Notes: generated from the sequence alone by a model not told the origin. A DNA stretch of 64,000 bases from Nitrososphaeria archaeon (GCA_050011875.1 JBEKIG010000013.1:12394-76393), one strand, 5' to 3'. Positions 1-64,000 are shown, counted from the first letter of the stretch. Made by a program: numbers and translations.

Positions 1-350
1 GTTATCCATGCAAATGAAACCCAAAAATAAATGTTAACTTAGCTTAGGGACAGAGACTATGTGAAAACTAGTTTCAATTTCAGAAAATTGCTAAGTTTAC
101 GGCTATTATGTAGGGTGTCAGGACGTATTTTTAGATATAAGACGCAATTTCTAAAACTAAATTTGAGTTTTCACACACTCTCGACAAGCCAGCGCGCAGT
201 TCTGAACCGAGAGGTAGCAGAAAATATCAGAAGGCCAAATAAAGCTGTCTCACCAACATTCTTCAAACATAATAAAGGGACAAGGCAGCAAAGAAAAAGC
301 ATAAAAAGCTTTTATACTAAAAAAGACGATAAAAAATAGAGAAAAAAACG

Positions 351-1007
351 ATGACTCTAGAATCAAATAAAACCTTAGGCGGCATAGGTGCAATACTGTT
401 GTTCATCGGACTTGTACCGTATGGTGAACCATTTACAGCAATAATTGCACTTGTGGGTTTGATACTGGTTTTAGTTGCTCTAGATGGTTTTGCAAACATC
501 TACAAGGAAAGAGGAATATTCAACAATTCCATATACGGAATAATCGCAGGCATAGTGGGCGCAGTAATTGCAGGCGTTGTGGCTGTTGTTGTAGTTTTAA
601 CCACGCTAAAAAATTTCCTATACCAAATCTTTCCAGGCTGGAATGGCGACTGGTTAAAGCTTCCAGGATTAACCCCGAACACTTCGAACATAACCGTAAG
701 TGCTGTCTTGCCTTTACTAGAAGGACTACTTTTAGCATTTGTTGTCCTGTGGATTTTCATAATAATTGTAGCTTTCTTTGTCAGACGATCACTAAACATT
801 CTTTCAGCAAAAACAGGCGTAGGTTTATTCTCAACTGCAGCACTGCTGCTATTCATTGGCGCAATTCTAACAATAATTCTCTTAGGCATCCTTCTAATGT
901 GGATCGCTGTAATATTAATTGCAATTGCCTTTTTCCAAATAAAACCGCAACCAGAACAGCCTGTAACAACAATGACACCTCAACCCTCAACGCCGACAAC
1001 GGTGTAA
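351..1007 (+). CDS. DUF996-like multi-pass membrane protein
   Basis: N-terminus MTLESNKTLGGIGAILL, about 6 hydrophobic helices and a Pro/Thr tail resemble the archaeal DUF996 family. Confidence 0.75.
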   Translation: MTLESNKTLGGIGAILLFIGLVPYGEPFTAIIALVGLILVLVALDGFANIYKERGIFNNSIYGIIAGIVGAVIAGVVAVVVVLTTLKNFLYQIFPGWNGDWLKLPGLTPNTSNITVSAVLPLLEGLLLAFVVLWIFIIIVAFFVRRSLNILSAKTGVGLFSTAALLLFIGAILTIILLGILLMWIAVILIAIAFFQIKPQPEQPVTTMTPQPSTPTTV

Positions 1008-1177
1008 AAGCCAACAAACAACTTTTTTTATTTTGCGTTCTTACAGCAAATGCGATTGCATAGCAATATAGCTCATAAATCTATCCATATATTAAAAAAC
1101 ATGGTGATATTTTAGTGTAAACAAATTCTTGAAGCTAAAAAAATGGGAACTCATCTTTGGAACAGGCAAGATAAGTC

Positions 1178-1951
1178 TTATTGTGTACCAACTACGTTGA
1201 CCGTTGTCTTTATCGTAAGGTTTTCGCCTGTAACTCCGATTATTAGTGTGTACGTTCCAGGTGTTATGTTTACGTTAAAATGTGTGTCTGTTGCTGCTTG
1301 CCAGTAGAGAGTACCTATCTGTCCCTGAAGACCAGGCTGAGGCGTTTGGGTCGAGTGCCCAAGCTGATACGCTAACCCCTTGACCTGCTGGTTTTGGGAA
1401 TTAAAAACATCCAACTCCACGTACGAGGCGTTGACCTCCTGTGCCCCTGTCAGATTGAAGCGTACCCCAAGGTAACCGTTAGGATTCACAGACGTACCTG
1501 AAAGTGTAACCTCCAGTTTCAGCCCTGAGGTTTCGTTGGTCAGCGTTGGACCGAGGAACTCGGCGGGTGGCGAAGTTGTAGTGGTCGTCGAAGTAGTCGT
1601 GGATGAAGGGGTTGGAGTTGAGCCGTAAACATAGGGCAGAACCATTACGGTTGCTATCACGAGAACCGCCAGTACTATTACGACCGTGAGAATTATTGCA
1701 TTTTTTGAGTTTTTCTTGTTACCAATAAGAACAAACTCGTAAGCGGACAGGGAGCCGAAGGTTAGAGTAAGCACTACAAAAGTAGCCAACAACACGTTTA
1801 GATTTATAGGGGACATAATGCTTGGGTTCTTTATACTTGGGTTCTTTAGGTGTTGAATTAGAGAGAATTCAGAGAATGATATGGAGTCGAATATTATCGT
1901 CAACACTGCAAAGGTCACCAACAACATGTTTCTTGTCTTCGAAGATGGCAT
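1178..1951 (-). CDS. Membrane-anchored surface protein with Thr linker and C-terminal Ig-like domain
   Basis: Three N-terminal hydrophobic segments (first two are an internal repeat), a TTTSTTTTTS stalk and a beta-rich C-terminus ending ITPGTYTL. It lies 4 bp downstream of the wHTH gene. Confidence 0.65.
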   Translation of the reverse strand: MPSSKTRNMLLVTFAVLTIIFDSISFSEFSLIQHLKNPSIKNPSIMSPINLNVLLATFVVLTLTFGSLSAYEFVLIGNKKNSKNAIILTVVIVLAVLVIATVMVLPYVYGSTPTPSSTTTSTTTTTSPPAEFLGPTLTNETSGLKLEVTLSGTSVNPNGYLGVRFNLTGAQEVNASYVELDVFNSQNQQVKGLAYQLGHSTQTPQPGLQGQIGTLYWQAATDTHFNVNITPGTYTLIIGVTGENLTIKTTVNVVGTQ

Positions 1952-1955
1952 TATC

Positions 1956-2378
1956 TTACATCTTCTTCAGCGCTCTAATCACTTCATACAGTGATGTTGC
2001 AACCCCTACCAAGCACACCGCTAAAGCGAAACCATATGTGGACGTTATCTGAGGCGGCCTCAGATAGGTTAACAGAATCAGAAATGCTACAGCGAAGAAC
2101 GCCATGTACGCCGTCTGGAATGGTATAAGCGTCCTCCTCACCCTGACTATGTTCTCAAAAACAACCTTATCCACCACATAGCCTTTGTCCTGTTCTCTGA
2201 TGAGCCCAGCCTCGAGAAGCTTGTTGACGTGATATGATGCAACGGACGAGGAGCCGAACCCAAGGCCCTCCTGCACGCCACTGATACCTACAGGCTTTCC
2301 CTCCTTGAATATGAAACGGTAAACTCTGAGAGTAGTACCCCTCAAAACCTTTGCTTCATCCTCTTCCTTCGCAGCCAA
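1956..2378 (-). CDS. Membrane-tethered winged-helix transcriptional regulator (copy 1)
   Basis: N-terminal wHTH (GTTLRVY...VQEGLGFGSSSVASYHVNKLLEAGLI) plus two C-terminal TM helices. Close paralog at 43616-44038. Confidence 0.8.
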   Translation of the reverse strand: MAAKEEDEAKVLRGTTLRVYRFIFKEGKPVGISGVQEGLGFGSSSVASYHVNKLLEAGLIREQDKGYVVDKVVFENIVRVRRTLIPFQTAYMAFFAVAFLILLTYLRPPQITSTYGFALAVCLVGVATSLYEVIRALKKM

Positions 2379-2425
2379 CAGTCTTCAACCTTATGATAAA
2401 CGATAACATATTAAGTCTTACCAAA

Positions 2426-2499
2426 TTCTAAAATTAGAAGAACGCTTTCTAAAATTAGAAAACTGCGCTTTCCCGTCTTTCTATTAATAGCGCTATATC
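2426..2499 (+). promoter_or_regulatory. Operator array and TATA-like box, module 1
   Basis: TTCTAAAATTAGAA at 2426-2439 and 2447-2460, TTCTATTAATAGCG at 2479-2492, CTATATC at 2493-2499. Confidence 0.8.
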
Positions 2500-2529
2500 C
2501 AGGTTTATGCGTACTGGCTGACGAGCACA

Positions 2530-3363
2530 ATGTCGGAATATAAAAGGCAGATAGTTGTAGGAGTTTTCGTAGCTGCTGTAATAGCGTTGGTTCTAGCAGG
2601 AGGAGCAATCTACCTCCTTCCACTGCAACCCATGCGGACGACATCCACAACACTTATCACTCCTACAACTACAGCTACAGGCACAGCTACAACAACTGCT
2701 ACAGGAACTTACAGTAGTACATCTACGTTTGGTGGTTCACCTACTACTACACCGTCAACTTCGTCTGGTACGACGATTACTCTCGGTCCCCCTTATACAT
2801 CTGTTACAACTATTACTACTGCAGGTACGACTACACCTATTACAATTACGTTCACTCCTACGATTACATCTATTACATCTACAGCTGGAACAGCTACTAC
2901 AAGTGGTTCTACGACTATAACGTCCGGACCTACTGTAACTGTTACTGTGACAGAAATATTAGGTACTGTGGTATCGCCTGGAACTACTGAAACAGTTACT
3001 GTGACAGAACAAGTTGGCACTGCGACTGAGACCGTGACAACAACTGAGACACAAGGTTTAACGACAACTGTAACATCAACCACAACAGTAACAAGTGTAG
3101 GAGGGCTTGAAATAACAAACGCCTATGCTAATAGCACGACTCAGGTGGTTGTAAGCGTCATGAACACAGGGAGCACAGACCAGACCATTACAGGCATACT
3201 CGTAAACGGAAAATCTCTTTCAAGCGTGAACGGTGGCACTTCAAACCCAAGCCTACCTATCAAGGTGGCAGCGAATGCATCGCTAACCATCAACCTAACC
3301 TTCAGCTCTCCACTATCATCGAACACAATATATTTCGTAACAATTCAAACCAGCACAAGTTGA
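2530..3363 (+). CDS. Thr-rich stalked surface protein with C-terminal archaeal pilin/Ig-like domain (copy 1)
   Basis: MSEYKRQI plus TM anchor, long Thr/Ser low-complexity region, C-terminal NTGSTDQTITGILVNG domain. Paralog at 44171-44848. Confidence 0.75.
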   Translation: MSEYKRQIVVGVFVAAVIALVLAGGAIYLLPLQPMRTTSTTLITPTTTATGTATTTATGTYSSTSTFGGSPTTTPSTSSGTTITLGPPYTSVTTITTAGTTTPITITFTPTITSITSTAGTATTSGSTTITSGPTVTVTVTEILGTVVSPGTTETVTVTEQVGTATETVTTTETQGLTTTVTSTTTVTSVGGLEITNAYANSTTQVVVSVMNTGSTDQTITGILVNGKSLSSVNGGTSNPSLPIKVAANASLTINLTFSSPLSSNTIYFVTIQTSTS

Positions 3364-4292
3364 TCCAAAGGAGTAATGATACGATCAAACAATCGGTCGA
3401 TAAAAGCTCCTATAAGATAGCTTTTGTCGCCCTTATAGTTACAGCTGCAGTTGTTGGAAGTACTATCTACTCTAACCCAACATTATTCAAAAGTTCAACA
3501 ATCACTTCAACAATGACTACAACGACAACGAAAACTCAGTATATAACTACCGATAAGAATGTGTATAATGTTGGTGATACTTGTCATTGGACGGCAACAG
3601 GTCTGATTTCAGGCACAACCTATTCGATTTACTGGTCTGAATATTTTTCAAACTCCCAAAGTTACTACTCTCTTAGCACTTGGAATGCTACCTCATCTTC
3701 GATGATAGGTACTTTTACTGTTACAAACGACATGCAAGGAGGCGGAGATCTAATATTAAACGAAGGTTATGGAGCTTCTCCAGACGCAAACATCGTTATT
3801 TGGATTAACTCGCTATCATCAACAACTTCTATATCTACCATTCCGATAACAACTACAACAGGAACAACTACTTCTAATATTACTTCCGGAACCAATACTA
3901 CGACAACCGTAATTTCAGTGCTGAATGTGTCCAGCTTAATCTCATCCGATGAATCGTTAAACGCTGTGATGGAGTTCCAGGGATGGAACGCTACCCAAAT
4001 GGCATCCTATGGAGTTTATACACAGCTTAGATACCTGAAAGAAGAAAATGGATGGCTCAACATATACACGGTCGACCCTAATACGACTAAAATATTGAGT
4101 TTGGAAGCGAGCGAATCTCTTCAGATTCCTGACCCCACAGTAAAACTGCCGGGGTACTTTTGGTTCATAGACATTAACGCAGATGTAAAAACAGTTGCAC
4201 CAGGCAACTTTCCAGAGGCAGGTACATATTACGACTTCTGGGTAGACGCCGTTAACGCCACAGTAGTGTACTCAGAAGGGCCGGTCCCGTAG
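3360..4292 (+). CDS. Membrane-anchored surface protein with two beta-rich domains and Thr linkers
   Basis: TTG start overlaps the upstream stop. TM helix, Thr tracts and many N-x-S/T sequons. Confidence 0.65.
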   Translation: MIQRSNDTIKQSVDKSSYKIAFVALIVTAAVVGSTIYSNPTLFKSSTITSTMTTTTTKTQYITTDKNVYNVGDTCHWTATGLISGTTYSIYWSEYFSNSQSYYSLSTWNATSSSMIGTFTVTNDMQGGGDLILNEGYGASPDANIVIWINSLSSTTSISTIPITTTTGTTTSNITSGTNTTTTVISVLNVSSLISSDESLNAVMEFQGWNATQMASYGVYTQLRYLKEENGWLNIYTVDPNTTKILSLEASESLQIPDPTVKLPGYFWFIDINADVKTVAPGNFPEAGTYYDFWVDAVNATVVYSEGPVP

Positions 4293-4679
4293 TATAAATG
4301 TAATCAAAGATAAAGGATAGAAAAAAGTACTTCTTTCTGCCTCCATTTTTACACCCTTCTAAAGATGCGACACGAACAGAGACTAAAGGTTTCCAATTAA
4401 AAACTAATCTAACTCCCTTTTTTCGGGAGCATGCCAAAAATAATACATGTTATCATGCCACTAATCTTGGAAATTGTCAAAACAATAAAAAAGATTTAGA
4501 ACTAAGCCAAATGCATTTATTAATAAGATGGATAATTATTATTTTTAAAACATTTCTTTTAATAATTTATTCAATATCTAAAAGCTCGATATTAATAACA
4601 ATATATCTGAATTTTGTTAATATTGGTTATATTAACCAGAAAACTTAATAACTTTCTACCCATATCTAATACAGTTTAA

Positions 4680-5144
4680 TTGAATAATCAAACATTAAGG
4701 AGTGCCAGAACTTATGCTTTCATCGGGTTCATATTTTACCTGCTAGCTACCGCAGCTGGTTTCATAGGCTTATTCGTCATTGGCTTATTTATCTACGTAC
4801 CTATAGCCTTGCCCTACATCTTGATAGCTATAGTCTTCTTGCTGCTGTCCATCCCAGGAATAATACTGACGATTTTTGCATGGATGACGGTGAAAAATAT
4901 TGAAGTGGGGAAATATGTTCAAGCGCGCACCTACAGCCTAATACTCGGAATAATAGGTCTATTCTTCGGCGCCATAATCGGCGGCATCTTCTTCCTTCTC
5001 GCCTACGCAAACCTAGGTGAATCGATGACACCTCCGATGGCGGTCCAACCTTTACCTCAGAGATTCTGCGTAAACTGCGGCAGAGCTGTAGTAGCCCCTA
5101 ACACAAAATATTGCGCCTACTGTGGAAAAGAGCTGCCTCCATAG
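4680..5144 (+). CDS. Membrane protein with C-terminal zinc ribbon
   Basis: 3-4 TM helices, then CVNCG...CAYCG. Confidence 0.75.
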   Translation: MNNQTLRSARTYAFIGFIFYLLATAAGFIGLFVIGLFIYVPIALPYILIAIVFLLLSIPGIILTIFAWMTVKNIEVGKYVQARTYSLILGIIGLFFGAIIGGIFFLLAYANLGESMTPPMAVQPLPQRFCVNCGRAVVAPNTKYCAYCGKELPP

Positions 5145-5446
5145 AGAAGCCTGCAATTTAAAACGCCTGGAGGCGACCTAATGAACTTCCACTCATCTTG
5201 TGCATCAGACGGAATATCTTATGCTGTGCTTGGTAGAGATACGATATTTTTGAAATATGATGTGACATTTAGAGAACATATGGAACAAATTGTTTTTAAA
5301 TCTTGTAAGACAAATGAAAATACATTTAATCGCAGTGTTTTTAAAAGGAAATGAAACGTTAAATTTGTTGTTCGACAATTAAATCCTAAAAGAAACCTAA
5401 CCGATGCAGGAAAAAGCAGGACGATTGAGGGATGCGGAAGGTTAAC

Positions 5447-5947
5447 TCAAGGATTGCCAACATTCCGCCGTGATGACATCCTCTTGGCGATCCACCTAAT
5501 GAGTAGCATGGACGCTCCCATGAACAGCGAAATAAAAGATCCCTGCCCTATGGAGTAGCCAAGAGACTGGCCAAGGTAAAGGTATGAAACCACTCCGAAA
5601 GAAATGAAGGCAGATATCATCCAGATCAGGATGAACACGTTGGAGATGGAGTTGGCGACCCCAGTCTTCCTCTGACCCGCTTGGTCTCTAGCAGCTGCAC
5701 TCGTCTCTATGATTCGGACCGCCACCAAGGCTTCCTTCCCTTCATCGGAAAGCCGATAGTTCCCTTCAGGATCGAGGACAATCAACCCTTCCAGTTTCTT
5801 CAGGTGGTAGTCCAGGTTGCCGCTGCTTGAGATTCCCAGCTTATTCTTCAGCTTTCCAAAGCTCAGGGGAGTGGACTCAAGAACTTCCAGAACCCTGATT
5901 CGCGTAGGATGAGCGATCTTCTCAAAGAGCTCGGCTGAGCTGGACAT
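5447..5947 (-). CDS. ArsR-like wHTH regulator with two C-terminal TM helices
   Basis: LFEKIAHPTRIRVL...GISSSGNLDYHLKKL...YRLSDEG followed by two hydrophobic helices. Confidence 0.8.
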   Translation of the reverse strand: MSSSAELFEKIAHPTRIRVLEVLESTPLSFGKLKNKLGISSSGNLDYHLKKLEGLIVLDPEGNYRLSDEGKEALVAVRIIETSAAARDQAGQRKTGVANSISNVFILIWMISAFISFGVVSYLYLGQSLGYSIGQGSFISLFMGASMLLIRWIAKRMSSRRNVGNP

Positions 5948-6162
5948 TGCCTCTCGGGGTGCTCTACGGTCCGAAGCTATTTAATTCCTCCATCCTTGAC
6001 CAGAAGTCAACAGTTCGAGACGAGTGATTGGAATCGTTTAGAGTTTCGAATATCTTTTGCTGCTGGAGAATTGCGAACATAGCAACCATATATTAGTTCT
6101 CTTTACTGATATTGGGATTATGGGGCTTTTCAACTTTTATTTCTAGACTTGTCAGAGGGCGA

Positions 6163-6477
6163 TCATGGTGCGTGAGAAGGTCGGTGTAATTCTGCAATCC
6201 TGCCCCCGTTAAGAAGCAACCAGTATCCTAAAACCACATACAGCATACCAACGAATGGGAAAAAAACTGCTATCAAAAACAATGTTAGCCTAGATACAGT
6301 AAAAATAAGGAGAACTAAAAATGGCAATAGAAGAAATGTATCTAATAAGCTATTTTGCATAAAAGGATACCATATTTGTCTTTCGGCAAAAAAAGAGAGA
6401 ATAAAAATCACTCCAAAGACACCGGAAACCATAAAGTAAACACCAACAAGTCTTAATGCTAAGCTTGTTACGCTCAT
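6163..6477 (-). CDS. Hypothetical membrane protein
   Basis: 104-aa hydrophobic ORF, start uncertain. Confidence 0.4.
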   Translation of the reverse strand: MSVTSLALRLVGVYFMVSGVFGVIFILSFFAERQIWYPFMQNSLLDTFLLLPFLVLLIFTVSRLTLFLIAVFFPFVGMLYVVLGYWLLLNGGRIAELHRPSHAP

Positions 6478-6722
6478 CTACTTTTTACACCCCTTTTACT
6501 TGCCATTTTAATACCGCCAACCTTTTATTAAAAGTTAATTTGGTCCACATTCAAATCCAACTGACTTATCCGCATTTACATTCACATTCGAATTCAAAGC
6601 TTGCTCCCAGTGTGTTTAGGTTTGGGATTAAATTTTAATTTCCTTTCCTTCCTACTACTTAGATTAACCACATAAAGATAAATAGAAAGACATCACATCC
6701 ACAATAATCTAGCTTAGAGAGG

Positions 6723-6926
6723 TCACTTCTTTTCGTTTAGATGCACCGTAGAGATCCCTGTAAGCAAGAAAAGCCAACAATACATCAAGCTCAAATAAAT
6801 TATAAACCATGAGTTTTGTCTAATTATGTCGCTTAATGATGCCCCAAGACTACCCACAGCAATAGCAGTCATGACCCATAGTATTGTGGTTCGTGAATTA
6901 ACCCATCGTCTGTCAAGTTTTACCAT
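6723..6926 (-). CDS. Small two-TM hypothetical protein
   Basis: ATG start with a TATA-like TTTAAATA upstream, two hydrophobic helices. Confidence 0.45.
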   Translation of the reverse strand: MVKLDRRWVNSRTTILWVMTAIAVGSLGASLSDIIRQNSWFIIYLSLMYCWLFLLTGISTVHLNEKK

Positions 6927-7150
6927 AATAAATAATCAGAGCTCGATTTTATTTAAATCTTCTTTCCTAGACCAATTATCTTGATCTGTCTAGAATATTG
7001 GACTTCAATCAATTCATTACTTGGTTCCCTTCCAGCCATGTCCTTGCCCTTAGTAGCTAATTTTATTTCCTTCAAACACCTGGAAAGGTCGTCTGCCTAG
7101 TTAGAATTATTACCTTCATAGATCTCGGACTTCTCCGACCAGTGGCACAC

Positions 7151-7912
7151 CTACCGAATAACAAGGTCCAGTCCGGTCACCCCGACCCCCTCACGGACGG
7201 TCTGGTTGGTGGCGAAGTAATAGTCTGTCGTGCCGTCAGCGTACTGCCAGAAGACCTTGACTTGGTAATCCATCATGTTAGGAAGTCTTATGGAGAAAGT
7301 GGTGTTCTGCACTGCGGCCTCGAACGTTTCGCCATCTGAGGCCGTGTACACGACCTTGACCGGGGTCGCTGAAGTAATCGACTGCAGAATCGTCCCCTCG
7401 ACTGCAAGGATGGTGGGCGGGGTCTCGACCTGAAGGTTGTACGACATGGCGCCCATCGAGCCTGCCGACATGTTGACCGTCAGGTCTCCTCTGTCAACGT
7501 CGCCTGTCTGCCACGAGTAGTTCCCCGCCCATCGCGCGACTACATCGTAGACTTCTCCGTTGGGGAGGTCAATGGAGAACTTCCCGTTCGAGACGGGGGC
7601 GGTAAGATTCACGCCGGTGTTGACGTTTGTGAACATCAAGGCAACCAAGTGGGTTCCCTGACCTACGGTGGATACGAGCCCGAAGACATTGACCGTCGCA
7701 GGCGTCGGAAGCGGAGAAGTGGTCTGTGTGGTCCGAGTCCCTAAGTATCCCGTAACATCTAGGTAGAGCCCCGCACCCAACGCTGCTGCGACGATAAGTA
7801 TCGCGAGGAGTGCCATCGCCATGGCCTTTCCAAGTGCCACGGGTTCGTGTGCTAACTCTGGTTCGTGAGCTCGTTGTTGTCTTTCTTTAACATTCGATTG
7901 GGGCATTGACAA
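7151..7912 (-). CDS. Membrane-anchored protein with two carboxypeptidase-regulatory/prealbumin-like beta domains
   Basis: TM helix, T/P linker and an internal duplication (FSIDLPNGEVYDV / FSIRLPNMMDYQV). Visibly GC-richer than its flanks. Confidence 0.6.
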   Translation of the reverse strand: MSMPQSNVKERQQRAHEPELAHEPVALGKAMAMALLAILIVAAALGAGLYLDVTGYLGTRTTQTTSPLPTPATVNVFGLVSTVGQGTHLVALMFTNVNTGVNLTAPVSNGKFSIDLPNGEVYDVVARWAGNYSWQTGDVDRGDLTVNMSAGSMGAMSYNLQVETPPTILAVEGTILQSITSATPVKVVYTASDGETFEAAVQNTTFSIRLPNMMDYQVKVFWQYADGTTDYYFATNQTVREGVGVTGLDLVIR

Positions 7913-8026
7913 TCAAGTCCTCCTTTACCTGATGTAAGCAAAAGACGCCGATTTATGCATTGGGGACGGTTCTCAATCCTGAGAATTAGGCTATCAGGGA
8001 CCGTACCGGTGGTTTTCTGACCCTAA

Positions 8027-8224
8027 TTAAGTGCAGATACCTTTAGTCCGTTGGTGCTCTGTAATAGATAGACCTTCTATGCCGCATACTTTCCTAAGTC
8101 GCGGATCTTTCCACATTTGTCTAATAAGCATGCGGTCACTGGGAACGTGCTTTAGTCGCCTTACAAGATGCGCTTTGAACAATCCAAGAGGGTTTCTTTG
8201 GGGTCTTCTTGCATATTTTAGATA
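8027..8224 (-). mobile_element. Transposase N-terminal remnant (IS5/IS1182-like, DUF772-type domain)
   Basis: Minus strand translates to YARRPQRNPLGLFKAHLVRRLKHVPSDRMLIRQMWKDPRLRKVCGI. No start codon or DDE domain. Confidence 0.6.
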
Positions 8225-8337
8225 AATTCCCTTTCTATTTCAATGCTGATCAAGATACAACTTAGCAATTATGAATATGTCGGTCAACAATATAAGACAA
8301 TACTTGTAAAATATGATCTCTAGGTAATATTAATCAA

Positions 8338-8838
8338 ATGACATCAGCGGAGATAATCGCAGTTTTGTCTTCTGCGTTAGCGATAGGTTTAGTAATTTAC
8401 TGGTATACGATGGGTGGAGAAAAAGAGAAGGAATCAAAAACAAGCGTTGCTGTAACTGAAATAAAGTATCCGATGGCCCAGGGCAGTGCCTTTGTTGAAG
8501 AAAAACCTGCGTTCTCAAACCAAGAGATAACAAATCAACCTACAGCAAGCGCTCCAATAGAAGACCCTCTTCATGCAGTTGCATCAGAAAACATCAAAAT
8601 TGAAGCCGAATATATTCAGCCAGAAACCTCACGAGCGATCGTTAAGGTAGAGCCTATTGCGGGAAAAGAATCAGAGCCTGCAAAACTGCCTGAAAATGTT
8701 CAGGAAATAGCTAAGGCACCTAAAGCCAAAGACGAGAACATAGCCAGTGGGGTACGAGCAAAAAGCACCGGCAGAAGGAGAGCCGGGGGTACCAGAAGAA
8801 AAAAAGCAGCTAGGCTGGAAACTAAAGCGCCACAATAA
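8338..8838 (+). CDS. Single-TM protein with a disordered charged tail
   Basis: N-terminal TM, E/P/K-rich body, basic C-terminus. Confidence 0.55.
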   Translation: MTSAEIIAVLSSALAIGLVIYWYTMGGEKEKESKTSVAVTEIKYPMAQGSAFVEEKPAFSNQEITNQPTASAPIEDPLHAVASENIKIEAEYIQPETSRAIVKVEPIAGKESEPAKLPENVQEIAKAPKAKDENIASGVRAKSTGRRRAGGTRRKKAARLETKAPQ

Positions 8839-8938
8839 CAAAGAATCTTAGATTAATAGCTTCCTCTTAGATACAACCTTCGATACGTATACCTCAGAAA
8901 TGTAATAGACCTTGCTATGTCTTGAGAACTGCGATTGA

Positions 8939-9946
8939 TCAGGTGTGCCCTACGATCTTTTTTGGCACGTATGGTTCTTCCATGTAGGCGATGTCTTTTT
9001 CGGATAGGCTGATATCCACCGATTCGACCGCTTCTTGCACGTGCTCGGGCTTCGAAGTCCCTATGATAGGCGCTGTGGCCCCCTTCTTGAACAGCCATGC
9101 CAACGCAATCTGAACCGGTTTCACCCCCTTGGTCTTCGCTACTTCCGCAACCCTTCTGACGATTTCAGAGTTTTCAGGAGGATCAACGTAAGGTTTTCGA
9201 TACACCCCAGCAAGTCTATAGTCAGGCTGAAGCCTCATCAAATCGTTCCTGCCGATCTCAATTCTTCCACCTTCCGAATAGCGTCCGGATAGCAGGCCGG
9301 CTGCGACGGGGTTGTACGGGATGACCCCTATGTTCTGGTCCTTGCAAAGCGGTATCATCTCCCTTTCCTCCTCCCTGTACAGCAGGTTCCACTTGTCCTG
9401 CATGCTCGTGAACTTCTCGAAGCCTCTGATTTCGCTTGTGTACAGTGCTTTTGAAAGCTGCCACGTCCACATGCTCGATGCCCCGATGTATCTGACTGTT
9501 CCACTTCTCACAAGGTCGTTTAACGTCGACAGCGTCTCCTCTATCGGTGTCTCGTAGTCCCACCTGTGTGTCTGGTAGAGGTCAATGTAATCCGTTTTAA
9601 GCCTCCTCAGAGAATCCTTCACCTGTCCCATTATGTGCTTCCTTGAAAGGCCTCGCTGGTTCGGCTTCTCCCCCATCACACTATGGACCTTTGTAGCAAT
9701 TATTACATCCTCTCGCACGTCTTTAAGAAGCTCTCCCGTTATCTCCTCAGACCTACCTAAGGAGTAGACGTTCGCAGTATCAAAGAAATTGATCCCCAAG
9801 TCGAGCGCTTTACTTACAACCTTCCTCGCATCCTCTACTTCAACCATCCATGGCTCAGCGTTTCCAAAACTCATGCAGCCAATCGCGATCGGAGACACTT
9901 TCAATCCTGACCAGCCTAATCTAACATACTTCATATCGTTCAACAA
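8939..9946 (-). CDS. Aldo/keto reductase (YajO/IolS-like)
   Basis: GINFFDTANVY, ATK, SLRRLKTDYIDLYQTH and IIGTSKPEH motifs. Confidence 0.92.
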   Translation of the reverse strand: MLNDMKYVRLGWSGLKVSPIAIGCMSFGNAEPWMVEVEDARKVVSKALDLGINFFDTANVYSLGRSEEITGELLKDVREDVIIATKVHSVMGEKPNQRGLSRKHIMGQVKDSLRRLKTDYIDLYQTHRWDYETPIEETLSTLNDLVRSGTVRYIGASSMWTWQLSKALYTSEIRGFEKFTSMQDKWNLLYREEEREMIPLCKDQNIGVIPYNPVAAGLLSGRYSEGGRIEIGRNDLMRLQPDYRLAGVYRKPYVDPPENSEIVRRVAEVAKTKGVKPVQIALAWLFKKGATAPIIGTSKPEHVQEAVESVDISLSEKDIAYMEEPYVPKKIVGHT

Positions 9947-10108
9947 GCCTTCTAACCGCGTTCTTTCTTAAAAGGATTTGCTGAACTTTTTCAATGATGC
10001 AACTGAGATAATAACTGAAGTAATATTGAACCATCTATTCATTATCAGAAGTAATATAGAATCTATTCTTATATGTTTCATCCACATGTAGTTATTGTTT
10101 CTGATAGG

Positions 10109-11035
10109 TTAATATCCGAGAATTAAAAGCCAAACATTCAGATATATTCCCGCTAAAAGGGATGAAATAAGAAGCAAAGAGGCCATCTTATCTTTGTAAA
10201 AATTGTAGCGTTCGCAGAAGACGATCATAGGTATTGCCAGCGGTGTACCGTGCATTATTACGATCGCAGTCACTTCTATCCTACTTAAATTGGCCAGAGT
10301 AGCGATTATCAAGGCTATAGTGGGCAGAAGGGCCATTCTAAGAAGACTCAGTTTGAAGCCACTAGCAAGTTCTCTGAACTTTCTTCCATAAAAAAATACT
10401 CCAAGTAGGAAGGTGGCAACAGGAACGGTGGTTGCTCCTAACAAGTTTAAAGGATTCAATATGGGGACAGGAACCGTAATCCTCGAAACAGAAAGGATAA
10501 TGCCAAAGAGGACTGAGACCACTACAGGGTTCTTTGAGAGACCCTTCAACACCCGCCTTGAGCTTTCAAGTTTGTCTGATCCCTGTATGTTATAGGATTC
10601 TAGGAAGGTCATGGTAACCGGAATTGCTAAAATGGAAATGGAGGCCGCTGAAAGCATGGCGAGGGATTCCGCCCCAGGGAAGGCGAAGTCCATGAACGGT
10701 ATTCCAAAGAACAGTAAATTACCAAAGACGGTGCTCAGAACGAGAAGGTAGAAGGTTCCCCTAGAAAATTTAAACAGCATTCGTAGAAGGCTAAAAATTA
10801 CTAATACAATTAATATGGGTATCACTCCGGCTAATAGGAAGATGAAGTTCACTTGAGTGAAATTGATCTGAGAAAGATTGCTCACAAAAAAGGATGGAAG
10901 GGCAAAATAGAATACGAAGGACATAAGAACCCGTTCATCTCCTTCCTTCAGCAGGCCTCCCTTTCTTGATATGAAACCTAATCCTATTAGAATTAGAAAT
11001 GGTATTGTAGTATTAAATGCTATGTCTAAATCCAT
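10109..11035 (-). CDS. AEC (auxin efflux carrier/malate permease) family transporter
   Basis: FVFYFALP, FGNLLFFGIP and KNP motifs, about 10 TM helices. Confidence 0.85.
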   Translation of the reverse strand: MDLDIAFNTTIPFLILIGLGFISRKGGLLKEGDERVLMSFVFYFALPSFFVSNLSQINFTQVNFIFLLAGVIPILIVLVIFSLLRMLFKFSRGTFYLLVLSTVFGNLLFFGIPFMDFAFPGAESLAMLSAASISILAIPVTMTFLESYNIQGSDKLESSRRVLKGLSKNPVVVSVLFGIILSVSRITVPVPILNPLNLLGATTVPVATFLLGVFFYGRKFRELASGFKLSLLRMALLPTIALIIATLANLSRIEVTAIVIMHGTPLAIPMIVFCERYNFYKDKMASLLLISSLLAGIYLNVWLLILGY

Positions 11036-11251
11036 CTATTTTTCATTGGATGAAGCATTAAATAACGACAATTTGAACCTTTCCAACACATTCATCTAAT
11101 AGGTTTAGTGTAGGGGTGAGCTTTCAAATTTGACTTTAAGCTTCAATTAAGTATAGTGCATCGACTTTCTAACAAGTTTAGCTTGTTTTGAAATGATTAA
11201 TAACTACTATATAGCACTATCCATAACGAAAGAAAGAGAAGTAGTTAAAGG

Positions 11252-11371
11252 ATAAAAATTATCGACATCAAGGCATACATTGTTGGCACAGGGTGTGCAG
11301 TTAGTTGGGTGTTCGTGAAGCTTTTCACTGAGAATCCTAAAATCTCGTTAGTGCCGTATAGAAAGATATAA
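11252..11371 (+). pseudogene. N-terminal remnant of a mandelate racemase/galactonate dehydratase-like gene
   Basis: (ATA)KIIDIKAYIVGTGCAVSWVFVKLFTE matches the enolase-superfamily N-terminus MKITDIK...WVFVKxxTD. The start has decayed to ATA. Confidence 0.55.
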
Positions 11372-11636
11372 GAAAATTAATTTCAGCTGTCCATCAATAG
11401 AAATTATTGCTGATGTCCATTTTTTGCTGAGCATTTCTTGAATGGTTTCTCTCAGACTCTCACTAATGATAAACTCTCTCTTCTTCAAGGTTCAATTATG
11501 CTCGCTTAATGGCCTCCTTATTGTTTTCACGACTATCATTATGTAAACAAGCTGTGGTAAGTGAAAACTGCGTTTACTATCCCAAATTTAGCGAAGTGGT
11601 TTATAGATTTCCAAAAGTGTTTATAGTTGACTTTGA

Positions 11637-13337
11637 TTGCGCATAAATGTTGCAACCAAGGTAGTCGCAATGGATACACCTGACAGTAAACATTTAACAT
11701 ATCGGTTTAATGTTTCAATTAACAAAGATGTATTAGTATATGTTGTGTTTATTGTCCTCTTGATTCTAAATATTTGGGTGTTTCTGGAAGCTAACTACCT
11801 ATCTTTTTTGCAAAAAAATCAACCCTACGACTTTTATAGCATATTAAGGGCTTCAAGTCAGGTCTGGACAAAACCAAATGATGTGTATGTCTTCTGGAAT
11901 ACGGTACAGTTACCTTCTTTCTGGCAGAAATGGTGTTGGTCCGGATCGGATTATGCATACACTCCGATGTTCGCTGCATTATTATCCCCTTTATCCGCAC
12001 TGTTCCCTACAAGTGCAAAAATTATTTGGGAAGTCATTTCATTATTTGCCGTCACAATCGCTGGATTCATATCCTTAAAGATGTTTAAGGGCTTTAAAAC
12101 TAGACTATTTTTTCTATTAATGATCTTCATAATGCCCTTCCAACTTCTCTATTTTGGACAGGCCATATCACAGTACCCTTTGTTACCGCAGAATTTGGCT
12201 ATGACGATATCCCCTGTTTACTTTACAGAATATTTTTGGGGGGATACGAATGTCCTGATCCTTTTATTTGGACTTCTATCCATTTGGTGTTCAACTTTCA
12301 GTACGGTAAAGATCCCCTTTCTGGGAAAGATCAGGAATAACGAATGGCAGGTGCCTGGCTATGTCCTCAGTTCATTATTTCTGGCGTTAGGGTCATTCCA
12401 GGCAACGGTGTTGCTTTTTTATTTTCCCTTCTGGTTGCTATTAAACTGGTTTATATTAAACAGAAAAAATTTGATAAAGGCCATCGCATACTTTGCCGCT
12501 TTCGTGGTCATGCTTAACTTCATAATATTTATTCACCCAACACTTTTTTCTGGTTATGCGAACAGTTTCACAGAACTGTTTAATTATTTAATCAATTACC
12601 GTTATGCAAACCTCTATTCTTTTGCCACTGCTTCAGGGCCTTCTTTGCAAGATTTCATCAGAAACAACATCTACAGTTATGTTTGGATATTCACCCTCCC
12701 TTTAGCAAGTATATTCACTCTATGGAATAACAGAAAGGGTGGAATACGGTTAAAGCCGTATAGCATCTTAGGGGCAACCCTTTTCTCAGCCGGCTTCGGG
12801 CTTTCGGCGTATATATTCACCGTTGTGCAGATACTTAATTCTTATCCTTTCTACCCCTCTCTTTCCCCCGATATATTCGGGGGAGATCTAGTATCCAAAA
12901 GTTTACCTTTAACACTTACCCAAACATTAGAAGTCGGTGTTGTCTTGGCATCCGTCGGTCTTTTCATTTGGAAGGCTTCATCTTTGGGAAAGCTTAACGG
13001 TGGCGCCATCCTTTGCGCTTTTGGCTTCACATTGCTCGTCATAGGGGCTATGGGAGCAGCTATCGTTTACACTGAAATTCATCTCGTTTGGGGAGAACTT
13101 TGGCTCGGATTCACCGTATGGAAGTTTTGGTGGAGCCTCCCTGCTGGTGGTGGGGGTTGGCCTTGGGGTACGTGGCGTGTGGCTTATAACACCTGTTTTA
13201 TCAAAGCCTGGAATTTTACTGAGGCAGATCCCAACTGTATCTTTATGAATTACAATGATGTGCTGTACATTTCTATCCTGATGGTGATCATCGGTTTTAT
13301 CCTCTTTAGGCACTATGCCCGAAATAGAAAAAGCTAG
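11637..13337 (+). CDS. GT-C fold (GT87/DUF2029-like) glycosyltransferase with an extra C-terminal membrane domain
   Basis: YDF...YAYTPMFAALLSPL lumenal-loop motif and many TM helices. True start may be ATG 11670. Confidence 0.6.
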   Translation: MRINVATKVVAMDTPDSKHLTYRFNVSINKDVLVYVVFIVLLILNIWVFLEANYLSFLQKNQPYDFYSILRASSQVWTKPNDVYVFWNTVQLPSFWQKWCWSGSDYAYTPMFAALLSPLSALFPTSAKIIWEVISLFAVTIAGFISLKMFKGFKTRLFFLLMIFIMPFQLLYFGQAISQYPLLPQNLAMTISPVYFTEYFWGDTNVLILLFGLLSIWCSTFSTVKIPFLGKIRNNEWQVPGYVLSSLFLALGSFQATVLLFYFPFWLLLNWFILNRKNLIKAIAYFAAFVVMLNFIIFIHPTLFSGYANSFTELFNYLINYRYANLYSFATASGPSLQDFIRNNIYSYVWIFTLPLASIFTLWNNRKGGIRLKPYSILGATLFSAGFGLSAYIFTVVQILNSYPFYPSLSPDIFGGDLVSKSLPLTLTQTLEVGVVLASVGLFIWKASSLGKLNGGAILCAFGFTLLVIGAMGAAIVYTEIHLVWGELWLGFTVWKFWWSLPAGGGGWPWGTWRVAYNTCFIKAWNFTEADPNCIFMNYNDVLYISILMVIIGFILFRHYARNRKS

Positions 13338-13800
13338 AAATCAACTAGCCCGCTATATTCTTTTTTACGCTCTTCTCTAAGTGTATGAAGGAAGATAACG
13401 CCCAGGAAGGAAGTTATCAAGATGATTTCTATTAATGGAGCCATTCAACATCACTTCTTGTGTATTTGAATATGTTGTAATTTATTAAAAGGTTTTTCAG
13501 AATTATACCAAAATGTACTCCTAATGTTAGACAAATTATATCTGGTCAAATTACATGGAATGAATAAACAATCTACCATACGTCAAAGAATGAAAAAGGA
13601 AAAAATTATCTTTTTAAATCTTCCTTCAAAAACATAGACACCTTAAATCCCTTTTTCTTCATTCCGACAGGACAGCTTGGGTTTGTTTGAAAGAGCAAAA
13701 GCATCTAAGACGTCTTTAACACTTTTTCCACTGAACTACCAGTGCCGAAAATAATTGTCATTGTTATGGTTGCTCTTGCTTATACTGATTATTTTAGCTA

Positions 13801-14847
13801 TTATTTAACGATGTGAGGGTATATACCATATTTTCTTGTGGCGTCGATCATCGCTTTGAAGTTGTCAACTTTAACTGCGTTGTGGATTGAGTTACTGGAG
13901 CTGAGTATATATCCGCCACCACTCGCTGCTTCACCTATACATCTTTTAACTTCGTTAACTGTTTCCTCGATTGTGCCAAATGGGAGCACATTAGTAACAT
14001 CCACATTACCGATTATGCATATGACTTCACCATATTTGTCTTTGACATCTTTAAGGCTCATATTTGCTCGGGGCTCTATTGGATGTAAAGCATCTATTCC
14101 TGTACCAATCAAGTCTTCCAAGATAGGGTAAATGTAACCGTCTGTATGTTTGATGAAAGGTATTCCTTTTTTATGTACAGCATCGACAATTTTTTTCAAA
14201 CCGGGTGCTATTAATTCTCTAAAGTGTTTAGGTGCCATCATTGGCCCTTGCTTATAGGCATAGTCATCGCCTGATATTATCGCATCTACTCCAATATCAA
14301 TCATTGCTTTAGCTAATTCTATATTAAAATTTACAGCAGCGTCTATTAGTTTTTTTACAAAGCTCGGATTCCTGTACAAGTCTATAAGAAAATTACTTAC
14401 ACCCCTCATTTGTGAAGGGATTTCATAGCCATCATGAATGCCACCAACAACCGCAAGTTGATCCTTATTGTTACTTATCACTTGGTGCAGTCTATCCAGC
14501 CGACTATAATCATATGGATTAGGTGGAGAAAATTTTTCAAAATCTTCGATAGAATTTATTGTACCATTAATGTAATAAGTAACATCGTTTGTACTAGTTT
14601 TCCAAATTCTAGCCCAATCATCGATGAAGCTTTTAGCATCAAGATACTTTACGGGTACAGGAACATCCCAAAAGTTTATTCCATCTAACCCAAATTTGCT
14701 GTAAACTTCATAAAAGTCCATAGCACCATTAGGATTTCTACCAAGTATTTCTTTTACCACAGGTTTGTTTATTTCAATTTCAAAAAGAGGAACAATATCC
14801 GGCTCCTCTCCGTATAGTGCTTCAAGCAATCTTTCGCGAGGAGTCAT
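13801..14847 (-). CDS. Uroporphyrinogen decarboxylase / MtaA-CmuA family protein
   Basis: MTPRER, GDDYA, KHTDG, GNVD and GGGYILSSSNSIH motifs. Confidence 0.88.
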   Translation of the reverse strand: MTPRERLLEALYGEEPDIVPLFEIEINKPVVKEILGRNPNGAMDFYEVYSKFGLDGINFWDVPVPVKYLDAKSFIDDWARIWKTSTNDVTYYINGTINSIEDFEKFSPPNPYDYSRLDRLHQVISNNKDQLAVVGGIHDGYEIPSQMRGVSNFLIDLYRNPSFVKKLIDAAVNFNIELAKAMIDIGVDAIISGDDYAYKQGPMMAPKHFRELIAPGLKKIVDAVHKKGIPFIKHTDGYIYPILEDLIGTGIDALHPIEPRANMSLKDVKDKYGEVICIIGNVDVTNVLPFGTIEETVNEVKRCIGEAASGGGYILSSSNSIHNAVKVDNFKAMIDATRKYGIYPHIVK

Positions 14848-14916
14848 TTAACTAATCAGCTCCAAAATATAAAAAATTTTCCATTCTGCAATTCAGCTCC
14901 GATTCACAAATGATCT

Positions 14917-15228
14917 TTACCAATATGTTGTAATGGTAGGTTTTTCTAGGAGAATTGCTTTGGTTTCATTTGGTTCAAGTGTTTTTCGGGTACTTATTTT
15001 GTAGTGCCAGTCAAAACAGCACCATCTGAGGAGTTTGATTTGCTTTCCTTTTACTTTCATAGGTAAAATCTTTTTTGGTGTTCTTTTTGAAAATCCAATT
15101 AATTCTACGGTTATGATACATTTCTTCCAAAGGTTTCCTTGTTCATCCTTCTTCTTTTCGTCTGTCTTTTCAATGTTTGTAACCCTTCCTTGCAGTCTCT
15201 CTTGTCTTCCTTTTACTTTTTTTGACAT
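14917..15228 (-). CDS. Hypothetical basic protein (OB-fold-like)
   Basis: 103-aa ORF containing WKKC...RWCCFDWH. Confidence 0.6.
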   Translation of the reverse strand: MSKKVKGRQERLQGRVTNIEKTDEKKKDEQGNLWKKCIITVELIGFSKRTPKKILPMKVKGKQIKLLRWCCFDWHYKISTRKTLEPNETKAILLEKPTITTYW

Positions 15229-15431
15229 TATTTTCTAAAGTAAACTAGCGTATTCTTCTATTTATTTCTTTACCCTTATGGGTTCAAATTTTATTAATAT
15301 GACCTTCTCAAAACGCTATTCGTGATTGGCCTGAAAGTAATTTTGTTTTAGGTGATTTTACGGAAATAAACAAGCGTCATTAGGTACGTATTCCTATTTC
15401 AATCTTGTCAAAAGATAGGAGTTGATGACAC

Positions 15432-16238
15432 TCAGCCAAGTCCAGCAACGTAAGACTTGACAGAACCCCCATACATGTAAAATCCTTTATATGGTATGAT
15501 AACTGGTTTTATATCCGGGTTTCTTTCCAATAATCGGACGAATTCTTTGGGGTCTATTGTTCTATCGGCAAAGCAGTCGTAATGGCATGGGATGACGATC
15601 TTTGGTTTTATGAATTTGGTAACCATATATGCATCTTCGGGGATTCTTCCCTTTACATCACCTATTATTGGTACTATTGCGATATCCGGGGACGCCTCCT
15701 TTATAGGATTCAGAAGTACTTCAGGTTCTTTCGCTATTTCTCTATCGGAGTCTCCCATACTGTATACCTTTGAATTCTTAATTTGGAATAGATAACCAAA
15801 ATGTGTCGTATCCGCTTTCTCAGGAGGAATAGAGTAGTATGCTGTCGCTGTAAAATCTTCTGCGATATAGGGGCGATTAACTTCGAGTGCTATCAAGCGG
15901 TCTCTGTTGATACCCAAATCTGCAAGATGTTCGCAAGACTCACGAGGACCTAAAAATATTGTTTCTAAATGATTTTTGGCAATTATTGGTAGGGCTTTAG
16001 GGTCCGTATGATCTCCATGATCATGGGTGCAAAATATGTAATCGACTTTTAAATCTTCAGGTTCTACTGGTGGCTTGGAATGAACATAACTGTGTCCTTT
16101 ATCCCTTGAGAGATATGGGTCAATCGCGATACTTGTTCTAGGGGTTATCTTAATTACGTATGAGTTTTGGCCTAACCAGAATATGGCAAACTGATTACTT
16201 TCAAGTTTCAAGCTTTTAATTCTATCTATTATACTCAT
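15432..16238 (-). CDS. MBL-fold metallo-hydrolase (UlaG-like lactonase)
   Basis: FWLGQ, IDPYLS, THDHGDHTD, GDS and PCHYD motifs. Confidence 0.88.
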   Translation of the reverse strand: MSIIDRIKSLKLESNQFAIFWLGQNSYVIKITPRTSIAIDPYLSRDKGHSYVHSKPPVEPEDLKVDYIFCTHDHGDHTDPKALPIIAKNHLETIFLGPRESCEHLADLGINRDRLIALEVNRPYIAEDFTATAYYSIPPEKADTTHFGYLFQIKNSKVYSMGDSDREIAKEPEVLLNPIKEASPDIAIVPIIGDVKGRIPEDAYMVTKFIKPKIVIPCHYDCFADRTIDPKEFVRLLERNPDIKPVIIPYKGFYMYGGSVKSYVAGLG

Positions 16239-16423
16239 ACCACATATCTTATGGAAATGCTATAAAAGTTATTATACGGATATTTCTATATATTATTAAC
16301 TTCAAAGAGTAAAATTGAAAAAAGCTCTTTTATGCTCTCAAATCGTCTTGATGCTTTTAACACTATGTGCTGGTGTTGGAAAGGCTGAGGTCAAAGCAGG
16401 TGACCAGAGACTGTTGGGAAGGC

Positions 16424-17050
16424 TCACATATATTCGCAAATAGAGCATAAAGGAACGATTACTTCAACATTCCCGTCAACAGTTATTTCGTTTGGTTTAT
16501 CAAGAGTTATTTTATATTCTCCTAATTTACAAAAATGATTTTCAAATGCTTCTAAAATATTTTTATTTGAAATTTGCTGATTCAAATCTTCCCTCAATTT
16601 TATGATTTCAGCATTTTCTGTCTCACTTGATTTGTTTTTTTCCAAATATTCTCTAACATTTGATAATGTTAATTCAATGTTGTCAGACCTAAGGATAACT
16701 CGAGGGATACGATAAATGCGATTAATGTCTTCTTTATTTTTTTCAGCATATGATAAAAGAAAATCTAAATGGGGTATTAATCCGTAATATTCCATAGGGT
16801 CGTGTTTTAGAGTATCATAACCAAGAACTAGGTAAGGGTTTCCTTCTGTTTCTTTCAGAACATTCTCAATGTAGTTTTTATAGTTATCAACTTCATGATT
16901 TAATTGGTCCTGTGTTTCTTTGATTTTAGTCGTTAATTCATTTATTATGTCATCGTATATTTTTTTTAGCTCTTCTTCTTTTCTTCCGCAAACATAACAT
17001 TTATAATCGTTTTTAATATGGATTGCAACAACTTTTTCTACCATATCCAA
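16424..17050 (-). CDS. Hypothetical coiled-coil protein with terminal CxxC pairs
   Basis: CYVC at the N-terminus, CSIC at the C-terminus, helical middle, very AT-rich. Confidence 0.55.
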   Translation of the reverse strand: MDMVEKVVAIHIKNDYKCYVCGRKEEELKKIYDDIINELTTKIKETQDQLNHEVDNYKNYIENVLKETEGNPYLVLGYDTLKHDPMEYYGLIPHLDFLLSYAEKNKEDINRIYRIPRVILRSDNIELTLSNVREYLEKNKSSETENAEIIKLREDLNQQISNKNILEAFENHFCKLGEYKITLDKPNEITVDGNVEVIVPLCSICEYM

Positions 17051-17256
17051 ACGCTATCTGTGGATACTAATTTAACTGACTAATATTTAATCTTTCAATC
17101 AATTACGCCAGATGTAAGTGATTCAGTCACATTAAAATAATTTTAAAATAATAAATCTGTCTGTGCGCGACGATATAAAACAATTTATATCTTGGAGTGT
17201 TCAAAATCTTCTTGGTTTAGGAGGTCTGAATTACGTCTAAAGAAAGCCAGAAATCC

Positions 17257-18447
17257 GTGTACAAATTGATATTGCGAAGAACAGGGGTTCATCCATTTCT
17301 TATATCTTCTGCGCCTGGTAGAGCCGACTTCCTTAACACCCATCAGGATTACAAAGGATTGCCAGTTGTTCCTATAGGCGTTAACCTAAGAACCTACATG
17401 CTTGCAACACGTATACTTCCGAGAAGGTTTAGGATAATCAGCTTGGATTTAGAAGGGCAGAGAACAAATTATGTAGATGAATTTGATTTAAATGGTCTAG
17501 TTTTGGAGCGTGGCGCATGGTTCGGAAATTATTTAAGGGGCGTCCTCATGGCTTTACAAGCCTTCACAGGAAAAACATTTGACGATGGCCTAGAAGTACT
17601 GATTAAAAGCGATGTTCCAATCGCAGGTGGTTTAGCAAGTAGTGCAGCACTCGAAGTGGCTTTTGCCACACTCTTGAACAGCTATTATGATCTTAGGCTA
17701 TCATGTAAAGATCTAGCGGAACAATGCTTTATCTCAGAAAACAGGATTCTAGGCATCCCCTGCGGCCGTCTCGACCAATACGGTTCCTCTTACGGTAAGG
17801 CGATTTTGTTGAAAACTAGGCCTCCCGTTGATGTAGAACTCTTACCTCTTGAAGACATAGATATCGTAACAGCAGATTCGGGCATAAGACATAGTACAGC
17901 AGATATACATCCTAGAAGACAAGAAGATATCAATAGAGGCCTAAAAAAATTGATGGACTCCCCAGATGTCCCAGGTATACTTAAGGAAAGACTTGGCTAC
18001 AGATTTGATGAACCCAAATGGGAAGGCATAAATGAACAGGAGGTAGCCCCCTATCTTAAGCAATTGGATAAAACGGCTGCTAATCGAATACTTTACACAC
18101 TTCGAGCACATGCTTCCACCATGCAAGCGCTTAAGCTGATAAAATCAGGGCAGGTTAAAACAGAACTCGAAAAAATGGGAGAGATAATGAATGAGCAGCA
18201 CATAATGATGAGAGACATGTATGACTTAAGTCTGCCGCAGTTAGAAGGGATAAGGAATGCAATGATCAAAGATGGAGCATTTGGCGTGAAGATCAGTGGT
18301 GCAGGTCTTGGAGGCTGCCTTATAGGTTTAGTTAAAGACCCTTATTCAGGTGATAAAGTATTGAAAGCAGCATTAAAGGCAGGAGCTCTAAGAGGCTGGG
18401 TTCTCAAGGTAGACAGAGGTGCAGTCATAGAAAGTCAAGGTGGGTAG
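17257..18447 (+). CDS. galK: Galactokinase-family GHMP kinase
   Basis: SAPGR...HQDY, PIAGGLASSAA, CGRLDQ and SGAGLGG motifs. Overlaps galT. Confidence 0.8.
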   Translation: MYKLILRRTGVHPFLISSAPGRADFLNTHQDYKGLPVVPIGVNLRTYMLATRILPRRFRIISLDLEGQRTNYVDEFDLNGLVLERGAWFGNYLRGVLMALQAFTGKTFDDGLEVLIKSDVPIAGGLASSAALEVAFATLLNSYYDLRLSCKDLAEQCFISENRILGIPCGRLDQYGSSYGKAILLKTRPPVDVELLPLEDIDIVTADSGIRHSTADIHPRRQEDINRGLKKLMDSPDVPGILKERLGYRFDEPKWEGINEQEVAPYLKQLDKTAANRILYTLRAHASTMQALKLIKSGQVKTELEKMGEIMNEQHIMMRDMYDLSLPQLEGIRNAMIKDGAFGVKISGAGLGGCLIGLVKDPYSGDKVLKAALKAGALRGWVLKVDRGAVIESQGG

Positions 18448-19459
18448 CTTGAGCAACGAGCTTAGATGGAATCCATTATTAGGTACATGGATAATAGTTT
18501 CAAGTAAGAGAAAAGTTAGACCTTGGAGAGAAGAAACGTGCCCATTTTGCCCAGGGGGCCCAGAAATAAAAGGCAACTGGGATATCAAAGTACTCGATAA
18601 CCTCTTTCCGGCTTTAAAAAAAGATGCCCAACCCTCCATAGGCACCAAAGACGTTTACAGGGTAAAACCCGCATATGGCTACTGTAAGGTGATTGTCGAA
18701 ACACCTGAGCACGTAGGTGACCTCGACACCATCCCGTTTGACAATTTAGTTAAGGTAATCAAAGCTTTCCGTGAAGAAACAGTAAAACTGTGTGACGATA
18801 GGAGGATCAGGTACGTTTATCCCTTTCGAAATAAGGGTGAACGTATAGGAGTGTCGCTGACACATCCTCATTCACAAATATACGCGTTATCATTTGTACC
18901 TTTCAGGATCAGGAATGAACTGAACAATGCTAGGAGATTCTACAAGAAGAATGGAGAATGTATGTTTTGCCATATACTGAAACTTGAAGAATCAGAGGGA
19001 AAGCGTCTACTATATTTCAATAGATCTTTCACATTGTTTATGCCTTTCTTTGTGATGTGGCCCTACGAAACTCACATATACACAAACAGACATGTACCCG
19101 GATTATCTGATCTGACAGACGATGAAATAGTGGACTTGGCTGATATCATCAAAGTAGCAGTAGCGATGTACAATTCTCTCTTTGACTTTGATCTCCCCTA
19201 CATTATGGCAGTACATCAAGCACCATGCAAAGACAACCATCAGCTCTATCACTTACACATAGAATTCTATCCTATACACCTATCCAAAGACAAAACGAAA
19301 TACGCTGCTGGCATAGAATGGGGTGCTGGAGCTTTCACATATGACGACCTTCCAGAAGAGAAAGTGAATGAACTGAAAACAGCTCTTAAGAAAGCAACTG
19401 ACAGACTAAGCAGTAACAGTTACCTAACGAAGGGGAAACCTGCCTATTCTTATTATTAA
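18440..19459 (+). CDS. galT: Galactose-1-phosphate uridylyltransferase
   Basis: ELRWNPL, CPFCPG, N-x-G...GVSLTHPHSQ and HLHIEFYP motifs. Confidence 0.92.
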   Translation: MGSLSNELRWNPLLGTWIIVSSKRKVRPWREETCPFCPGGPEIKGNWDIKVLDNLFPALKKDAQPSIGTKDVYRVKPAYGYCKVIVETPEHVGDLDTIPFDNLVKVIKAFREETVKLCDDRRIRYVYPFRNKGERIGVSLTHPHSQIYALSFVPFRIRNELNNARRFYKKNGECMFCHILKLEESEGKRLLYFNRSFTLFMPFFVMWPYETHIYTNRHVPGLSDLTDDEIVDLADIIKVAVAMYNSLFDFDLPYIMAVHQAPCKDNHQLYHLHIEFYPIHLSKDKTKYAAGIEWGAGAFTYDDLPEEKVNELKTALKKATDRLSSNSYLTKGKPAYSYY

Positions 19460-19526
19460 TAATATTACCACATTAGGATGGTTGGGATGATAATAAAATT
19501 GAAACCGTGCTTAAGGGATGAAATAC

Positions 19527-20018
19527 TCAGCCTTTGCTTTCATTTATCAATCGCTCTATGTTGTTTGCAAATTCTTCAGTAAGAGATTTCAAGTCTGATT
19601 CCTTAGCTATAAAGAAGAAGCAACAGGTTTTCTTTCCTGAACTATTTTGGTAACGTACATTTAAGTAGTAAAATCTTTGCGCTTTAGGAAATCCAAACAA
19701 ACTGTTAGGTGCAAAGCCGCTGACCATTACAGCATCTCTCACTTGCCCTATCGGAATCTCAAAGCTACCCTCGTTCTTCAAACCCTCTTCTATCCTGTTT
19801 GAGAAGTCTCCAGCATTTACCCATACCTGACTTCCTAGGAACTTCCTAGTAACTTCCTCCGGATATTTTATGTACACGAGTCTCCGATTTGTTAGGATCA
19901 GTTGACCTCTTGATGACGGCGTATCCATACCAGAGAGCTGCTCCTTCTCGTAGAATGAGGTCACAACTTTTTGCACAAAATTCTCGGACAAGGAGCTCAA
20001 AACTATTAGGTCAGGCAT
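19527..20018 (-). CDS. PH/GRAM-like domain protein
   Basis: GQLILTNRRLVY...FEIP motif. Confidence 0.55.
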   Translation of the reverse strand: MPDLIVLSSLSENFVQKVVTSFYEKEQLSGMDTPSSRGQLILTNRRLVYIKYPEEVTRKFLGSQVWVNAGDFSNRIEEGLKNEGSFEIPIGQVRDAVMVSGFAPNSLFGFPKAQRFYYLNVRYQNSSGKKTCCFFFIAKESDLKSLTEEFANNIERLINESKG

Positions 20019-20472
20019 AATTATAAATTTATCTATCCACGGTTCTCTTAGGCCTTCGGTTGACTGATAAGGGTGTCAACGTTCTTTAATCCATTCTTAA
20101 CCTCCTCTGCCTTTGTCTTCTCCCTTCATCTTTCCATTCTAGAAATTCTTCTATCGTCATAAACAACCATTCAAGTTCCTTAAGCAATTTAAGACCGCTC
20201 AAGACATAGTAGAACTTCTCAAATCCTCCTTTTCTAAGTATTTCGAATATTACGCTGCTGTTAAGTTTTTCAAAATGGGATAATGTCTAGAAGAGTTTTA
20301 TTCTATCATTGTTTTTGTGATTTGGGAAAATCGATGCGCACCCATGTCATGTAATCTAAAGGCAGCTGAGTGGACACTGAAGGCAGATCCCTTTTGTAAA
20401 TCTGGAACCGGATCGATGGCATAGGTTCTAGTGACCTCCCGGAAGATTAATAAATTAATTAATTGCTAGCAA

Positions 20473-21843
20473 ATGGAAGTAATTAAAATGGATAAGATCA
20501 GAATTGGTTTCGTTCCAGGAAAAAGGGATAGTAGTTGGTATAGCGATGAATGGGCTAGAGATATGAAGCAACGCACACTGGGAGCTCTCTCAAAGATAAA
20601 GGGTTTAGAGATAGTCACTCCAGATGAGAAACTGACTCGAGCAGGAATGGTACGGAACGATGACGACGCAAGGAAAGTCATCCAGCTATTCAAAGAAAAG
20701 GAAGTATCAGGGATTCTCATAGGAGGAATGGACTTCTCAGACGAAATCTCAGCCTGCATGGTTCCCGCGGCCTTCCCAAGCGTTCCTGTTTTAGTCTTCG
20801 CCACCGAAGAGTCACCCAAAGTCCCCCTACCGACCATGACAGTTCAGACAAGCGACTCCTTCTGCGGCACCCTTTCCATAGCCTCAGGACTATATCGAAG
20901 GAAGATTCCCTATCTCTTCTATGGTGTATGTAATCCTGAAGACCAACCATTCGTTGAATATGTTGAGAATTTTGTCCGCGCCTGTGCTGTAGTAAAGAAC
21001 TTCCGTGGGACATACATTGGTCAAATAGGTACAAGGCCGCCTGACTTTGAAACCTGCTCCATCGACGAGCTAATTCTGCTTTCAAAGTTCGGGATTAGAG
21101 TAGTACCAATTTCCCCCCAAACAATATTGTCTACAGCGAATAGTTTAAAAGATGACGACCCCGACGTGGTTAAGGTTCTCGAGGATACCAAGAATGGGGC
21201 GGATACATCTGCTGTGCCTACAGAACAACTTAAGAAAATGGCAAAGATCGAGATTGCAATAAAACGTTGGGTTGACCATAAGAAGCTTTCAGGATCAGGC
21301 ATCAGTGGGGATCTGTGGCCAACAGGATACATCGAAGGTAGACTGATAGACCAAGGTATCATGATGGGGTTCGAAACCGATGTGATGGGCTGTCTCACAA
21401 TGCTAATGCAGTACTCTGCATCAATAAATACGAAGTCTGTGTTCCTGATAGACTGGACCCTCAAGCATCCGGAGAAGAAGAATGTCTTCCTCGTATGGCA
21501 TGTAGGAAACGCCCCCCCTTCAATGGCGGTGGGGAAGGTCATATTAGATCAGAGTGGTATGCCCCACTTCAAGCTTAGGCCAGGAGTGGTCACCTTCAGC
21601 AGACTCGTCGAGTACGATGGGAACTTTAAAATGTTGCTCTCTAAAGGGAATCTTCTAGAGATTGGGGAGAGACATGAGGCAAGGTTCACATGGGCTTGGG
21701 CCGAGGTAGAGGATCTCGCTAGGTTGTACACGACCATAGGTAGAGAAGGATTCATCCATCACGCGGCAATGATCTATGGCGACTACACTCAGGCCATTAA
21801 GGATGCATGTTTCTTTCTAGGTATCCAAGTAGTGGAAGCCTGA
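20473..21843 (+). CDS. L-fucose/L-arabinose isomerase family protein (copy 1)
   Basis: SDSFCG, IGTRPPDF, ETD, WHVG, PGVVTFSRL and GFIHH motifs. Confidence 0.85.
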   Translation: MEVIKMDKIRIGFVPGKRDSSWYSDEWARDMKQRTLGALSKIKGLEIVTPDEKLTRAGMVRNDDDARKVIQLFKEKEVSGILIGGMDFSDEISACMVPAAFPSVPVLVFATEESPKVPLPTMTVQTSDSFCGTLSIASGLYRRKIPYLFYGVCNPEDQPFVEYVENFVRACAVVKNFRGTYIGQIGTRPPDFETCSIDELILLSKFGIRVVPISPQTILSTANSLKDDDPDVVKVLEDTKNGADTSAVPTEQLKKMAKIEIAIKRWVDHKKLSGSGISGDLWPTGYIEGRLIDQGIMMGFETDVMGCLTMLMQYSASINTKSVFLIDWTLKHPEKKNVFLVWHVGNAPPSMAVGKVILDQSGMPHFKLRPGVVTFSRLVEYDGNFKMLLSKGNLLEIGERHEARFTWAWAEVEDLARLYTTIGREGFIHHAAMIYGDYTQAIKDACFFLGIQVVEA

Positions 21844-22152
21844 GTTAGAACTGGGTTAACAACATTCAACTGGACACAAACAACTTAGTAGTAAAAACCA
21901 AAAGCATCATATAACATGATACAGATTGTGACTCAACTCACAATCTGCAGAGTCATTTCTATAGATTTCTTGCTGAAGAGCTTGATTGATAAACAATGCA
22001 TGCGCGTTCTTAAGTCTCTGTCTTTTAAGAAGTCTAATAGCTGAAGATTCTTCTATTAGCTTATTCTGTTTTAATATAACCCAAATTTGGTCCTAGAAGG
22101 GTATCCAAACCTTAATTTAGTAGTGGTGAACAACTATAGAGAAGAAGGAAAT

Positions 22153-22527
22153 ATGTCAATCTTAGGATTAAGTCATTTCATGATACAAGCCAAAGACCTG
22201 AAGGCAACCTTGCATTTTTACAGTAAGGTCATGGGGTTACCAGTCCTACGCATAACAGGTACCGAGGATAATCCCCAATTCCTGATCTTCAGGGACATAG
22301 AGATCTCCCAGCGAAAGGGCATGGCAACAATCCCTGATCCGGACACAGCGTCAATTCTCCATATAGCATTCTACGTCGATAACATCGAGGAGATCGTTAA
22401 GCAGATGACAAAGAAGGGTGCTGAGTTCTTTGTCCCGATAACTCTGAACAAGGATGGAAGCAAGTGGGCTATATGTCGGGACCCCGATGGTAATAGGATA
22501 GAAGTTACTACTGCCCCTCACTTTTAG
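22153..22527 (+). CDS. VOC/glyoxalase family protein
   Basis: GLSH, FYSKVMGL, HIAFYV and RDPDGNRIE motifs. Confidence 0.88.
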   Translation: MSILGLSHFMIQAKDLKATLHFYSKVMGLPVLRITGTEDNPQFLIFRDIEISQRKGMATIPDPDTASILHIAFYVDNIEEIVKQMTKKGAEFFVPITLNKDGSKWAICRDPDGNRIEVTTAPHF

Positions 22528-22736
22528 AATAAAACTTCTTAATAATCCATCGCAACGAAGCCTTTTCTATTATGCTTTGGCATCCTCAGCCCACTCTTCT
22601 CATCCTGCTTAGTCTATTTCACCCTCTCTTATTATTTCATTTTCTTCCAATTCTCTTAAACTCTGTACACCATATTTAAGCCTGTAATTAGTGCACTTAT
22701 CCCCGCGCTGGGCCCACTTACTATTATAGTAATTGT

Positions 22737-23365
22737 GAAATTTATTAGCTTTAAGATATTTCCTTGATTACCGCTGTGTCTTCATCATTAGATTTATGGA
22801 TGATCTCTACACGATACCTATCCTTGGGTATCTCATCAACCATTTTTCGTACTCCTGAGAAATCGTAGTTGTGGACAAAGACCGCCGTTTTACCTTGCAT
22901 GAGAAGCCTTGAGCACATCCAATCGTTGTAGGCTTCACTGTAGGATTTGCCTGCGTCGATGAATATCAGGTCCATTTTAGGTAAAGCTTTGACGGACCTG
23001 GGAAGAGTATCCGCGGTATCACCCTTGAAAAGCCTAAACTTACACCCTGTCCCCTCAAGCTTTTCCTCTATCTGTTCTAAACTGTAGTTACTGAAAAAGT
23101 CGAACCCGTAATACTCCACCTCTTCGGGCGGAAGATTTTCTATGGCAGCTTCAACCATGGCTTTTGCGTTTTCACCGTTTAAGACACCGATCTCCATGAT
23201 CCTCCTACAGCAGTTCCTGCGGATATACTCGTTAAGGAATGAATGTGATCCATACCAAGGCAAAGTTGACTTCGTCCTTCCTAGTAAATACTAAAAATCT
23301 GTATCCTTTAAGTCTTATCTGAGATAGGCAGCTCAGATTAGAAGTGGGAAATTTATTAGCTTTAA
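22737..23365. repeat. 18-bp direct repeat GAAATTTATTAGCTTTAA bracketing a methyltransferase gene
   Basis: Identical copies at 22737-22754 and 23348-23365. Confidence 0.7.
22751..23263 (-). CDS. Class I SAM-dependent methyltransferase (Methyltransf_24-like)
   Basis: IMEIGVLNG, YYGFD and DLIFIDAG motifs. Confidence 0.8.
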   Translation of the reverse strand: MPWYGSHSFLNEYIRRNCCRRIMEIGVLNGENAKAMVEAAIENLPPEEVEYYGFDFFSNYSLEQIEEKLEGTGCKFRLFKGDTADTLPRSVKALPKMDLIFIDAGKSYSEAYNDWMCSRLLMQGKTAVFVHNYDFSGVRKMVDEIPKDRYRVEIIHKSNDEDTAVIKEIS

Positions 23366-23461
23366 AATCGATTATTTAAATCATGAATTAGCACTTTTTG
23401 ATGTTATTATTAGCCTATGATCAAGACATTTTGGTAACAACCTAGCGAAGAATGGGTTAGT

Positions 23462-24504
23462 TTACTTTTGAAGTCTCTTATGAATAGCAGTCAACAGCTC
23501 CATTTCCGTCATTGGTTGGAAGTCGGCGCCAAAGCGCTCTTTGGCTATTTCGTAGACCGTTTGATTAATAGGCATTATAAGCCCAGCTTTTTGAGCGAGG
23601 GTCAGCATGTATACCCGTTGAGGGATTCAAGTTCGGTGTTGGTTTTGCCCGCTAAGAGGTCCTGCGCGGTGCTATTCAGGCCCAGTTCTTCACGCACTGC
23701 CAACCTGTAGAAGACGCTGGTAACGGATCTTGGGAGCATGGCGCTCATTCTGATGACACTCCAAGATGGGATATTGCCGAGCTCGTGTTCCTTAAACCCG
23801 GCTGCCTTAATAACTTGGATTCCTTCCCAGATGAGCCTTACGGACATATGTGTAAGGGCGTCGAAGGACCTAAGAGGCCACTCTTGGAATCCTATTAGAG
23901 CAGCCAAAGCGTTTGTTAGGTTGATCGCTAATTTACAATGGACTGCGTCTTCCAAGCGGTTCGTAATATTGCAATCCAATCCCAATCGCAGGATGGCTGC
24001 GACCTGCTGCTGTTCGGTCTGAAGGTCGTTCCTTAGAGTGCCGAGGGTGATGTATCCCCGTTTTTGGTGTCCTACTCTCCCGGGTCCATCTCGCCACGCG
24101 TTGAAACATACCACGCCGTAAATGACCTTTGTAAAAAATCTGGGAAGAATCCGCTGATTTTCTACACCGTTCTGTAAAGCAACAACAATCGGTTGATGGG
24201 ACCCAAGTTGTTCCCGAAGTCCCGCAGCTGTCGCTTCAAGGTCGTAGTTTTTAACGGTGATTACAATTATGTCTGGAGGCGAAATCTCGTCTAACGATTC
24301 AACGATTTTGACAGAGATTGGAGCAGCATTGGCTTGTTCGCCTTTGAGGTAGAACTTTAATCCTTCATTCCTGATAACCTCGGCGCTCTCTCCCCGTGCG
24401 AGCAAGAATAACCTATCATACTTCGGCGAAATCCATCCGGTCACGCTCGAACCGATGGCGCCCGCTCCCACAACCACAAAACTGAGTTTTTCATCCAACG
24501 ACAT
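23462..24504 (-). pseudogene. panE: Ketopantoate reductase (PanE/ApbA) family, frameshifted near the C-terminus
   Basis: GAGAIG, VK, LQNG and ELESLNGY motifs. Removing 2 nt (a TA duplication near 23610) restores ...LNGYMLTLAQKAGLIMPINQTVY...LQK with a stop at 23462. Confidence 0.8.
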
Positions 24505-24756
24505 CGACGTTTAATGTATCTTCGGAAATAACGTTAATAAACTTGGGGACATTGCAGGTGAACAGATGCGTTTTGATTTTTGCTCACTGAACTTTGGGTT
24601 CTCCTATAATGCGATAACTTGCATCTTTTTTAGGTTTGCAGATCAAGGTTAAAGTAGGTATTACATTTGTATATATATTACATACTTACCTTTACACAAT
24701 CTTACAATATATTTGATACTATTATTGTAATTGCGAAATTTCTTGGCTTAAATCGG

Positions 24757-25572
24757 TTACTTACTGATACCTGAAAGGGCCTGTCTGACTATAGGCATTT
24801 TTTCTTTTATCCATCCATATAGAATTTGAAGATCAGTACCATTGCAGAAGTCCATAACCCCTAGGTCGGTATACTTCTGAACTTCTTCTTTAGTGAACTT
24901 AGTGCCCAACTCAACTCTTGGTCTAATTCCCATTTTGATAGCTGTCTTGATGGTTTTAAGTTCAGCCTCCTTTACCTTTGGATGGTTGAATTCACCTGCG
25001 ATGCCTAAACTTATCGAATAATCGCACGGGCCGAATTGGACCATGTCTATTCCCTTAAGTGATAGTATTTCTTCCAAATTGTCAACTGCAGATTTTTTTT
25101 CAATCATAAATGCAATTACTGTTTCATTCATAGCTTTAACAAATTCTTTAGAGCCGCCTTCAAGCCCGTAGTTCGCGCTTCTTCTTGAATTGCAACCGTG
25201 AACTCCTTTGTCTTCTGGAGTCTCCATTTTAACAGCCTTAATACATTCTTCACCCTCTGCGACATTTCTGACATCAGCAAATAGTAGATTTTGTATGCCT
25301 GAGCCCAATGCTCTCGTTGCTAAGAATGTTTTTGGCTGTTGGTCAATTTTCATCATAGACGACATTCCCATCAAATCACAGGCTCTTGCGATATTTTCTA
25401 GACTGAACAGATCAAACGGCGCGTATTCTCCGACAAATTCTATGTAGTCGATTTCTTTTGCAGCCCCAATTATTTCTACTACACCTGGCCAAGTGTTAAG
25501 TATATGTGTTCCTAATGTTGGCTTGCCTTGTTTTATTAATTCCCTAAGCTTATTGTTCTTCAAATTAAACAC
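24757..25572 (-). CDS. HpcH/HpaI aldolase family
   Basis: MIEKKSAVDNLEEI and QFGPCDYSISLG motifs. Confidence 0.88.
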   Translation of the reverse strand: MFNLKNNKLRELIKQGKPTLGTHILNTWPGVVEIIGAAKEIDYIEFVGEYAPFDLFSLENIARACDLMGMSSMMKIDQQPKTFLATRALGSGIQNLLFADVRNVAEGEECIKAVKMETPEDKGVHGCNSRRSANYGLEGGSKEFVKAMNETVIAFMIEKKSAVDNLEEILSLKGIDMVQFGPCDYSISLGIAGEFNHPKVKEAELKTIKTAIKMGIRPRVELGTKFTKEEVQKYTDLGVMDFCNGTDLQILYGWIKEKMPIVRQALSGISK

Positions 25573-25844
25573 CGATTAAAGATTGGATGTAGCTTATATA
25601 AATATATATAAGTAAACGTCCAAAAGAAATAAAAGTCTCAAGGCAATAATCATTAGAATATTGAGACACATGACATCGTTGAACATCCTATAAAAGACAA
25701 ATTGAGTGAAGGAGATTACAACTATCTGCATCAGATAGAGAACCTAGCTGATTAATAAAAAAGTAGGAGGTCAGATGAAAGAACAGCACTTGAAGGAAAT
25801 CTCAGGATTAGAAGCATTCTTGCAATCTTGAGCGAAATGCATGT

Positions 25845-26966
25845 TTATTTATTATCTCGATATTTTTCCAGTGCTCTATTGTTCAGTACCATGCCAAGCC
25901 CTGGTCTGTTTGATACTTTTACGTAGCCTTTTTCTGCTCTGATCTGCATATCTACAAGCTCATTTCTTAATGGCGTTTCATACACAGGGAATTCTATGAA
26001 TGGGCTGTTCGATAGCGAACATATGACATGGAGATTTGCGGCAAGTCCGAAAGCTGGTACTGACGAACAAGAAATGTGGGGTATACATTTTATTCCCCAA
26101 ACGCTAGCCATCGTACCCACCTTCTTACATTCAAGGATTCCTCCTACCGAAGTGGCGTCTGGTTGAACAACGTCAACGGCCTGTTTGGAGAGCAATTCAC
26201 CGTATTCATATCTGGTAAAAAAGCATTCCACTCCTGAAAGTGGGATATCTATCTTATTTTTCAGATTCAGCATTTCTCTGACATATTCCTCAACGCTATG
26301 CGCTTTGACAGGCTCTTCGAACATGCTTACTTCATATCTCGAATACTTTTTGGCCATTTCAACAGCTTGATTATGGTCGTAGGCCATATTACCGTCAACA
26401 AAAAGCTCAACTCCATTGTCAACCTCCTCTCTAACGCCCTTAACGATCTCTATATCTTTGTTTAGACCTAGTCCTGTTCTTAGTTTTATTGCGGTATAGC
26501 CTTGTTCGACAAACTCTTTACATTCCTTCCTGATTATTTTAGGTTCCTTTAGACTTGGTGCAGCATATGCTCTTACGGAATTTTTATATCCACCAAGTAT
26601 TTTGTATACAGGTTTCCAACAAGCCTTTCCGATGATATCCCATAATGCATTCTCTATTCCACTAATAGCGTATGTTTCAAAACCTCTCCTACCCCACATA
26701 TGGGTAACATCATACATCTCCTGCCAGATAGATTCGACGTCAAAAGGATCTCGCAATAGAACTACCGATTTCAACTTTTCAACTTGGGGCTTGATGAAGG
26801 GTTCATAGGTTGAGCTAAACCCTGCTTCACCAACGCCCTCAATATTATCGTCAGTTTCTACTCGCACAAGAGTACTCCCAAGAACTGGCACCTTCATTGC
26901 ACCCCACCTTAATGGCGAACCTAATTTCTATGAGACAGATATTATCTCAATATTCGAAATTTTCAA
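25845..26966 (-). pseudogene. Mandelate racemase/enolase-superfamily dehydratase with an in-frame TAG at codon 13
   Basis: KLR, VDGN, FEEP and QPD...GGI motifs. The canonical N-terminus MKISNIEIISVS*KLGSPLRWGA from TTG 26966 is in frame with ATG 26897. Confidence 0.75.
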
Positions 26967-27106
26967 ACACAATACCTATTGTAACCTAGTTTTAATCACA
27001 TATTTACGATTTTACAAATTTATCACCGCTTCTTATAGCTTAGTTTATACCCCACCGGTTGCAGTAAAATTCAAATAGATGAATTAAACAGAAAAATAGA
27101 GTTCAA

Positions 27107-29090
27107 ATGACAGGTTGGATTCGTGAAGAGGAAAAAACTCTTATGTGGAAAATGAATCATGAAACGGTGCGCATACAGGCTTGGGGAGAAGACGGAATCA
27201 GAGTACGTGCAACTAAAACGCCTCAGATAAACGACTTGAATTATGCTCTCCTAGATATGCCAGCCTCTAAATCTCATATTGAAGTTGCTGATGATGTAGC
27301 AACTCTCGATAATGGTAAAATAAGGGCAGAAATTTCCATGAACGGCCTTATTCGTTTCTTTAAAGAAACCAATAAAGTTTTGTTAGAAGAGTATGCCTTT
27401 GGCCCTTATTTATATCCTGCCAGACGTTACAAGGCTAGAAGTAGTGATCTATTTGAATTGCAAGTGGCGTTTAAAGCCTACGATGATGAACGGTTTTATG
27501 GCTTAGGTCAGCACCAACATGGTTTTCTCAATCAAAAGGGTTGTGTAATCGAACTCTCCCAACGTAATAGCGAGGTATCTATCCCATTCTTGCTTTCAAG
27601 CCGTGGTTACGGCTTTCTATGGAACAATCCAGCTATAGGGCGGGTTGAACTTGGAATGAGTAACACTAAATGGATTGCTGATGCCGCAAGGCAAATTGAT
27701 TATTTCATTACAACCGGTAATTCATTTGCGGAAATAATGAAAAAATATGGTGGATGCCACAGGCCATTCTCCAATGATTCCTGAATGGGCGGCTGGTTTC
27801 TGGCAGAGCAAGCTGCGTTATAAGACGCAAGATGAATTATTATCAGTAGCTCTCGAATATAAGCGTCGCGGTTTACCGCTATCCGTCATTGTCACAGATT
27901 TCTTTCACTGGACTGTCCAAGGGGACTGGAAGTTTGACCCCGTCTCTTGGCCTGACCCCGCTAAAATGGTGCAAGAGCTGGAGGGGATGGGGGTTAAGCT
28001 CATGGTATCAATTTGGCCTACTGTAAATGAAAATAGTGTCAACTATAAAGAGATGAATGAACGGGGACTGTTAGTTAGTACTGAACGAGGTGTTCGTGCC
28101 CTCCGTTCTTTCTTTGATAATAGACCGGAAGGACCAATTTACGTATACCTTTATGATCCAACCAATCCAAATGCTAGGAAATTCATATGGGAACAAGTCA
28201 AGCAAAACTACTACCTGAATGGTGTTAGGGTCTGGTGGTTGGACTTATGCGAGCCTGAACTTGAAGATGCGCATGATTACGACAATTTGCGATACTTTCT
28301 TGGCAACGGTCTAGAGGTTGGCTGCATTTATCCATTAATGCACGAGCAAGCGTTTTACGAGGGCATGAAGTCGGAGGGAGAAAATGAAATCATACTCCTA
28401 TGCAGATCAGCTTGGGCTGGAAGCCAACGTTATGCGGCTGCTGTCTGGTCAGGTGACATACAGTCTACTTTTGAAGCCTTGAGGACTCAGGTCAAGGTTG
28501 GAATGAATATCGGCTTAAGTGGAATTGCATGGTGGACCACCGATATTGGAGGATTCTCTAATGGGGACATAAGAACTCCGTATTTCCGCGAGCTTATCGT
28601 ACGTTGGTTCCAATTTGGTGTTTTCTGCCCAATATTCCGGTTGCATGGCTTTCGGGAACCAAAGACTTCGGAGCCGCTCAACCGAGTAACCGGCGCGCCA
28701 AACGAGGTTTGGTCTTTCGGTGAGGAAGCATACAAGATTATCAAGGAAATGCTCTTTCTTAGGGAGAGATTGCGACCATATATAATTGAACAGATGCGTC
28801 GTGCACACTTAAATGGTACTCCAGTTATGCGACCTCTTTTCTTCGATTTCGCTGAGGATGAGTATTGTTGGTCTATAGAGGACGAGTTTCTGTTTGGCTC
28901 TGACCTCCTTGTAGCGCCAATATTAGAATATGGGGCAAGATGCCGTGACGTGTATTTGCCAGCTGGGACGACTTGGACTGATGCATGGACGGATGAGAAG
29001 ATTGATGGCGGTAGACATATAAAAAGGGAAGTTCCGCTTGAAATAATTCCTCTTTATTTGAGAGGAAGCGCATCCTTGCCCATTAGGTAA
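27107..29090 (+). pseudogene. GH31 glycosidase (alpha-xylosidase/glucosidase) split by a 1-nt insertion
   Basis: ORFs 27107-27784 and 27747-29090. FYGLGQ, GFWQSK, WLDLCEP, WSGD, TDIGGF and RLHG motifs. Removing one G at 27749-27750 gives KYVDATG. Confidence 0.85.
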
Positions 29091-29571
29091 ATCACCCACC
29101 CTAAATGAAAATTTCGTACTTTTGCGCTTTAGCGCATAGATGCTTTAGCATAATGGCTCGTTCATATCTTCTTAGCGGATTCCCTTCTAACAGTTTTAAT
29201 AATGATTTTTTGATTTATTAGATAAGATACATTTTTGGTAATCTGCCAAACCTAGAAGGACAAGATACGCTGTTTTATTAGGAGTAAGGAAACTGCGAAG
29301 GGAATCGTTAGAAAGAAGAAATCACACAATCCATAACCATTATAAAACTTTAATAATTACAAGAATAGTTTTACAAAGTTGACACAGGTATAAGATTAAC
29401 TAGATCCAAAGTTCTATTAAATGCATCATTGCTCAAAATCTAAAAATATTTTAAAATAATGGGATTTAAAATCTAAAATTATGTATTTGTGCACATGTTT
29501 TTAGCTTTCAAGTGCGAAGGAAAAACTCTAGCTAAAAACTTATATAAAAGAGATAGACATACTGACGACAT

Positions 29572-30531
29572 ATGAAACTGGCAGACCTGTCTACCGAGTT
29601 TACAATAATCATAATGATCGTCGGGTGCGTTGCCGTTGTTACTTATATTGAACCTTCATTTTTTAGCTATGCCACATTTGTTGTTGTCGCATTTACATCT
29701 GCAGAGCTAGGTTTTATTGCGTTAGGCATATCACCCCTAATAGCAACAGGGGAAATAGACCTCTCTGCAGCAGCGGTTCTCACGCTTACTCTGTGGGTGT
29801 ACGACGGTTTTGCCACGGGTTTAAGCTTTTCACTACCCTATGGCCTGATAGTACCTCTATTAGTCGCAATATCCATTGGCTTTATTCAAGGATACATTTG
29901 CTTAAAGATGCGTATACCAGCCTTTATTGTAACCTTTGTGGGAATGATAGTATGGGAAGGGATAGAGGTAGCTATCACGGGTGGATACAATTCAGGTTAT
30001 ACGGGTATTACCACTGGCTTGTTTTCAAAAGTCCTCAGTGGTTATATAGGAAAGGTTCCTCTTGAATTCGTATGGTTCGTCGTCTTGACGGCTATCTTTG
30101 CGGTCATAATTACCAGGACCCCATTCGGTAGTCATGTGCTTGCTGTCGGAGGCAATGAGACAGTTGCCAGAAACCTAGGAGTTCGAGTCGATAGAACCAA
30201 GGTACTCTGCTTCATGATCTCTGCGTTGATGGCAGGTGTGACAGCTATCTTTTTCTTTAACCGCCAATTTTATGTATCGTCAACTGTGTATACCCAGGCT
30301 CCATTGTTCGCGATATGTGCTAGCGTAGTGGGTGGAAATAGGGCAGGGCATGCCAATATGGTAGGAGCAGCTTTAGCCTCGATACTCGTTATAATTATTC
30401 AAGAAGGAATGGTTATGGCTGGTGTACCTTCAACTTTGTACATGGCTGCGGTCGGTATAGTCCTTGTTATATTCGCGACCATTCACGTCAAGGCGCGAAA
30501 GTTCTCTTGGGCGATGGTGAGGAGAAAATGA
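29572..30531 (+). CDS. Sugar ABC transporter permease (RbsC-like)
   Basis: GEIDLS and AVGGN...ARNLGV motifs. Confidence 0.9.
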   Translation: MKLADLSTEFTIIIMIVGCVAVVTYIEPSFFSYATFVVVAFTSAELGFIALGISPLIATGEIDLSAAAVLTLTLWVYDGFATGLSFSLPYGLIVPLLVAISIGFIQGYICLKMRIPAFIVTFVGMIVWEGIEVAITGGYNSGYTGITTGLFSKVLSGYIGKVPLEFVWFVVLTAIFAVIITRTPFGSHVLAVGGNETVARNLGVRVDRTKVLCFMISALMAGVTAIFFFNRQFYVSSTVYTQAPLFAICASVVGGNRAGHANMVGAALASILVIIIQEGMVMAGVPSTLYMAAVGIVLVIFATIHVKARKFSWAMVRRK

Positions 30532-31520
30532 AAATCCGTGATTTTCTGTTATCACCTGAAGTCAGAATAACCATAGCCGCGGTGGCGATATTTATAGCGT
30601 TTGGATTGCTTAACTCAAAATTTTTCACACAATTTGTATGGAGGGGAATTTTAACGGATGGAGCAGACCTCAGTTTCCTAATACTTGGTGAAAGTCTTGT
30701 TATAACATCTGGTGAGATAGATCTTTCAGTGGCCTCAACGTGGGCTTTAACTGCATACATTTTCCAATTCTTCACAAATCCTACTGTAATGGGGGGTTTG
30801 GCTTTAGATCCAAATCTTGTTGCGGTAGCGGTTTTGTGTCTAGGTATCGGAATAGGTGCTGCCAACGGCGTTGTCTCAGTTAAGAGTGGTGTCCCTTCCT
30901 TCCTTGTAACCTTGGCTTCGTTGTGGATAGTAAGGAGCGTAGTATTTATCATAAGTCCGGGTACCTATAGTTATTTGCATGTTACTAACACAGTGTTTGA
31001 TAAAACCTTGAAAGGTTACGTAGGAGTGTTCCCTTATGAATTCATATGGTTCATCGTCCTCACAGCGATCTTTTTATTCATACTTACTAGGACTAAATTT
31101 GGTGGTCACGTGCTTGCTGTCGGAGGCAATCGGACAGTTGCCAGAAACCTAGGAGTTCGAGTCGATAGAACCAAGATACTCTGCTTCATAATCTGTGGTT
31201 TCATGGCAGCTCTAGGGGGAATAGCGTTTATAACAACGTACGGGGTGATGCAGCCTGTCTCTGGTATGGAAGCGGAGTTCGGAGCTGGTTTGGAGTTCGA
31301 AGCAATAGCTGTATGCATGATGAGCGGTATGTCGCCTTGGGGTGGACGAACAAGCATTATTGCGGTGTTCATCGCAACCGTTGCATATTCATCGTTCAAG
31401 GATGGGCTGGTACTTTCTGGGCTGCCAGGCTATTGGTATCTCCCATGTGTGGGAATCATGGTTTTCGTCCTCGTTGGCTTGCATTTGATTGGAAGGAGAA
31501 GAATAATTAAGCAACAGTGA
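30528..31520 (+). CDS. Sugar ABC transporter permease (RbsC-like)
   Basis: ATGA overlap with the upstream gene. GEIDLS, VPSFLVTL and EFEAIA motifs. Confidence 0.9.
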   Translation: MKIRDFLLSPEVRITIAAVAIFIAFGLLNSKFFTQFVWRGILTDGADLSFLILGESLVITSGEIDLSVASTWALTAYIFQFFTNPTVMGGLALDPNLVAVAVLCLGIGIGAANGVVSVKSGVPSFLVTLASLWIVRSVVFIISPGTYSYLHVTNTVFDKTLKGYVGVFPYEFIWFIVLTAIFLFILTRTKFGGHVLAVGGNRTVARNLGVRVDRTKILCFIICGFMAALGGIAFITTYGVMQPVSGMEAEFGAGLEFEAIAVCMMSGMSPWGGRTSIIAVFIATVAYSSFKDGLVLSGLPGYWYLPCVGIMVFVLVGLHLIGRRRIIKQQ

Positions 31521-31978
31521 AAGTGAAGTACAAAGACAGACGATGTCTAAGGTGCAACGCCAAAATCCCTATTTTTACAATAATATAGTATAGAATTGTT
31601 ATTTAAATATTAAAAGGATCTTACCTGATTTAGTAGTTTGGAAAAGTTTCATGGCCTCTGGTCCTTCTTCAAAAGGAAACCTATGCGTTATCACCTTTTC
31701 TAGTTTAATATTATGCCTTTAGACCTTGAAAAAGAGATAATGTCTCATAACACATCTCCACCACTTCTATTTAGGGCTGTAAATAAGAAAAAATACATTT
31801 GAGTGGATAATTGTTAATACTTTTCTATTAAAAATCCCCAAATCTGCTTTACAGTGGAAACAATAAAAAAGAATAAAGGTGATGATGCAAACCTATTAAT
31901 ATTTTTTATTTTAATGATATAGAATTATTATAATTATATGTTATAACTTTATATAAGACCGGATTTACATAAACAGGT

Positions 31979-33217
31979 ATGAGTCAAGAACCTAAAAAGG
32001 TAGAAAGAAGGAATTTTCTTAACTACGCAGTTGCTATCATAGCAACAGGAGTTGTAGTTGGCGCTGGTGTATACCTGCTAAAGCCATCTGTTACTTCAAC
32101 AGTTACTTCATCAACTACTTCAACTGTCGCCGGACCTACGACTACTGTCACTGGACCTACGACTACTGTCTCCGGAGCTGGTGGTACTTCAACAGTTACC
32201 ACAACTGTAAGCGGTGCTGGCGGAGGAACAACGACAGTTCCAACGACGATTACTGCAACTATCGGCACAGCAACAGCGACAGCAAATACGTATACAATCT
32301 GGATGGCCGACCATGGAGAGGTTGGCAGCTCGTTCTGGGCACCCTGCTACAAAGGAGTACAAGATGCTATCAATCAGTTAGCAATGTCCGGAAATGCAAC
32401 GATAAACTTTAAGCATACCTACACCAATGAGGATTACGCAGCAGAGGCTACCGACCTTCAGGAGGCGGTTGCGTCTAAACCTGATGGCATTCTGATGACA
32501 GTTCCAAGTGATCCTACGTTACTTGATGCGACAGTCAGAGCGGGCGTCGCTGCAGGTATACCATTCATAGATCTCAACGCTAATGACCCAAGACCTCTTA
32601 ACCAGCAGATGCCTTATCTATACTACGTTGGCGAAAATTCTACAGAATCTGGTGTCGCACTGGCGATGGACCTACCAAGATGGATCAAAGCAAATAGTAG
32701 TTTCACGCCTTCGAACTTTCTGTTATGCAATCCGGTGGCTGGGCATGTTATCTGGGAAGCAAGGTTGCAAGAGTACGCGACATTCATGACATCACAATAT
32801 CCTGGTTGTACTGTCAATACTGTAGTAACTGGAACAGATACAACGAAGGTTCCAGGCATAATGACGTCGTTTTTGACACAGTACCCCAAAACAGACATGA
32901 TAGTTATGTCTGGTGGGTCAGTCGATGTCCTATGGCCGGTACTTACCGCAGCAGGAAAAACACCTGGTCCTAAGGGCAATATGTTGGTAGCAGCTTTCGA
33001 TCCAACCACGACATGTATGACACACATGAGCGACTTATCGATGGCCAACTGCTTCGATCAGCAACAGTACCTACAAGGATGGATACCTATGTGGGGGATA
33101 TTCATGGATATTAGACATTCATTTGCACTTTACGGGACAGTTGCTACAGGGCCTTTCATAATAAACGAGCTCAACGTCGCTACCGTAATGAAGAGCTCAA
33201 CAGAAGGCTTCAGATAG
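31979..33217 (+). CDS. Sugar ABC transporter substrate-binding protein (Tat motif, Thr stalk)
   Basis: RRNFL twin-arginine motif, TM, Thr linker, then a type I periplasmic binding fold (KPDGI, YVGE, DQQQYLQG). Confidence 0.85.
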   Translation: MSQEPKKVERRNFLNYAVAIIATGVVVGAGVYLLKPSVTSTVTSSTTSTVAGPTTTVTGPTTTVSGAGGTSTVTTTVSGAGGGTTTVPTTITATIGTATATANTYTIWMADHGEVGSSFWAPCYKGVQDAINQLAMSGNATINFKHTYTNEDYAAEATDLQEAVASKPDGILMTVPSDPTLLDATVRAGVAAGIPFIDLNANDPRPLNQQMPYLYYVGENSTESGVALAMDLPRWIKANSSFTPSNFLLCNPVAGHVIWEARLQEYATFMTSQYPGCTVNTVVTGTDTTKVPGIMTSFLTQYPKTDMIVMSGGSVDVLWPVLTAAGKTPGPKGNMLVAAFDPTTTCMTHMSDLSMANCFDQQQYLQGWIPMWGIFMDIRHSFALYGTVATGPFIINELNVATVMKSSTEGFR

Positions 33218-33231
33218 ATTAGGGTTTCCTT

Positions 33232-33248
33232 CCCCCTTTCTTTTTTTT
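33232..33248 (+). terminator. Oligo-T archaeal terminator after the substrate-binding gene
   Basis: Pyrimidine run tccccctttctttttttt just after the stop codon. Confidence 0.5.
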
Positions 33249-33249
33249 G

Positions 33250-33291
33250 TAATAAGACTATTTTGAATTTTATAATAAGACTGTTTTGAAT
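33250..33291. repeat. Tandem 19-bp repeat TAATAAGACT(A/G)TTTTGAAT
   Basis: Copies at 33250-33268 and 33273-33291. Confidence 0.7.
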
Positions 33292-33316
33292 AGACCAATG
33301 TCGCTTCCGTTATGAA

Positions 33317-33769
33317 CTAGGTTCCACTTGAAGTCACATTTAATGTGACAGTTCTCTCGGCAAGACCTAGGCCGATTGCATCTAGGAACTCGAAGGTAAG
33401 TTGAACTTGGGATAATCCAGAAAATGGTTCCTGTACCGAAAGGGTGCAGTTTCCGGTGCCTGGAGTCAGCATATTAACCGTCACCTTAGTGTATGGTCCG
33501 AACAGACCGACCTGACCTGTGGTAATATATGCTTGGGCGGTGGTGATTAGGTTTTTGCTAACAGAAGAATAATATACAGTTATATTAAAAGTGGATTGAG
33601 CTTTGACTGTCGAAGGGTACGACATACTGATTATCGTTACATGTGTTGCCAAGTCATCGTTTGTAATTACAACGGCCAGCACTATGACAATCATGCAGAG
33701 CACAAGGGCGACCTCATACCCTCTTTTCTTGATTTTAGCTGACCACATCTTTCCCAGCACTTCCAACAT
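33317..33769 (-). CDS. Membrane-anchored Ig-like domain protein
   Basis: TM helix then a beta-rich domain. Directly downstream of the ABC ATPase. Confidence 0.55.
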   Translation of the reverse strand: MLEVLGKMWSAKIKKRGYEVALVLCMIVIVLAVVITNDDLATHVTIISMSYPSTVKAQSTFNITVYYSSVSKNLITTAQAYITTGQVGLFGPYTKVTVNMLTPGTGNCTLSVQEPFSGLSQVQLTFEFLDAIGLGLAERTVTLNVTSSGT

Positions 33770-33771
33770 TC

Positions 33772-34545
33772 TTAATGGGATCCTTCTTGTAATTTCGCTT
33801 TTCTAAGCATATTTGTAATGTCCTCCGGTGTTAGATCGGGTCTCTCCTTCTTGCTTAAAGATATGACCTTTACCCCTCTGTCCAAGATCTCAAATCTGTC
33901 TGCAATAGAAAATGCTTCATAAATATTATGTGTGATATATATGAACGATATATTATGTTCCTTAAAGTTATTCAATGTCTCGGTGACTTTATCTCGTTCG
34001 ACGACGGAAAGGGCCGTTAAAGGCTCATCAAGAAATAAGAGCTTAATGCCAAAGTAGTTAGCCCTAGCCATGGCTATCGACTGCCTCTCCCCCCCAGACA
34101 TGACGCCTATTTCTTCATCTGACGACCTTAACCCTATTCCGATAGCCCCTATTCTGGATAATGTTTCATCGCGCATCGCACCAACACGTAGCAACTTGAA
34201 GGGCCCCCATCCTCTAGTCCGTTCCTTCGCCAGAAAGAAATTTCTCCAAACGTTCATCGAATCTACTAAGTTCGCGTCTTGGTAAACAATATCTATTCCT
34301 GCTCCTCTCGCATCTGCAGGGGAAGCGAAAGAGACCTCTTTTCCCTCAAAGTATATCTTTCCTTCGTTTATTGGGTGAACACCAACAATACATTTTATCA
34401 GTGTTGACTTTCCAGCGCCGTTGTCACCAAGCAATGCTACACATTCATTGTAGCCTACTTGCAGATCTACTTTTTTTAAAGCATCAACACTTCCAAACCT
34501 TTTAGTAATACCTTGTGCATCCAAAAGCCATTTTTCTTGAGTCAT
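33772..34545 (-). CDS. Sugar ABC transporter ATP-binding protein
   Basis: GDNGAGKS, MSGGERQ, LDEP and ITHN motifs. Confidence 0.93.
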   Translation of the reverse strand: MTQEKWLLDAQGITKRFGSVDALKKVDLQVGYNECVALLGDNGAGKSTLIKCIVGVHPINEGKIYFEGKEVSFASPADARGAGIDIVYQDANLVDSMNVWRNFFLAKERTRGWGPFKLLRVGAMRDETLSRIGAIGIGLRSSDEEIGVMSGGERQSIAMARANYFGIKLLFLDEPLTALSVVERDKVTETLNNFKEHNISFIYITHNIYEAFSIADRFEILDRGVKVISLSKKERPDLTPEDITNMLRKAKLQEGSH

Positions 34546-34824
34546 CGACCTTGAGATAATTATGTTCTTCTATTTAAATTTTAAAAAAATACTATATGAA
34601 ACAATAAATATAATTCTCAAATAAATCAAGCCTTTCTCAGTTTAACATAGAACAATAGTGAAATACTGTTCATGGAGAAATCATCGATGTCAAAGCGGAT
34701 TTCTCTGTCTTAAACAGCAGATGACTTTAGGGTTAATATGTGACATCTTCCTAAGCTTTTAGTTCTAAAAGATTGTGTTTGAAAACCAAATACTTCTTAA
34801 TTCTATCTTCTATAAACTATTGTC

Positions 34825-34995
34825 TTACAATTCCTCTACAATTATCTTTTTTTCTTTCGTAAAACTTACCTTCACCTTGATAGATGAATGCAAATGGAAT
34901 GGAAAGCCCGTGTCTTCTACCAGATTCTTTGGCAGGTACAGGAAGTACTTTCCATCATTTCTCCTGGAAATGCTCCCGACACTCTTGTCCACCAT
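34825..34995 (-). CDS. Small AbrB/SpoVT-like protein (56 aa, below the ORF-track cutoff)
   Basis: MVDKSVGSISRRNDGKYFLYLPKNLVEDTGFPFHLHSSIKVKVSFTKEKKIIVEEL has a swapped-hairpin pattern (xxLPK...V.V...IIVE). Confidence 0.7.
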   Translation of the reverse strand: MVDKSVGSISRRNDGKYFLYLPKNLVEDTGFPFHLHSSIKVKVSFTKEKKIIVEEL

Positions 34996-35335
34996 TTTAA
35001 CTCATTTTTAATTCACAGGGTTCGAATAACCCCATTATAAATATTTGCTAATTAAAATATTTTTTAATACGCGGTTTATCGAACACCTTGCCGATGACTG
35101 GTTTTGGAAAAGGCCTTATGTCAATTATTTTCAAATTTCAAAACTTTGGTCCCCTTGAAATATAAATTCTCTTATGAGCGTTTGCGGAAATAGTTGAACC
35201 CTGATTATGATAAATGTATTTTTAGATTCCTCCATATATCTTGACCAGTTCTTTTTCTTGCTGGAAGAATTGATGACTGATTCTTGTACGAATCGACCCA
35301 AAATGTTTAAAAGAATCTCAAGTCATAATTCGAAT

Positions 35336-36073
35336 ATGGATGAAAGAAAAAGTAAAGTCAAAGAAATTACCGAAATGTCAAATGTTGAAATAATGAAGGA
35401 ACTCAGGAAGTTTGACACTGCCACCATCTGTAACGTCGTTGCAACCTATCCAGAAAATGATATCTGTCTGAAACTATACGATGCATGGTACGGGGAATAT
35501 TATACAAACCAGAGCTTGCGTTGTATATATCCTGAGCTTGGTCCCCTCTGTGGTTACGCCGCAACCGCCTGGTACTCTGAATGGTCTGAAAATTATACAA
35601 AGTTTGATGATTGGGTGTTGTACGATCATGTAAATCTGACCAAGAAGCCTACAATTCTTGTTACAAAACAGACATATCCTTCAGGACTTGTCGGTGGTGG
35701 TCTTTTCGGAGGCAACTTTACGACCCAACTGAAATTTTTGGGTGTTGTCGGCGTTTTGACCGATGGGCCGATGAGGGACTACGAAGAGATTAAACCTATG
35801 AAATTCCAGTACTTGGCATCCGGGCTTACTTCGGGGCACGGCCCTTGGAGTTTGAGGGGAGTGAATATACCGGTTACAGTTGCTGGGATGTCAGTCCAGC
35901 CAGGCGACATAATACACATGGACGTCTGTGGTGCAGTAAAGTTCCCAGAAAAGTACCTACCAAAGGTACTAGAATATGCAAATGAGCTAATAAAACGTGA
36001 AAGCAAGCATCAAGGCAGATTTCACGATCTGGACTTCACATACGAAAAATGGAAGAGTAGTGGCAAGCAGTAA
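35336..36073 (+). CDS. RraA/HMG-aldolase family protein
   Basis: FDTATICN, FGG, LTDGPMRD and VQPGDIIHMD motifs. ATG 35336 is the likely start. Confidence 0.85.
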   Translation: MDERKSKVKEITEMSNVEIMKELRKFDTATICNVVATYPENDICLKLYDAWYGEYYTNQSLRCIYPELGPLCGYAATAWYSEWSENYTKFDDWVLYDHVNLTKKPTILVTKQTYPSGLVGGGLFGGNFTTQLKFLGVVGVLTDGPMRDYEEIKPMKFQYLASGLTSGHGPWSLRGVNIPVTVAGMSVQPGDIIHMDVCGAVKFPEKYLPKVLEYANELIKRESKHQGRFHDLDFTYEKWKSSGKQ

Positions 36074-36105
36074 TACAGACAAGCAAAAAAAGCGATACAT
36101 TTATT

Positions 36106-36125
36106 AATATATCATTAGATATATT
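36106..36125. promoter_or_regulatory. Palindromic operator upstream of padR
   Basis: AATATATC-ATTA-GATATATT, perfect 8-bp arms, 12 bp before the ATG. Confidence 0.65.
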
Positions 36126-36137
36126 TAACGATATAAT

Positions 36138-36650
36138 ATGTGCGGATTTAGATATGGATGTTCAGACGATATGAGAGGTTTCGGAGGAAGACACATGCAC
36201 TTGAAAGGGGCGTTTGGGGTCAGGAGGGGCGATTTCCGTTTCCTTGTCTTGATGGCTCTGTCAGAAAAGCCGATGCACGGATACGCCCTTATTCAAGAGA
36301 TAGGAAGGGAACATCAGCGACCTGTAAGCGCAGGGCTAGTCTATCCTACACTTCAGGAGCTTGAGGATCTGGGATATATTGTTTCCGAAGAAAGGGAAGG
36401 AAAGAAGATCTACTCGTTGACTTCTGAAGGCAGGAAGTACCTTGAAGATAAGAAGGATATAGTTGAAAGGATTAGGGCTGGGAAGGAGTACACCGAAAGG
36501 ATGGGCATATTCGCTTTCGTGAAAGATGTGAGGGACATCCAATCGATGATCTTCCAAAATGAGGAATACGTTGACGAAGAAAAGATGAACAAGATACATG
36601 AGATACTAGCGGAATCCAAGAAGAAGGTCGCTTCTGTAATCTTTGAATAG
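36138..36650 (+). CDS. PadR family transcriptional regulator
   Basis: RGDFR...PMHGY...GLVYPTLQELED...KKIYSLT motifs. Confidence 0.92.
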   Translation: MCGFRYGCSDDMRGFGGRHMHLKGAFGVRRGDFRFLVLMALSEKPMHGYALIQEIGREHQRPVSAGLVYPTLQELEDLGYIVSEEREGKKIYSLTSEGRKYLEDKKDIVERIRAGKEYTERMGIFAFVKDVRDIQSMIFQNEEYVDEEKMNKIHEILAESKKKVASVIFE

Positions 36651-36661
36651 GGGAATGTCTA

Positions 36662-36730
36662 ATGAAGGTAGCCGTAGTCGCAGACGACGGGAAGACTATA
36701 TTGTCACATTCTTCAGGCAACACTTCCTAA
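36662..36730 (+). pseudogene. NifB/NifX (Nitro_FeMo-Co) family N-terminal remnant
   Basis: MKVAVVADDGKTILSH* resembles MKIAVxxDDGKTISxHFG. Directly downstream of padR. Confidence 0.55.
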
Positions 36731-37039
36731 TAATTCTGAAAAAGACGTTAACGTTATCGTCGGTTTATGACTGAGGCAGGATATACTTGAATGTTTACAA
36801 TTAACTCTAAAGCGTCTGTTACAACTTTAATAGTTAAAGATAGCCTGCTGGGCCATAACCTGGTAATCACCCTCTACAACAACTGTCATAAAAATGTAAT
36901 AGAATCGCAGAAAAGGAAATGGACCTTTTTTACAATTTTAATAAAATTGGTGTGTAAATGGGTGATATGGAATGGTGAGCAGGAAAGACAGCGAGAAAGA
37001 AGGCCCAATTTTCGAATATGATCGTAGTTCATCAGAAAC

Positions 37040-39454
37040 TTACTGCTTCAACCAAAACTTCTTTATCAAAGGCACCTTGATGGAATCATTTACTAAGAAG
37101 GCTGCGATGAAAGAAAACGCTGGAACCGTTAGAGCGATGATGGGGGTTATCGGCGTCACTCCGGGTAACCCGAAAATAGCGATTAGGAAGACAAACAGTA
37201 AGTCAACTAAAATTATTATTAGTAAAGGATTACTGGGCCTCGAATCCCAGAAATGTTTGCGTTCCCTAATTATCAACAAGTCAAATAATTCCACAAAAAT
37301 CAGCAGTTCGAACGAAAAGGTCTGCAATTGATTGATATTGTTCCCGAGCCCAAAGTAATTAAGGCCTATTTCGAGTATAATCAGCAGCTCAGCTACGGCT
37401 GCGACCCCAAGGCAAACAGCCACTTTGATGAGACCTGTTATATTCCAGCTGTCAGGTTTTTCAGAATATCGAACATTGTCTGTTGATAATGATAAGGTTA
37501 CAAAATCTGTTAAGAATATCAGTAAAATCATGTGAAGCGCGGATATTATGTACGTTCCTGTCAGAAGGAAGGCGATAACTACTAAAATGGTTATCTGGAA
37601 TGTTTTTACCACTTTATTGAGAATCCAAGTTATGATCCGCTGATATATTATCCTACCACTTTTAATTAAATCCAGTATACTCACTAACCCTTCTGTTGTA
37701 AGGACAACGCTGGCAGCGTTCTTAGCCACATCCGTGGCGTTACTGACAGCTATACCCACTTCAGCTTGTTTCAAGGCAGGGGCATCGTTTATACCATCAC
37801 CCGTCATTCCAACAATGTGACCCCCTCTCTGAAGGCCTTTAACGATGTAGTACTTGTCCTCAGGATAGATCTCTGCGAATCCACTATTATCTTCCAAAGT
37901 CTTGATGAGCTCGCTCTCTGGAAGCCCCTTCATATCTGAGAACTTTACAATGTTCTGGTTTAAGCCGACCTGCTCTGCAACTTCTTTGGCTACCGGTAGA
38001 GCATCGCCTGTCAACACCTTTACTGAAACGCCAACTTCTTTAAGTTCACTTATGAGCTCTTTTGAATCAGGCCTGGGCTTATCATATAACGCAGCTAGAC
38101 CTACTAGTTTAACGCCGTTTTCCGTTTCACCTTCGGCGACAGCTATCACTCTATAGCCCCTTTTTGATAATCGCTCAACTGCCATCCCCATCTGATTTAA
38201 TTCTTCTTGTCCCATCTTGCATAAAGCGAATATGGTTTCAACCGCTCCTTTAAACACATAAAATAGCTTCCCTTCTATGGAGATGATAGCTTCGGTCCTC
38301 CTAGTCGAAGGGTCAAAAGGGACGAACTTCTCCTGCAAATAACTCCTAAATTGGAAACTGATATTATTCGCTGCTGATAGGAAAGCAAGGTCGATAGAGT
38401 CCTGGTTCGCTTCATTAGATGCTAAAGCGCCGAACAATATTACATCATCGTTTTTGTAACCTCTTGCGGGCATAATCTCCGCCATCTGAAGCTTGTTCAT
38501 GGTAATTGTCCCGGTCTTATCGACGCATATCACATCCGTGGTTGCAGCGTCCTCACTTGCACTAAGCCTTGTAATCAATATCCCTTTCTTCATCATATCC
38601 AAGGACCCAAGCGCCATGGTGATCGTAAACATCGTAGGCAGAGCAACAGGTATAGCCGAAATCAAAAGTACGACCGCTAACGGAAGTATTTCCAGTATAT
38701 TCATCCCCCTTAAGATGGAGACAACTATGCTAATTGAAAGAAATGATCCCACAATTGCGATCAACCATTTTACGATCTTTGAAGTCACCATCTCAATGTG
38801 CAACTCGGGTTTCGCGAATTGGACTAATTCCACGGTTCTTCCAAAGTACGTTTTTACACCAGTTGAGACAACAATACCAGATATTTCTCCCCTTCTAAGG
38901 ATTGAACCACTATACAATACGTCATCGACCTTTTTTTCAATCGCTTGCGACTCTCCGGTCAGAGATGACTGATCAACTTCAGCGCTTCCGTCTAATACCT
39001 TGGTGTCTGCTAGGACAAGGTCACCTGACCTAATCCTAATGATATCTCCCGATACTAGTTCCCTAGCGGAAACCGAGGTCCAGACGCCGTTACGTTTTAC
39101 TTTTGCATTAACTTTCAGCCTTTGCTTAAGAAGCTCTAGTGCAGAGTTAGCTCTTTCCCCTTCTATAAAGCCGAGAACAGCATTAAAGACTAAAAGCCCG
39201 GTAATTATGTACATCTCAAAATATTTTTCTAAAAAGAATTCGAGTATTATGGTTACTTCAAGCAACCATGGGGTTACACCCCAAAACTTCTTTACAAACT
39301 GATAAAGAGGGTTAGCCTTCTTCTCTGGAACTTCGTTGAATCCGAACTCCTTTAATCTTTTCTGGACTTCATCAGAACTTAAGCCTTTATCGATATCAAT
39401 ATCAAACTTGTTTCCATTTGGTTCTTCTATTGACGAACTCCTTTTTATGGCCAT
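37040..39454 (-). CDS. Plasma-membrane proton-efflux P-type ATPase (P3A)
   Basis: LTGES, IPVALP, DKTGT, FDP, KGA and MTGDGINDAPALK motifs, about 800 aa. Confidence 0.88.
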   Translation of the reverse strand: MAIKRSSSIEEPNGNKFDIDIDKGLSSDEVQKRLKEFGFNEVPEKKANPLYQFVKKFWGVTPWLLEVTIILEFFLEKYFEMYIITGLLVFNAVLGFIEGERANSALELLKQRLKVNAKVKRNGVWTSVSARELVSGDIIRIRSGDLVLADTKVLDGSAEVDQSSLTGESQAIEKKVDDVLYSGSILRRGEISGIVVSTGVKTYFGRTVELVQFAKPELHIEMVTSKIVKWLIAIVGSFLSISIVVSILRGMNILEILPLAVVLLISAIPVALPTMFTITMALGSLDMMKKGILITRLSASEDAATTDVICVDKTGTITMNKLQMAEIMPARGYKNDDVILFGALASNEANQDSIDLAFLSAANNISFQFRSYLQEKFVPFDPSTRRTEAIISIEGKLFYVFKGAVETIFALCKMGQEELNQMGMAVERLSKRGYRVIAVAEGETENGVKLVGLAALYDKPRPDSKELISELKEVGVSVKVLTGDALPVAKEVAEQVGLNQNIVKFSDMKGLPESELIKTLEDNSGFAEIYPEDKYYIVKGLQRGGHIVGMTGDGINDAPALKQAEVGIAVSNATDVAKNAASVVLTTEGLVSILDLIKSGRIIYQRIITWILNKVVKTFQITILVVIAFLLTGTYIISALHMILLIFLTDFVTLSLSTDNVRYSEKPDSWNITGLIKVAVCLGVAAVAELLIILEIGLNYFGLGNNINQLQTFSFELLIFVELFDLLIIRERKHFWDSRPSNPLLIIILVDLLFVFLIAIFGLPGVTPITPIIALTVPAFSFIAAFLVNDSIKVPLIKKFWLKQ

Positions 39455-39534
39455 TTCTTACCACTTTTCCTCATACCATTGCATTGTGGAAATTGGCAAA
39501 GCCTTCTAAGATGTTCGAACCTATAAAGAACCCT

Positions 39535-39837
39535 TTATAGCTCCAAGTGAACTTGAACCACTCGGTCGTATTGTTTTCCCGCTTTTGTCACACTAAACTC
39601 TATTAGAAATATTGCCTTGCGCACCTGAACAAACTTATGAGAAGCTAGGCGTTTCTGTCTCGTATCCACTCCCCGATAAGTCACCGAAATCCCATCCTTG
39701 GTCTCAATTTTCGACTTTACAGCGGCGACACATAGATCGTAGAGTGTTCCTTTTGGAAAGCCTGACTTCCCGTCAAGAAACTCAAGATAATCCTTCGATG
39801 TCAGATGGGCCTTCCTTGCTCCTGAACGGTAACCCAT
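39535..39837 (-). CDS. Hypothetical protein (possibly a fragment)
   Basis: 100-aa ORF with no recognised motif. Confidence 0.35.
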   Translation of the reverse strand: MGYRSGARKAHLTSKDYLEFLDGKSGFPKGTLYDLCVAAVKSKIETKDGISVTYRGVDTRQKRLASHKFVQVRKAIFLIEFSVTKAGKQYDRVVQVHLEL

Positions 39838-39989
39838 ATCCTCTTGGTATACATTCGAGTGTTATCAGCTTTGCCTTTTATTACTAACTTAGACCATACT
39901 AAGGTTTTTAAATTGGGTCAGTCTTAACTATTAAAGAGAAATCCTTTAAGCTGCGAAGACCTTAAAGACTATAGGATAGGGAGTTCTAT

Positions 39990-41402
39990 TTAGACTTCGA
40001 TTACCTTTATGTTCAGAAGCATGCAAGCTTGTTTTATACATTCACTGTAGTCACCATGTATCATACTTGCATGGTGTACGAAGCCTTCTGCAACAAGGGT
40101 TCTATATAATTTATCAAGGTCAGCTACTCTTACCCACGCTGATGATCCAGCTTTTAACGCTTTTCTGCTTAGTTCATCGTTCATCTTTACGATTTCTCCC
40201 TTGGTTACGAGCATCTTGAATTGGCCATTATATTCTGCAAGTCTGCATAATGTGACTACACCTGGTTTTAGAATCATATCCATGGTACCATAGCATTTTT
40301 CTCCTGTTGATGTGTAGTGACCATTGTGGTAGGTGAGGGCTGAGGGGGAATAAGCACATGCGAGGTTTGAGGGGGCGTTACCACAGTGCCAAGCAAGGAA
40401 CACATTGCGATCTTTAGGATTCGCTATTGTCCAATCAATAAAGTGCGGTGGTGAAGTTCCAAGAGATGCTTTATATTGCATGAGCATAGTTAAAGCGCCA
40501 TAGACATCAGCTTCACAAGAAGTCATTATACCAGATTGAGTCAGTCTACCCATTGTAGAGCACGGATAAATTCCGTAGTAATTTTCGATTTCCGTCCAAC
40601 ATCTGACGCCCATTATATCCAGGCCTTTTTCGTTTACAAGATTTCTCAAGGCTACCTCTAACTTCGCCATCTTAACTAACTCCTTACTGGGAACCCCTGA
40701 AACATTGACGGCCCCCATATCCTTTATGATTTTAGTTACTTCTTTGTCTTGATCATTAAGCTTTCTTGCCGCCTCTACTATTGAAAAGATGGTAGCATGA
40801 ATGACCCTCTGCTTGTAAAGCTCTGCCATAACAGCTTCATTGTATGTAACTGTTTCAAAACCTTCAGGTCTTTGACCTACTAAGCCCACTCTTGCACCTA
40901 GAAAGCTTCTGACTACTGCGGACGTTCTTACAAAATTTTCTAAGCCCTTCAAGAAGGCTTCTTCCTCCGGAAAGACTATTCCTAAGAATATGAATGGTAT
41001 TTTTCTCCTATATAGATCAGACGCCAAAGACAATGTACCACAAAAGGAGTCCGACCATTTAAATACCGATGGCTTAGTTTCGGGCTCTTTAGTTCCAAAA
41101 ACCATCAGAGGATACCTCTCGAACTCTTCGGCTACTGTAACCCCCGCTAACTCCTCTCCAAAGGTCATTGTTCCCAGCAAAATTCCTTGCACATCCTTCT
41201 CTTTGAAAAGATGAATGGTCTTCTGTGCATCCGCTTCGTCACCAACCAAACCCATATTGGTAAGTGAACCGTCAGGATAAACTAATTCAACCATCTCAAG
41301 CTTTGCAGATGCCTTCACAACTCTATTCTTTATTTCAACAGCCCATTTCGTATCAAAGCTATTTCTGTGTAAAGGGACAAAACCTATTCTTACCTTCTTC
41401 AT
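39990..41402 (-). CDS. L-fucose/L-arabinose isomerase family protein (copy 2)
   Basis: SDSFCG, RCW, CEAD, WHCG and GFVHH motifs. Paralog of 20473-21843. Confidence 0.88.
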   Translation of the reverse strand: MKKVRIGFVPLHRNSFDTKWAVEIKNRVVKASAKLEMVELVYPDGSLTNMGLVGDEADAQKTIHLFKEKDVQGILLGTMTFGEELAGVTVAEEFERYPLMVFGTKEPETKPSVFKWSDSFCGTLSLASDLYRRKIPFIFLGIVFPEEEAFLKGLENFVRTSAVVRSFLGARVGLVGQRPEGFETVTYNEAVMAELYKQRVIHATIFSIVEAARKLNDQDKEVTKIIKDMGAVNVSGVPSKELVKMAKLEVALRNLVNEKGLDIMGVRCWTEIENYYGIYPCSTMGRLTQSGIMTSCEADVYGALTMLMQYKASLGTSPPHFIDWTIANPKDRNVFLAWHCGNAPSNLACAYSPSALTYHNGHYTSTGEKCYGTMDMILKPGVVTLCRLAEYNGQFKMLVTKGEIVKMNDELSRKALKAGSSAWVRVADLDKLYRTLVAEGFVHHASMIHGDYSECIKQACMLLNIKVIEV

Positions 41403-41705
41403 ATTTGAAAGATTCTCAATAATATTATATAAGTCTTCCTATGCTATGAAAACCGTCTATAGAAGATAATTTTAGATTTCAACCAATCTTGTACTAATTG
41501 AATTTCTTGGACATAACGTATGTAAACTTGAAAATACCAAAGATTTTTCAACGAGAGGTTAGATGTGGTTTATGCATGAACGGAACGGATTCGGTAACAA
41601 GGTTATATGTAGAAGTCGGACTCATTAAACCCTATATGAACCGTAAACAATCTATGACTTTAGCAGTATACAAACGAACTGTGGCAATTTGGAAATTCAA
41701 TATAT

Positions 41706-42608
41706 CTATTTTTTAAGTAAGGGTTCAAGTTTATTCTTTATATCATCTGTTTTGGGTTCAAGTTTGCCTATATCAAGTATCTTCCAGGTTTCTGTGTACT
41801 CCATACTAGTAGAAGGTTCGAGTGTTTTCAAGGGACTGAGTGTTTCAAATTCTAGCGTGTTAGCGTTTGTATATACCTCTACGTTGCAGCCAAAGTCAGG
41901 ATAATCTCCTTCCATATTTGGAAACTCTTTCACAAAAGCCATTCCGTCAACTATGCATGTAGCCCATTTTGGATTAGCCATCGTTCCTATCTTCATTGCT
42001 TTTTTTACTTCTGATTTTTTCATTACATAGATGTATTCATCTGTAAGTTTCAGTCTTTTATCTTCTAAATTCGTGTATGGCCATATAGCCAGGTGTCTGT
42101 CTGGAAGAAGCCCCTCCTTGTCTACTTTTGACGCTTTTATTGGCACAACAACGAAACCTTCTCCCTCCATTAGAGATAGAGCCCAACATCCTAGCTTTAT
42201 CGGCCATCTGCCGATATTCTGAATTTGGTAAACGAGCTGGACACCATCATTTCCAAAAGGCTTTATAGTAATTTCCTTTTTTATGGAATTCTCTTTTTCA
42301 GGATTACCATGTATTGTAACACTATCCTTTTCTATCTTGATTTCTACGGGTTTATCATCCATTGAGTAAGACCGCGGTATAGCTTCTGGCGAACTCCAGA
42401 GTCTGTGGCCTCCGTATACTCTCCATAATCCTTCAATAGTTTTCATTTCGTTCTTCGGGTATATGGCGAAAAGATTTTTTTGAGGTCTATTTTTGCTTGC
42501 TAGGTATAGAATTCTCGGCCCAATGTCTGTAGCTATACCTATTATTAGGTTGTTTATCGAAACTATCTTTGTGTTAAAACCTTCTAACTTTCTTTCTACA
42601 ACTCTCAT
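41706..42608 (-). CDS. Galactose-mutarotase-like (DUF4380-type) protein
   Basis: IGPRI, YGGHRLW.SPE, YPDFG and EFETLSP motifs. Confidence 0.65.
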   Translation of the reverse strand: MRVVERKLEGFNTKIVSINNLIIGIATDIGPRILYLASKNRPQKNLFAIYPKNEMKTIEGLWRVYGGHRLWSSPEAIPRSYSMDDKPVEIKIEKDSVTIHGNPEKENSIKKEITIKPFGNDGVQLVYQIQNIGRWPIKLGCWALSLMEGEGFVVVPIKASKVDKEGLLPDRHLAIWPYTNLEDKRLKLTDEYIYVMKKSEVKKAMKIGTMANPKWATCIVDGMAFVKEFPNMEGDYPDFGCNVEVYTNANTLEFETLSPLKTLEPSTSMEYTETWKILDIGKLEPKTDDIKNKLEPLLKK

Positions 42609-42986
42609 TTCTCACACCTTTCTATGTTACCTTTTCTGACCAAATATATAAATTGTTGCATACGTTTTCAATTCTATTTTATGATATTGTAACCGACGGA
42701 AAATGAAAGCACCGCATAGGGGGGAGAATCTTAAACTGGCACCTTGCCATCGACCAACTTCTTTGAAATCATATTTCTAACGATAGCTTTTAAACATTCG
42801 AAGGGAGAGAGATCTAGAAGCTAAAGGTCATTAGGATCAGTTTACACTTGGCGTGCTGATTCTGTTGCTGGAAAAGGTATTTGTTGAATGAAATCCAGAA
42901 TCTCGTTATACTCTAATCGTCAGAAAACATCTAACCACACTAAACTTCTAGGAAAAGATAAATCTCGCAAAATAGCTATATAAAAT

Positions 42987-43463
42987 ATGGATAAGATAAA
43001 GATCCTTTTCCTATGCACCCATAACTCAGCGCGATCCCAAATGGCTGAAGGATTTCTTAGACACTTCTATGGAGAAAGGTATGAAGCATTCAGCGCAGGC
43101 TCAAAACCGACACGTGTCCATCCTCTTGCCATAAAGGTGATGTCTGAAGTGGGGATAGACATTTCGAAACATACGTCTAAGAGCATCGAAGAGTTCCGGA
43201 ACAAGGACATTGACGTAGTTGTAACCGTGTGCCGTAGCAGTGCAAAGGAGGTCTGTCCGTTTTGCTCTTCACCGATACTTGGAAGTAGACCGGAGATAGT
43301 AGCCTCGACCGTGCCAAGCGCTCGGAAGTATATAGAACACGGTTTCAGCGACCCTTCTGAAGTTTATGGAAGTGATGAGGAAAGGACTGAAGCCTTCAGA
43401 CGCGTGAGGGATGAAATAGCTAGTTGGATTAAAGATACTTTTGCGGACCTCGGCGATCTTTAA
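42987..43463 (+). CDS. arsC: Arsenate reductase, thioredoxin-coupled LMW-PTP type
   Basis: LFLCTHNSARSQMAE, TVC...CP and DP...FRRVRDEI motifs. Confidence 0.88.
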   Translation: MDKIKILFLCTHNSARSQMAEGFLRHFYGERYEAFSAGSKPTRVHPLAIKVMSEVGIDISKHTSKSIEEFRNKDIDVVVTVCRSSAKEVCPFCSSPILGSRPEIVASTVPSARKYIEHGFSDPSEVYGSDEERTEAFRRVRDEIASWIKDTFADLGDL

Positions 43464-43615
43464 GCGCCTGCATCAGATCTTATGTGGTGTCCGCGATTCA
43501 TCTCTGAATTGAAATGCAAACACACTGAATTACTCACTTATATTATTGATGCTAACACACTGAACAGTGTTTCTTTTCCTCGTGGCATGTAAGATTCCTT
43601 CTTTTCTCCCGAACG

Positions 43616-44038
43616 CTATACTTTCCTTAACGCTCTTGTAACTTCGTATAATGAGGTCGCAAGTCCGACAAAGATCACCGTTAAAGAGAAGGCATAGGTG
43701 GACGTTATTTCAGGTGGTCTCAGGTAGGTCAGCAGGATCAGGAATGCCAGTAAGAAGAATATGGCGTACGTGGTCTGTAAGGGTATAAGCGTCCTTCTCA
43801 CCCTGATCACATTTTCGAACATCACCCTGTCTACGACGTAGCCTTCATCCTGTTGCCTGATGAGGCCCGCGTCAAGGAGCTTGCTGATATGGTATGATGC
43901 GAGTGAGGATGTGCTAAATCCGAGGCCCCGTTGCACGTCATGGACGCCAATGGGCTTCCCCTCCTTGAACATAAAGCGATAGACCTTGAGAGTAGTGCCC
44001 TTCAATACGTCTGCTTCAGCCTTTTCCGCTGTACTCAA
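43616..44038 (-). CDS. Membrane-tethered winged-helix transcriptional regulator (copy 2)
   Basis: Highly similar to 1956-2378 (FENVIRVRRTLIP, LLTYLRPPEITSTY). Confidence 0.8.
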   Translation of the reverse strand: MSTAEKAEADVLKGTTLKVYRFMFKEGKPIGVHDVQRGLGFSTSSLASYHISKLLDAGLIRQQDEGYVVDRVMFENVIRVRRTLIPLQTTYAIFFLLAFLILLTYLRPPEITSTYAFSLTVIFVGLATSLYEVTRALRKV

Positions 44039-44086
44039 AGTCTTTCCAACATTGATGGACCAGCATTCAATTTAAACCTTACTCCA

Positions 44087-44139
44087 TTCTAAAATTAGAA
44101 CACAGTCTTCCATCATCAATCTAAAATTAGTACTATATC
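44087..44139 (+). promoter_or_regulatory. Operator pair and TATA-like box, module 2
   Basis: TTCTAAAATTAGAA at 44087-44100, ATCTAAAATTAGTA at 44119-44132, CTATATC at 44133-44139. Confidence 0.8.
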
Positions 44140-44170
44140 GTTGCTCACCTTTACCTTAAGCCGTGGAAAA

Positions 44171-44848
44171 ATGTCAGAATATAAGAAGCAGATCGCTGCA
44201 GGAGCTTTGACGGCTGTCGTGATAGCGTTAATTTTGGCAGGTGGAGCAAGCTATCTTTTCCCACTTCAGCCCACGCAGACGACCTCCACAATAATTAACC
44301 ATTCCTCTGCAGCTGCAGCCACAGCGTCTACCACTAAGGCTACAAGCGCTGCTATTACATCTATACCTCAGACAACGTCGTCAGGAACTACCTTCACGAC
44401 GTCTACGACATATTTAGGCACTACGACAACGATATATTTACCTCCGACCATGACTCTACCCACTAATAATGGCACTACGATAATTACAAACGGCACTATG
44501 ACATATACAATAACTCCTCCTATCACCACGGTGACTACGACAATTGGACCGATTGTAACTGTAACCGTGACCCAAAACCTCATAAAAGATATTGAGATAA
44601 CATACGTGAACTTCAACGCCAGCATCCCAACTCATGTGTTCGTAGGCGTCAAGAACGCCGGCACCACGGACCAGACCGTCACAGAAGTACTCGTAAACGG
44701 AATACCGTTATCAAGCGTGAACGGAGGTACATCAAATCCAAGCCTGCCCATTACAATAGCAGCAGGTAGATCACAGGAGATCACCCTAACCTTCAGCTCG
44801 CCACTGCCATCAGGAACATACTTCATAACAATTCTCCCCGGTGATTGA
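44171..44848 (+). CDS. Thr-rich stalked surface protein with pilin/Ig-like C-domain (copy 2)
   Basis: MSEYKKQI start. Shares LSSVNGGTSNPSLPI and LTFSSPL with 2530-3363. Confidence 0.75.
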   Translation: MSEYKKQIAAGALTAVVIALILAGGASYLFPLQPTQTTSTIINHSSAAAATASTTKATSAAITSIPQTTSSGTTFTTSTTYLGTTTTIYLPPTMTLPTNNGTTIITNGTMTYTITPPITTVTTTIGPIVTVTVTQNLIKDIEITYVNFNASIPTHVFVGVKNAGTTDQTVTEVLVNGIPLSSVNGGTSNPSLPITIAAGRSQEITLTFSSPLPSGTYFITILPGD

Positions 44849-45776
44849 TACGCATCAGAATCTATTGGAAGGAGCCGTGCCGAAGGCTCAGGTTGTTTTG
44901 TTATTGGCCATACTTTTGGTTGGAGCAGTCGGCGCCTACTATGTTGTACAGGAAGAACTGCCAAAGAATAGTAACCCTTTGACTACTACTTCGACCTCGG
45001 GCACATCAACGTCCGCTCCGGTAGACGCAGGCCCGCTAACCGTAGTTTCAGTTAGTCTTCTTCGGCCCTATAACCCGGGTGGACCGACAATTGAAGTCAT
45101 CCTGCAGAACAAGGCAAACAACCCAGTGGTTAGCCTTCAAACGGTATTGTCATTATCGGGACGCAACTACACGTACGTTTTCGACGACGTTTCTTCAAGC
45201 AATCCGCTGTTGACCAATCAGGACGCATCTCAGACAGCCACTCTGATCGGTCCTGCCGGATTTGAAACAAATCAAACGTACCCGATGGAGATACGAGGCA
45301 CTCTGCAAAATGGATCCTTGTTCGATTACGTAACTCCTGTGACAATAGCCCAATACTCCAATCAGCTCGTGGCGTCCGGAGGAAACGGCAATCTCCAACT
45401 TACCATGGTCCTCGGAAAAACCGTGTACAGTTTAGGCGAACCTGTTAACCTAACTTTGACCATCACCAACATCAGCAATCAGACAATAAACTTTATGCAC
45501 TCAGGATTGGATTTTGATTTTCGAGTTTACAACGGCACAAACAACGTCGTGTACCAGTGGTCAAATTTCAGAGGCATCGCTCAATTCATAATGATCGTGC
45601 CGCTTCACGCCGGAGAGAGCAGGTCGGCCAACTTCACTTGGCTGCAGACATGCAATTTCAACGCCTCAGTTGAAGGAGACCCAGTCTCACCAGGGACCTA
45701 CAACATAATTGGCCAAACTGGCTCAGTGTACGGTTTACAGACGACGCCGATACAACTCACAATCGTCAACCCTTAG
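44841..45776 (+). CDS. Membrane-anchored surface protein with a C-terminal BsuPI-like (proteinase-inhibitor) Ig domain
   Basis: YSLGEPVNLTLTITN...FDFRV...VYQWS...AGES...W.Q...PGTY pattern. Confidence 0.65.
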   Translation: MIDTHQNLLEGAVPKAQVVLLLAILLVGAVGAYYVVQEELPKNSNPLTTTSTSGTSTSAPVDAGPLTVVSVSLLRPYNPGGPTIEVILQNKANNPVVSLQTVLSLSGRNYTYVFDDVSSSNPLLTNQDASQTATLIGPAGFETNQTYPMEIRGTLQNGSLFDYVTPVTIAQYSNQLVASGGNGNLQLTMVLGKTVYSLGEPVNLTLTITNISNQTINFMHSGLDFDFRVYNGTNNVVYQWSNFRGIAQFIMIVPLHAGESRSANFTWLQTCNFNASVEGDPVSPGTYNIIGQTGSVYGLQTTPIQLTIVNP

Positions 45777-46290
45777 TTCACGAAAAGGAAAAGACACGAT
45801 AAAATTCTATTTATTGGAAGGATGTACAAAAGATGTCGCAGGTATCATAGAGAACATTAAAAGTCCAAAGATTGTTTCAATTGAAGCAAAATTGTCGATA
45901 GATGCCCGGGAATTCTTATCAGCTGTCTCTCAAGGTGAGATGTATCAAGAAGTATCTACAATTGTTTATTTAGCTTTCCCCATAGATGAGATAAATTCGT
46001 TTATAATTGAAATTATAAACCAGACCCCAAACACTTACAAACTCTGCTGCAAGAAGACACAAAAACGTAATAATGTGCCACTTAAATCTAAGGTTCTTCA
46101 ATTGACAGTCGATCTAAGATCGTATTTAAGACAGAAAGTTATTAAATTTTTTGGGGCGTATTCCAGAAAGTGGTGTCACCATATGAATCCTGAGTGCAAG
46201 GTTTGTTGCTCATAGATACCTGCGTCAGATTGAATGTCGATATCCCTGAGAACTGAGATGTTGGAACTTACTCTGCTTTACCCTCATCAA

Positions 46291-49200
46291 CTATGATGTC
46301 TTTGGATGGTCGATTCGGACCCGGTCATGCTTACCTGCTTTCCGCCTCGGCAATACAACCCTCCAAAGGATTACGATTACCGCTAAGATAACCGCTAAGA
46401 TAATAACTATCAAAATGGACGTGTAAACCCAGTTTATCGAGAAGCTTGCCTGCACGCTCTCAGCAGAGTTCACCACAACACTAACTTCAGTTTCGCTTGA
46501 AGACGTTGCACCAGACCAGCCGTCAAACTTGAACAGGAAAAACGCAGGACTAGCTGCAAGCTGAACAGTCGAACCCAAAGGCACAAACAGCGTCCTATTA
46601 CTCGCACCACCCACCTTACCAGCAAGCGAGGCAGAGCTGTAGGAAACACTTCCGAAACTCGAAGAAACAACAGAGAGACCAGGATAGAACGCTGCGCTTT
46701 CAACGATAGGATCCTTGACCGTAACAGTGAACGGATTACTCACCCCCCCATACGAGCCGACCCCTGAACCGTTCCATAACTCGAACTGCCAACCACCATT
46801 TGAAGCAGCAGAAAGCTGAACCTGCTCACTGGAATTAAACCAATCCGTCAAAGGAGACACGAAACCACCCTGCTGGCTGTTGGAAAGGACCTTAACATAA
46901 TACTGGTGGTAGTAGAAAGGAGACAAGACGACGGCCGAGCTCACCGAACCTGTGGTTGCCTGCGCAAGGACCGACCATCTCTCGTTCGAAGAAGCATAAG
47001 CAACGCTTGCAAAACTAAACGTACTGCCCGAGTCTGCCCAAGCTGTCCCCTGCGTGACACCAATCAGTGAAGTCGACGGCGATCCAAGCGAAGAGAAGTT
47101 CAACTCCAAAGAACCTGGGTTCCCCCCGCCGGATACGCTGTAGCTATAAACAATGGTGTACTGGTGATAGTAGACAAGGGTCATTGAAACAGCTGCGTTC
47201 ACACTGCCGGAGCTAGAGCTATTGGTGTACCAACGCTCAGATGAGCCAGACCCCTGAAGAGGATTCGGCAAGCTGAATGAAGTGCCTGCGTCAAGCCAAT
47301 TGGAACTTAGGGTCGCGTTTATCGGAAAAGCCGCTGACACTCCGAAAGCTGTCCCCGACAACAACGGAGAAGTAGGATTCCCGCCACCATTGATGACATA
47401 TCCTACTGAGATGTCGAATTGGTGGTAGTATTGGAAGGTCGCGGTGGTAGGTCCCGAGACAGCCCCTGCGTCGGTCTGAGACGTAATCCACCTTTCAGAT
47501 GAATTAGAGCTGGAGAGAGGGTTAGTGACCGACCAAGATGAACCATAATCAAACCAGTAGGCTGTAGGTATGCTCGTTATGGTAGGCGAAAACGCCACAC
47601 CATTCTGCAAACCTGACAACAGCGGAACGGCCGGCGAACCACCTCCAGACACAGAATACGCCAGAGTCCAAGCTACCTGAAAGTAATACGGAACAACTAC
47701 CACAGACCCAGAAACAGTTCCCGACGTTTCGTTAGTGGCCATCCACCTTGTGTTTGAATTCGACCCTGATAGCAAGCCTGTGAACGAATAGGATGAACTC
47801 GCGTCTGTCCAGTCAGTGAAATTCGCCACCCCTTGGGATTGTGATCCGAACTTGGTGTAGGAGACGGTCGGAGCCGTGTAGCCCGACTGATTAGAGTTCA
47901 TAATGTTGAAGCCAAACAGAACGTAGTACTGGTCATAGTATGTGAAAAGAACGGACTGGGCGGCGGAAACGGTTCCTGAGGTCACATCCTGAGTGTACCA
48001 TCTCTGCACGCTACTCGACCTCTGTAAGGGGTTTGAAACAGACCAGAGCTGTCCGACGTCGGACCAATAGGCCGTGGGTGAGCCGGAAAGGCTAACAGCA
48101 GCCGCCGAGCCGAACTGGGTTAGGGCAAGGCTGGGCGCAGTAGGACCTCTTCCCCCCACTGTCGTATAGCCGGAAGTCAACCTGTACTGGTGGTAGTATG
48201 TCGCAGAAAACAACGTACTAGAGTTAACCATGCCAGTCGGAGACTTAGTGGCCCACCGTTCGTTTACGTACGATCCGGGCAACGGATTCTGAAAGGAATA
48301 CAATGAGCCGGCGTCCACGAAGGCCAAGAAACCGGGCGTAATGGATACAGATGACCCGAATTCGCTGACATTCATGCTTGGCTGTGAGTAACCGCTGCCA
48401 CCGTTTGCGACAGCATAGAGGAAGGATACGCGAAACTGGTGGAAATATACGAAGTTCAACGTTGTACCGTTCGTGGGAGCAGTGCCGCTAGTTTTATTTT
48501 GTGTGTCCCAGATCTCTATCGAAGTTGAGCCCTGTAACAGGCCGTTCACGCTCCACGGAGATCCGCTGTCCATGTAGTAGGTGGTAGAATTAGTGGAAAG
48601 CTGGATGATGTGCTGAATCCCGCCGGAATAGTAGATGAAGAATGGTGGAGAATATCCACTTCCACCACCTTGAACTGAATAATTTACGTTAACTGTGGCA
48701 GGACTATATCCTGTGATAAACAGATACGAGTCAGAAGCCTCCGTGGCGTTATGGGATGATAGGTACTGCAATGTTTTCGGAACCGTGTAGACGACAGGAC
48801 CACTCGTGGAAGCCACGAACAACGTTTGGCCAGTGCTCGGCACCCATTCCTCCATCCACATCCAGGCGGAGGATTTTGCGAAGTCGTTTTCCCAATAGGT
48901 GACATTTGCCTCTTCTCCGTAATAGGCGGAGGAGTGCCACCATTCCGTCATAAGCCCGGTGAAGAAACCGTTACTGTTTTCTGGCGATGAAGCTAAGCCC
49001 ACGAAAACGGAAGAGCCCTCCTGGTTGAACATCTTTACGGCCCCTGCCCCCGTGTTATAATCATATGCTTGCATCACGACGTTGCCGCCAGAAAAGAAAA
49101 GGTTAAGGAGGACTGTATCCCCCTGTTTCACGGTCCCTGAGAAGGACGATAGTCCGACTCCGCTTGCTGGGTAGATTGAATTACCACTTGGGTCAAAGAC

Positions 49201-49767
49201 TTCGTAATTCATGCTAAAGCCCGATGCGTAGCCGCCAACCAGATTAGGCCAATGCCAAGAAAGGCCCACCTGATACCAATACCCCGTATCAGTAAGGCCA
49301 TCCAGATCGTAGCCCGGTCCGTATCCGTTGCTGTCCGACTGAGCCACAGCGGTGACGTTGTAGGCCATACTTGTGAAGTTCTGGGTGAAAGTTAACCCCA
49401 GCTGCTCGTCGTAAATCGCGGATGGTTGATTCTCAACCGGGTAATCCTGGTTGTTTACAGTAGACAGCTCCAAACCAGCCAATCGATGGCCTTGCGATTG
49501 ACCCGCCGGAGAATCAGAGCTGAAAGATTCTGGTACGTTTTGACGACACAACGAGCAAGAGTAAGATCCATCCGAACCCAGTCCAGTTGAAATGTTAACA
49601 CCACCTGAAGAGGGATTAATGACGGAGGAAGTTGCTCCAAAAACGCCAACATGAGGCGCTGTCCAACCAAGAGCGACAAGCATTACAATTAACAGAATGC
49701 AGAAACCTAATCCCTTGGTAATCCTTCGAACTGGGCAACCATGAATCTTAATCAAAGCCAGTTTCAA
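46291..49767 (-). CDS. Large repeat-containing cell-surface protein
   Basis: N-terminal hydrophobic signal, globular domain, seven repeats of about 85 aa ending YYHQY-like, two InlB-B-repeat-like domains, C-terminal TM and basic tail. Confidence 0.75.
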   Translation of the reverse strand: MKLALIKIHGCPVRRITKGLGFCILLIVMLVALGWTAPHVGVFGATSSVINPSSGGVNISTGLGSDGSYSCSLCRQNVPESFSSDSPAGQSQGHRLAGLELSTVNNQDYPVENQPSAIYDEQLGLTFTQNFTSMAYNVTAVAQSDSNGYGPGYDLDGLTDTGYWYQVGLSWHWPNLVGGYASGFSMNYEVFDPSGNSIYPASGVGLSSFSGTVKQGDTVLLNLFFSGGNVVMQAYDYNTGAGAVKMFNQEGSSVFVGLASSPENSNGFFTGLMTEWWHSSAYYGEEANVTYWENDFAKSSAWMWMEEWVPSTGQTLFVASTSGPVVYTVPKTLQYLSSHNATEASDSYLFITGYSPATVNVNYSVQGGGSGYSPPFFIYYSGGIQHIIQLSTNSTTYYMDSGSPWSVNGLLQGSTSIEIWDTQNKTSGTAPTNGTTLNFVYFHQFRVSFLYAVANGGSGYSQPSMNVSEFGSSVSITPGFLAFVDAGSLYSFQNPLPGSYVNERWATKSPTGMVNSSTLFSATYYHQYRLTSGYTTVGGRGPTAPSLALTQFGSAAAVSLSGSPTAYWSDVGQLWSVSNPLQRSSSVQRWYTQDVTSGTVSAAQSVLFTYYDQYYVLFGFNIMNSNQSGYTAPTVSYTKFGSQSQGVANFTDWTDASSSYSFTGLLSGSNSNTRWMATNETSGTVSGSVVVVPYYFQVAWTLAYSVSGGGSPAVPLLSGLQNGVAFSPTITSIPTAYWFDYGSSWSVTNPLSSSNSSERWITSQTDAGAVSGPTTATFQYYHQFDISVGYVINGGGNPTSPLLSGTAFGVSAAFPINATLSSNWLDAGTSFSLPNPLQGSGSSERWYTNSSSSGSVNAAVSMTLVYYHQYTIVYSYSVSGGGNPGSLELNFSSLGSPSTSLIGVTQGTAWADSGSTFSFASVAYASSNERWSVLAQATTGSVSSAVVLSPFYYHQYYVKVLSNSQQGGFVSPLTDWFNSSEQVQLSAASNGGWQFELWNGSGVGSYGGVSNPFTVTVKDPIVESAAFYPGLSVVSSSFGSVSYSSASLAGKVGGASNRTLFVPLGSTVQLAASPAFFLFKFDGWSGATSSSETEVSVVVNSAESVQASFSINWVYTSILIVIILAVILAVIVILWRVVLPRRKAGKHDRVRIDHPKTS

Positions 49768-50050
49768 CCTTCTCCTTACGCATCGGCATGTATTATAGCT
49801 TTCTCCAAGTTTTTCATATTTTAAGTATGGATTATTTAAATTTGAACTCGGGAATAGGTCTAATCATTTCTGAAGTGAACTTTTATGAACCCATTACTTT
49901 GTGAGCGTTCATCTCATGCTATAGTCTTTAAAACTGAATATTTATTCGATGTGGTAATATAACGCTAATGGGTTTACTCTGTTTATGGAGCTTCCACATC
50001 TTTAACCAGTTCTATGATAGGCTTCCAAAGACCTTCCGAACGCTCTGTTT

Positions 50051-50845
50051 TTATGCCAACACGTTTGATGGGCTTGAGCGGTTCTCAGGGTTTTTGCGCA
50101 GTTCTCTTGTTGTAAACCACGCTACAATTACAGAAATCAGGGATAACGCAAAAACTAAAGCTTCAAAACCGAGTAGTGTGAAACTCTGAGCAAAGGGAAC
50201 CAAGAAATCTACAAAACCCATGGGGAGGGCGAGTAGTAAATAACGCTTCTTATTGACATAGGCAGACATTATGCAAAGGTAGCCCCATGCGAAATGAAAA
50301 AAGGTCGAGGAGATCCTCTCAACAACACCCAGGGCCATCGTTCCAATTACTTGGGAAGCGGGAGAAAAAAGTCCAGGTGAACTCTCGACTAACTGAGCAT
50401 AAACGGTCTGTGCTAGTGGTGTATTTGTGGAGAGGATAATGTAATAAGCCACAAGATTAATTATTGGAAGCACACCGAGCAGGACAACGTTTTCCCAAAA
50501 AGCCAACCCTAAACCATATGCCTCGGCGTCTTTCCCCGTAAGCATGCCGCGAGAAATCACATACCGTGCGACTAGGTAAGCGCCTCCAACCTCAAAAACA
50601 ACAGTTTGGAGACCCACGTATATCCCATAACCAACGCTTTGCGCACCAAAATACCCCACAACTTTTGAGGCAGTCGGTATTTGCACTGCGTACTTAAGGG
50701 CTATAGCACCGCCATATGCTAATAGCGAGTAGAGGAAGACAAGCCCCCTAAAGCTACGTTTATAGCGCCAGTACACAACCAAACCCGAAGTAATTAAGAT
50801 GACAATCAAGGGCTGAAGGATATACAAAATATCGATATTTTGCAT
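50051..50845 (-). CDS. YhfC/PrsW-like intramembrane metalloprotease
   Basis: VFE, YGLGLAFWE and ERISSTFFH motifs, multi-TM. Confidence 0.7.
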   Translation of the reverse strand: MQNIDILYILQPLIVILITSGLVVYWRYKRSFRGLVFLYSLLAYGGAIALKYAVQIPTASKVVGYFGAQSVGYGIYVGLQTVVFEVGGAYLVARYVISRGMLTGKDAEAYGLGLAFWENVVLLGVLPIINLVAYYIILSTNTPLAQTVYAQLVESSPGLFSPASQVIGTMALGVVERISSTFFHFAWGYLCIMSAYVNKKRYLLLALPMGFVDFLVPFAQSFTLLGFEALVFALSLISVIVAWFTTRELRKNPENRSSPSNVLA

Positions 50846-50952
50846 AAACTACGTTACTTTGGCTTAGTTTTAAAAACTTTCATTGCAAAGGCGCAAGGGA
50901 CATAAGAATTTCAGTTTTTGTAGGCTATAATAATCTAAACATTAAATGAAGC

Positions 50953-51930
50953 TTAAATTCTAAGTCTAACATTTTGATCTTTAAGAAACTTGTTAAGCTC
51001 CTCCTTAAAAGGCAAAGCTGTTATTGCACCCCGTTTAGTAACTACAAATGCACCGACCGCGTTGGCAATTTTGACACAATCTTCCAACCCCAACTTTTTA
51101 ATTAATCCGACAAGCAATCCCGCATTCCAACCGTCGCCAGCACCGGTTGTATCGATAACATTGACTTTATAGGGGGGTGCAAAAACTTCAACTCCATCTT
51201 TTGACCTAATCAACGCTCCTTTTGCGCCTAATTTTACTCCCACTATCTCAACACCAAATTCTAGGGCCCTTTCTGCAGCTTCTTTCGGCTCTTTGGTTTT
51301 GAACATGAACTCTGCCTCTTCACTTGAAAAGGTCGCTATGTCAGCCATTTTAAGCACATGGTTATACATCTTTCTGATTGAAAGCTGAGAGTTCCAAACA
51401 TCCGATCTGAGGGTTGGGTCAAATGAAATTTTCACTCCTTGCTCTTTAGCGAATCTGATAGCCCCAAGAATAGCCGTTCTAGAAGGGTTCTGGGAAAGTG
51501 CAAAACCTGATATGTGCAATATCTTCGATCTTGAAATATATTTGTGATCTATATCTTTAGTCGTTAATGCACTATCGGCTGTCCCTCCTGCCCAAGGCTT
51601 CCTATAGAAGAAAAACGTTCTTTCACCAGTAACAGGTTCATTGATGACAAACGCCAAGGTCGTACGTTTTCCCTTTTTCATGATTACATGAGATGTGTCA
51701 ACATTATTTCGCTTGAATTCCTTTATTATATATTCACCAAAAGGATCTTCTCCCACTGCTGCCACAGCACCAGCTTTTACACCTAATCTTGCTACACCTA
51801 CAATCGTGTTCATAGGAGCACCTCCAAAACATTTGATGAAGGTAGAAGCTTCTGTATAGTGAACTGGTTCAGATGCGATAAAGTCTATTAAAACTTCACC
51901 CAATCCGATTACTTCAGGATAGGTCGACAT
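50953..51930 (-). CDS. PfkB family carbohydrate kinase
   Basis: GEVLID, GGAPMN, FDPTLR and DTTGAGDGW motifs. Confidence 0.92.
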   Translation of the reverse strand: MSTYPEVIGLGEVLIDFIASEPVHYTEASTFIKCFGGAPMNTIVGVARLGVKAGAVAAVGEDPFGEYIIKEFKRNNVDTSHVIMKKGKRTTLAFVINEPVTGERTFFFYRKPWAGGTADSALTTKDIDHKYISRSKILHISGFALSQNPSRTAILGAIRFAKEQGVKISFDPTLRSDVWNSQLSIRKMYNHVLKMADIATFSSEEAEFMFKTKEPKEAAERALEFGVEIVGVKLGAKGALIRSKDGVEVFAPPYKVNVIDTTGAGDGWNAGLLVGLIKKLGLEDCVKIANAVGAFVVTKRGAITALPFKEELNKFLKDQNVRLRI

Positions 51931-51942
51931 TACTAAATAAAT

Positions 51943-52467
51943 CTACGGAATATTATATAATACTATATAATAGACCCCTGAAGCAGTTTGGATCTTTATT
52001 TCGACGGTCTGTCCTGCGATAAATGCCTTAACATTTCCACTATCAGGGAAAGAAACGACAATCTGACCGGAGGCTCCTTGAGGCACATAAATATTTGACA
52101 TGGGTTTACCATTTACTGTTGCAGTATTCCAGAAAATGTTCAAAGTTTTCTCATTAATGAATATATTTTCAATGGCGATATTGGTAGATCCTGAGTTCTG
52201 ATAGCTGACCGTTATAGTGTAGTTATTTGTGTTGCGATTGATAAATGCGTTTGTTGTTTCAAGTTCCTCGAATCTTATTGATGTCTTATTTGTGTTTGTT
52301 AAGTTTCCGGTTAATGTTACTGTTACGGTAACTGTTTCACTAACAGTAGTTGTTAAAGTTTGAACTCCCTGAGTATAAAAGTATCCAACTATACCAGTTA
52401 AGACGACAACTACTATAACGAGAATACCTACGACGCCATATACGACCCTTGGAAAATGCGAACTCAT
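51943..52467 (-). CDS. Membrane-anchored protein with archaeal pilin-like C-terminal domain
   Basis: Likely start ATG 52467 (MSSHFPR). TM, Thr tract, then FEELE...QNSGS...IFIN...GQTVEIKIQTASG. Confidence 0.65.
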   Translation of the reverse strand: MSSHFPRVVYGVVGILVIVVVVLTGIVGYFYTQGVQTLTTTVSETVTVTVTLTGNLTNTNKTSIRFEELETTNAFINRNTNNYTITVSYQNSGSTNIAIENIFINEKTLNIFWNTATVNGKPMSNIYVPQGASGQIVVSFPDSGNVKAFIAGQTVEIKIQTASGVYYIVLYNIP

Positions 52468-52575
52468 ATCTAAGTTTAAAATTAGTTTATGTTCTATAAA
52501 AGCATAAAGATCAGGTAACGATATAATTTTAAAATTAACTTTAAATAAAACAATAAACCGCTTAATTGCGATCTT

Positions 52576-52761
52576 ATGCCTAATACAGAGGTTGAAGACA
52601 ACCAAAAACCTGTGAAAAATAGGAAATCTGAAAAACAAGAAGAAAGTTGGGAAAAAAAGATGGAGGATACAGAAGAGGACGAAGGAACTGAGGCAGAGGA
52701 TTCCCAAGAATTTGAAGAATCAGTTGAAGAAAATGAACGCATAGAAGAAGAAAAAGAATAG
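52576..52761 (+). CDS. Small acidic low-complexity protein
   Basis: Glu-rich 61-aa ORF with TTTAAATA about 30 bp upstream. Confidence 0.4.
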   Translation: MPNTEVEDNQKPVKNRKSEKQEESWEKKMEDTEEDEGTEAEDSQEFEESVEENERIEEEKE

Positions 52762-52948
52762 ATTGAGAAAGCTTGAAATAATAGAAAAAGTAGAAATGTG
52801 AATTGACGCAATCTAAAGAAATATTCAGAGACTACCTAGAAGACTAGAATCCTATTAATTTCACATTGGGGCATACCAACCGGATTACATGAGCTATTAC
52901 TTTCTATCCAAAACTACCTTCTTGGCAGTTATATGCTCTATCTTATCA

Positions 52949-54091
52949 TTATTCGGTTATACATGCTCTGTCAAAGTTGGTCAGAGACCTTCCTCCAGTC
53001 TTTGTTATAGTGCAGACATCTTCAACCCTAACTGCTCCCACGCCTTTCTTGCCTGTACCGACTGCTAATGTAAAGGTCATGCCGGGTTCCATCATCCATT
53101 CATTTATGAATCCATTTTCTTCAAACTGTATGCCTATACCATGTCCATATAATAGTGATGGCAGTGCTCCTACAAGTTCTTCGTTAACTGACTTTGCGGC
53201 CTTAAGTATCTCTGATCCTTTGACCCCTGGCTTCATAACTTTCATCGCAGCTTCATGCGCTTCTTTTGCTACCTCAAGCAGTTCTCTTTGTTCATTTGGG
53301 ATCTTTCCAAATCCTATTCCTCTGTCAAGATCACAACAGTAACCCTGATATCTTGGTGTCACATGAAATTCGAGCATTGTTCCCTTCCTTATAGGAACGT
53401 CTCTAGCCTTTCCAAGCATTGTCTCCTCATACTTTCCGCCCATAACCAAAATATCAGAATTGACCTGATCAGCTCCATAACTTATCGCAGATACTATTAT
53501 CTCTCTTGCAATCTCCGACTCCATCTTACCAGGTTTAAGGATGGTTTCAGTTATATCTTCATATACCCTATCGGCTATTGCACCAGCTTTTTCAAGAAGT
53601 TTAACCTCTTTTTCATCCTTGATGATCCTCATCGAATCAGGGATCCTTGAGTCGATCATCTCACCCATTGCTTCTTTGATTGATGTGTAGATTGGATATG
53701 GTACTATGTCTTTGCCAGTAAAAGCTATCCTCTTCAGCCCTTTTTTTTCCTTTAATCCTTTTAGAGTACTCAAGGATTTACTCCAAGGCTCAAGCCTTAT
53801 CCAAGGTTGATCTTCTATAGGTTCTACCTCCAAAGTAATGGAATCTACAAAACCATCTGGGACAAAATAAATTGGTTCACCATCAATTGGTATAGTGAGA
53901 AGAGAGAAGGGCCCATATGGCGCCTCATAGTCTGTGTTAAGCGCTGCAAAGGGAGATAGCCCCGCAAAATATCTGAAGTTTCCATCCCTCCAGGAATCTC
54001 CATATATAATCAAGAAATCTATTCCATCTTTCTTCATCCTTCTTTTTGCTTCCTCTATTCTTCTAAGATAATCGTCCTTTGATATTGACAT
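52949..54091 (-). CDS. M24 (Xaa-Pro peptidase/creatinase) fold protein
   Basis: Creatinase N-domain, R.IK...E, YQGYCCD, HGIG and RVED motifs. Start at ATG 54091. Confidence 0.82.
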   Translation of the reverse strand: MSISKDDYLRRIEEAKRRMKKDGIDFLIIYGDSWRDGNFRYFAGLSPFAALNTDYEAPYGPFSLLTIPIDGEPIYFVPDGFVDSITLEVEPIEDQPWIRLEPWSKSLSTLKGLKEKKGLKRIAFTGKDIVPYPIYTSIKEAMGEMIDSRIPDSMRIIKDEKEVKLLEKAGAIADRVYEDITETILKPGKMESEIAREIIVSAISYGADQVNSDILVMGGKYEETMLGKARDVPIRKGTMLEFHVTPRYQGYCCDLDRGIGFGKIPNEQRELLEVAKEAHEAAMKVMKPGVKGSEILKAAKSVNEELVGALPSLLYGHGIGIQFEENGFINEWMMEPGMTFTLAVGTGKKGVGAVRVEDVCTITKTGGRSLTNFDRACITE

Positions 54092-54355
54092 AATCTTTCT
54101 TTTCCGTCTCCAATATTTAAATCTTAAATTTGACATTAATCTTAATTTCAATTTGGATAGCCCAAAAAGGTAGGTGAATGAAAAGAGAAGTCGCCAAAAT
54201 TATGAGATAGATTAACAATAAATAACGAAGACTTGAAGAAGATAGTTTTAAAACGTCTGTCGCATATATCATTATAAGTTAATGCAATATCTGAAAAAGT
54301 CATGCAATTAGAACACCGAAAATCAACCATTTATATTATTGTAAGAAGATAAAAG

Positions 54356-54613
54356 TTGATGCATGGTCCGGAACACCATTTTCTGGTCCCGGCAGTCCTT
54401 TTATCCTCTTTCTGGTCCCGATGTCCTGATGACGGCGTTGGGCGTAGGATTCGCTTTGGTTCGTGGGGAGCGACTCTTCTTATCCTTACCATCGTCGGGG
54501 TCGCACTCGGCTATCACATCCACGTCGAGGAGACGCTGCTCGTCTCTGAATTCGGCGACGAATATATCCAGTATTCAAAGCAGACAAAGAAATTGATACC
54601 ATTGTTGTTATAG
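54356..54613 (+). pseudogene. Chimeric remnant: DUF5714-like fragment plus isoprenylcysteine methyltransferase C-terminus
   Basis: MHGPEHHFLVPAVLL followed by IHVEETLLVSEFGDEYIQYSKQTKKLIP. Confidence 0.55.
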
Positions 54614-54678
54614 AACATTGGGTAGAGCGATTTTCACTCCTATGACCCTCGTCACCCCACCAGTAAAGAAGTCGGCTG

Positions 54679-55545
54679 CTAGGGTATTTCAGCTCGTGGG
54701 AAAAGGGGTTTATATGTAGAAGCTTTTAGCAGTAGCTCTTGTTGTTCTTTCTTGTTCATCGGGGTATAGCGTTCAGCGGCATCTATCATCATCTTGGCTA
54801 TTCTGATATCAGAGGAACTGGCCGCTGTAGTTACGTACTGGGATAATGTAAACCATAGGGCTTCATCAACCTCTTTCTGAGTGTCAAAGGGTTGATACCA
54901 GCAGTTATAAGTTCTCTCATCAGTGGGCCAAGGCTTCTTCACAACCGACTTCATGGCTATTACCCCAAGGTTTCTCTTCTTGGCTAGGGCGAGTACTGGT
55001 TCGTAATCATTCTTTGGTTCAGGATGGGCATGTAGAACGTAGTTGACAGGAAGTAGAACTGTATCGAAGTCAAAGCTTTTAAGTGCTTTCATAATGTTTT
55101 CAGGATTGTGACTAGTTATACCAATGTACTTAACCAAGCCCTGCTTCTTAGCATCTAGTATAGCTCTTATTGCACCGTCCTTGCTTAACGCAATTTCGAG
55201 TTCTTCTGGATCATCGAGTCCATGCAGTTGATAGAGGTCAAAGTAGTCGGTCTGAAGGTTCTTTAGACTTCTACTGAACTCGTCCGCAGCCTCTTTTTTT
55301 GTCCTCTTCTCTGTCTTACACGCAATGAATAGATTTTTACGGTATTCCTTAACCCATTTGCCTAGAATACGTTCTGCCTCACCGCTGCCATATGTGGGTG
55401 CTACATCGATGTGATTCACCCCGTAATCTAAAGCCAGTTTAATAAAAGCGTCTGATTCTTTGCGGGTAGTTGGGCGTACGCTTGCGCCACCTAAAGTAAT
55501 TAACGTACTTTTATGTCCCGTCCTTCCTAGGATTCTCTTCTCCAT
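54679..55545 (-). CDS. Aldo/keto reductase
   Basis: GVNHIDVAPTYG, DYFDLYQLH, GITSH and AMK motifs. Confidence 0.9.
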   Translation of the reverse strand: MEKRILGRTGHKSTLITLGGASVRPTTRKESDAFIKLALDYGVNHIDVAPTYGSGEAERILGKWVKEYRKNLFIACKTEKRTKKEAADEFSRSLKNLQTDYFDLYQLHGLDDPEELEIALSKDGAIRAILDAKKQGLVKYIGITSHNPENIMKALKSFDFDTVLLPVNYVLHAHPEPKNDYEPVLALAKKRNLGVIAMKSVVKKPWPTDERTYNCWYQPFDTQKEVDEALWFTLSQYVTTAASSSDIRIAKMMIDAAERYTPMNKKEQQELLLKASTYKPLFPRAEIP

Positions 55546-56065
55546 TTTAACTCAATTATAAATTATTGTAAAATACTATTTAAATTTTTATTTTTTTATC
55601 ATTTACTACTTTTCCCATGCTTAAATGGGTGTTTTTCGGGCTATTTTGCGGGTTTAAACCCTTTTTCTGGCTTATTTGGACAGGGAACACCCAAAACAAG
55701 CCCATCTCCAATATTTGGTTGGACAAGTATTATTTTTAAATATATTTTTAAATAAGAATTCTGAATTATGAAGGTAGATGTACCAAGATTGGAAGAGCTT
55801 GGTTACATCATACCAGATGAAAAAGTTATCATAGAAAGTTATTCACTTTTGTAGCAATCAGCACATATTGAAATGTTTGACAAAAAAAAGGTCTAGATAT
55901 CAAAATATAAAAACTTGATTTTGATAAAATTGATGTCTCCTTCAAAAAGAATATTCCAAATATAAGCCCAAGTCATATGTTCAAGGAAAAACAATTCATC
56001 GCCGTCAACAAAGACTTAAAGCAAGCTATTTTCTAGGTATACTAAAGAAAAAAGGAGTGAACGAA

Positions 56066-56401
56066 ATGGGTTTTAGAGATAGACGAAGTTCTAACCGCGC
56101 GCGCAGTCCTAGAGGTAGGTATGGTTTTGATCGCAGCTCCATAGAGATGCATAAAAGTGTTTGCGCTGACTGTGGTAAGGAATGTGAAGTTCCATTCAAG
56201 CCAACAGGAGATCGCCCTGTCTACTGCAAAGAGTGCTGGGCTAAGAGAAGACCGCCAAGAACAGAAGACCGCCATCGAGGAGAATATCCCAGAGAAGACC
56301 GTCAGAGAAGACCTTCACTGGCTCCAGAAAATGTTGATCTCCAAATTTTGGCTGAGTTAAAACGTATTCGGGAGCTTCTAGAGAAGGGGAGGCCTAACTG
56401 A
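56066..56401 (+). CDS. CxxC-x17-CxxC domain protein
   Basis: MHKSVCADCGKECEVPFKPTGDRPVYCKEC. Confidence 0.88.
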   Translation: MGFRDRRSSNRARSPRGRYGFDRSSIEMHKSVCADCGKECEVPFKPTGDRPVYCKECWAKRRPPRTEDRHRGEYPREDRQRRPSLAPENVDLQILAELKRIRELLEKGRPN

Positions 56402-56877
56402 GAGGCGGAAACGATGTCGCATCAAGTACACGATAAAGAATCTTCAGGTTAATAGCAAGCTAAATTTAAATTTTTATCATTTTGTGATTGATTACCCAAA
56501 ATGAATGTAACAAACCGCTATCTAGCACGCCTAATAAATTTAGTGTACATGCAGCATGTTGAGCTTTTCTATAATTGGAAGTCAAATTTTGGTTTGAATA
56601 GCTCTTTTTATATATAAACCATCAATATTTCATGTGATTCGATTTGAGTTGAAGACATCTTGGGCGGGAGAATATAACGATTAACACCCTTTTGAATAAA
56701 GATTGGCTCCAAGGAAAGACTTGGCTTCGACTTTTGCTGGGGAGTTCACCCGCATTATCTGCTCTGCGTCCTGATTACCTCTAATTGGTTCACGACATCT
56801 TCCAGCTTCAAATGCCTAATAGGTCCTCATTATATTGATACACTCCAATATCAACTACAAAGGATTGAGGGTTTGAT

Positions 56878-57360
56878 ATGACGTATTATTCAACTTCAGG
56901 AAGAGAGAACTTAGATAAGACCTTGGCTTTGGTCAAGAAGATAGCTGAAGAACTGGGAATAGACGATGTTGTGATAGCATCCACTACAGGCTTCACCGCT
57001 AAAAAGGCAGTAGAAACGTTTAGCGGCACAGGCGTAAAGTTGACGTTCGTCGGCACGGCGAGGGACAGGTTTCCAAGCGAACTAATAGTAGAGTTGAAGA
57101 AGAAGGGCTTTAATGTCTGTTTCAGCAACGAGGTCAAATACGATTATCCTGAACCAGTAAAGATGGCCTATAGAAGATTCTGTCAAGGAGTAAAGGTGGC
57201 TGTCGAAATCGCGATGATAGCTGCTCAGGAGGGCTACGTCTCAACTGAGAAGGACTTAATCTCGGTTGGAAAGTGGGACACGGCCCTTATAATAAAGCCA
57301 TCGATAAGCACCCGTTTCGAAGATCTAACGATCAGAGAACTGATATGCAAACCACGATAA
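56878..57360 (+). CDS. Pyruvate kinase C-terminal-like (MTH1675-type) protein
   Basis: GRENLD, VVIASTTG, QGVKVAVE and ELICKP motifs. Confidence 0.8.
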   Translation: MTYYSTSGRENLDKTLALVKKIAEELGIDDVVIASTTGFTAKKAVETFSGTGVKLTFVGTARDRFPSELIVELKKKGFNVCFSNEVKYDYPEPVKMAYRRFCQGVKVAVEIAMIAAQEGYVSTEKDLISVGKWDTALIIKPSISTRFEDLTIRELICKPR

Positions 57361-57695
57361 GATAGAGAAGAAGATAGAAAGAACAGTTCTCATATTTAAC
57401 TTTCTATGCATCAGGTATCAGGGGGCACAAGGTCACTCTTCAAGAATCCGAGATCAATATGCTAAACTCGATGTGCAATCATCTACGTCTATGCAAAGGA
57501 TGAAAGCAAGGCTTGCGTTCCCAAGAGCCCTACCAATTAAAAGAAAAAATGTTTCAATAATCTTTCAGAGGAGTTTGCTGAATTGAGTGTTGGGCTTTGG
57601 ATTCCGTTTCCTCCATTCTTCTATAAGCGATATTTGATTTGTCATAGATATTCTTATAACTTATTATCCTGGAGAACTTAAGGAGGTAACTTTGA

Positions 57696-58175
57696 ATGTT
57701 GATCAAGTCTCAAGATGCAGAGAGAGATGGTGCGCTAAACATTGCGAAATTGATGTTGGTAGCTGCCAGAACCGCTCCCAAGGCGGCAGGACATGACAGC
57801 ATAACAACCGCCATACTTGACGGAGAGGATAAGGATAAGCTTGCCAATGAGATGGAGCGTGCTGGCAAGGAGAAAAAAAATCCAAGAAGAATCAGAGATG
57901 CTGGAAACGTGAGGAACTCTGACCTAGTAATCTTGGTAGGGGTCAAATACGGGGGAGAGATCTCAAACGAGTTGAAGCTGATAGACCTTGGAATAGCAGT
58001 CGGCTCAGCCGCCAAGATTGCAAGCGGCTTAAACGTTGACAACAGGATCATGCGTAGCATTGGAGACGTTGCTGATAGTATGAAACTTCTGGAAGCAGAT
58101 TACAGCTTAGGGATTCCAATCTCCATCAAAGGCAAGAACATCTACTTCGACAGACCACCAGTTACAACCACATAG
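57696..58175 (+). CDS. DUF2148-family (nitroreductase-like) protein lacking the Cys cluster
   Basis: AARTAPK, RDA.N, DLGIAVGSA, VDNRIM and KNIYFDR motifs. Confidence 0.8.
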   Translation: MLIKSQDAERDGALNIAKLMLVAARTAPKAAGHDSITTAILDGEDKDKLANEMERAGKEKKNPRRIRDAGNVRNSDLVILVGVKYGGEISNELKLIDLGIAVGSAAKIASGLNVDNRIMRSIGDVADSMKLLEADYSLGIPISIKGKNIYFDRPPVTTT

Positions 58176-58392
58176 CAATTTGAATAAAAGGAGTTTGAGG
58201 CTTCATACGTGCTACCATGACTGCAGAACCTGATCAAGAGAGCTCCTGATAAAATCGGAGGTTTTCGAGGGAGTGAATACTCACTTCCTGTAATTCTCGC
58301 GCTAAACGGAAAAATTCCTGAACCATTTTCCCTCTATCCTTGACCCGTTTACTGATTGAAGCGCAACTGAGCAATCTAAGGTCTGGGGTTGA

Positions 58393-58968
58393 TTAGGAAT
58401 TCATATTTTCGTATTCTGTGACAAGCTGATCTAATGGAACATTGAAGAGGTCTTGGAAAGAATTTCTTGTATAGGTGTTACCTATCAGCCTTTTTGAAAG
58501 TAATGTTACAGCACCTGGATTTTTCTTTTCAAGCCAAAAGAGTAAATGTGCTGTTGTCTGATATCCTGAAAGAGCCTTTCCCTTTTCAAAGTGCGGATAT
58601 GATGTTGCACTTTGAAAACCAAGGGTATCCCTAACATAATCCGCTATTCCTTCAATAAGCCACGATGTTTCTCCATCGTATCTTGGGCAACGGTGGATTG
58701 CATGTGTAAACTCATGTATTATTGCACCGTCGTCTGTTTGTTGGCTGAAATATTGGTTGCTTAGGGTTACTGTTGTTCCGGAAGTGGAAGCAGGCACTTG
58801 AATCTCATTTGAGACTTTGACTTCAATATTAGGAACATCTGGAGAGTCAAGTATAGACTGGATTCTAGGTGAATACTCCTTGTAGAGGCCGACTGCTCGC
58901 GACCAGAGTTTATATTCAGGAGTTTGGTCACTTGGCAAGTATGAATGTAAACGATTAAACCAAGACAT
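58393..58968 (-). CDS. Basic secretory protein (BSP)-family zinc peptidase
   Basis: HEFTH, WLIEGIADYVR and GY..TA.LL.WL motifs. Confidence 0.82.
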   Translation of the reverse strand: MSWFNRLHSYLPSDQTPEYKLWSRAVGLYKEYSPRIQSILDSPDVPNIEVKVSNEIQVPASTSGTTVTLSNQYFSQQTDDGAIIHEFTHAIHRCPRYDGETSWLIEGIADYVRDTLGFQSATSYPHFEKGKALSGYQTTAHLLFWLEKKNPGAVTLLSKRLIGNTYTRNSFQDLFNVPLDQLVTEYENMNS

Positions 58969-59362
58969 ATCAAAAACTTCTTAGTAATAATCTGATTATT
59001 AACCTTTAGGAATACGAAAAGAGATGTAAACCTAGCTGATGGAGATAAAAAAACGCAAAGGACTGACTTTTTTTCAAGATCGATTTAGCACATTCTTCCA
59101 GCTGTCTCGAAGTGAAAATAGTGAATCAAGGTACCAACGATCTAAAGTTATCTAATTCCAAAATACCCGATCGAGAGACTTAAAATCGTTTTCAACAAAC
59201 CTTTCTTCTAAGGTAAACACATCCAAGGATCCTTAAAGCATCTGTGGTATGTAGTATAAGCCGAAGACTGTCGCCTGTATCACCAGTGCCTTTCTCACAG
59301 AAAATAGGTGTTCAAGTCTAGTCTGTAGAAAGTCTATAAAGGGATGTTTAGAATAACACTTC

Positions 59363-59788
59363 GTGTTAGGAATCTTTGGAAAAGCGCCTTTAACTTCCGA
59401 TCTAGGACTATTTCTAGAACTAGGTATTCTAGTCGTGCTTCTTATAGTGTTAAGATTTCACAAGATAAAGACAAAACAGGCTCTTTCAAGACATCATCGC
59501 GCTATGGTTGTTGTCACAATCCTAGGTTTTATAGTTACTCTTTCCATCATGGTGCCTTCATTTCTAATTTTCTTTTCTGCCAAGGTTGATTTACTGTCAT
59601 TTTTTGCACTCTTAATCATATTTCATGCCCTGACGGGAGCTTTTGCGTTAGCTTTTGGTATAAGACTTGCCATAAACGTAAGACTGAAAAGGCAGAGAAG
59701 ATGGATGCGCACTACGATGTTCTTATGGTTATTTGCTATAACTCTTGGTTTAATTTTATTCCTACAAATATATGGTTATTTGCTATAG
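59363..59788 (+). CDS. DUF420-like membrane protein
   Basis: 4 TM helices, with HH..M, H...G and W...LG positions. Confidence 0.6.
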   Translation: MLGIFGKAPLTSDLGLFLELGILVVLLIVLRFHKIKTKQALSRHHRAMVVVTILGFIVTLSIMVPSFLIFFSAKVDLLSFFALLIIFHALTGAFALAFGIRLAINVRLKRQRRWMRTTMFLWLFAITLGLILFLQIYGYLL

Positions 59789-59997
59789 TTTGCATGTGTA
59801 ATCAGATAATTGGTATACTTAAACCCACAATAGATTCTGCTGTGAAATGGCGTTCTATTGCAAATGTTCTGAATAAAATTGATTTCCTTTTTAAATTATT
59901 AAAGTATCTCAATTAAAGTGAACCCTTATATTCGGGGTAAAAAGTACTAAAATAGAAATACATGATTCGTAAAGTAGTATTAGAGAAGCGGTCTTAA

Positions 59998-60480
59998 ATG
60001 AACACACGGAATTTAGTTGTGATCGTGGCAGTGATTGTAATCATTATCATCGCTGCAAGTGCGTATGCGCTTTTTACGATGGGGCCAACTAGTACAACAA
60101 GCCCTACAACCTCGATGGTGATGAGCACAACCTCGACTACAGCAACGTCGACAACTTCCACCTCAACAACGTCGACAACGAGCACAACTGCTGGAGTTAT
60201 AACTATCACTATGGTTGCCCGAAATATAAGGTTCAACGCGACAAACCCGACGATCTATCTGAAGGTTGGTCAAACGGTCAAGTTTGTGTTCATCAACAAC
60301 GATACTGACTCGATACCTCATAGTTTCTATATAAAGAATTTCCCTAACGCTTCGACGCCTACCTTAGGCCCAGGCCAAACCGCGTCCTTTACAGTCACAT
60401 TTAGTACTGCTGGGAACTATACCTACGCCTGCATAGTTCATCCAGGATTGATGGACGGAAAGATAATTGTTCAGGGGTAA
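59998..60480 (+). CDS. Membrane-anchored cupredoxin (plastocyanin/halocyanin-like)
   Basis: TM, Thr stalk, type-1 Cu ligands PH...C-IV-H-PGL-M. Confidence 0.85.
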   Translation: MNTRNLVVIVAVIVIIIIAASAYALFTMGPTSTTSPTTSMVMSTTSTTATSTTSTSTTSTTSTTAGVITITMVARNIRFNATNPTIYLKVGQTVKFVFINNDTDSIPHSFYIKNFPNASTPTLGPGQTASFTVTFSTAGNYTYACIVHPGLMDGKIIVQG

Positions 60481-60561
60481 TTGCTGCTTTGTCCTTCCTT
60501 AACACGAATGGATCATCATCAACCCGTGTCACCCAAATTCATGACTGAACTCGCCTCGTTC

Positions 60562-60822
60562 TCAACGACCTCTACTATCGTCTTTTCTTACTAGATAATT
60601 GGAATATCCCATCTTGTCTATGACCTTCATGATTTCGGAAATGTTGGTTTTCGACTCATCATATTCTACGAAAATCTTATCCAACATGAGGGCAGTTCCG
60701 ACGCCCTTTACGCCGCATATTTTCTTCACCTGTTTCTCAATCGCGAGTGCACAGGTAGCGCAGTCCATGCCACTGACAGTGAAGACGACCCTCGACGTCT
60801 TCTTGCCCGGTTTTTCTGACAG
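60562..60822 (-). CDS. Heavy-metal-associated (CopZ-like) chaperone
   Basis: FTVSGMDCATC. The frame is open upstream to CTG 60822, which follows a GGTGA RBS. Confidence 0.82.
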   Translation of the reverse strand: MSEKPGKKTSRVVFTVSGMDCATCALAIEKQVKKICGVKGVGTALMLDKIFVEYDESKTNISEIMKVIDKMGYSNYLVRKDDSRGR

Positions 60823-60828
60823 GTTGCA

Positions 60829-61030
60829 TCACCAAAGATTCGGTTTGAATCCGAAAAGTGTCAGTGAGTTGCTTATTACTGTAACCGAGCTGATGAGTGT
60901 GGTATTCCCTGAGCCGTTAGGCCCGAAGAGGATATGATTCACAACCCTCCTTGAGACTGAAGTTCAAATCTCTTAGAATAAGCTTGCCTTCAACTTTAAC
61001 TGATAAGCCTTCGACTTCAAGAATATCCAT
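60829..61030 (-). pseudogene. Chimeric remnant: SufC-like ABC ATPase N-terminus fused to a CopA C-terminal tail
   Basis: MDILEVEGLSVKVEGKLILRDLNFSLKEG (frameshift) VNHILFGPNGSGNTTLI then SSVTVISNSLTLFGFKP. Confidence 0.7.
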
Positions 61031-61288
61031 GGCAATCAATAAGCCTTGTTTCCAAGAAAAATAAACTTTCCGACCTTCTCCTCCGATGACCAAAAATTTA
61101 ACGATTTCAATAATTTTGCATAAAGAATAATCCTCTCAGAAGATTTGCTTAATAGCATGCTAAAAATTTATTTTCGTATCAGAATTATCATCATAGCTCT
61201 CCATTAGTTTCCAAACAAGTTCCGAATCTTCCGTTCCCAATTCCTTTTTTTCCAATTTCGTTTGCTGTAGATATCTAGTAACTTTCAT

Positions 61289-61981
61289 TTATTTTATCGA
61301 GTACAGACCTGCTTGCATGTAAGAGTACCATAGAATTTCCGCGGTCGAAAATCCAGTCTTCCTCAAAAGCGAAAGATGGTCCATTATGGTAATTGGAAAG
61401 TATTCGACGTCGAATCTACGAAGATTTCTCTCAACGGTTGCGGCGTCTCTTCCCTTTGCCAGTTGGAAATGTCTCCAATATTCTTTTCCAAATACAATGC
61501 CTTCAGGTGTCACGGGCCGTACATTTTCAAAGGTTATGTAGACCCCTCCGAGTGGCAACAGTTCAAAGCAAACCTTAGTTGCCTTAGCTCTCTCACCGCT
61601 CGCTAAGTAATGATGGGATTGAATCGCTGTGATGACATCAAGTTTTTTCCCAAAATCTCCCAAATCTTGGGTTACTACAGGCTTCATGAACTCGACCCTG
61701 TCGCTGGATACATACGCCAACTTTTTCTTGGCCATTAGAAGCATCTTTTCAGAAGGATCAGCCAGTATGAAGTGAGTGTTTGGAAAAGCAAACAATGCCT
61801 TTTCAACGAATGTACCAGTTCCACATCCCGTGTCAAGCCACATATGCGGTTCCTTTCGCGTCGCTTTTACAAAGTTGATCGCCTCTTCATGAAAAGTGTC
61901 ATAATAAGGAATTGTAGCGCGAATTTGCGCGTCATAATCTACAGCTAAATATGGAGTGGCATTGTCAAACTCCATGTTCAT
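61289..61981 (-). CDS. Class I SAM methyltransferase (CmoA-like)
   Basis: YD..IR..IPYY, LDTGCGTG and DPS..ML motifs. Confidence 0.85.
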   Translation of the reverse strand: MNMEFDNATPYLAVDYDAQIRATIPYYDTFHEEAINFVKATRKEPHMWLDTGCGTGTFVEKALFAFPNTHFILADPSEKMLLMAKKKLAYVSSDRVEFMKPVVTQDLGDFGKKLDVITAIQSHHYLASGERAKATKVCFELLPLGGVYITFENVRPVTPEGIVFGKEYWRHFQLAKGRDAATVERNLRRFDVEYFPITIMDHLSLLRKTGFSTAEILWYSYMQAGLYSIK

Positions 61982-62372
61982 CTCTCCAGAAGCAAAAAAG
62001 ATTATTTGTTTCTTAAAGCTTTCGCTTCTGAGCAAGAATTCTTCTCAAAAACATATCCAGCGCGAGCTGGATGTAGGCCAAACAAGATTCTATAACCTAC
62101 AAAAATAGACTGTAATTAAATTTTTATTCTTATTAGAAAACCTTTAATCATCAAAGGTGAAAGGTTTGTCAAGTTGAATTTCCACATAACAATCATCATC
62201 TCGTCTTATAAAACTTTTCAACATCCTCCTTACTTGTTTTGATTTCTTTCTTCAAATTAAAATAGAATGTGCTTTGACCATTAGTAGAGATTTTATTAAC
62301 GTTATTGGACGTGCACCAGTTATATATTTAAGAACACATCGCAATCTATGTCTCGACATGAGAAATAGGGTT

Positions 62373-62981
62373 ATGAATGCTAATGTGGAAAAATTTATCA
62401 GATTCTACAATAGCGAATTCGGAAAAAAGATAATGGAAAAAGAAACTGAATACGTCTGCAATGAGTTAAGGAATTGTGAACAAATTCTCGATGTCGGTTG
62501 CGGCATAGGTTCATTTGAACAATATCTCCCTAACCTTAACATCACAGGTTTAGACAGTTCAAAGGAAATGTTAGAAGAAGCAAGAAAGGGAAGCGACAAG
62601 ACTTTCATCCTAGGCAACGCGGAGGACCTTAAGTTCAAAGATTCCACATTCGACGCAGTTTTCACCGTGACAACCCTGGAATTCCTTGACAACTACAAGA
62701 AAGCCGTAGAAGAGATAGCCAGAGTTACAAAACAACGTGGTAAAATCTTGGTTATGATGCTGAATCCTGAATCCGAATATTTTAAAGAAGGGATAAAGAA
62801 GCCTGGTGACTATTTCAAAAAAATAAAGTATATGAGTCCAGAAAAAATGGGAGCTCATATATCACATTTCTATGCAATAGCTAAGGAAGAATATTTTCTA
62901 GGTATCAGAAGCCAAAATATCTTTGACACAGGTGATGAGAGATATGCGAGTTTGTATGTGGTTGTTGGAATAAAGAAATGA
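62373..62981 (+). CDS. Class I SAM methyltransferase (Methyltransf_11)
   Basis: ILDVGCGIG, GLDSS and GNAEDLKFKDSTFDAV motifs. Start uncertain. Confidence 0.85.
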   Translation: MNANVEKFIRFYNSEFGKKIMEKETEYVCNELRNCEQILDVGCGIGSFEQYLPNLNITGLDSSKEMLEEARKGSDKTFILGNAEDLKFKDSTFDAVFTVTTLEFLDNYKKAVEEIARVTKQRGKILVMMLNPESEYFKEGIKKPGDYFKKIKYMSPEKMGAHISHFYAIAKEEYFLGIRSQNIFDTGDERYASLYVVVGIKK

Positions 62982-63097
62982 AGCAAATAGTAGCGATTTC
63001 TATATGAAACGTAGTTGGAATATAGCGGTTTTGGCAGCCCAGGATACGCCACTTATCTCGTTTAAATGTCTCTTGTTCTAAAAGCCTTCTAATCGTC

Positions 63098-63733
63098 TTA
63101 TTCTAGTTCTGGTATTTGCCTCTTAAGCTCAACCCATTCTCCCGCAACAGCTTCCCGAATAAGAGGTTTAAACCCAGCAAAAACCTGCGGAGGCATCAAA
63201 GTCATCCAAACCCTCGTGACCGTGACACGGTCATCATGATTTAGTAAAGGGAAAAGCCAGTGAACAAGAGTAGGATTTCTGCTAGGTGGCACCTTACCTG
63301 CCATGCGCCCAACTATAGAGGCCTGCTCATCCTCTGACATTTGCTCTCGCAGAATAGGGTACAAATAAGCGTCTTCTTTATCAAGATGGAGCCTTAGATG
63401 TGCGTTTAGGACAGCAGTTGCTCTAGCAGCTGTTAAACCATCTGGTGCTTTCCGAATCACTTCAAGTCCGCTAACCATTCTGTCCAGTTCTCGATGATCT
63501 ATGACATAGGTCTTCGTTATAAGAGGCGCAACCTTGTCCACAGCGGGGAACACAGCCTCTTCCTCACCCTTCGCATGGTAGTCCAGAATTTCCCCCATTA
63601 TGTGAAATCGATCTAAAACGTGAGTGAGATCCCCGCCACCACGGGTTACTTTATAAACTGTATCATCAATCTCGAATATATCACGACGGAATGCATTATG
63701 TAAGCAAAGTACTGCGTCAATCGGTCCAGACAT
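63098..63733 (-). CDS. Hemerythrin/HHE domain protein
   Basis: HNAFRRD, H...EE..VFP, DH and HLDKED..LYP motifs. Confidence 0.85.
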   Translation of the reverse strand: MSGPIDAVLCLHNAFRRDIFEIDDTVYKVTRGGGDLTHVLDRFHIMGEILDYHAKGEEEAVFPAVDKVAPLITKTYVIDHRELDRMVSGLEVIRKAPDGLTAARATAVLNAHLRLHLDKEDAYLYPILREQMSEDEQASIVGRMAGKVPPSRNPTLVHWLFPLLNHDDRVTVTRVWMTLMPPQVFAGFKPLIREAVAGEWVELKRQIPELE

Positions 63734-63903
63734 AGTATCTACTTTCCCAAGACATTAATGTAAACATTATAAATAAAAACATTTTCAATTGTTCTCGTAA
63801 ACAAGATTTAATCATCGAACCCCCTCCTTCACTGCAAATTTGGGTTGGGAATCCAGTAAAGCACCTTCCATTAAGGCTAAGATTTTTTATGAAAAGTGCG
63901 CTG

Positions 63904-63956
63904 TTCAAAAATTAGAACAGCAGATCTTCCCCTAATTCTAAGAATAGCACTATATC
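63904..63956 (+). promoter_or_regulatory. Third copy of the operator-pair/TATA promoter
   Basis: TTCAAAAATTAGAA at 63904-63917, TTCTAAGAATAGCA at 63936-63949, CTATATC at 63950-63956. An ATG at 63980 runs off the window. Confidence 0.7.
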
Positions 63957-64000
63957 TATACTCCACCTTGCCTAAGGCCATGCAGAAGATAAAGACAAGG

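Follow-up and report, generated by a model that had tools for sequence, protein, structure and literature searches.

Results

The locus and its features

The window analysed here is the whole 64,000-nt stretch of DNA from an uncultured member of the Nitrososphaeria, positions 12394–76393 of contig C13 in a genome (G000) of 2.64 Mb, 119 contigs and 40.8% G+C. Three loci in the window, L1, L2 and L3, carry a promoter layout that runs in the order strong palindrome, 18 bp, weaker palindrome, CTATATC. The features are listed below; wHTH stands for winged helix-turn-helix, and bit scores come from the promoter matrix introduced further on.

1178..1951, minus strand: gene for an anchored, Thr-rich protein of 257 aa, 4 nt downstream of the L1 regulator gene
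1956..2378, minus strand: L1 regulator gene, 140 aa, N-terminal wHTH and two C-terminal hydrophobic helices
2408..2415, minus strand: TATA of the L1 regulator, CTTAATAT, 6.9 bits, 10 nt after the site and 37 nt before the TTG start
2426..2439, unstranded: putative distal operator copy 2 of L1, a perfect TTCTAAAATTAGAA 21 bp from copy 1
2447..2460, unstranded: putative distal operator copy 1 of L1, perfect palindrome TTCTAAAATTAGAA
2461..2478, unstranded: spacer of L1, 18 bp, unconserved except among recent paralogs
2479..2492, unstranded: putative proximal operator of L1, the weaker TTCTATTAATAGCG, over the BRE position of the target promoter
2492..2499, plus strand: TATA-like 8-mer of the L1 target, GCTATATC, 5.9 bits, best matrix hit of the region, 38 nt before the ATG
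2530..3363, plus strand: L1 target gene, a 277-aa 'MSEYKRQ' protein with N-terminal membrane anchor, Thr/Ser-rich stalk and C-terminal domain
3360..4292, plus strand: second gene of the L1 target operon, 310 aa, anchored, Thr-rich, overlapping the first by 4 nt
43616..44038, minus strand: L2 regulator paralog, 140 aa, 71% identical to the L1 regulator
44069..44076, minus strand: TATA of the L2 regulator, TTTAAATT, 9.3 bits, 10 nt after the site
44087..44100, unstranded: putative distal operator of L2, a perfect match
44119..44132, unstranded: putative proximal operator of L2, ATCTAAAATTAGTA
44132..44139, plus strand: TATA-like element of L2, ACTATATC, 1.3 bits, below the genome's lower quartile, 39 nt before the start
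44171..44848, plus strand: L2 target gene, a 225-aa MSEYKKQ protein
63904..63917, unstranded: putative distal operator of L3, TTCAAAAATTAGAA
63936..63949, unstranded: putative proximal operator of L3, TTCTAAGAATAGCA
63949..63956, plus strand: TATA-like element of L3, ACTATATC, 3.3 bits, 32 nt before the start
63981..64000, plus strand: first 20 nt of the L3 target gene (MQKIKTR...), which runs off the contig end

The CTATATC words occupy 2493–2499, 44133–44139 and 63950–63956. The initial annotation had described these strings at all three loci, and each of them is present in the window base for base; the paired sites start 32 bp apart at L1, L2 and L3, and the additional perfect site that it had placed 21 bp upstream at L1 is there. 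When the window alone was searched with loose patterns, 27 14-mers with at most three mismatches were found where 19.3 are expected, and a second loose count gave 11 matches against 7.6 expected, neither of which is significant. Because such loose matches occur at the level of chance, the case rests on the near-perfect copies and on the layout in which they stand.

The composite layout recurs in the genome

In the 2.64-Mb genome the exact 14-mer is present in 14 copies, whereas about 0.1 would be expected from base composition, and allowing one mismatch raises the count to 27, as compared with 4 for the reversed control. We defined a composite as a distal site with at most one mismatch, 18 bp, a proximal site with at most five mismatches and [CA]TATATC, and scored both 14-mers at fixed offsets from all 5538 TATAT[CT] anchors. 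Ten anchors are composites, the next-best anchor has 5+5 mismatches, and the resulting table is cleanly bimodal. The loci are thus more than three in number, with instances on contigs C1, C2, C10 (two), C11, C13 (L1, L2 and L3), C16 and C3; the one on C3 is L3's 119-nt sequence at another contig end, which leaves nine distinct promoters. This is the genome scan for a pair at 32-bp spacing that the initial annotation had suggested, and all 10 composites precede start codons by 11–34 nt, as counted from CTATATC to the first in-frame start found by our script (24–34 nt when counted to the MSEYK codons). Thus, the composite does not occur at a background frequency unrelated to gene starts, and we conclude that the site/18 bp/site/CTATATC layout is not the product of chance.

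Across the genome, TTCTA-N4-TAGAA with at most one outer mismatch matched 236 times and its reversed control 349 times, so that loose counts of this kind are uninformative, and five of the eight solitary one-mismatch sites lie inside ORFs and resemble background. A relaxed scan adds two likely members with variant layouts, each before an anchored-protein gene: at C4:176021 the palindrome is followed by 7 bp and TTCAAATTATAGTA-TTATCTC (a 21-bp offset), 24 nt before the gene for a SIMPL-domain anchored protein, and at C6:75149 a single site, TTCTAAATATAGAA-CTATAAT, precedes the gene for a 215-aa anchored protein. With a loose proximal pattern, 15 matches precede an ORF and 10 of these 15 ORFs have an N-terminal hydrophobic stretch, against 5 and 0 for the control.

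The end of the window touches a break in the assembly. The last 119 nt of C13 (63882–64000) are the reverse complement of the start of C3, and the two contigs differ upstream of them; the identical 119 nt cover the L3 promoter, both sites included, and 20 nt of the gene from its start, and the assembly breaks there. The L3 promoter-plus-gene cassette is therefore present in at least two genomic contexts.

The weaker site lies at the position of a BRE

We fitted a promoter matrix of 20 columns by EM to the 1321 upstream regions of this genome that have at least 90 nt of intergenic sequence. The words TTTATA, TAAATA and TATATA peak in these regions 40–26 nt before start codons, and the consensus consists of AA at -4/-3 followed by YTTAWATA, whose first base lies mostly 43–30 nt before the start codon. 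In all nine distinct composite promoters the best matrix hit is xCTATATC, the first base of which stands 32–46 nt before the start codon, as compared with a genomic TATA zone of about -43 to -30. The scores run from 1.0 to 5.9 bits, where the genome's best scores have a median of 5.15, a lower quartile of 1.87 and an upper quartile of 7.56, and a coding-sequence control has a median of -0.3. Six of the nine target promoters fall below the genome median and two of these below the lower quartile; the L1-type promoters score 5.4–5.9 bits, near the median, so not all target promoters are weak. The canonical BRE, AA at -4/-3, is absent from the target promoters, and the TA of the half-site TAG is found there instead. 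The initial annotation's placing of the weaker site at the BRE position of a suboptimal TATA is thus correct as to position.

The regulator promoters on the minus strand are of another kind, with CTTAATAY or TTTAAATT and the AA signature, at 6.9–9.3 bits. Their 8-mer starts 10 nt past the outermost distal site, and a canonical BRE lies between the two (at L1, the AA at 2418–2419). The distal site had been said to abut the regulator's own TATA. In the window's genus it adjoins the regulator's BRE and not its TATA, although the claim does hold for several distant relatives.

At L2 and L3 a block, CCTAARG, starts 22–23 nt after the first base of the TATA-like 8-mer (44154–44160 at L2, as CCTTAAG, and 63971–63977 at L3). 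It is found also on contigs C11 and C10 and at loci L069, L068 and L099, and is missing from L1-type promoters. The block keeps a fixed distance from the TATA and a variable one from the ATG, resembles a left half-site and would sit just upstream of the predicted transcription start.

The composites precede genes for surface proteins

The targets of all 10 composites are membrane-anchored or secreted proteins: seven are of the MSEYK kind, one is a different anchored protein, and the secreted protein of L3 accounts for two, being counted at both of its contig ends. The seven MSEYK/R-K/R-Q targets are built alike, with a membrane anchor at the N-terminus, a stalk rich in Thr/Ser and a domain at the C-terminus, and their anchor is specific to the family (MSEYK+QI, a membrane helix, then Y-L-x-P). 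The single anchored target outside this family is related to the protein of 3360–4292. For L3 the full-length gene is found in the sister genome, where both sites are kept before an ortholog that encodes a secreted protein of 389 aa, rich in Ser/Thr and anchored at its C-terminus. The 257-aa Thr-rich protein behind the L1 regulator gene is probably co-transcribed with it, and a relative of this protein on contig C10 has a composite promoter of its own. Searches of Pfam and NCBIfam returned no family for the 277-aa L1 target, and in NCBIfam the targets had no match above the cut-offs. A divergent gene for a 140-aa regulator lies upstream at five loci; at least five of the 10 composites in G000 have no neighbouring regulator gene, so this linkage is not obligatory.

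Several observations concern the surroundings of these genes. The gene that follows the L2 target (44841–45776) encodes a BsuPI (intracellular proteinase inhibitor) domain (E = 1.5e-12) and is unlike the second gene of the L1 operon. For residues 138–225 of the L2 target (44171–44848), the nearest structural neighbours of the predicted model in the Atlas are unnamed archaeal clusters at TM 0.45–0.52, one auto-named 'archaeal flagellin family' and one with some Pilin_N members, which may serve as a lead; the N-terminus of this protein has no small residue at the point where class III signal peptides are cleaved. On the minus strand, 46291–49767 encodes a repetitive membrane-anchored protein of 1158 aa for which Pfam gave no family with E <= 0.01. 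At locus L198 of the sister genome (G001:C5, about 5228–5400) the cassette has decayed, with some 39 nt instead of 18 between a perfect distal site and the proximal site, with ATC before the SEYK codons where other copies have ATG, and with a different anchored ORF following.

The linked regulator is a small predicted membrane protein with a wHTH

By hydropathy the hydrophobic stretches of the L1 regulator cover residues 87–108 and 111–134 of 140, and both helices are kept in alignments A1 and A3. The wHTH of about 80 aa passes directly into the first of them, with no sensor domain, and the predicted outer loop of the hairpin is short and near-invariant (L-R-P-x-x-x-T-S-T-Y). The protein therefore has a DNA-binding domain and predicted membrane segments in one polypeptide, as in the class of transmembrane transcription regulators (TTRs). 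Pfam HTH_20 (PF12840) scores 27.7 bits on residues 15–62 of the L1 regulator and 20.9 bits on the L2 paralog, with a cut-off of 27; the alignment to an ArsR structure in the PDB (6j0e) over residues 27–70 is weak at E = 0.18. A helix of the form S-S-x-S-V-A-x-Y-H-x-x-K-L is conserved in 92 aligned proteins.

The genome has five close regulator paralogs. Of 1.84 billion clusters, 732, 369 and 42 belong to this small family at E <= 1e-3, 1e-10 and 1e-30, respectively, and the best 150 of the 732 are mostly about 130–170 aa long, besides shorter fragments and a few longer proteins. NCBIfam held no named family for the regulator, the Atlas search gave sub-threshold leads, and our literature search found no description of this regulator family or its operator. 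The window also encodes a second kind of protein with a wHTH and membrane helices (5447–5947, minus strand, 166 aa; DUF7347 at 56 bits, plus HTH_20 and HTH_5), and the 300 nt upstream of this gene hold no inverted repeat.

The putative operator pair is conserved in relatives

The palindrome pair recurs across uncultured Nitrososphaeria. We collected 105 loci (80 from metagenomes, 13 from genomes and 12 from further named MAGs). From 104 of them a regulator of 90 aa or more could be translated, and clustering at 90% identity reduced these to 66 clusters. An automatic criterion found a palindrome and, after it, a TATA-like word in 49 of the 66, and about seven more were recognised by eye; among the remainder, about eight come from subclades that have a different neighbour and lack the sites, and two have too little sequence. 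In 29 of the 49 dereplicated loci a second palindrome lies 31–33.5 bp upstream, measured from centre to centre, where 500 shuffles of the upstream 90 nt gave a mean of 1.18 loci and a maximum of 6. The other recurrent centre distances, 21–22.5, 53 and 63.5 bp, are near multiples of 10.5. As a matter of geometry, then, the proposal that the sites would lie on one face of the DNA is supported. The spacers have diverged, as had been noted, with 0–0.5 bits per position across the 29 clusters; the half-sites carry about 0.7–2 bits per position, some of these positions having belonged to the selection criteria. Relatives at 45–65% protein identity keep the palindromes, their spacing and the TATA register, and their spacers are unrelated.

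The palindromes of distant relatives vary in length. Their proximal element is usually a 15-mer (5-5-5), and the distal one is a 14-mer or a 15-mer. The combinations of centre lengths among the 29 paired clusters number 13, 11 and 5, the 11 being a proximal centre of 5 nt with a distal centre of 4 nt.

The GTDB order of the window's genome comprises 10 species genomes. A close ortholog of the regulator (E <= 1e-25) is present in 6 of the 10, and the MSEYK anchor occurs in the same six, in five by search and in G002 by reading of the locus; the four genomes that have no regulator ortholog are 77–95% complete. An excess of near-perfect sites is seen only in the window's genus (27 and 18 against control counts of 4 and 3) and matches the 4–5 regulator paralogs of that genus; the other eight species genomes have such sites at control level. 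Outside the window's genus, both sites are kept in G002, G003 and G004, and G005 has a single perfect proximal site against CTATATC. The regulator gene of G003 is on another contig with no site upstream, and the MSEYF target gene of that genome keeps both sites; the sites follow the target gene. The autoregulation that the initial annotation had proposed is therefore not universal.

The distal sites of the paralogs in the window's genome form head-to-tail arrays of 1–4 copies with a 21-bp period, and their 7-bp linkers are identical inside an array and array-specific between paralogs. Copy number differs even between near-identical loci: the array at G000 C1:154431-154486 has three copies, and an otherwise identical metagenome locus (L096) has two. 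In their sequence the arrays look like the products of slippage in a slippage-prone tandem repeat. Tandem Repeats Finder, run on 2300–2600, did not report the two-copy 21-bp repeat, which was established by exact matching.

One half-site variant goes with a changed recognition helix

The half-site occurs in several variants, and we tracked TTCTA, TCCTA, TGCTA, TTCGA and ACCTA. The distal and proximal sites of a locus agree in 111 of 174 variable positions, whereas permutation gave a mean of 90.6 and a maximum of 106, and none of 5000 permutations reached 111. Because the variants track each other within loci, we infer that one factor reads both sites.

The TTCGA half-site is confined to five clusters (L153, L161, L168, L173 and L189), and it is in these clusters alone that the recognition helix begins not with the otherwise constant 'LSS' but with RT, GS, QN, QA and QA. 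In a quick tree, four of the TTCGA clusters form a clade with 95% support and the fifth is nearby, so the covariation of helix and half-site would represent one or two evolutionary events and is supportive, not decisive. For the TTCTA, TCCTA and TGCTA variants we sought a residue correlate and found no clean one. Four of the five clusters (L161, L168, L173 and L189) still have TAGAA as the half-site next to the TATA, with TCGAA in the other three halves, which suggests that the TATA-adjacent half-site is under extra constraint from the core promoter, beyond that from the regulator.

Taken together, linkage, co-occurrence and the one or two events in which half-site and recognition helix changed together make the adjacent 140-aa protein, a wHTH with two membrane helices, the likely binder of the palindrome. 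A single rigid dimer would then have to tolerate centres of both 4 nt and 5 nt, the situation of 11 of the 29 paired clusters.

Discussion

We think it reasonably probable that TTCTA-N4-TAGAA is the operator of the wHTH protein and that the phased pair serves cooperative loading, most likely for the activation of surface-protein genes. The regulator, an ArsR-like wHTH of about 80 aa with a two-helix membrane hairpin, would dock on the 14-bp palindrome. Each target promoter would offer it a distal site of high affinity and a proximal site that is deliberately weaker, and the right half of the latter ends one base before a weak TATA, which puts this site where the BRE, missing here, would be. 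Three helical turns separate the two sites, and the arrays grow by two turns (21 bp) with each extra distal copy; with such whole-turn spacings, bound dimers would face one side of the DNA and could occupy the weaker site cooperatively. A strong distal site, a weaker proximal site in 1-nt register with the TATA and the phasing of the two are what cooperative loading of the proximal site requires.

From the proximal site the regulator would most likely help TBP/TFB onto an intrinsically poor promoter and in this way turn on genes for membrane-anchored Thr-rich surface proteins. An activator that recruits TBP/TFB is plausible, and activation is favoured because the target core promoters are weak and have no BRE, the regulator promoter is strong and the closest analogue activates. 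The outermost distal copy, just upstream of the regulator's BRE, may feed back on the regulator gene, and at L1 such feedback would reach the surface-protein gene behind the regulator as well.

The same regulator could act through the same sites as a repressor, with dimers on the proximal site blocking TFB/TBP at the BRE and TATA and the surface-protein genes coming on only after the regulator is released, for example by a membrane signal. A site over the BRE position is a classic position for a repressor, and archaeal repressors such as those of the TrmB type occlude BRE and TATA; here the proximal site stops 1 nt short of the TATA-like box, and L1-type promoters, around the genome median in score, could fire unaided. 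On the other hand, the targets have no AA BRE and two of the nine lie below the lower quartile, and weak cores are expected of genes that depend on an activator. The 1-nt register of site and TATA is kept in distant lineages, and the TATA-adjacent half stays TAG although the other halves have changed to TCGAA, which suggests stereospecific cooperation over simple blocking. ArnR, the closest analogue, is moreover an activator. Repression is thus the rival that we take most seriously, but on this evidence we regard it as unlikely.

It is improbable that the palindromes are bound by another, unlinked factor, with the wHTH protein a mere co-regulated neighbour. Such a factor would account for the composites of G000 that have no adjacent regulator gene, and for G003, where the sites stand at the target gene with the wHTH gene on another contig; however, several regulator paralogs can serve unlinked sites in trans. 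The sites lie beside the divergent wHTH gene in 49 of the 66 clusters, the regulator and the target anchor occur in the same 6 of 10 genomes, and in the TTCGA clusters the recognition helix changed along with the half-site.

We give still less credence to an arrangement in which only the distal palindrome is an operator and the proximal element is a lineage-specific BRE-like signal with its TATA, recognised by the basal machinery or an alternative TFB. The right half and the TATA are indeed the best-kept parts, the left half often being degenerate (GGCAA, GTCAA, TGCCA, CACAA), the proximal centre is 5 nt against a distal 4 nt in 11 of 29 clusters, and TAG is kept beside the TATA even in the TTCGA clade. 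Yet the proximal element is a perfect palindrome in many lineages (TCCTAAAACGTAGGA; TTCTAAAATTAGAA in G005), its variable positions follow the distal ones, and it is unlike the genome's own BRE consensus. That the similarity is without regulatory meaning, left over from a recent duplication of a promoter-plus-gene cassette, we can practically dismiss: five L1-type loci are near-identical through the spacer and the excess of sites is confined to one genus (27 and 18 against 4 and 3), but L2, L3, C11 and C10b share the sites and not the spacers, and relatives at 45–65% identity keep palindromes, spacing and TATA register across unrelated spacers.

Returning to the favoured reading of cooperative loading and activation, one extension of it is speculative, and we would not expect it to prove right: the membrane hairpin may be the regulator's sensor, contacting the MSEYK anchor of its own product and so sensing the amount of surface protein, with the 21-bp arrays setting the gain for each paralogous cassette. 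If so, hairpin sensing would amount to a minimal product-sensing circuit, complete in itself, for the surface of the archaeal cell: the level of surface protein in the membrane would be fed back directly onto a phased operator pair.

To our knowledge, gene regulation is almost unexplored in those uncultured Nitrososphaeria of soil and peat that do not oxidise ammonia. The half-site, the spacing rules, the TATA register, a candidate binder and a set of targets together make a cis-regulatory code testable in this group. Its putative regulator would be about the smallest conceivable membrane-tethered transcription factor, and its targets would be the surface coat of the cell. The difference between weak, BRE-less target promoters and a strong regulator promoter predicts how an archaeal factor can replace a BRE, and strict phasing with arrays of variable copy number provides a natural series for studies of cooperativity at archaeal promoters.

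Among known systems, the winged-helix repressors of the ArsR/SmtB type, for which palindromic operators and dimer binding are typical, resemble the regulator through the weak wHTH alignments (HTH_20 and PDB 6j0e); they differ in that the protein described here has a membrane hairpin and is likely to activate at an archaeal TATA/BRE promoter. A regularly phased archaeal operator is reportedly found in the control region of Ss-LrpB, with three sites about two helical turns apart. That system is said to share with the present one several palindromes on one face of the DNA, cooperative occupation and autoregulation, whereas its protein reportedly belongs to another family, is soluble and has other targets.

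TTRs are described as common in archaea, at about four per archaeal genome (PMC10269533), and have, like the 140-aa regulator, a DNA-binding domain and membrane segments in a single polypeptide. That census appears to give no operators or targets for its archaeal members, its main text has no mention of ArsR, HTH_20 or Thaumarchaeota, and its supplements may list the regulator family (PMC10269533).

The closest parallel is with ArnR/ArnR1 of Sulfolobus acidocaldarius, described as membrane-bound one-component regulators with an HTH, HAMP and sensor domains and two C-terminal membrane helices (PMC6396743). According to the same account, the ArnR boxes are two 15-bp inverted repeats, TCGAC-N5-GTCGA, between -43 and -84 of flaB and upstream of the BRE, both are needed for binding, and ArnR activates flaB, which belongs to a surface structure (PMC6396743). 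The 140-aa regulator likewise has an N-terminal HTH and two C-terminal membrane helices, and here too paired inverted repeats stand upstream of the target promoter, the targets are at the cell surface and one genome has several paralogs. The two systems differ in the HAMP and sensor domains, which ArnR has and the 140-aa regulator has not; in the half-site, TCGAC as against TTCTA; in the position of the boxes, which in ArnR's case are upstream of the BRE, whereas here the proximal box lies over the BRE position and touches the TATA; and in lineage, the Sulfolobales of the Thermoproteota as against the Nitrososphaeria. From these comparisons we conclude that the phased operator pair is real and conserved and that, by analogy of layout and operators, the minimal membrane-anchored regulator family is ArnR-like.
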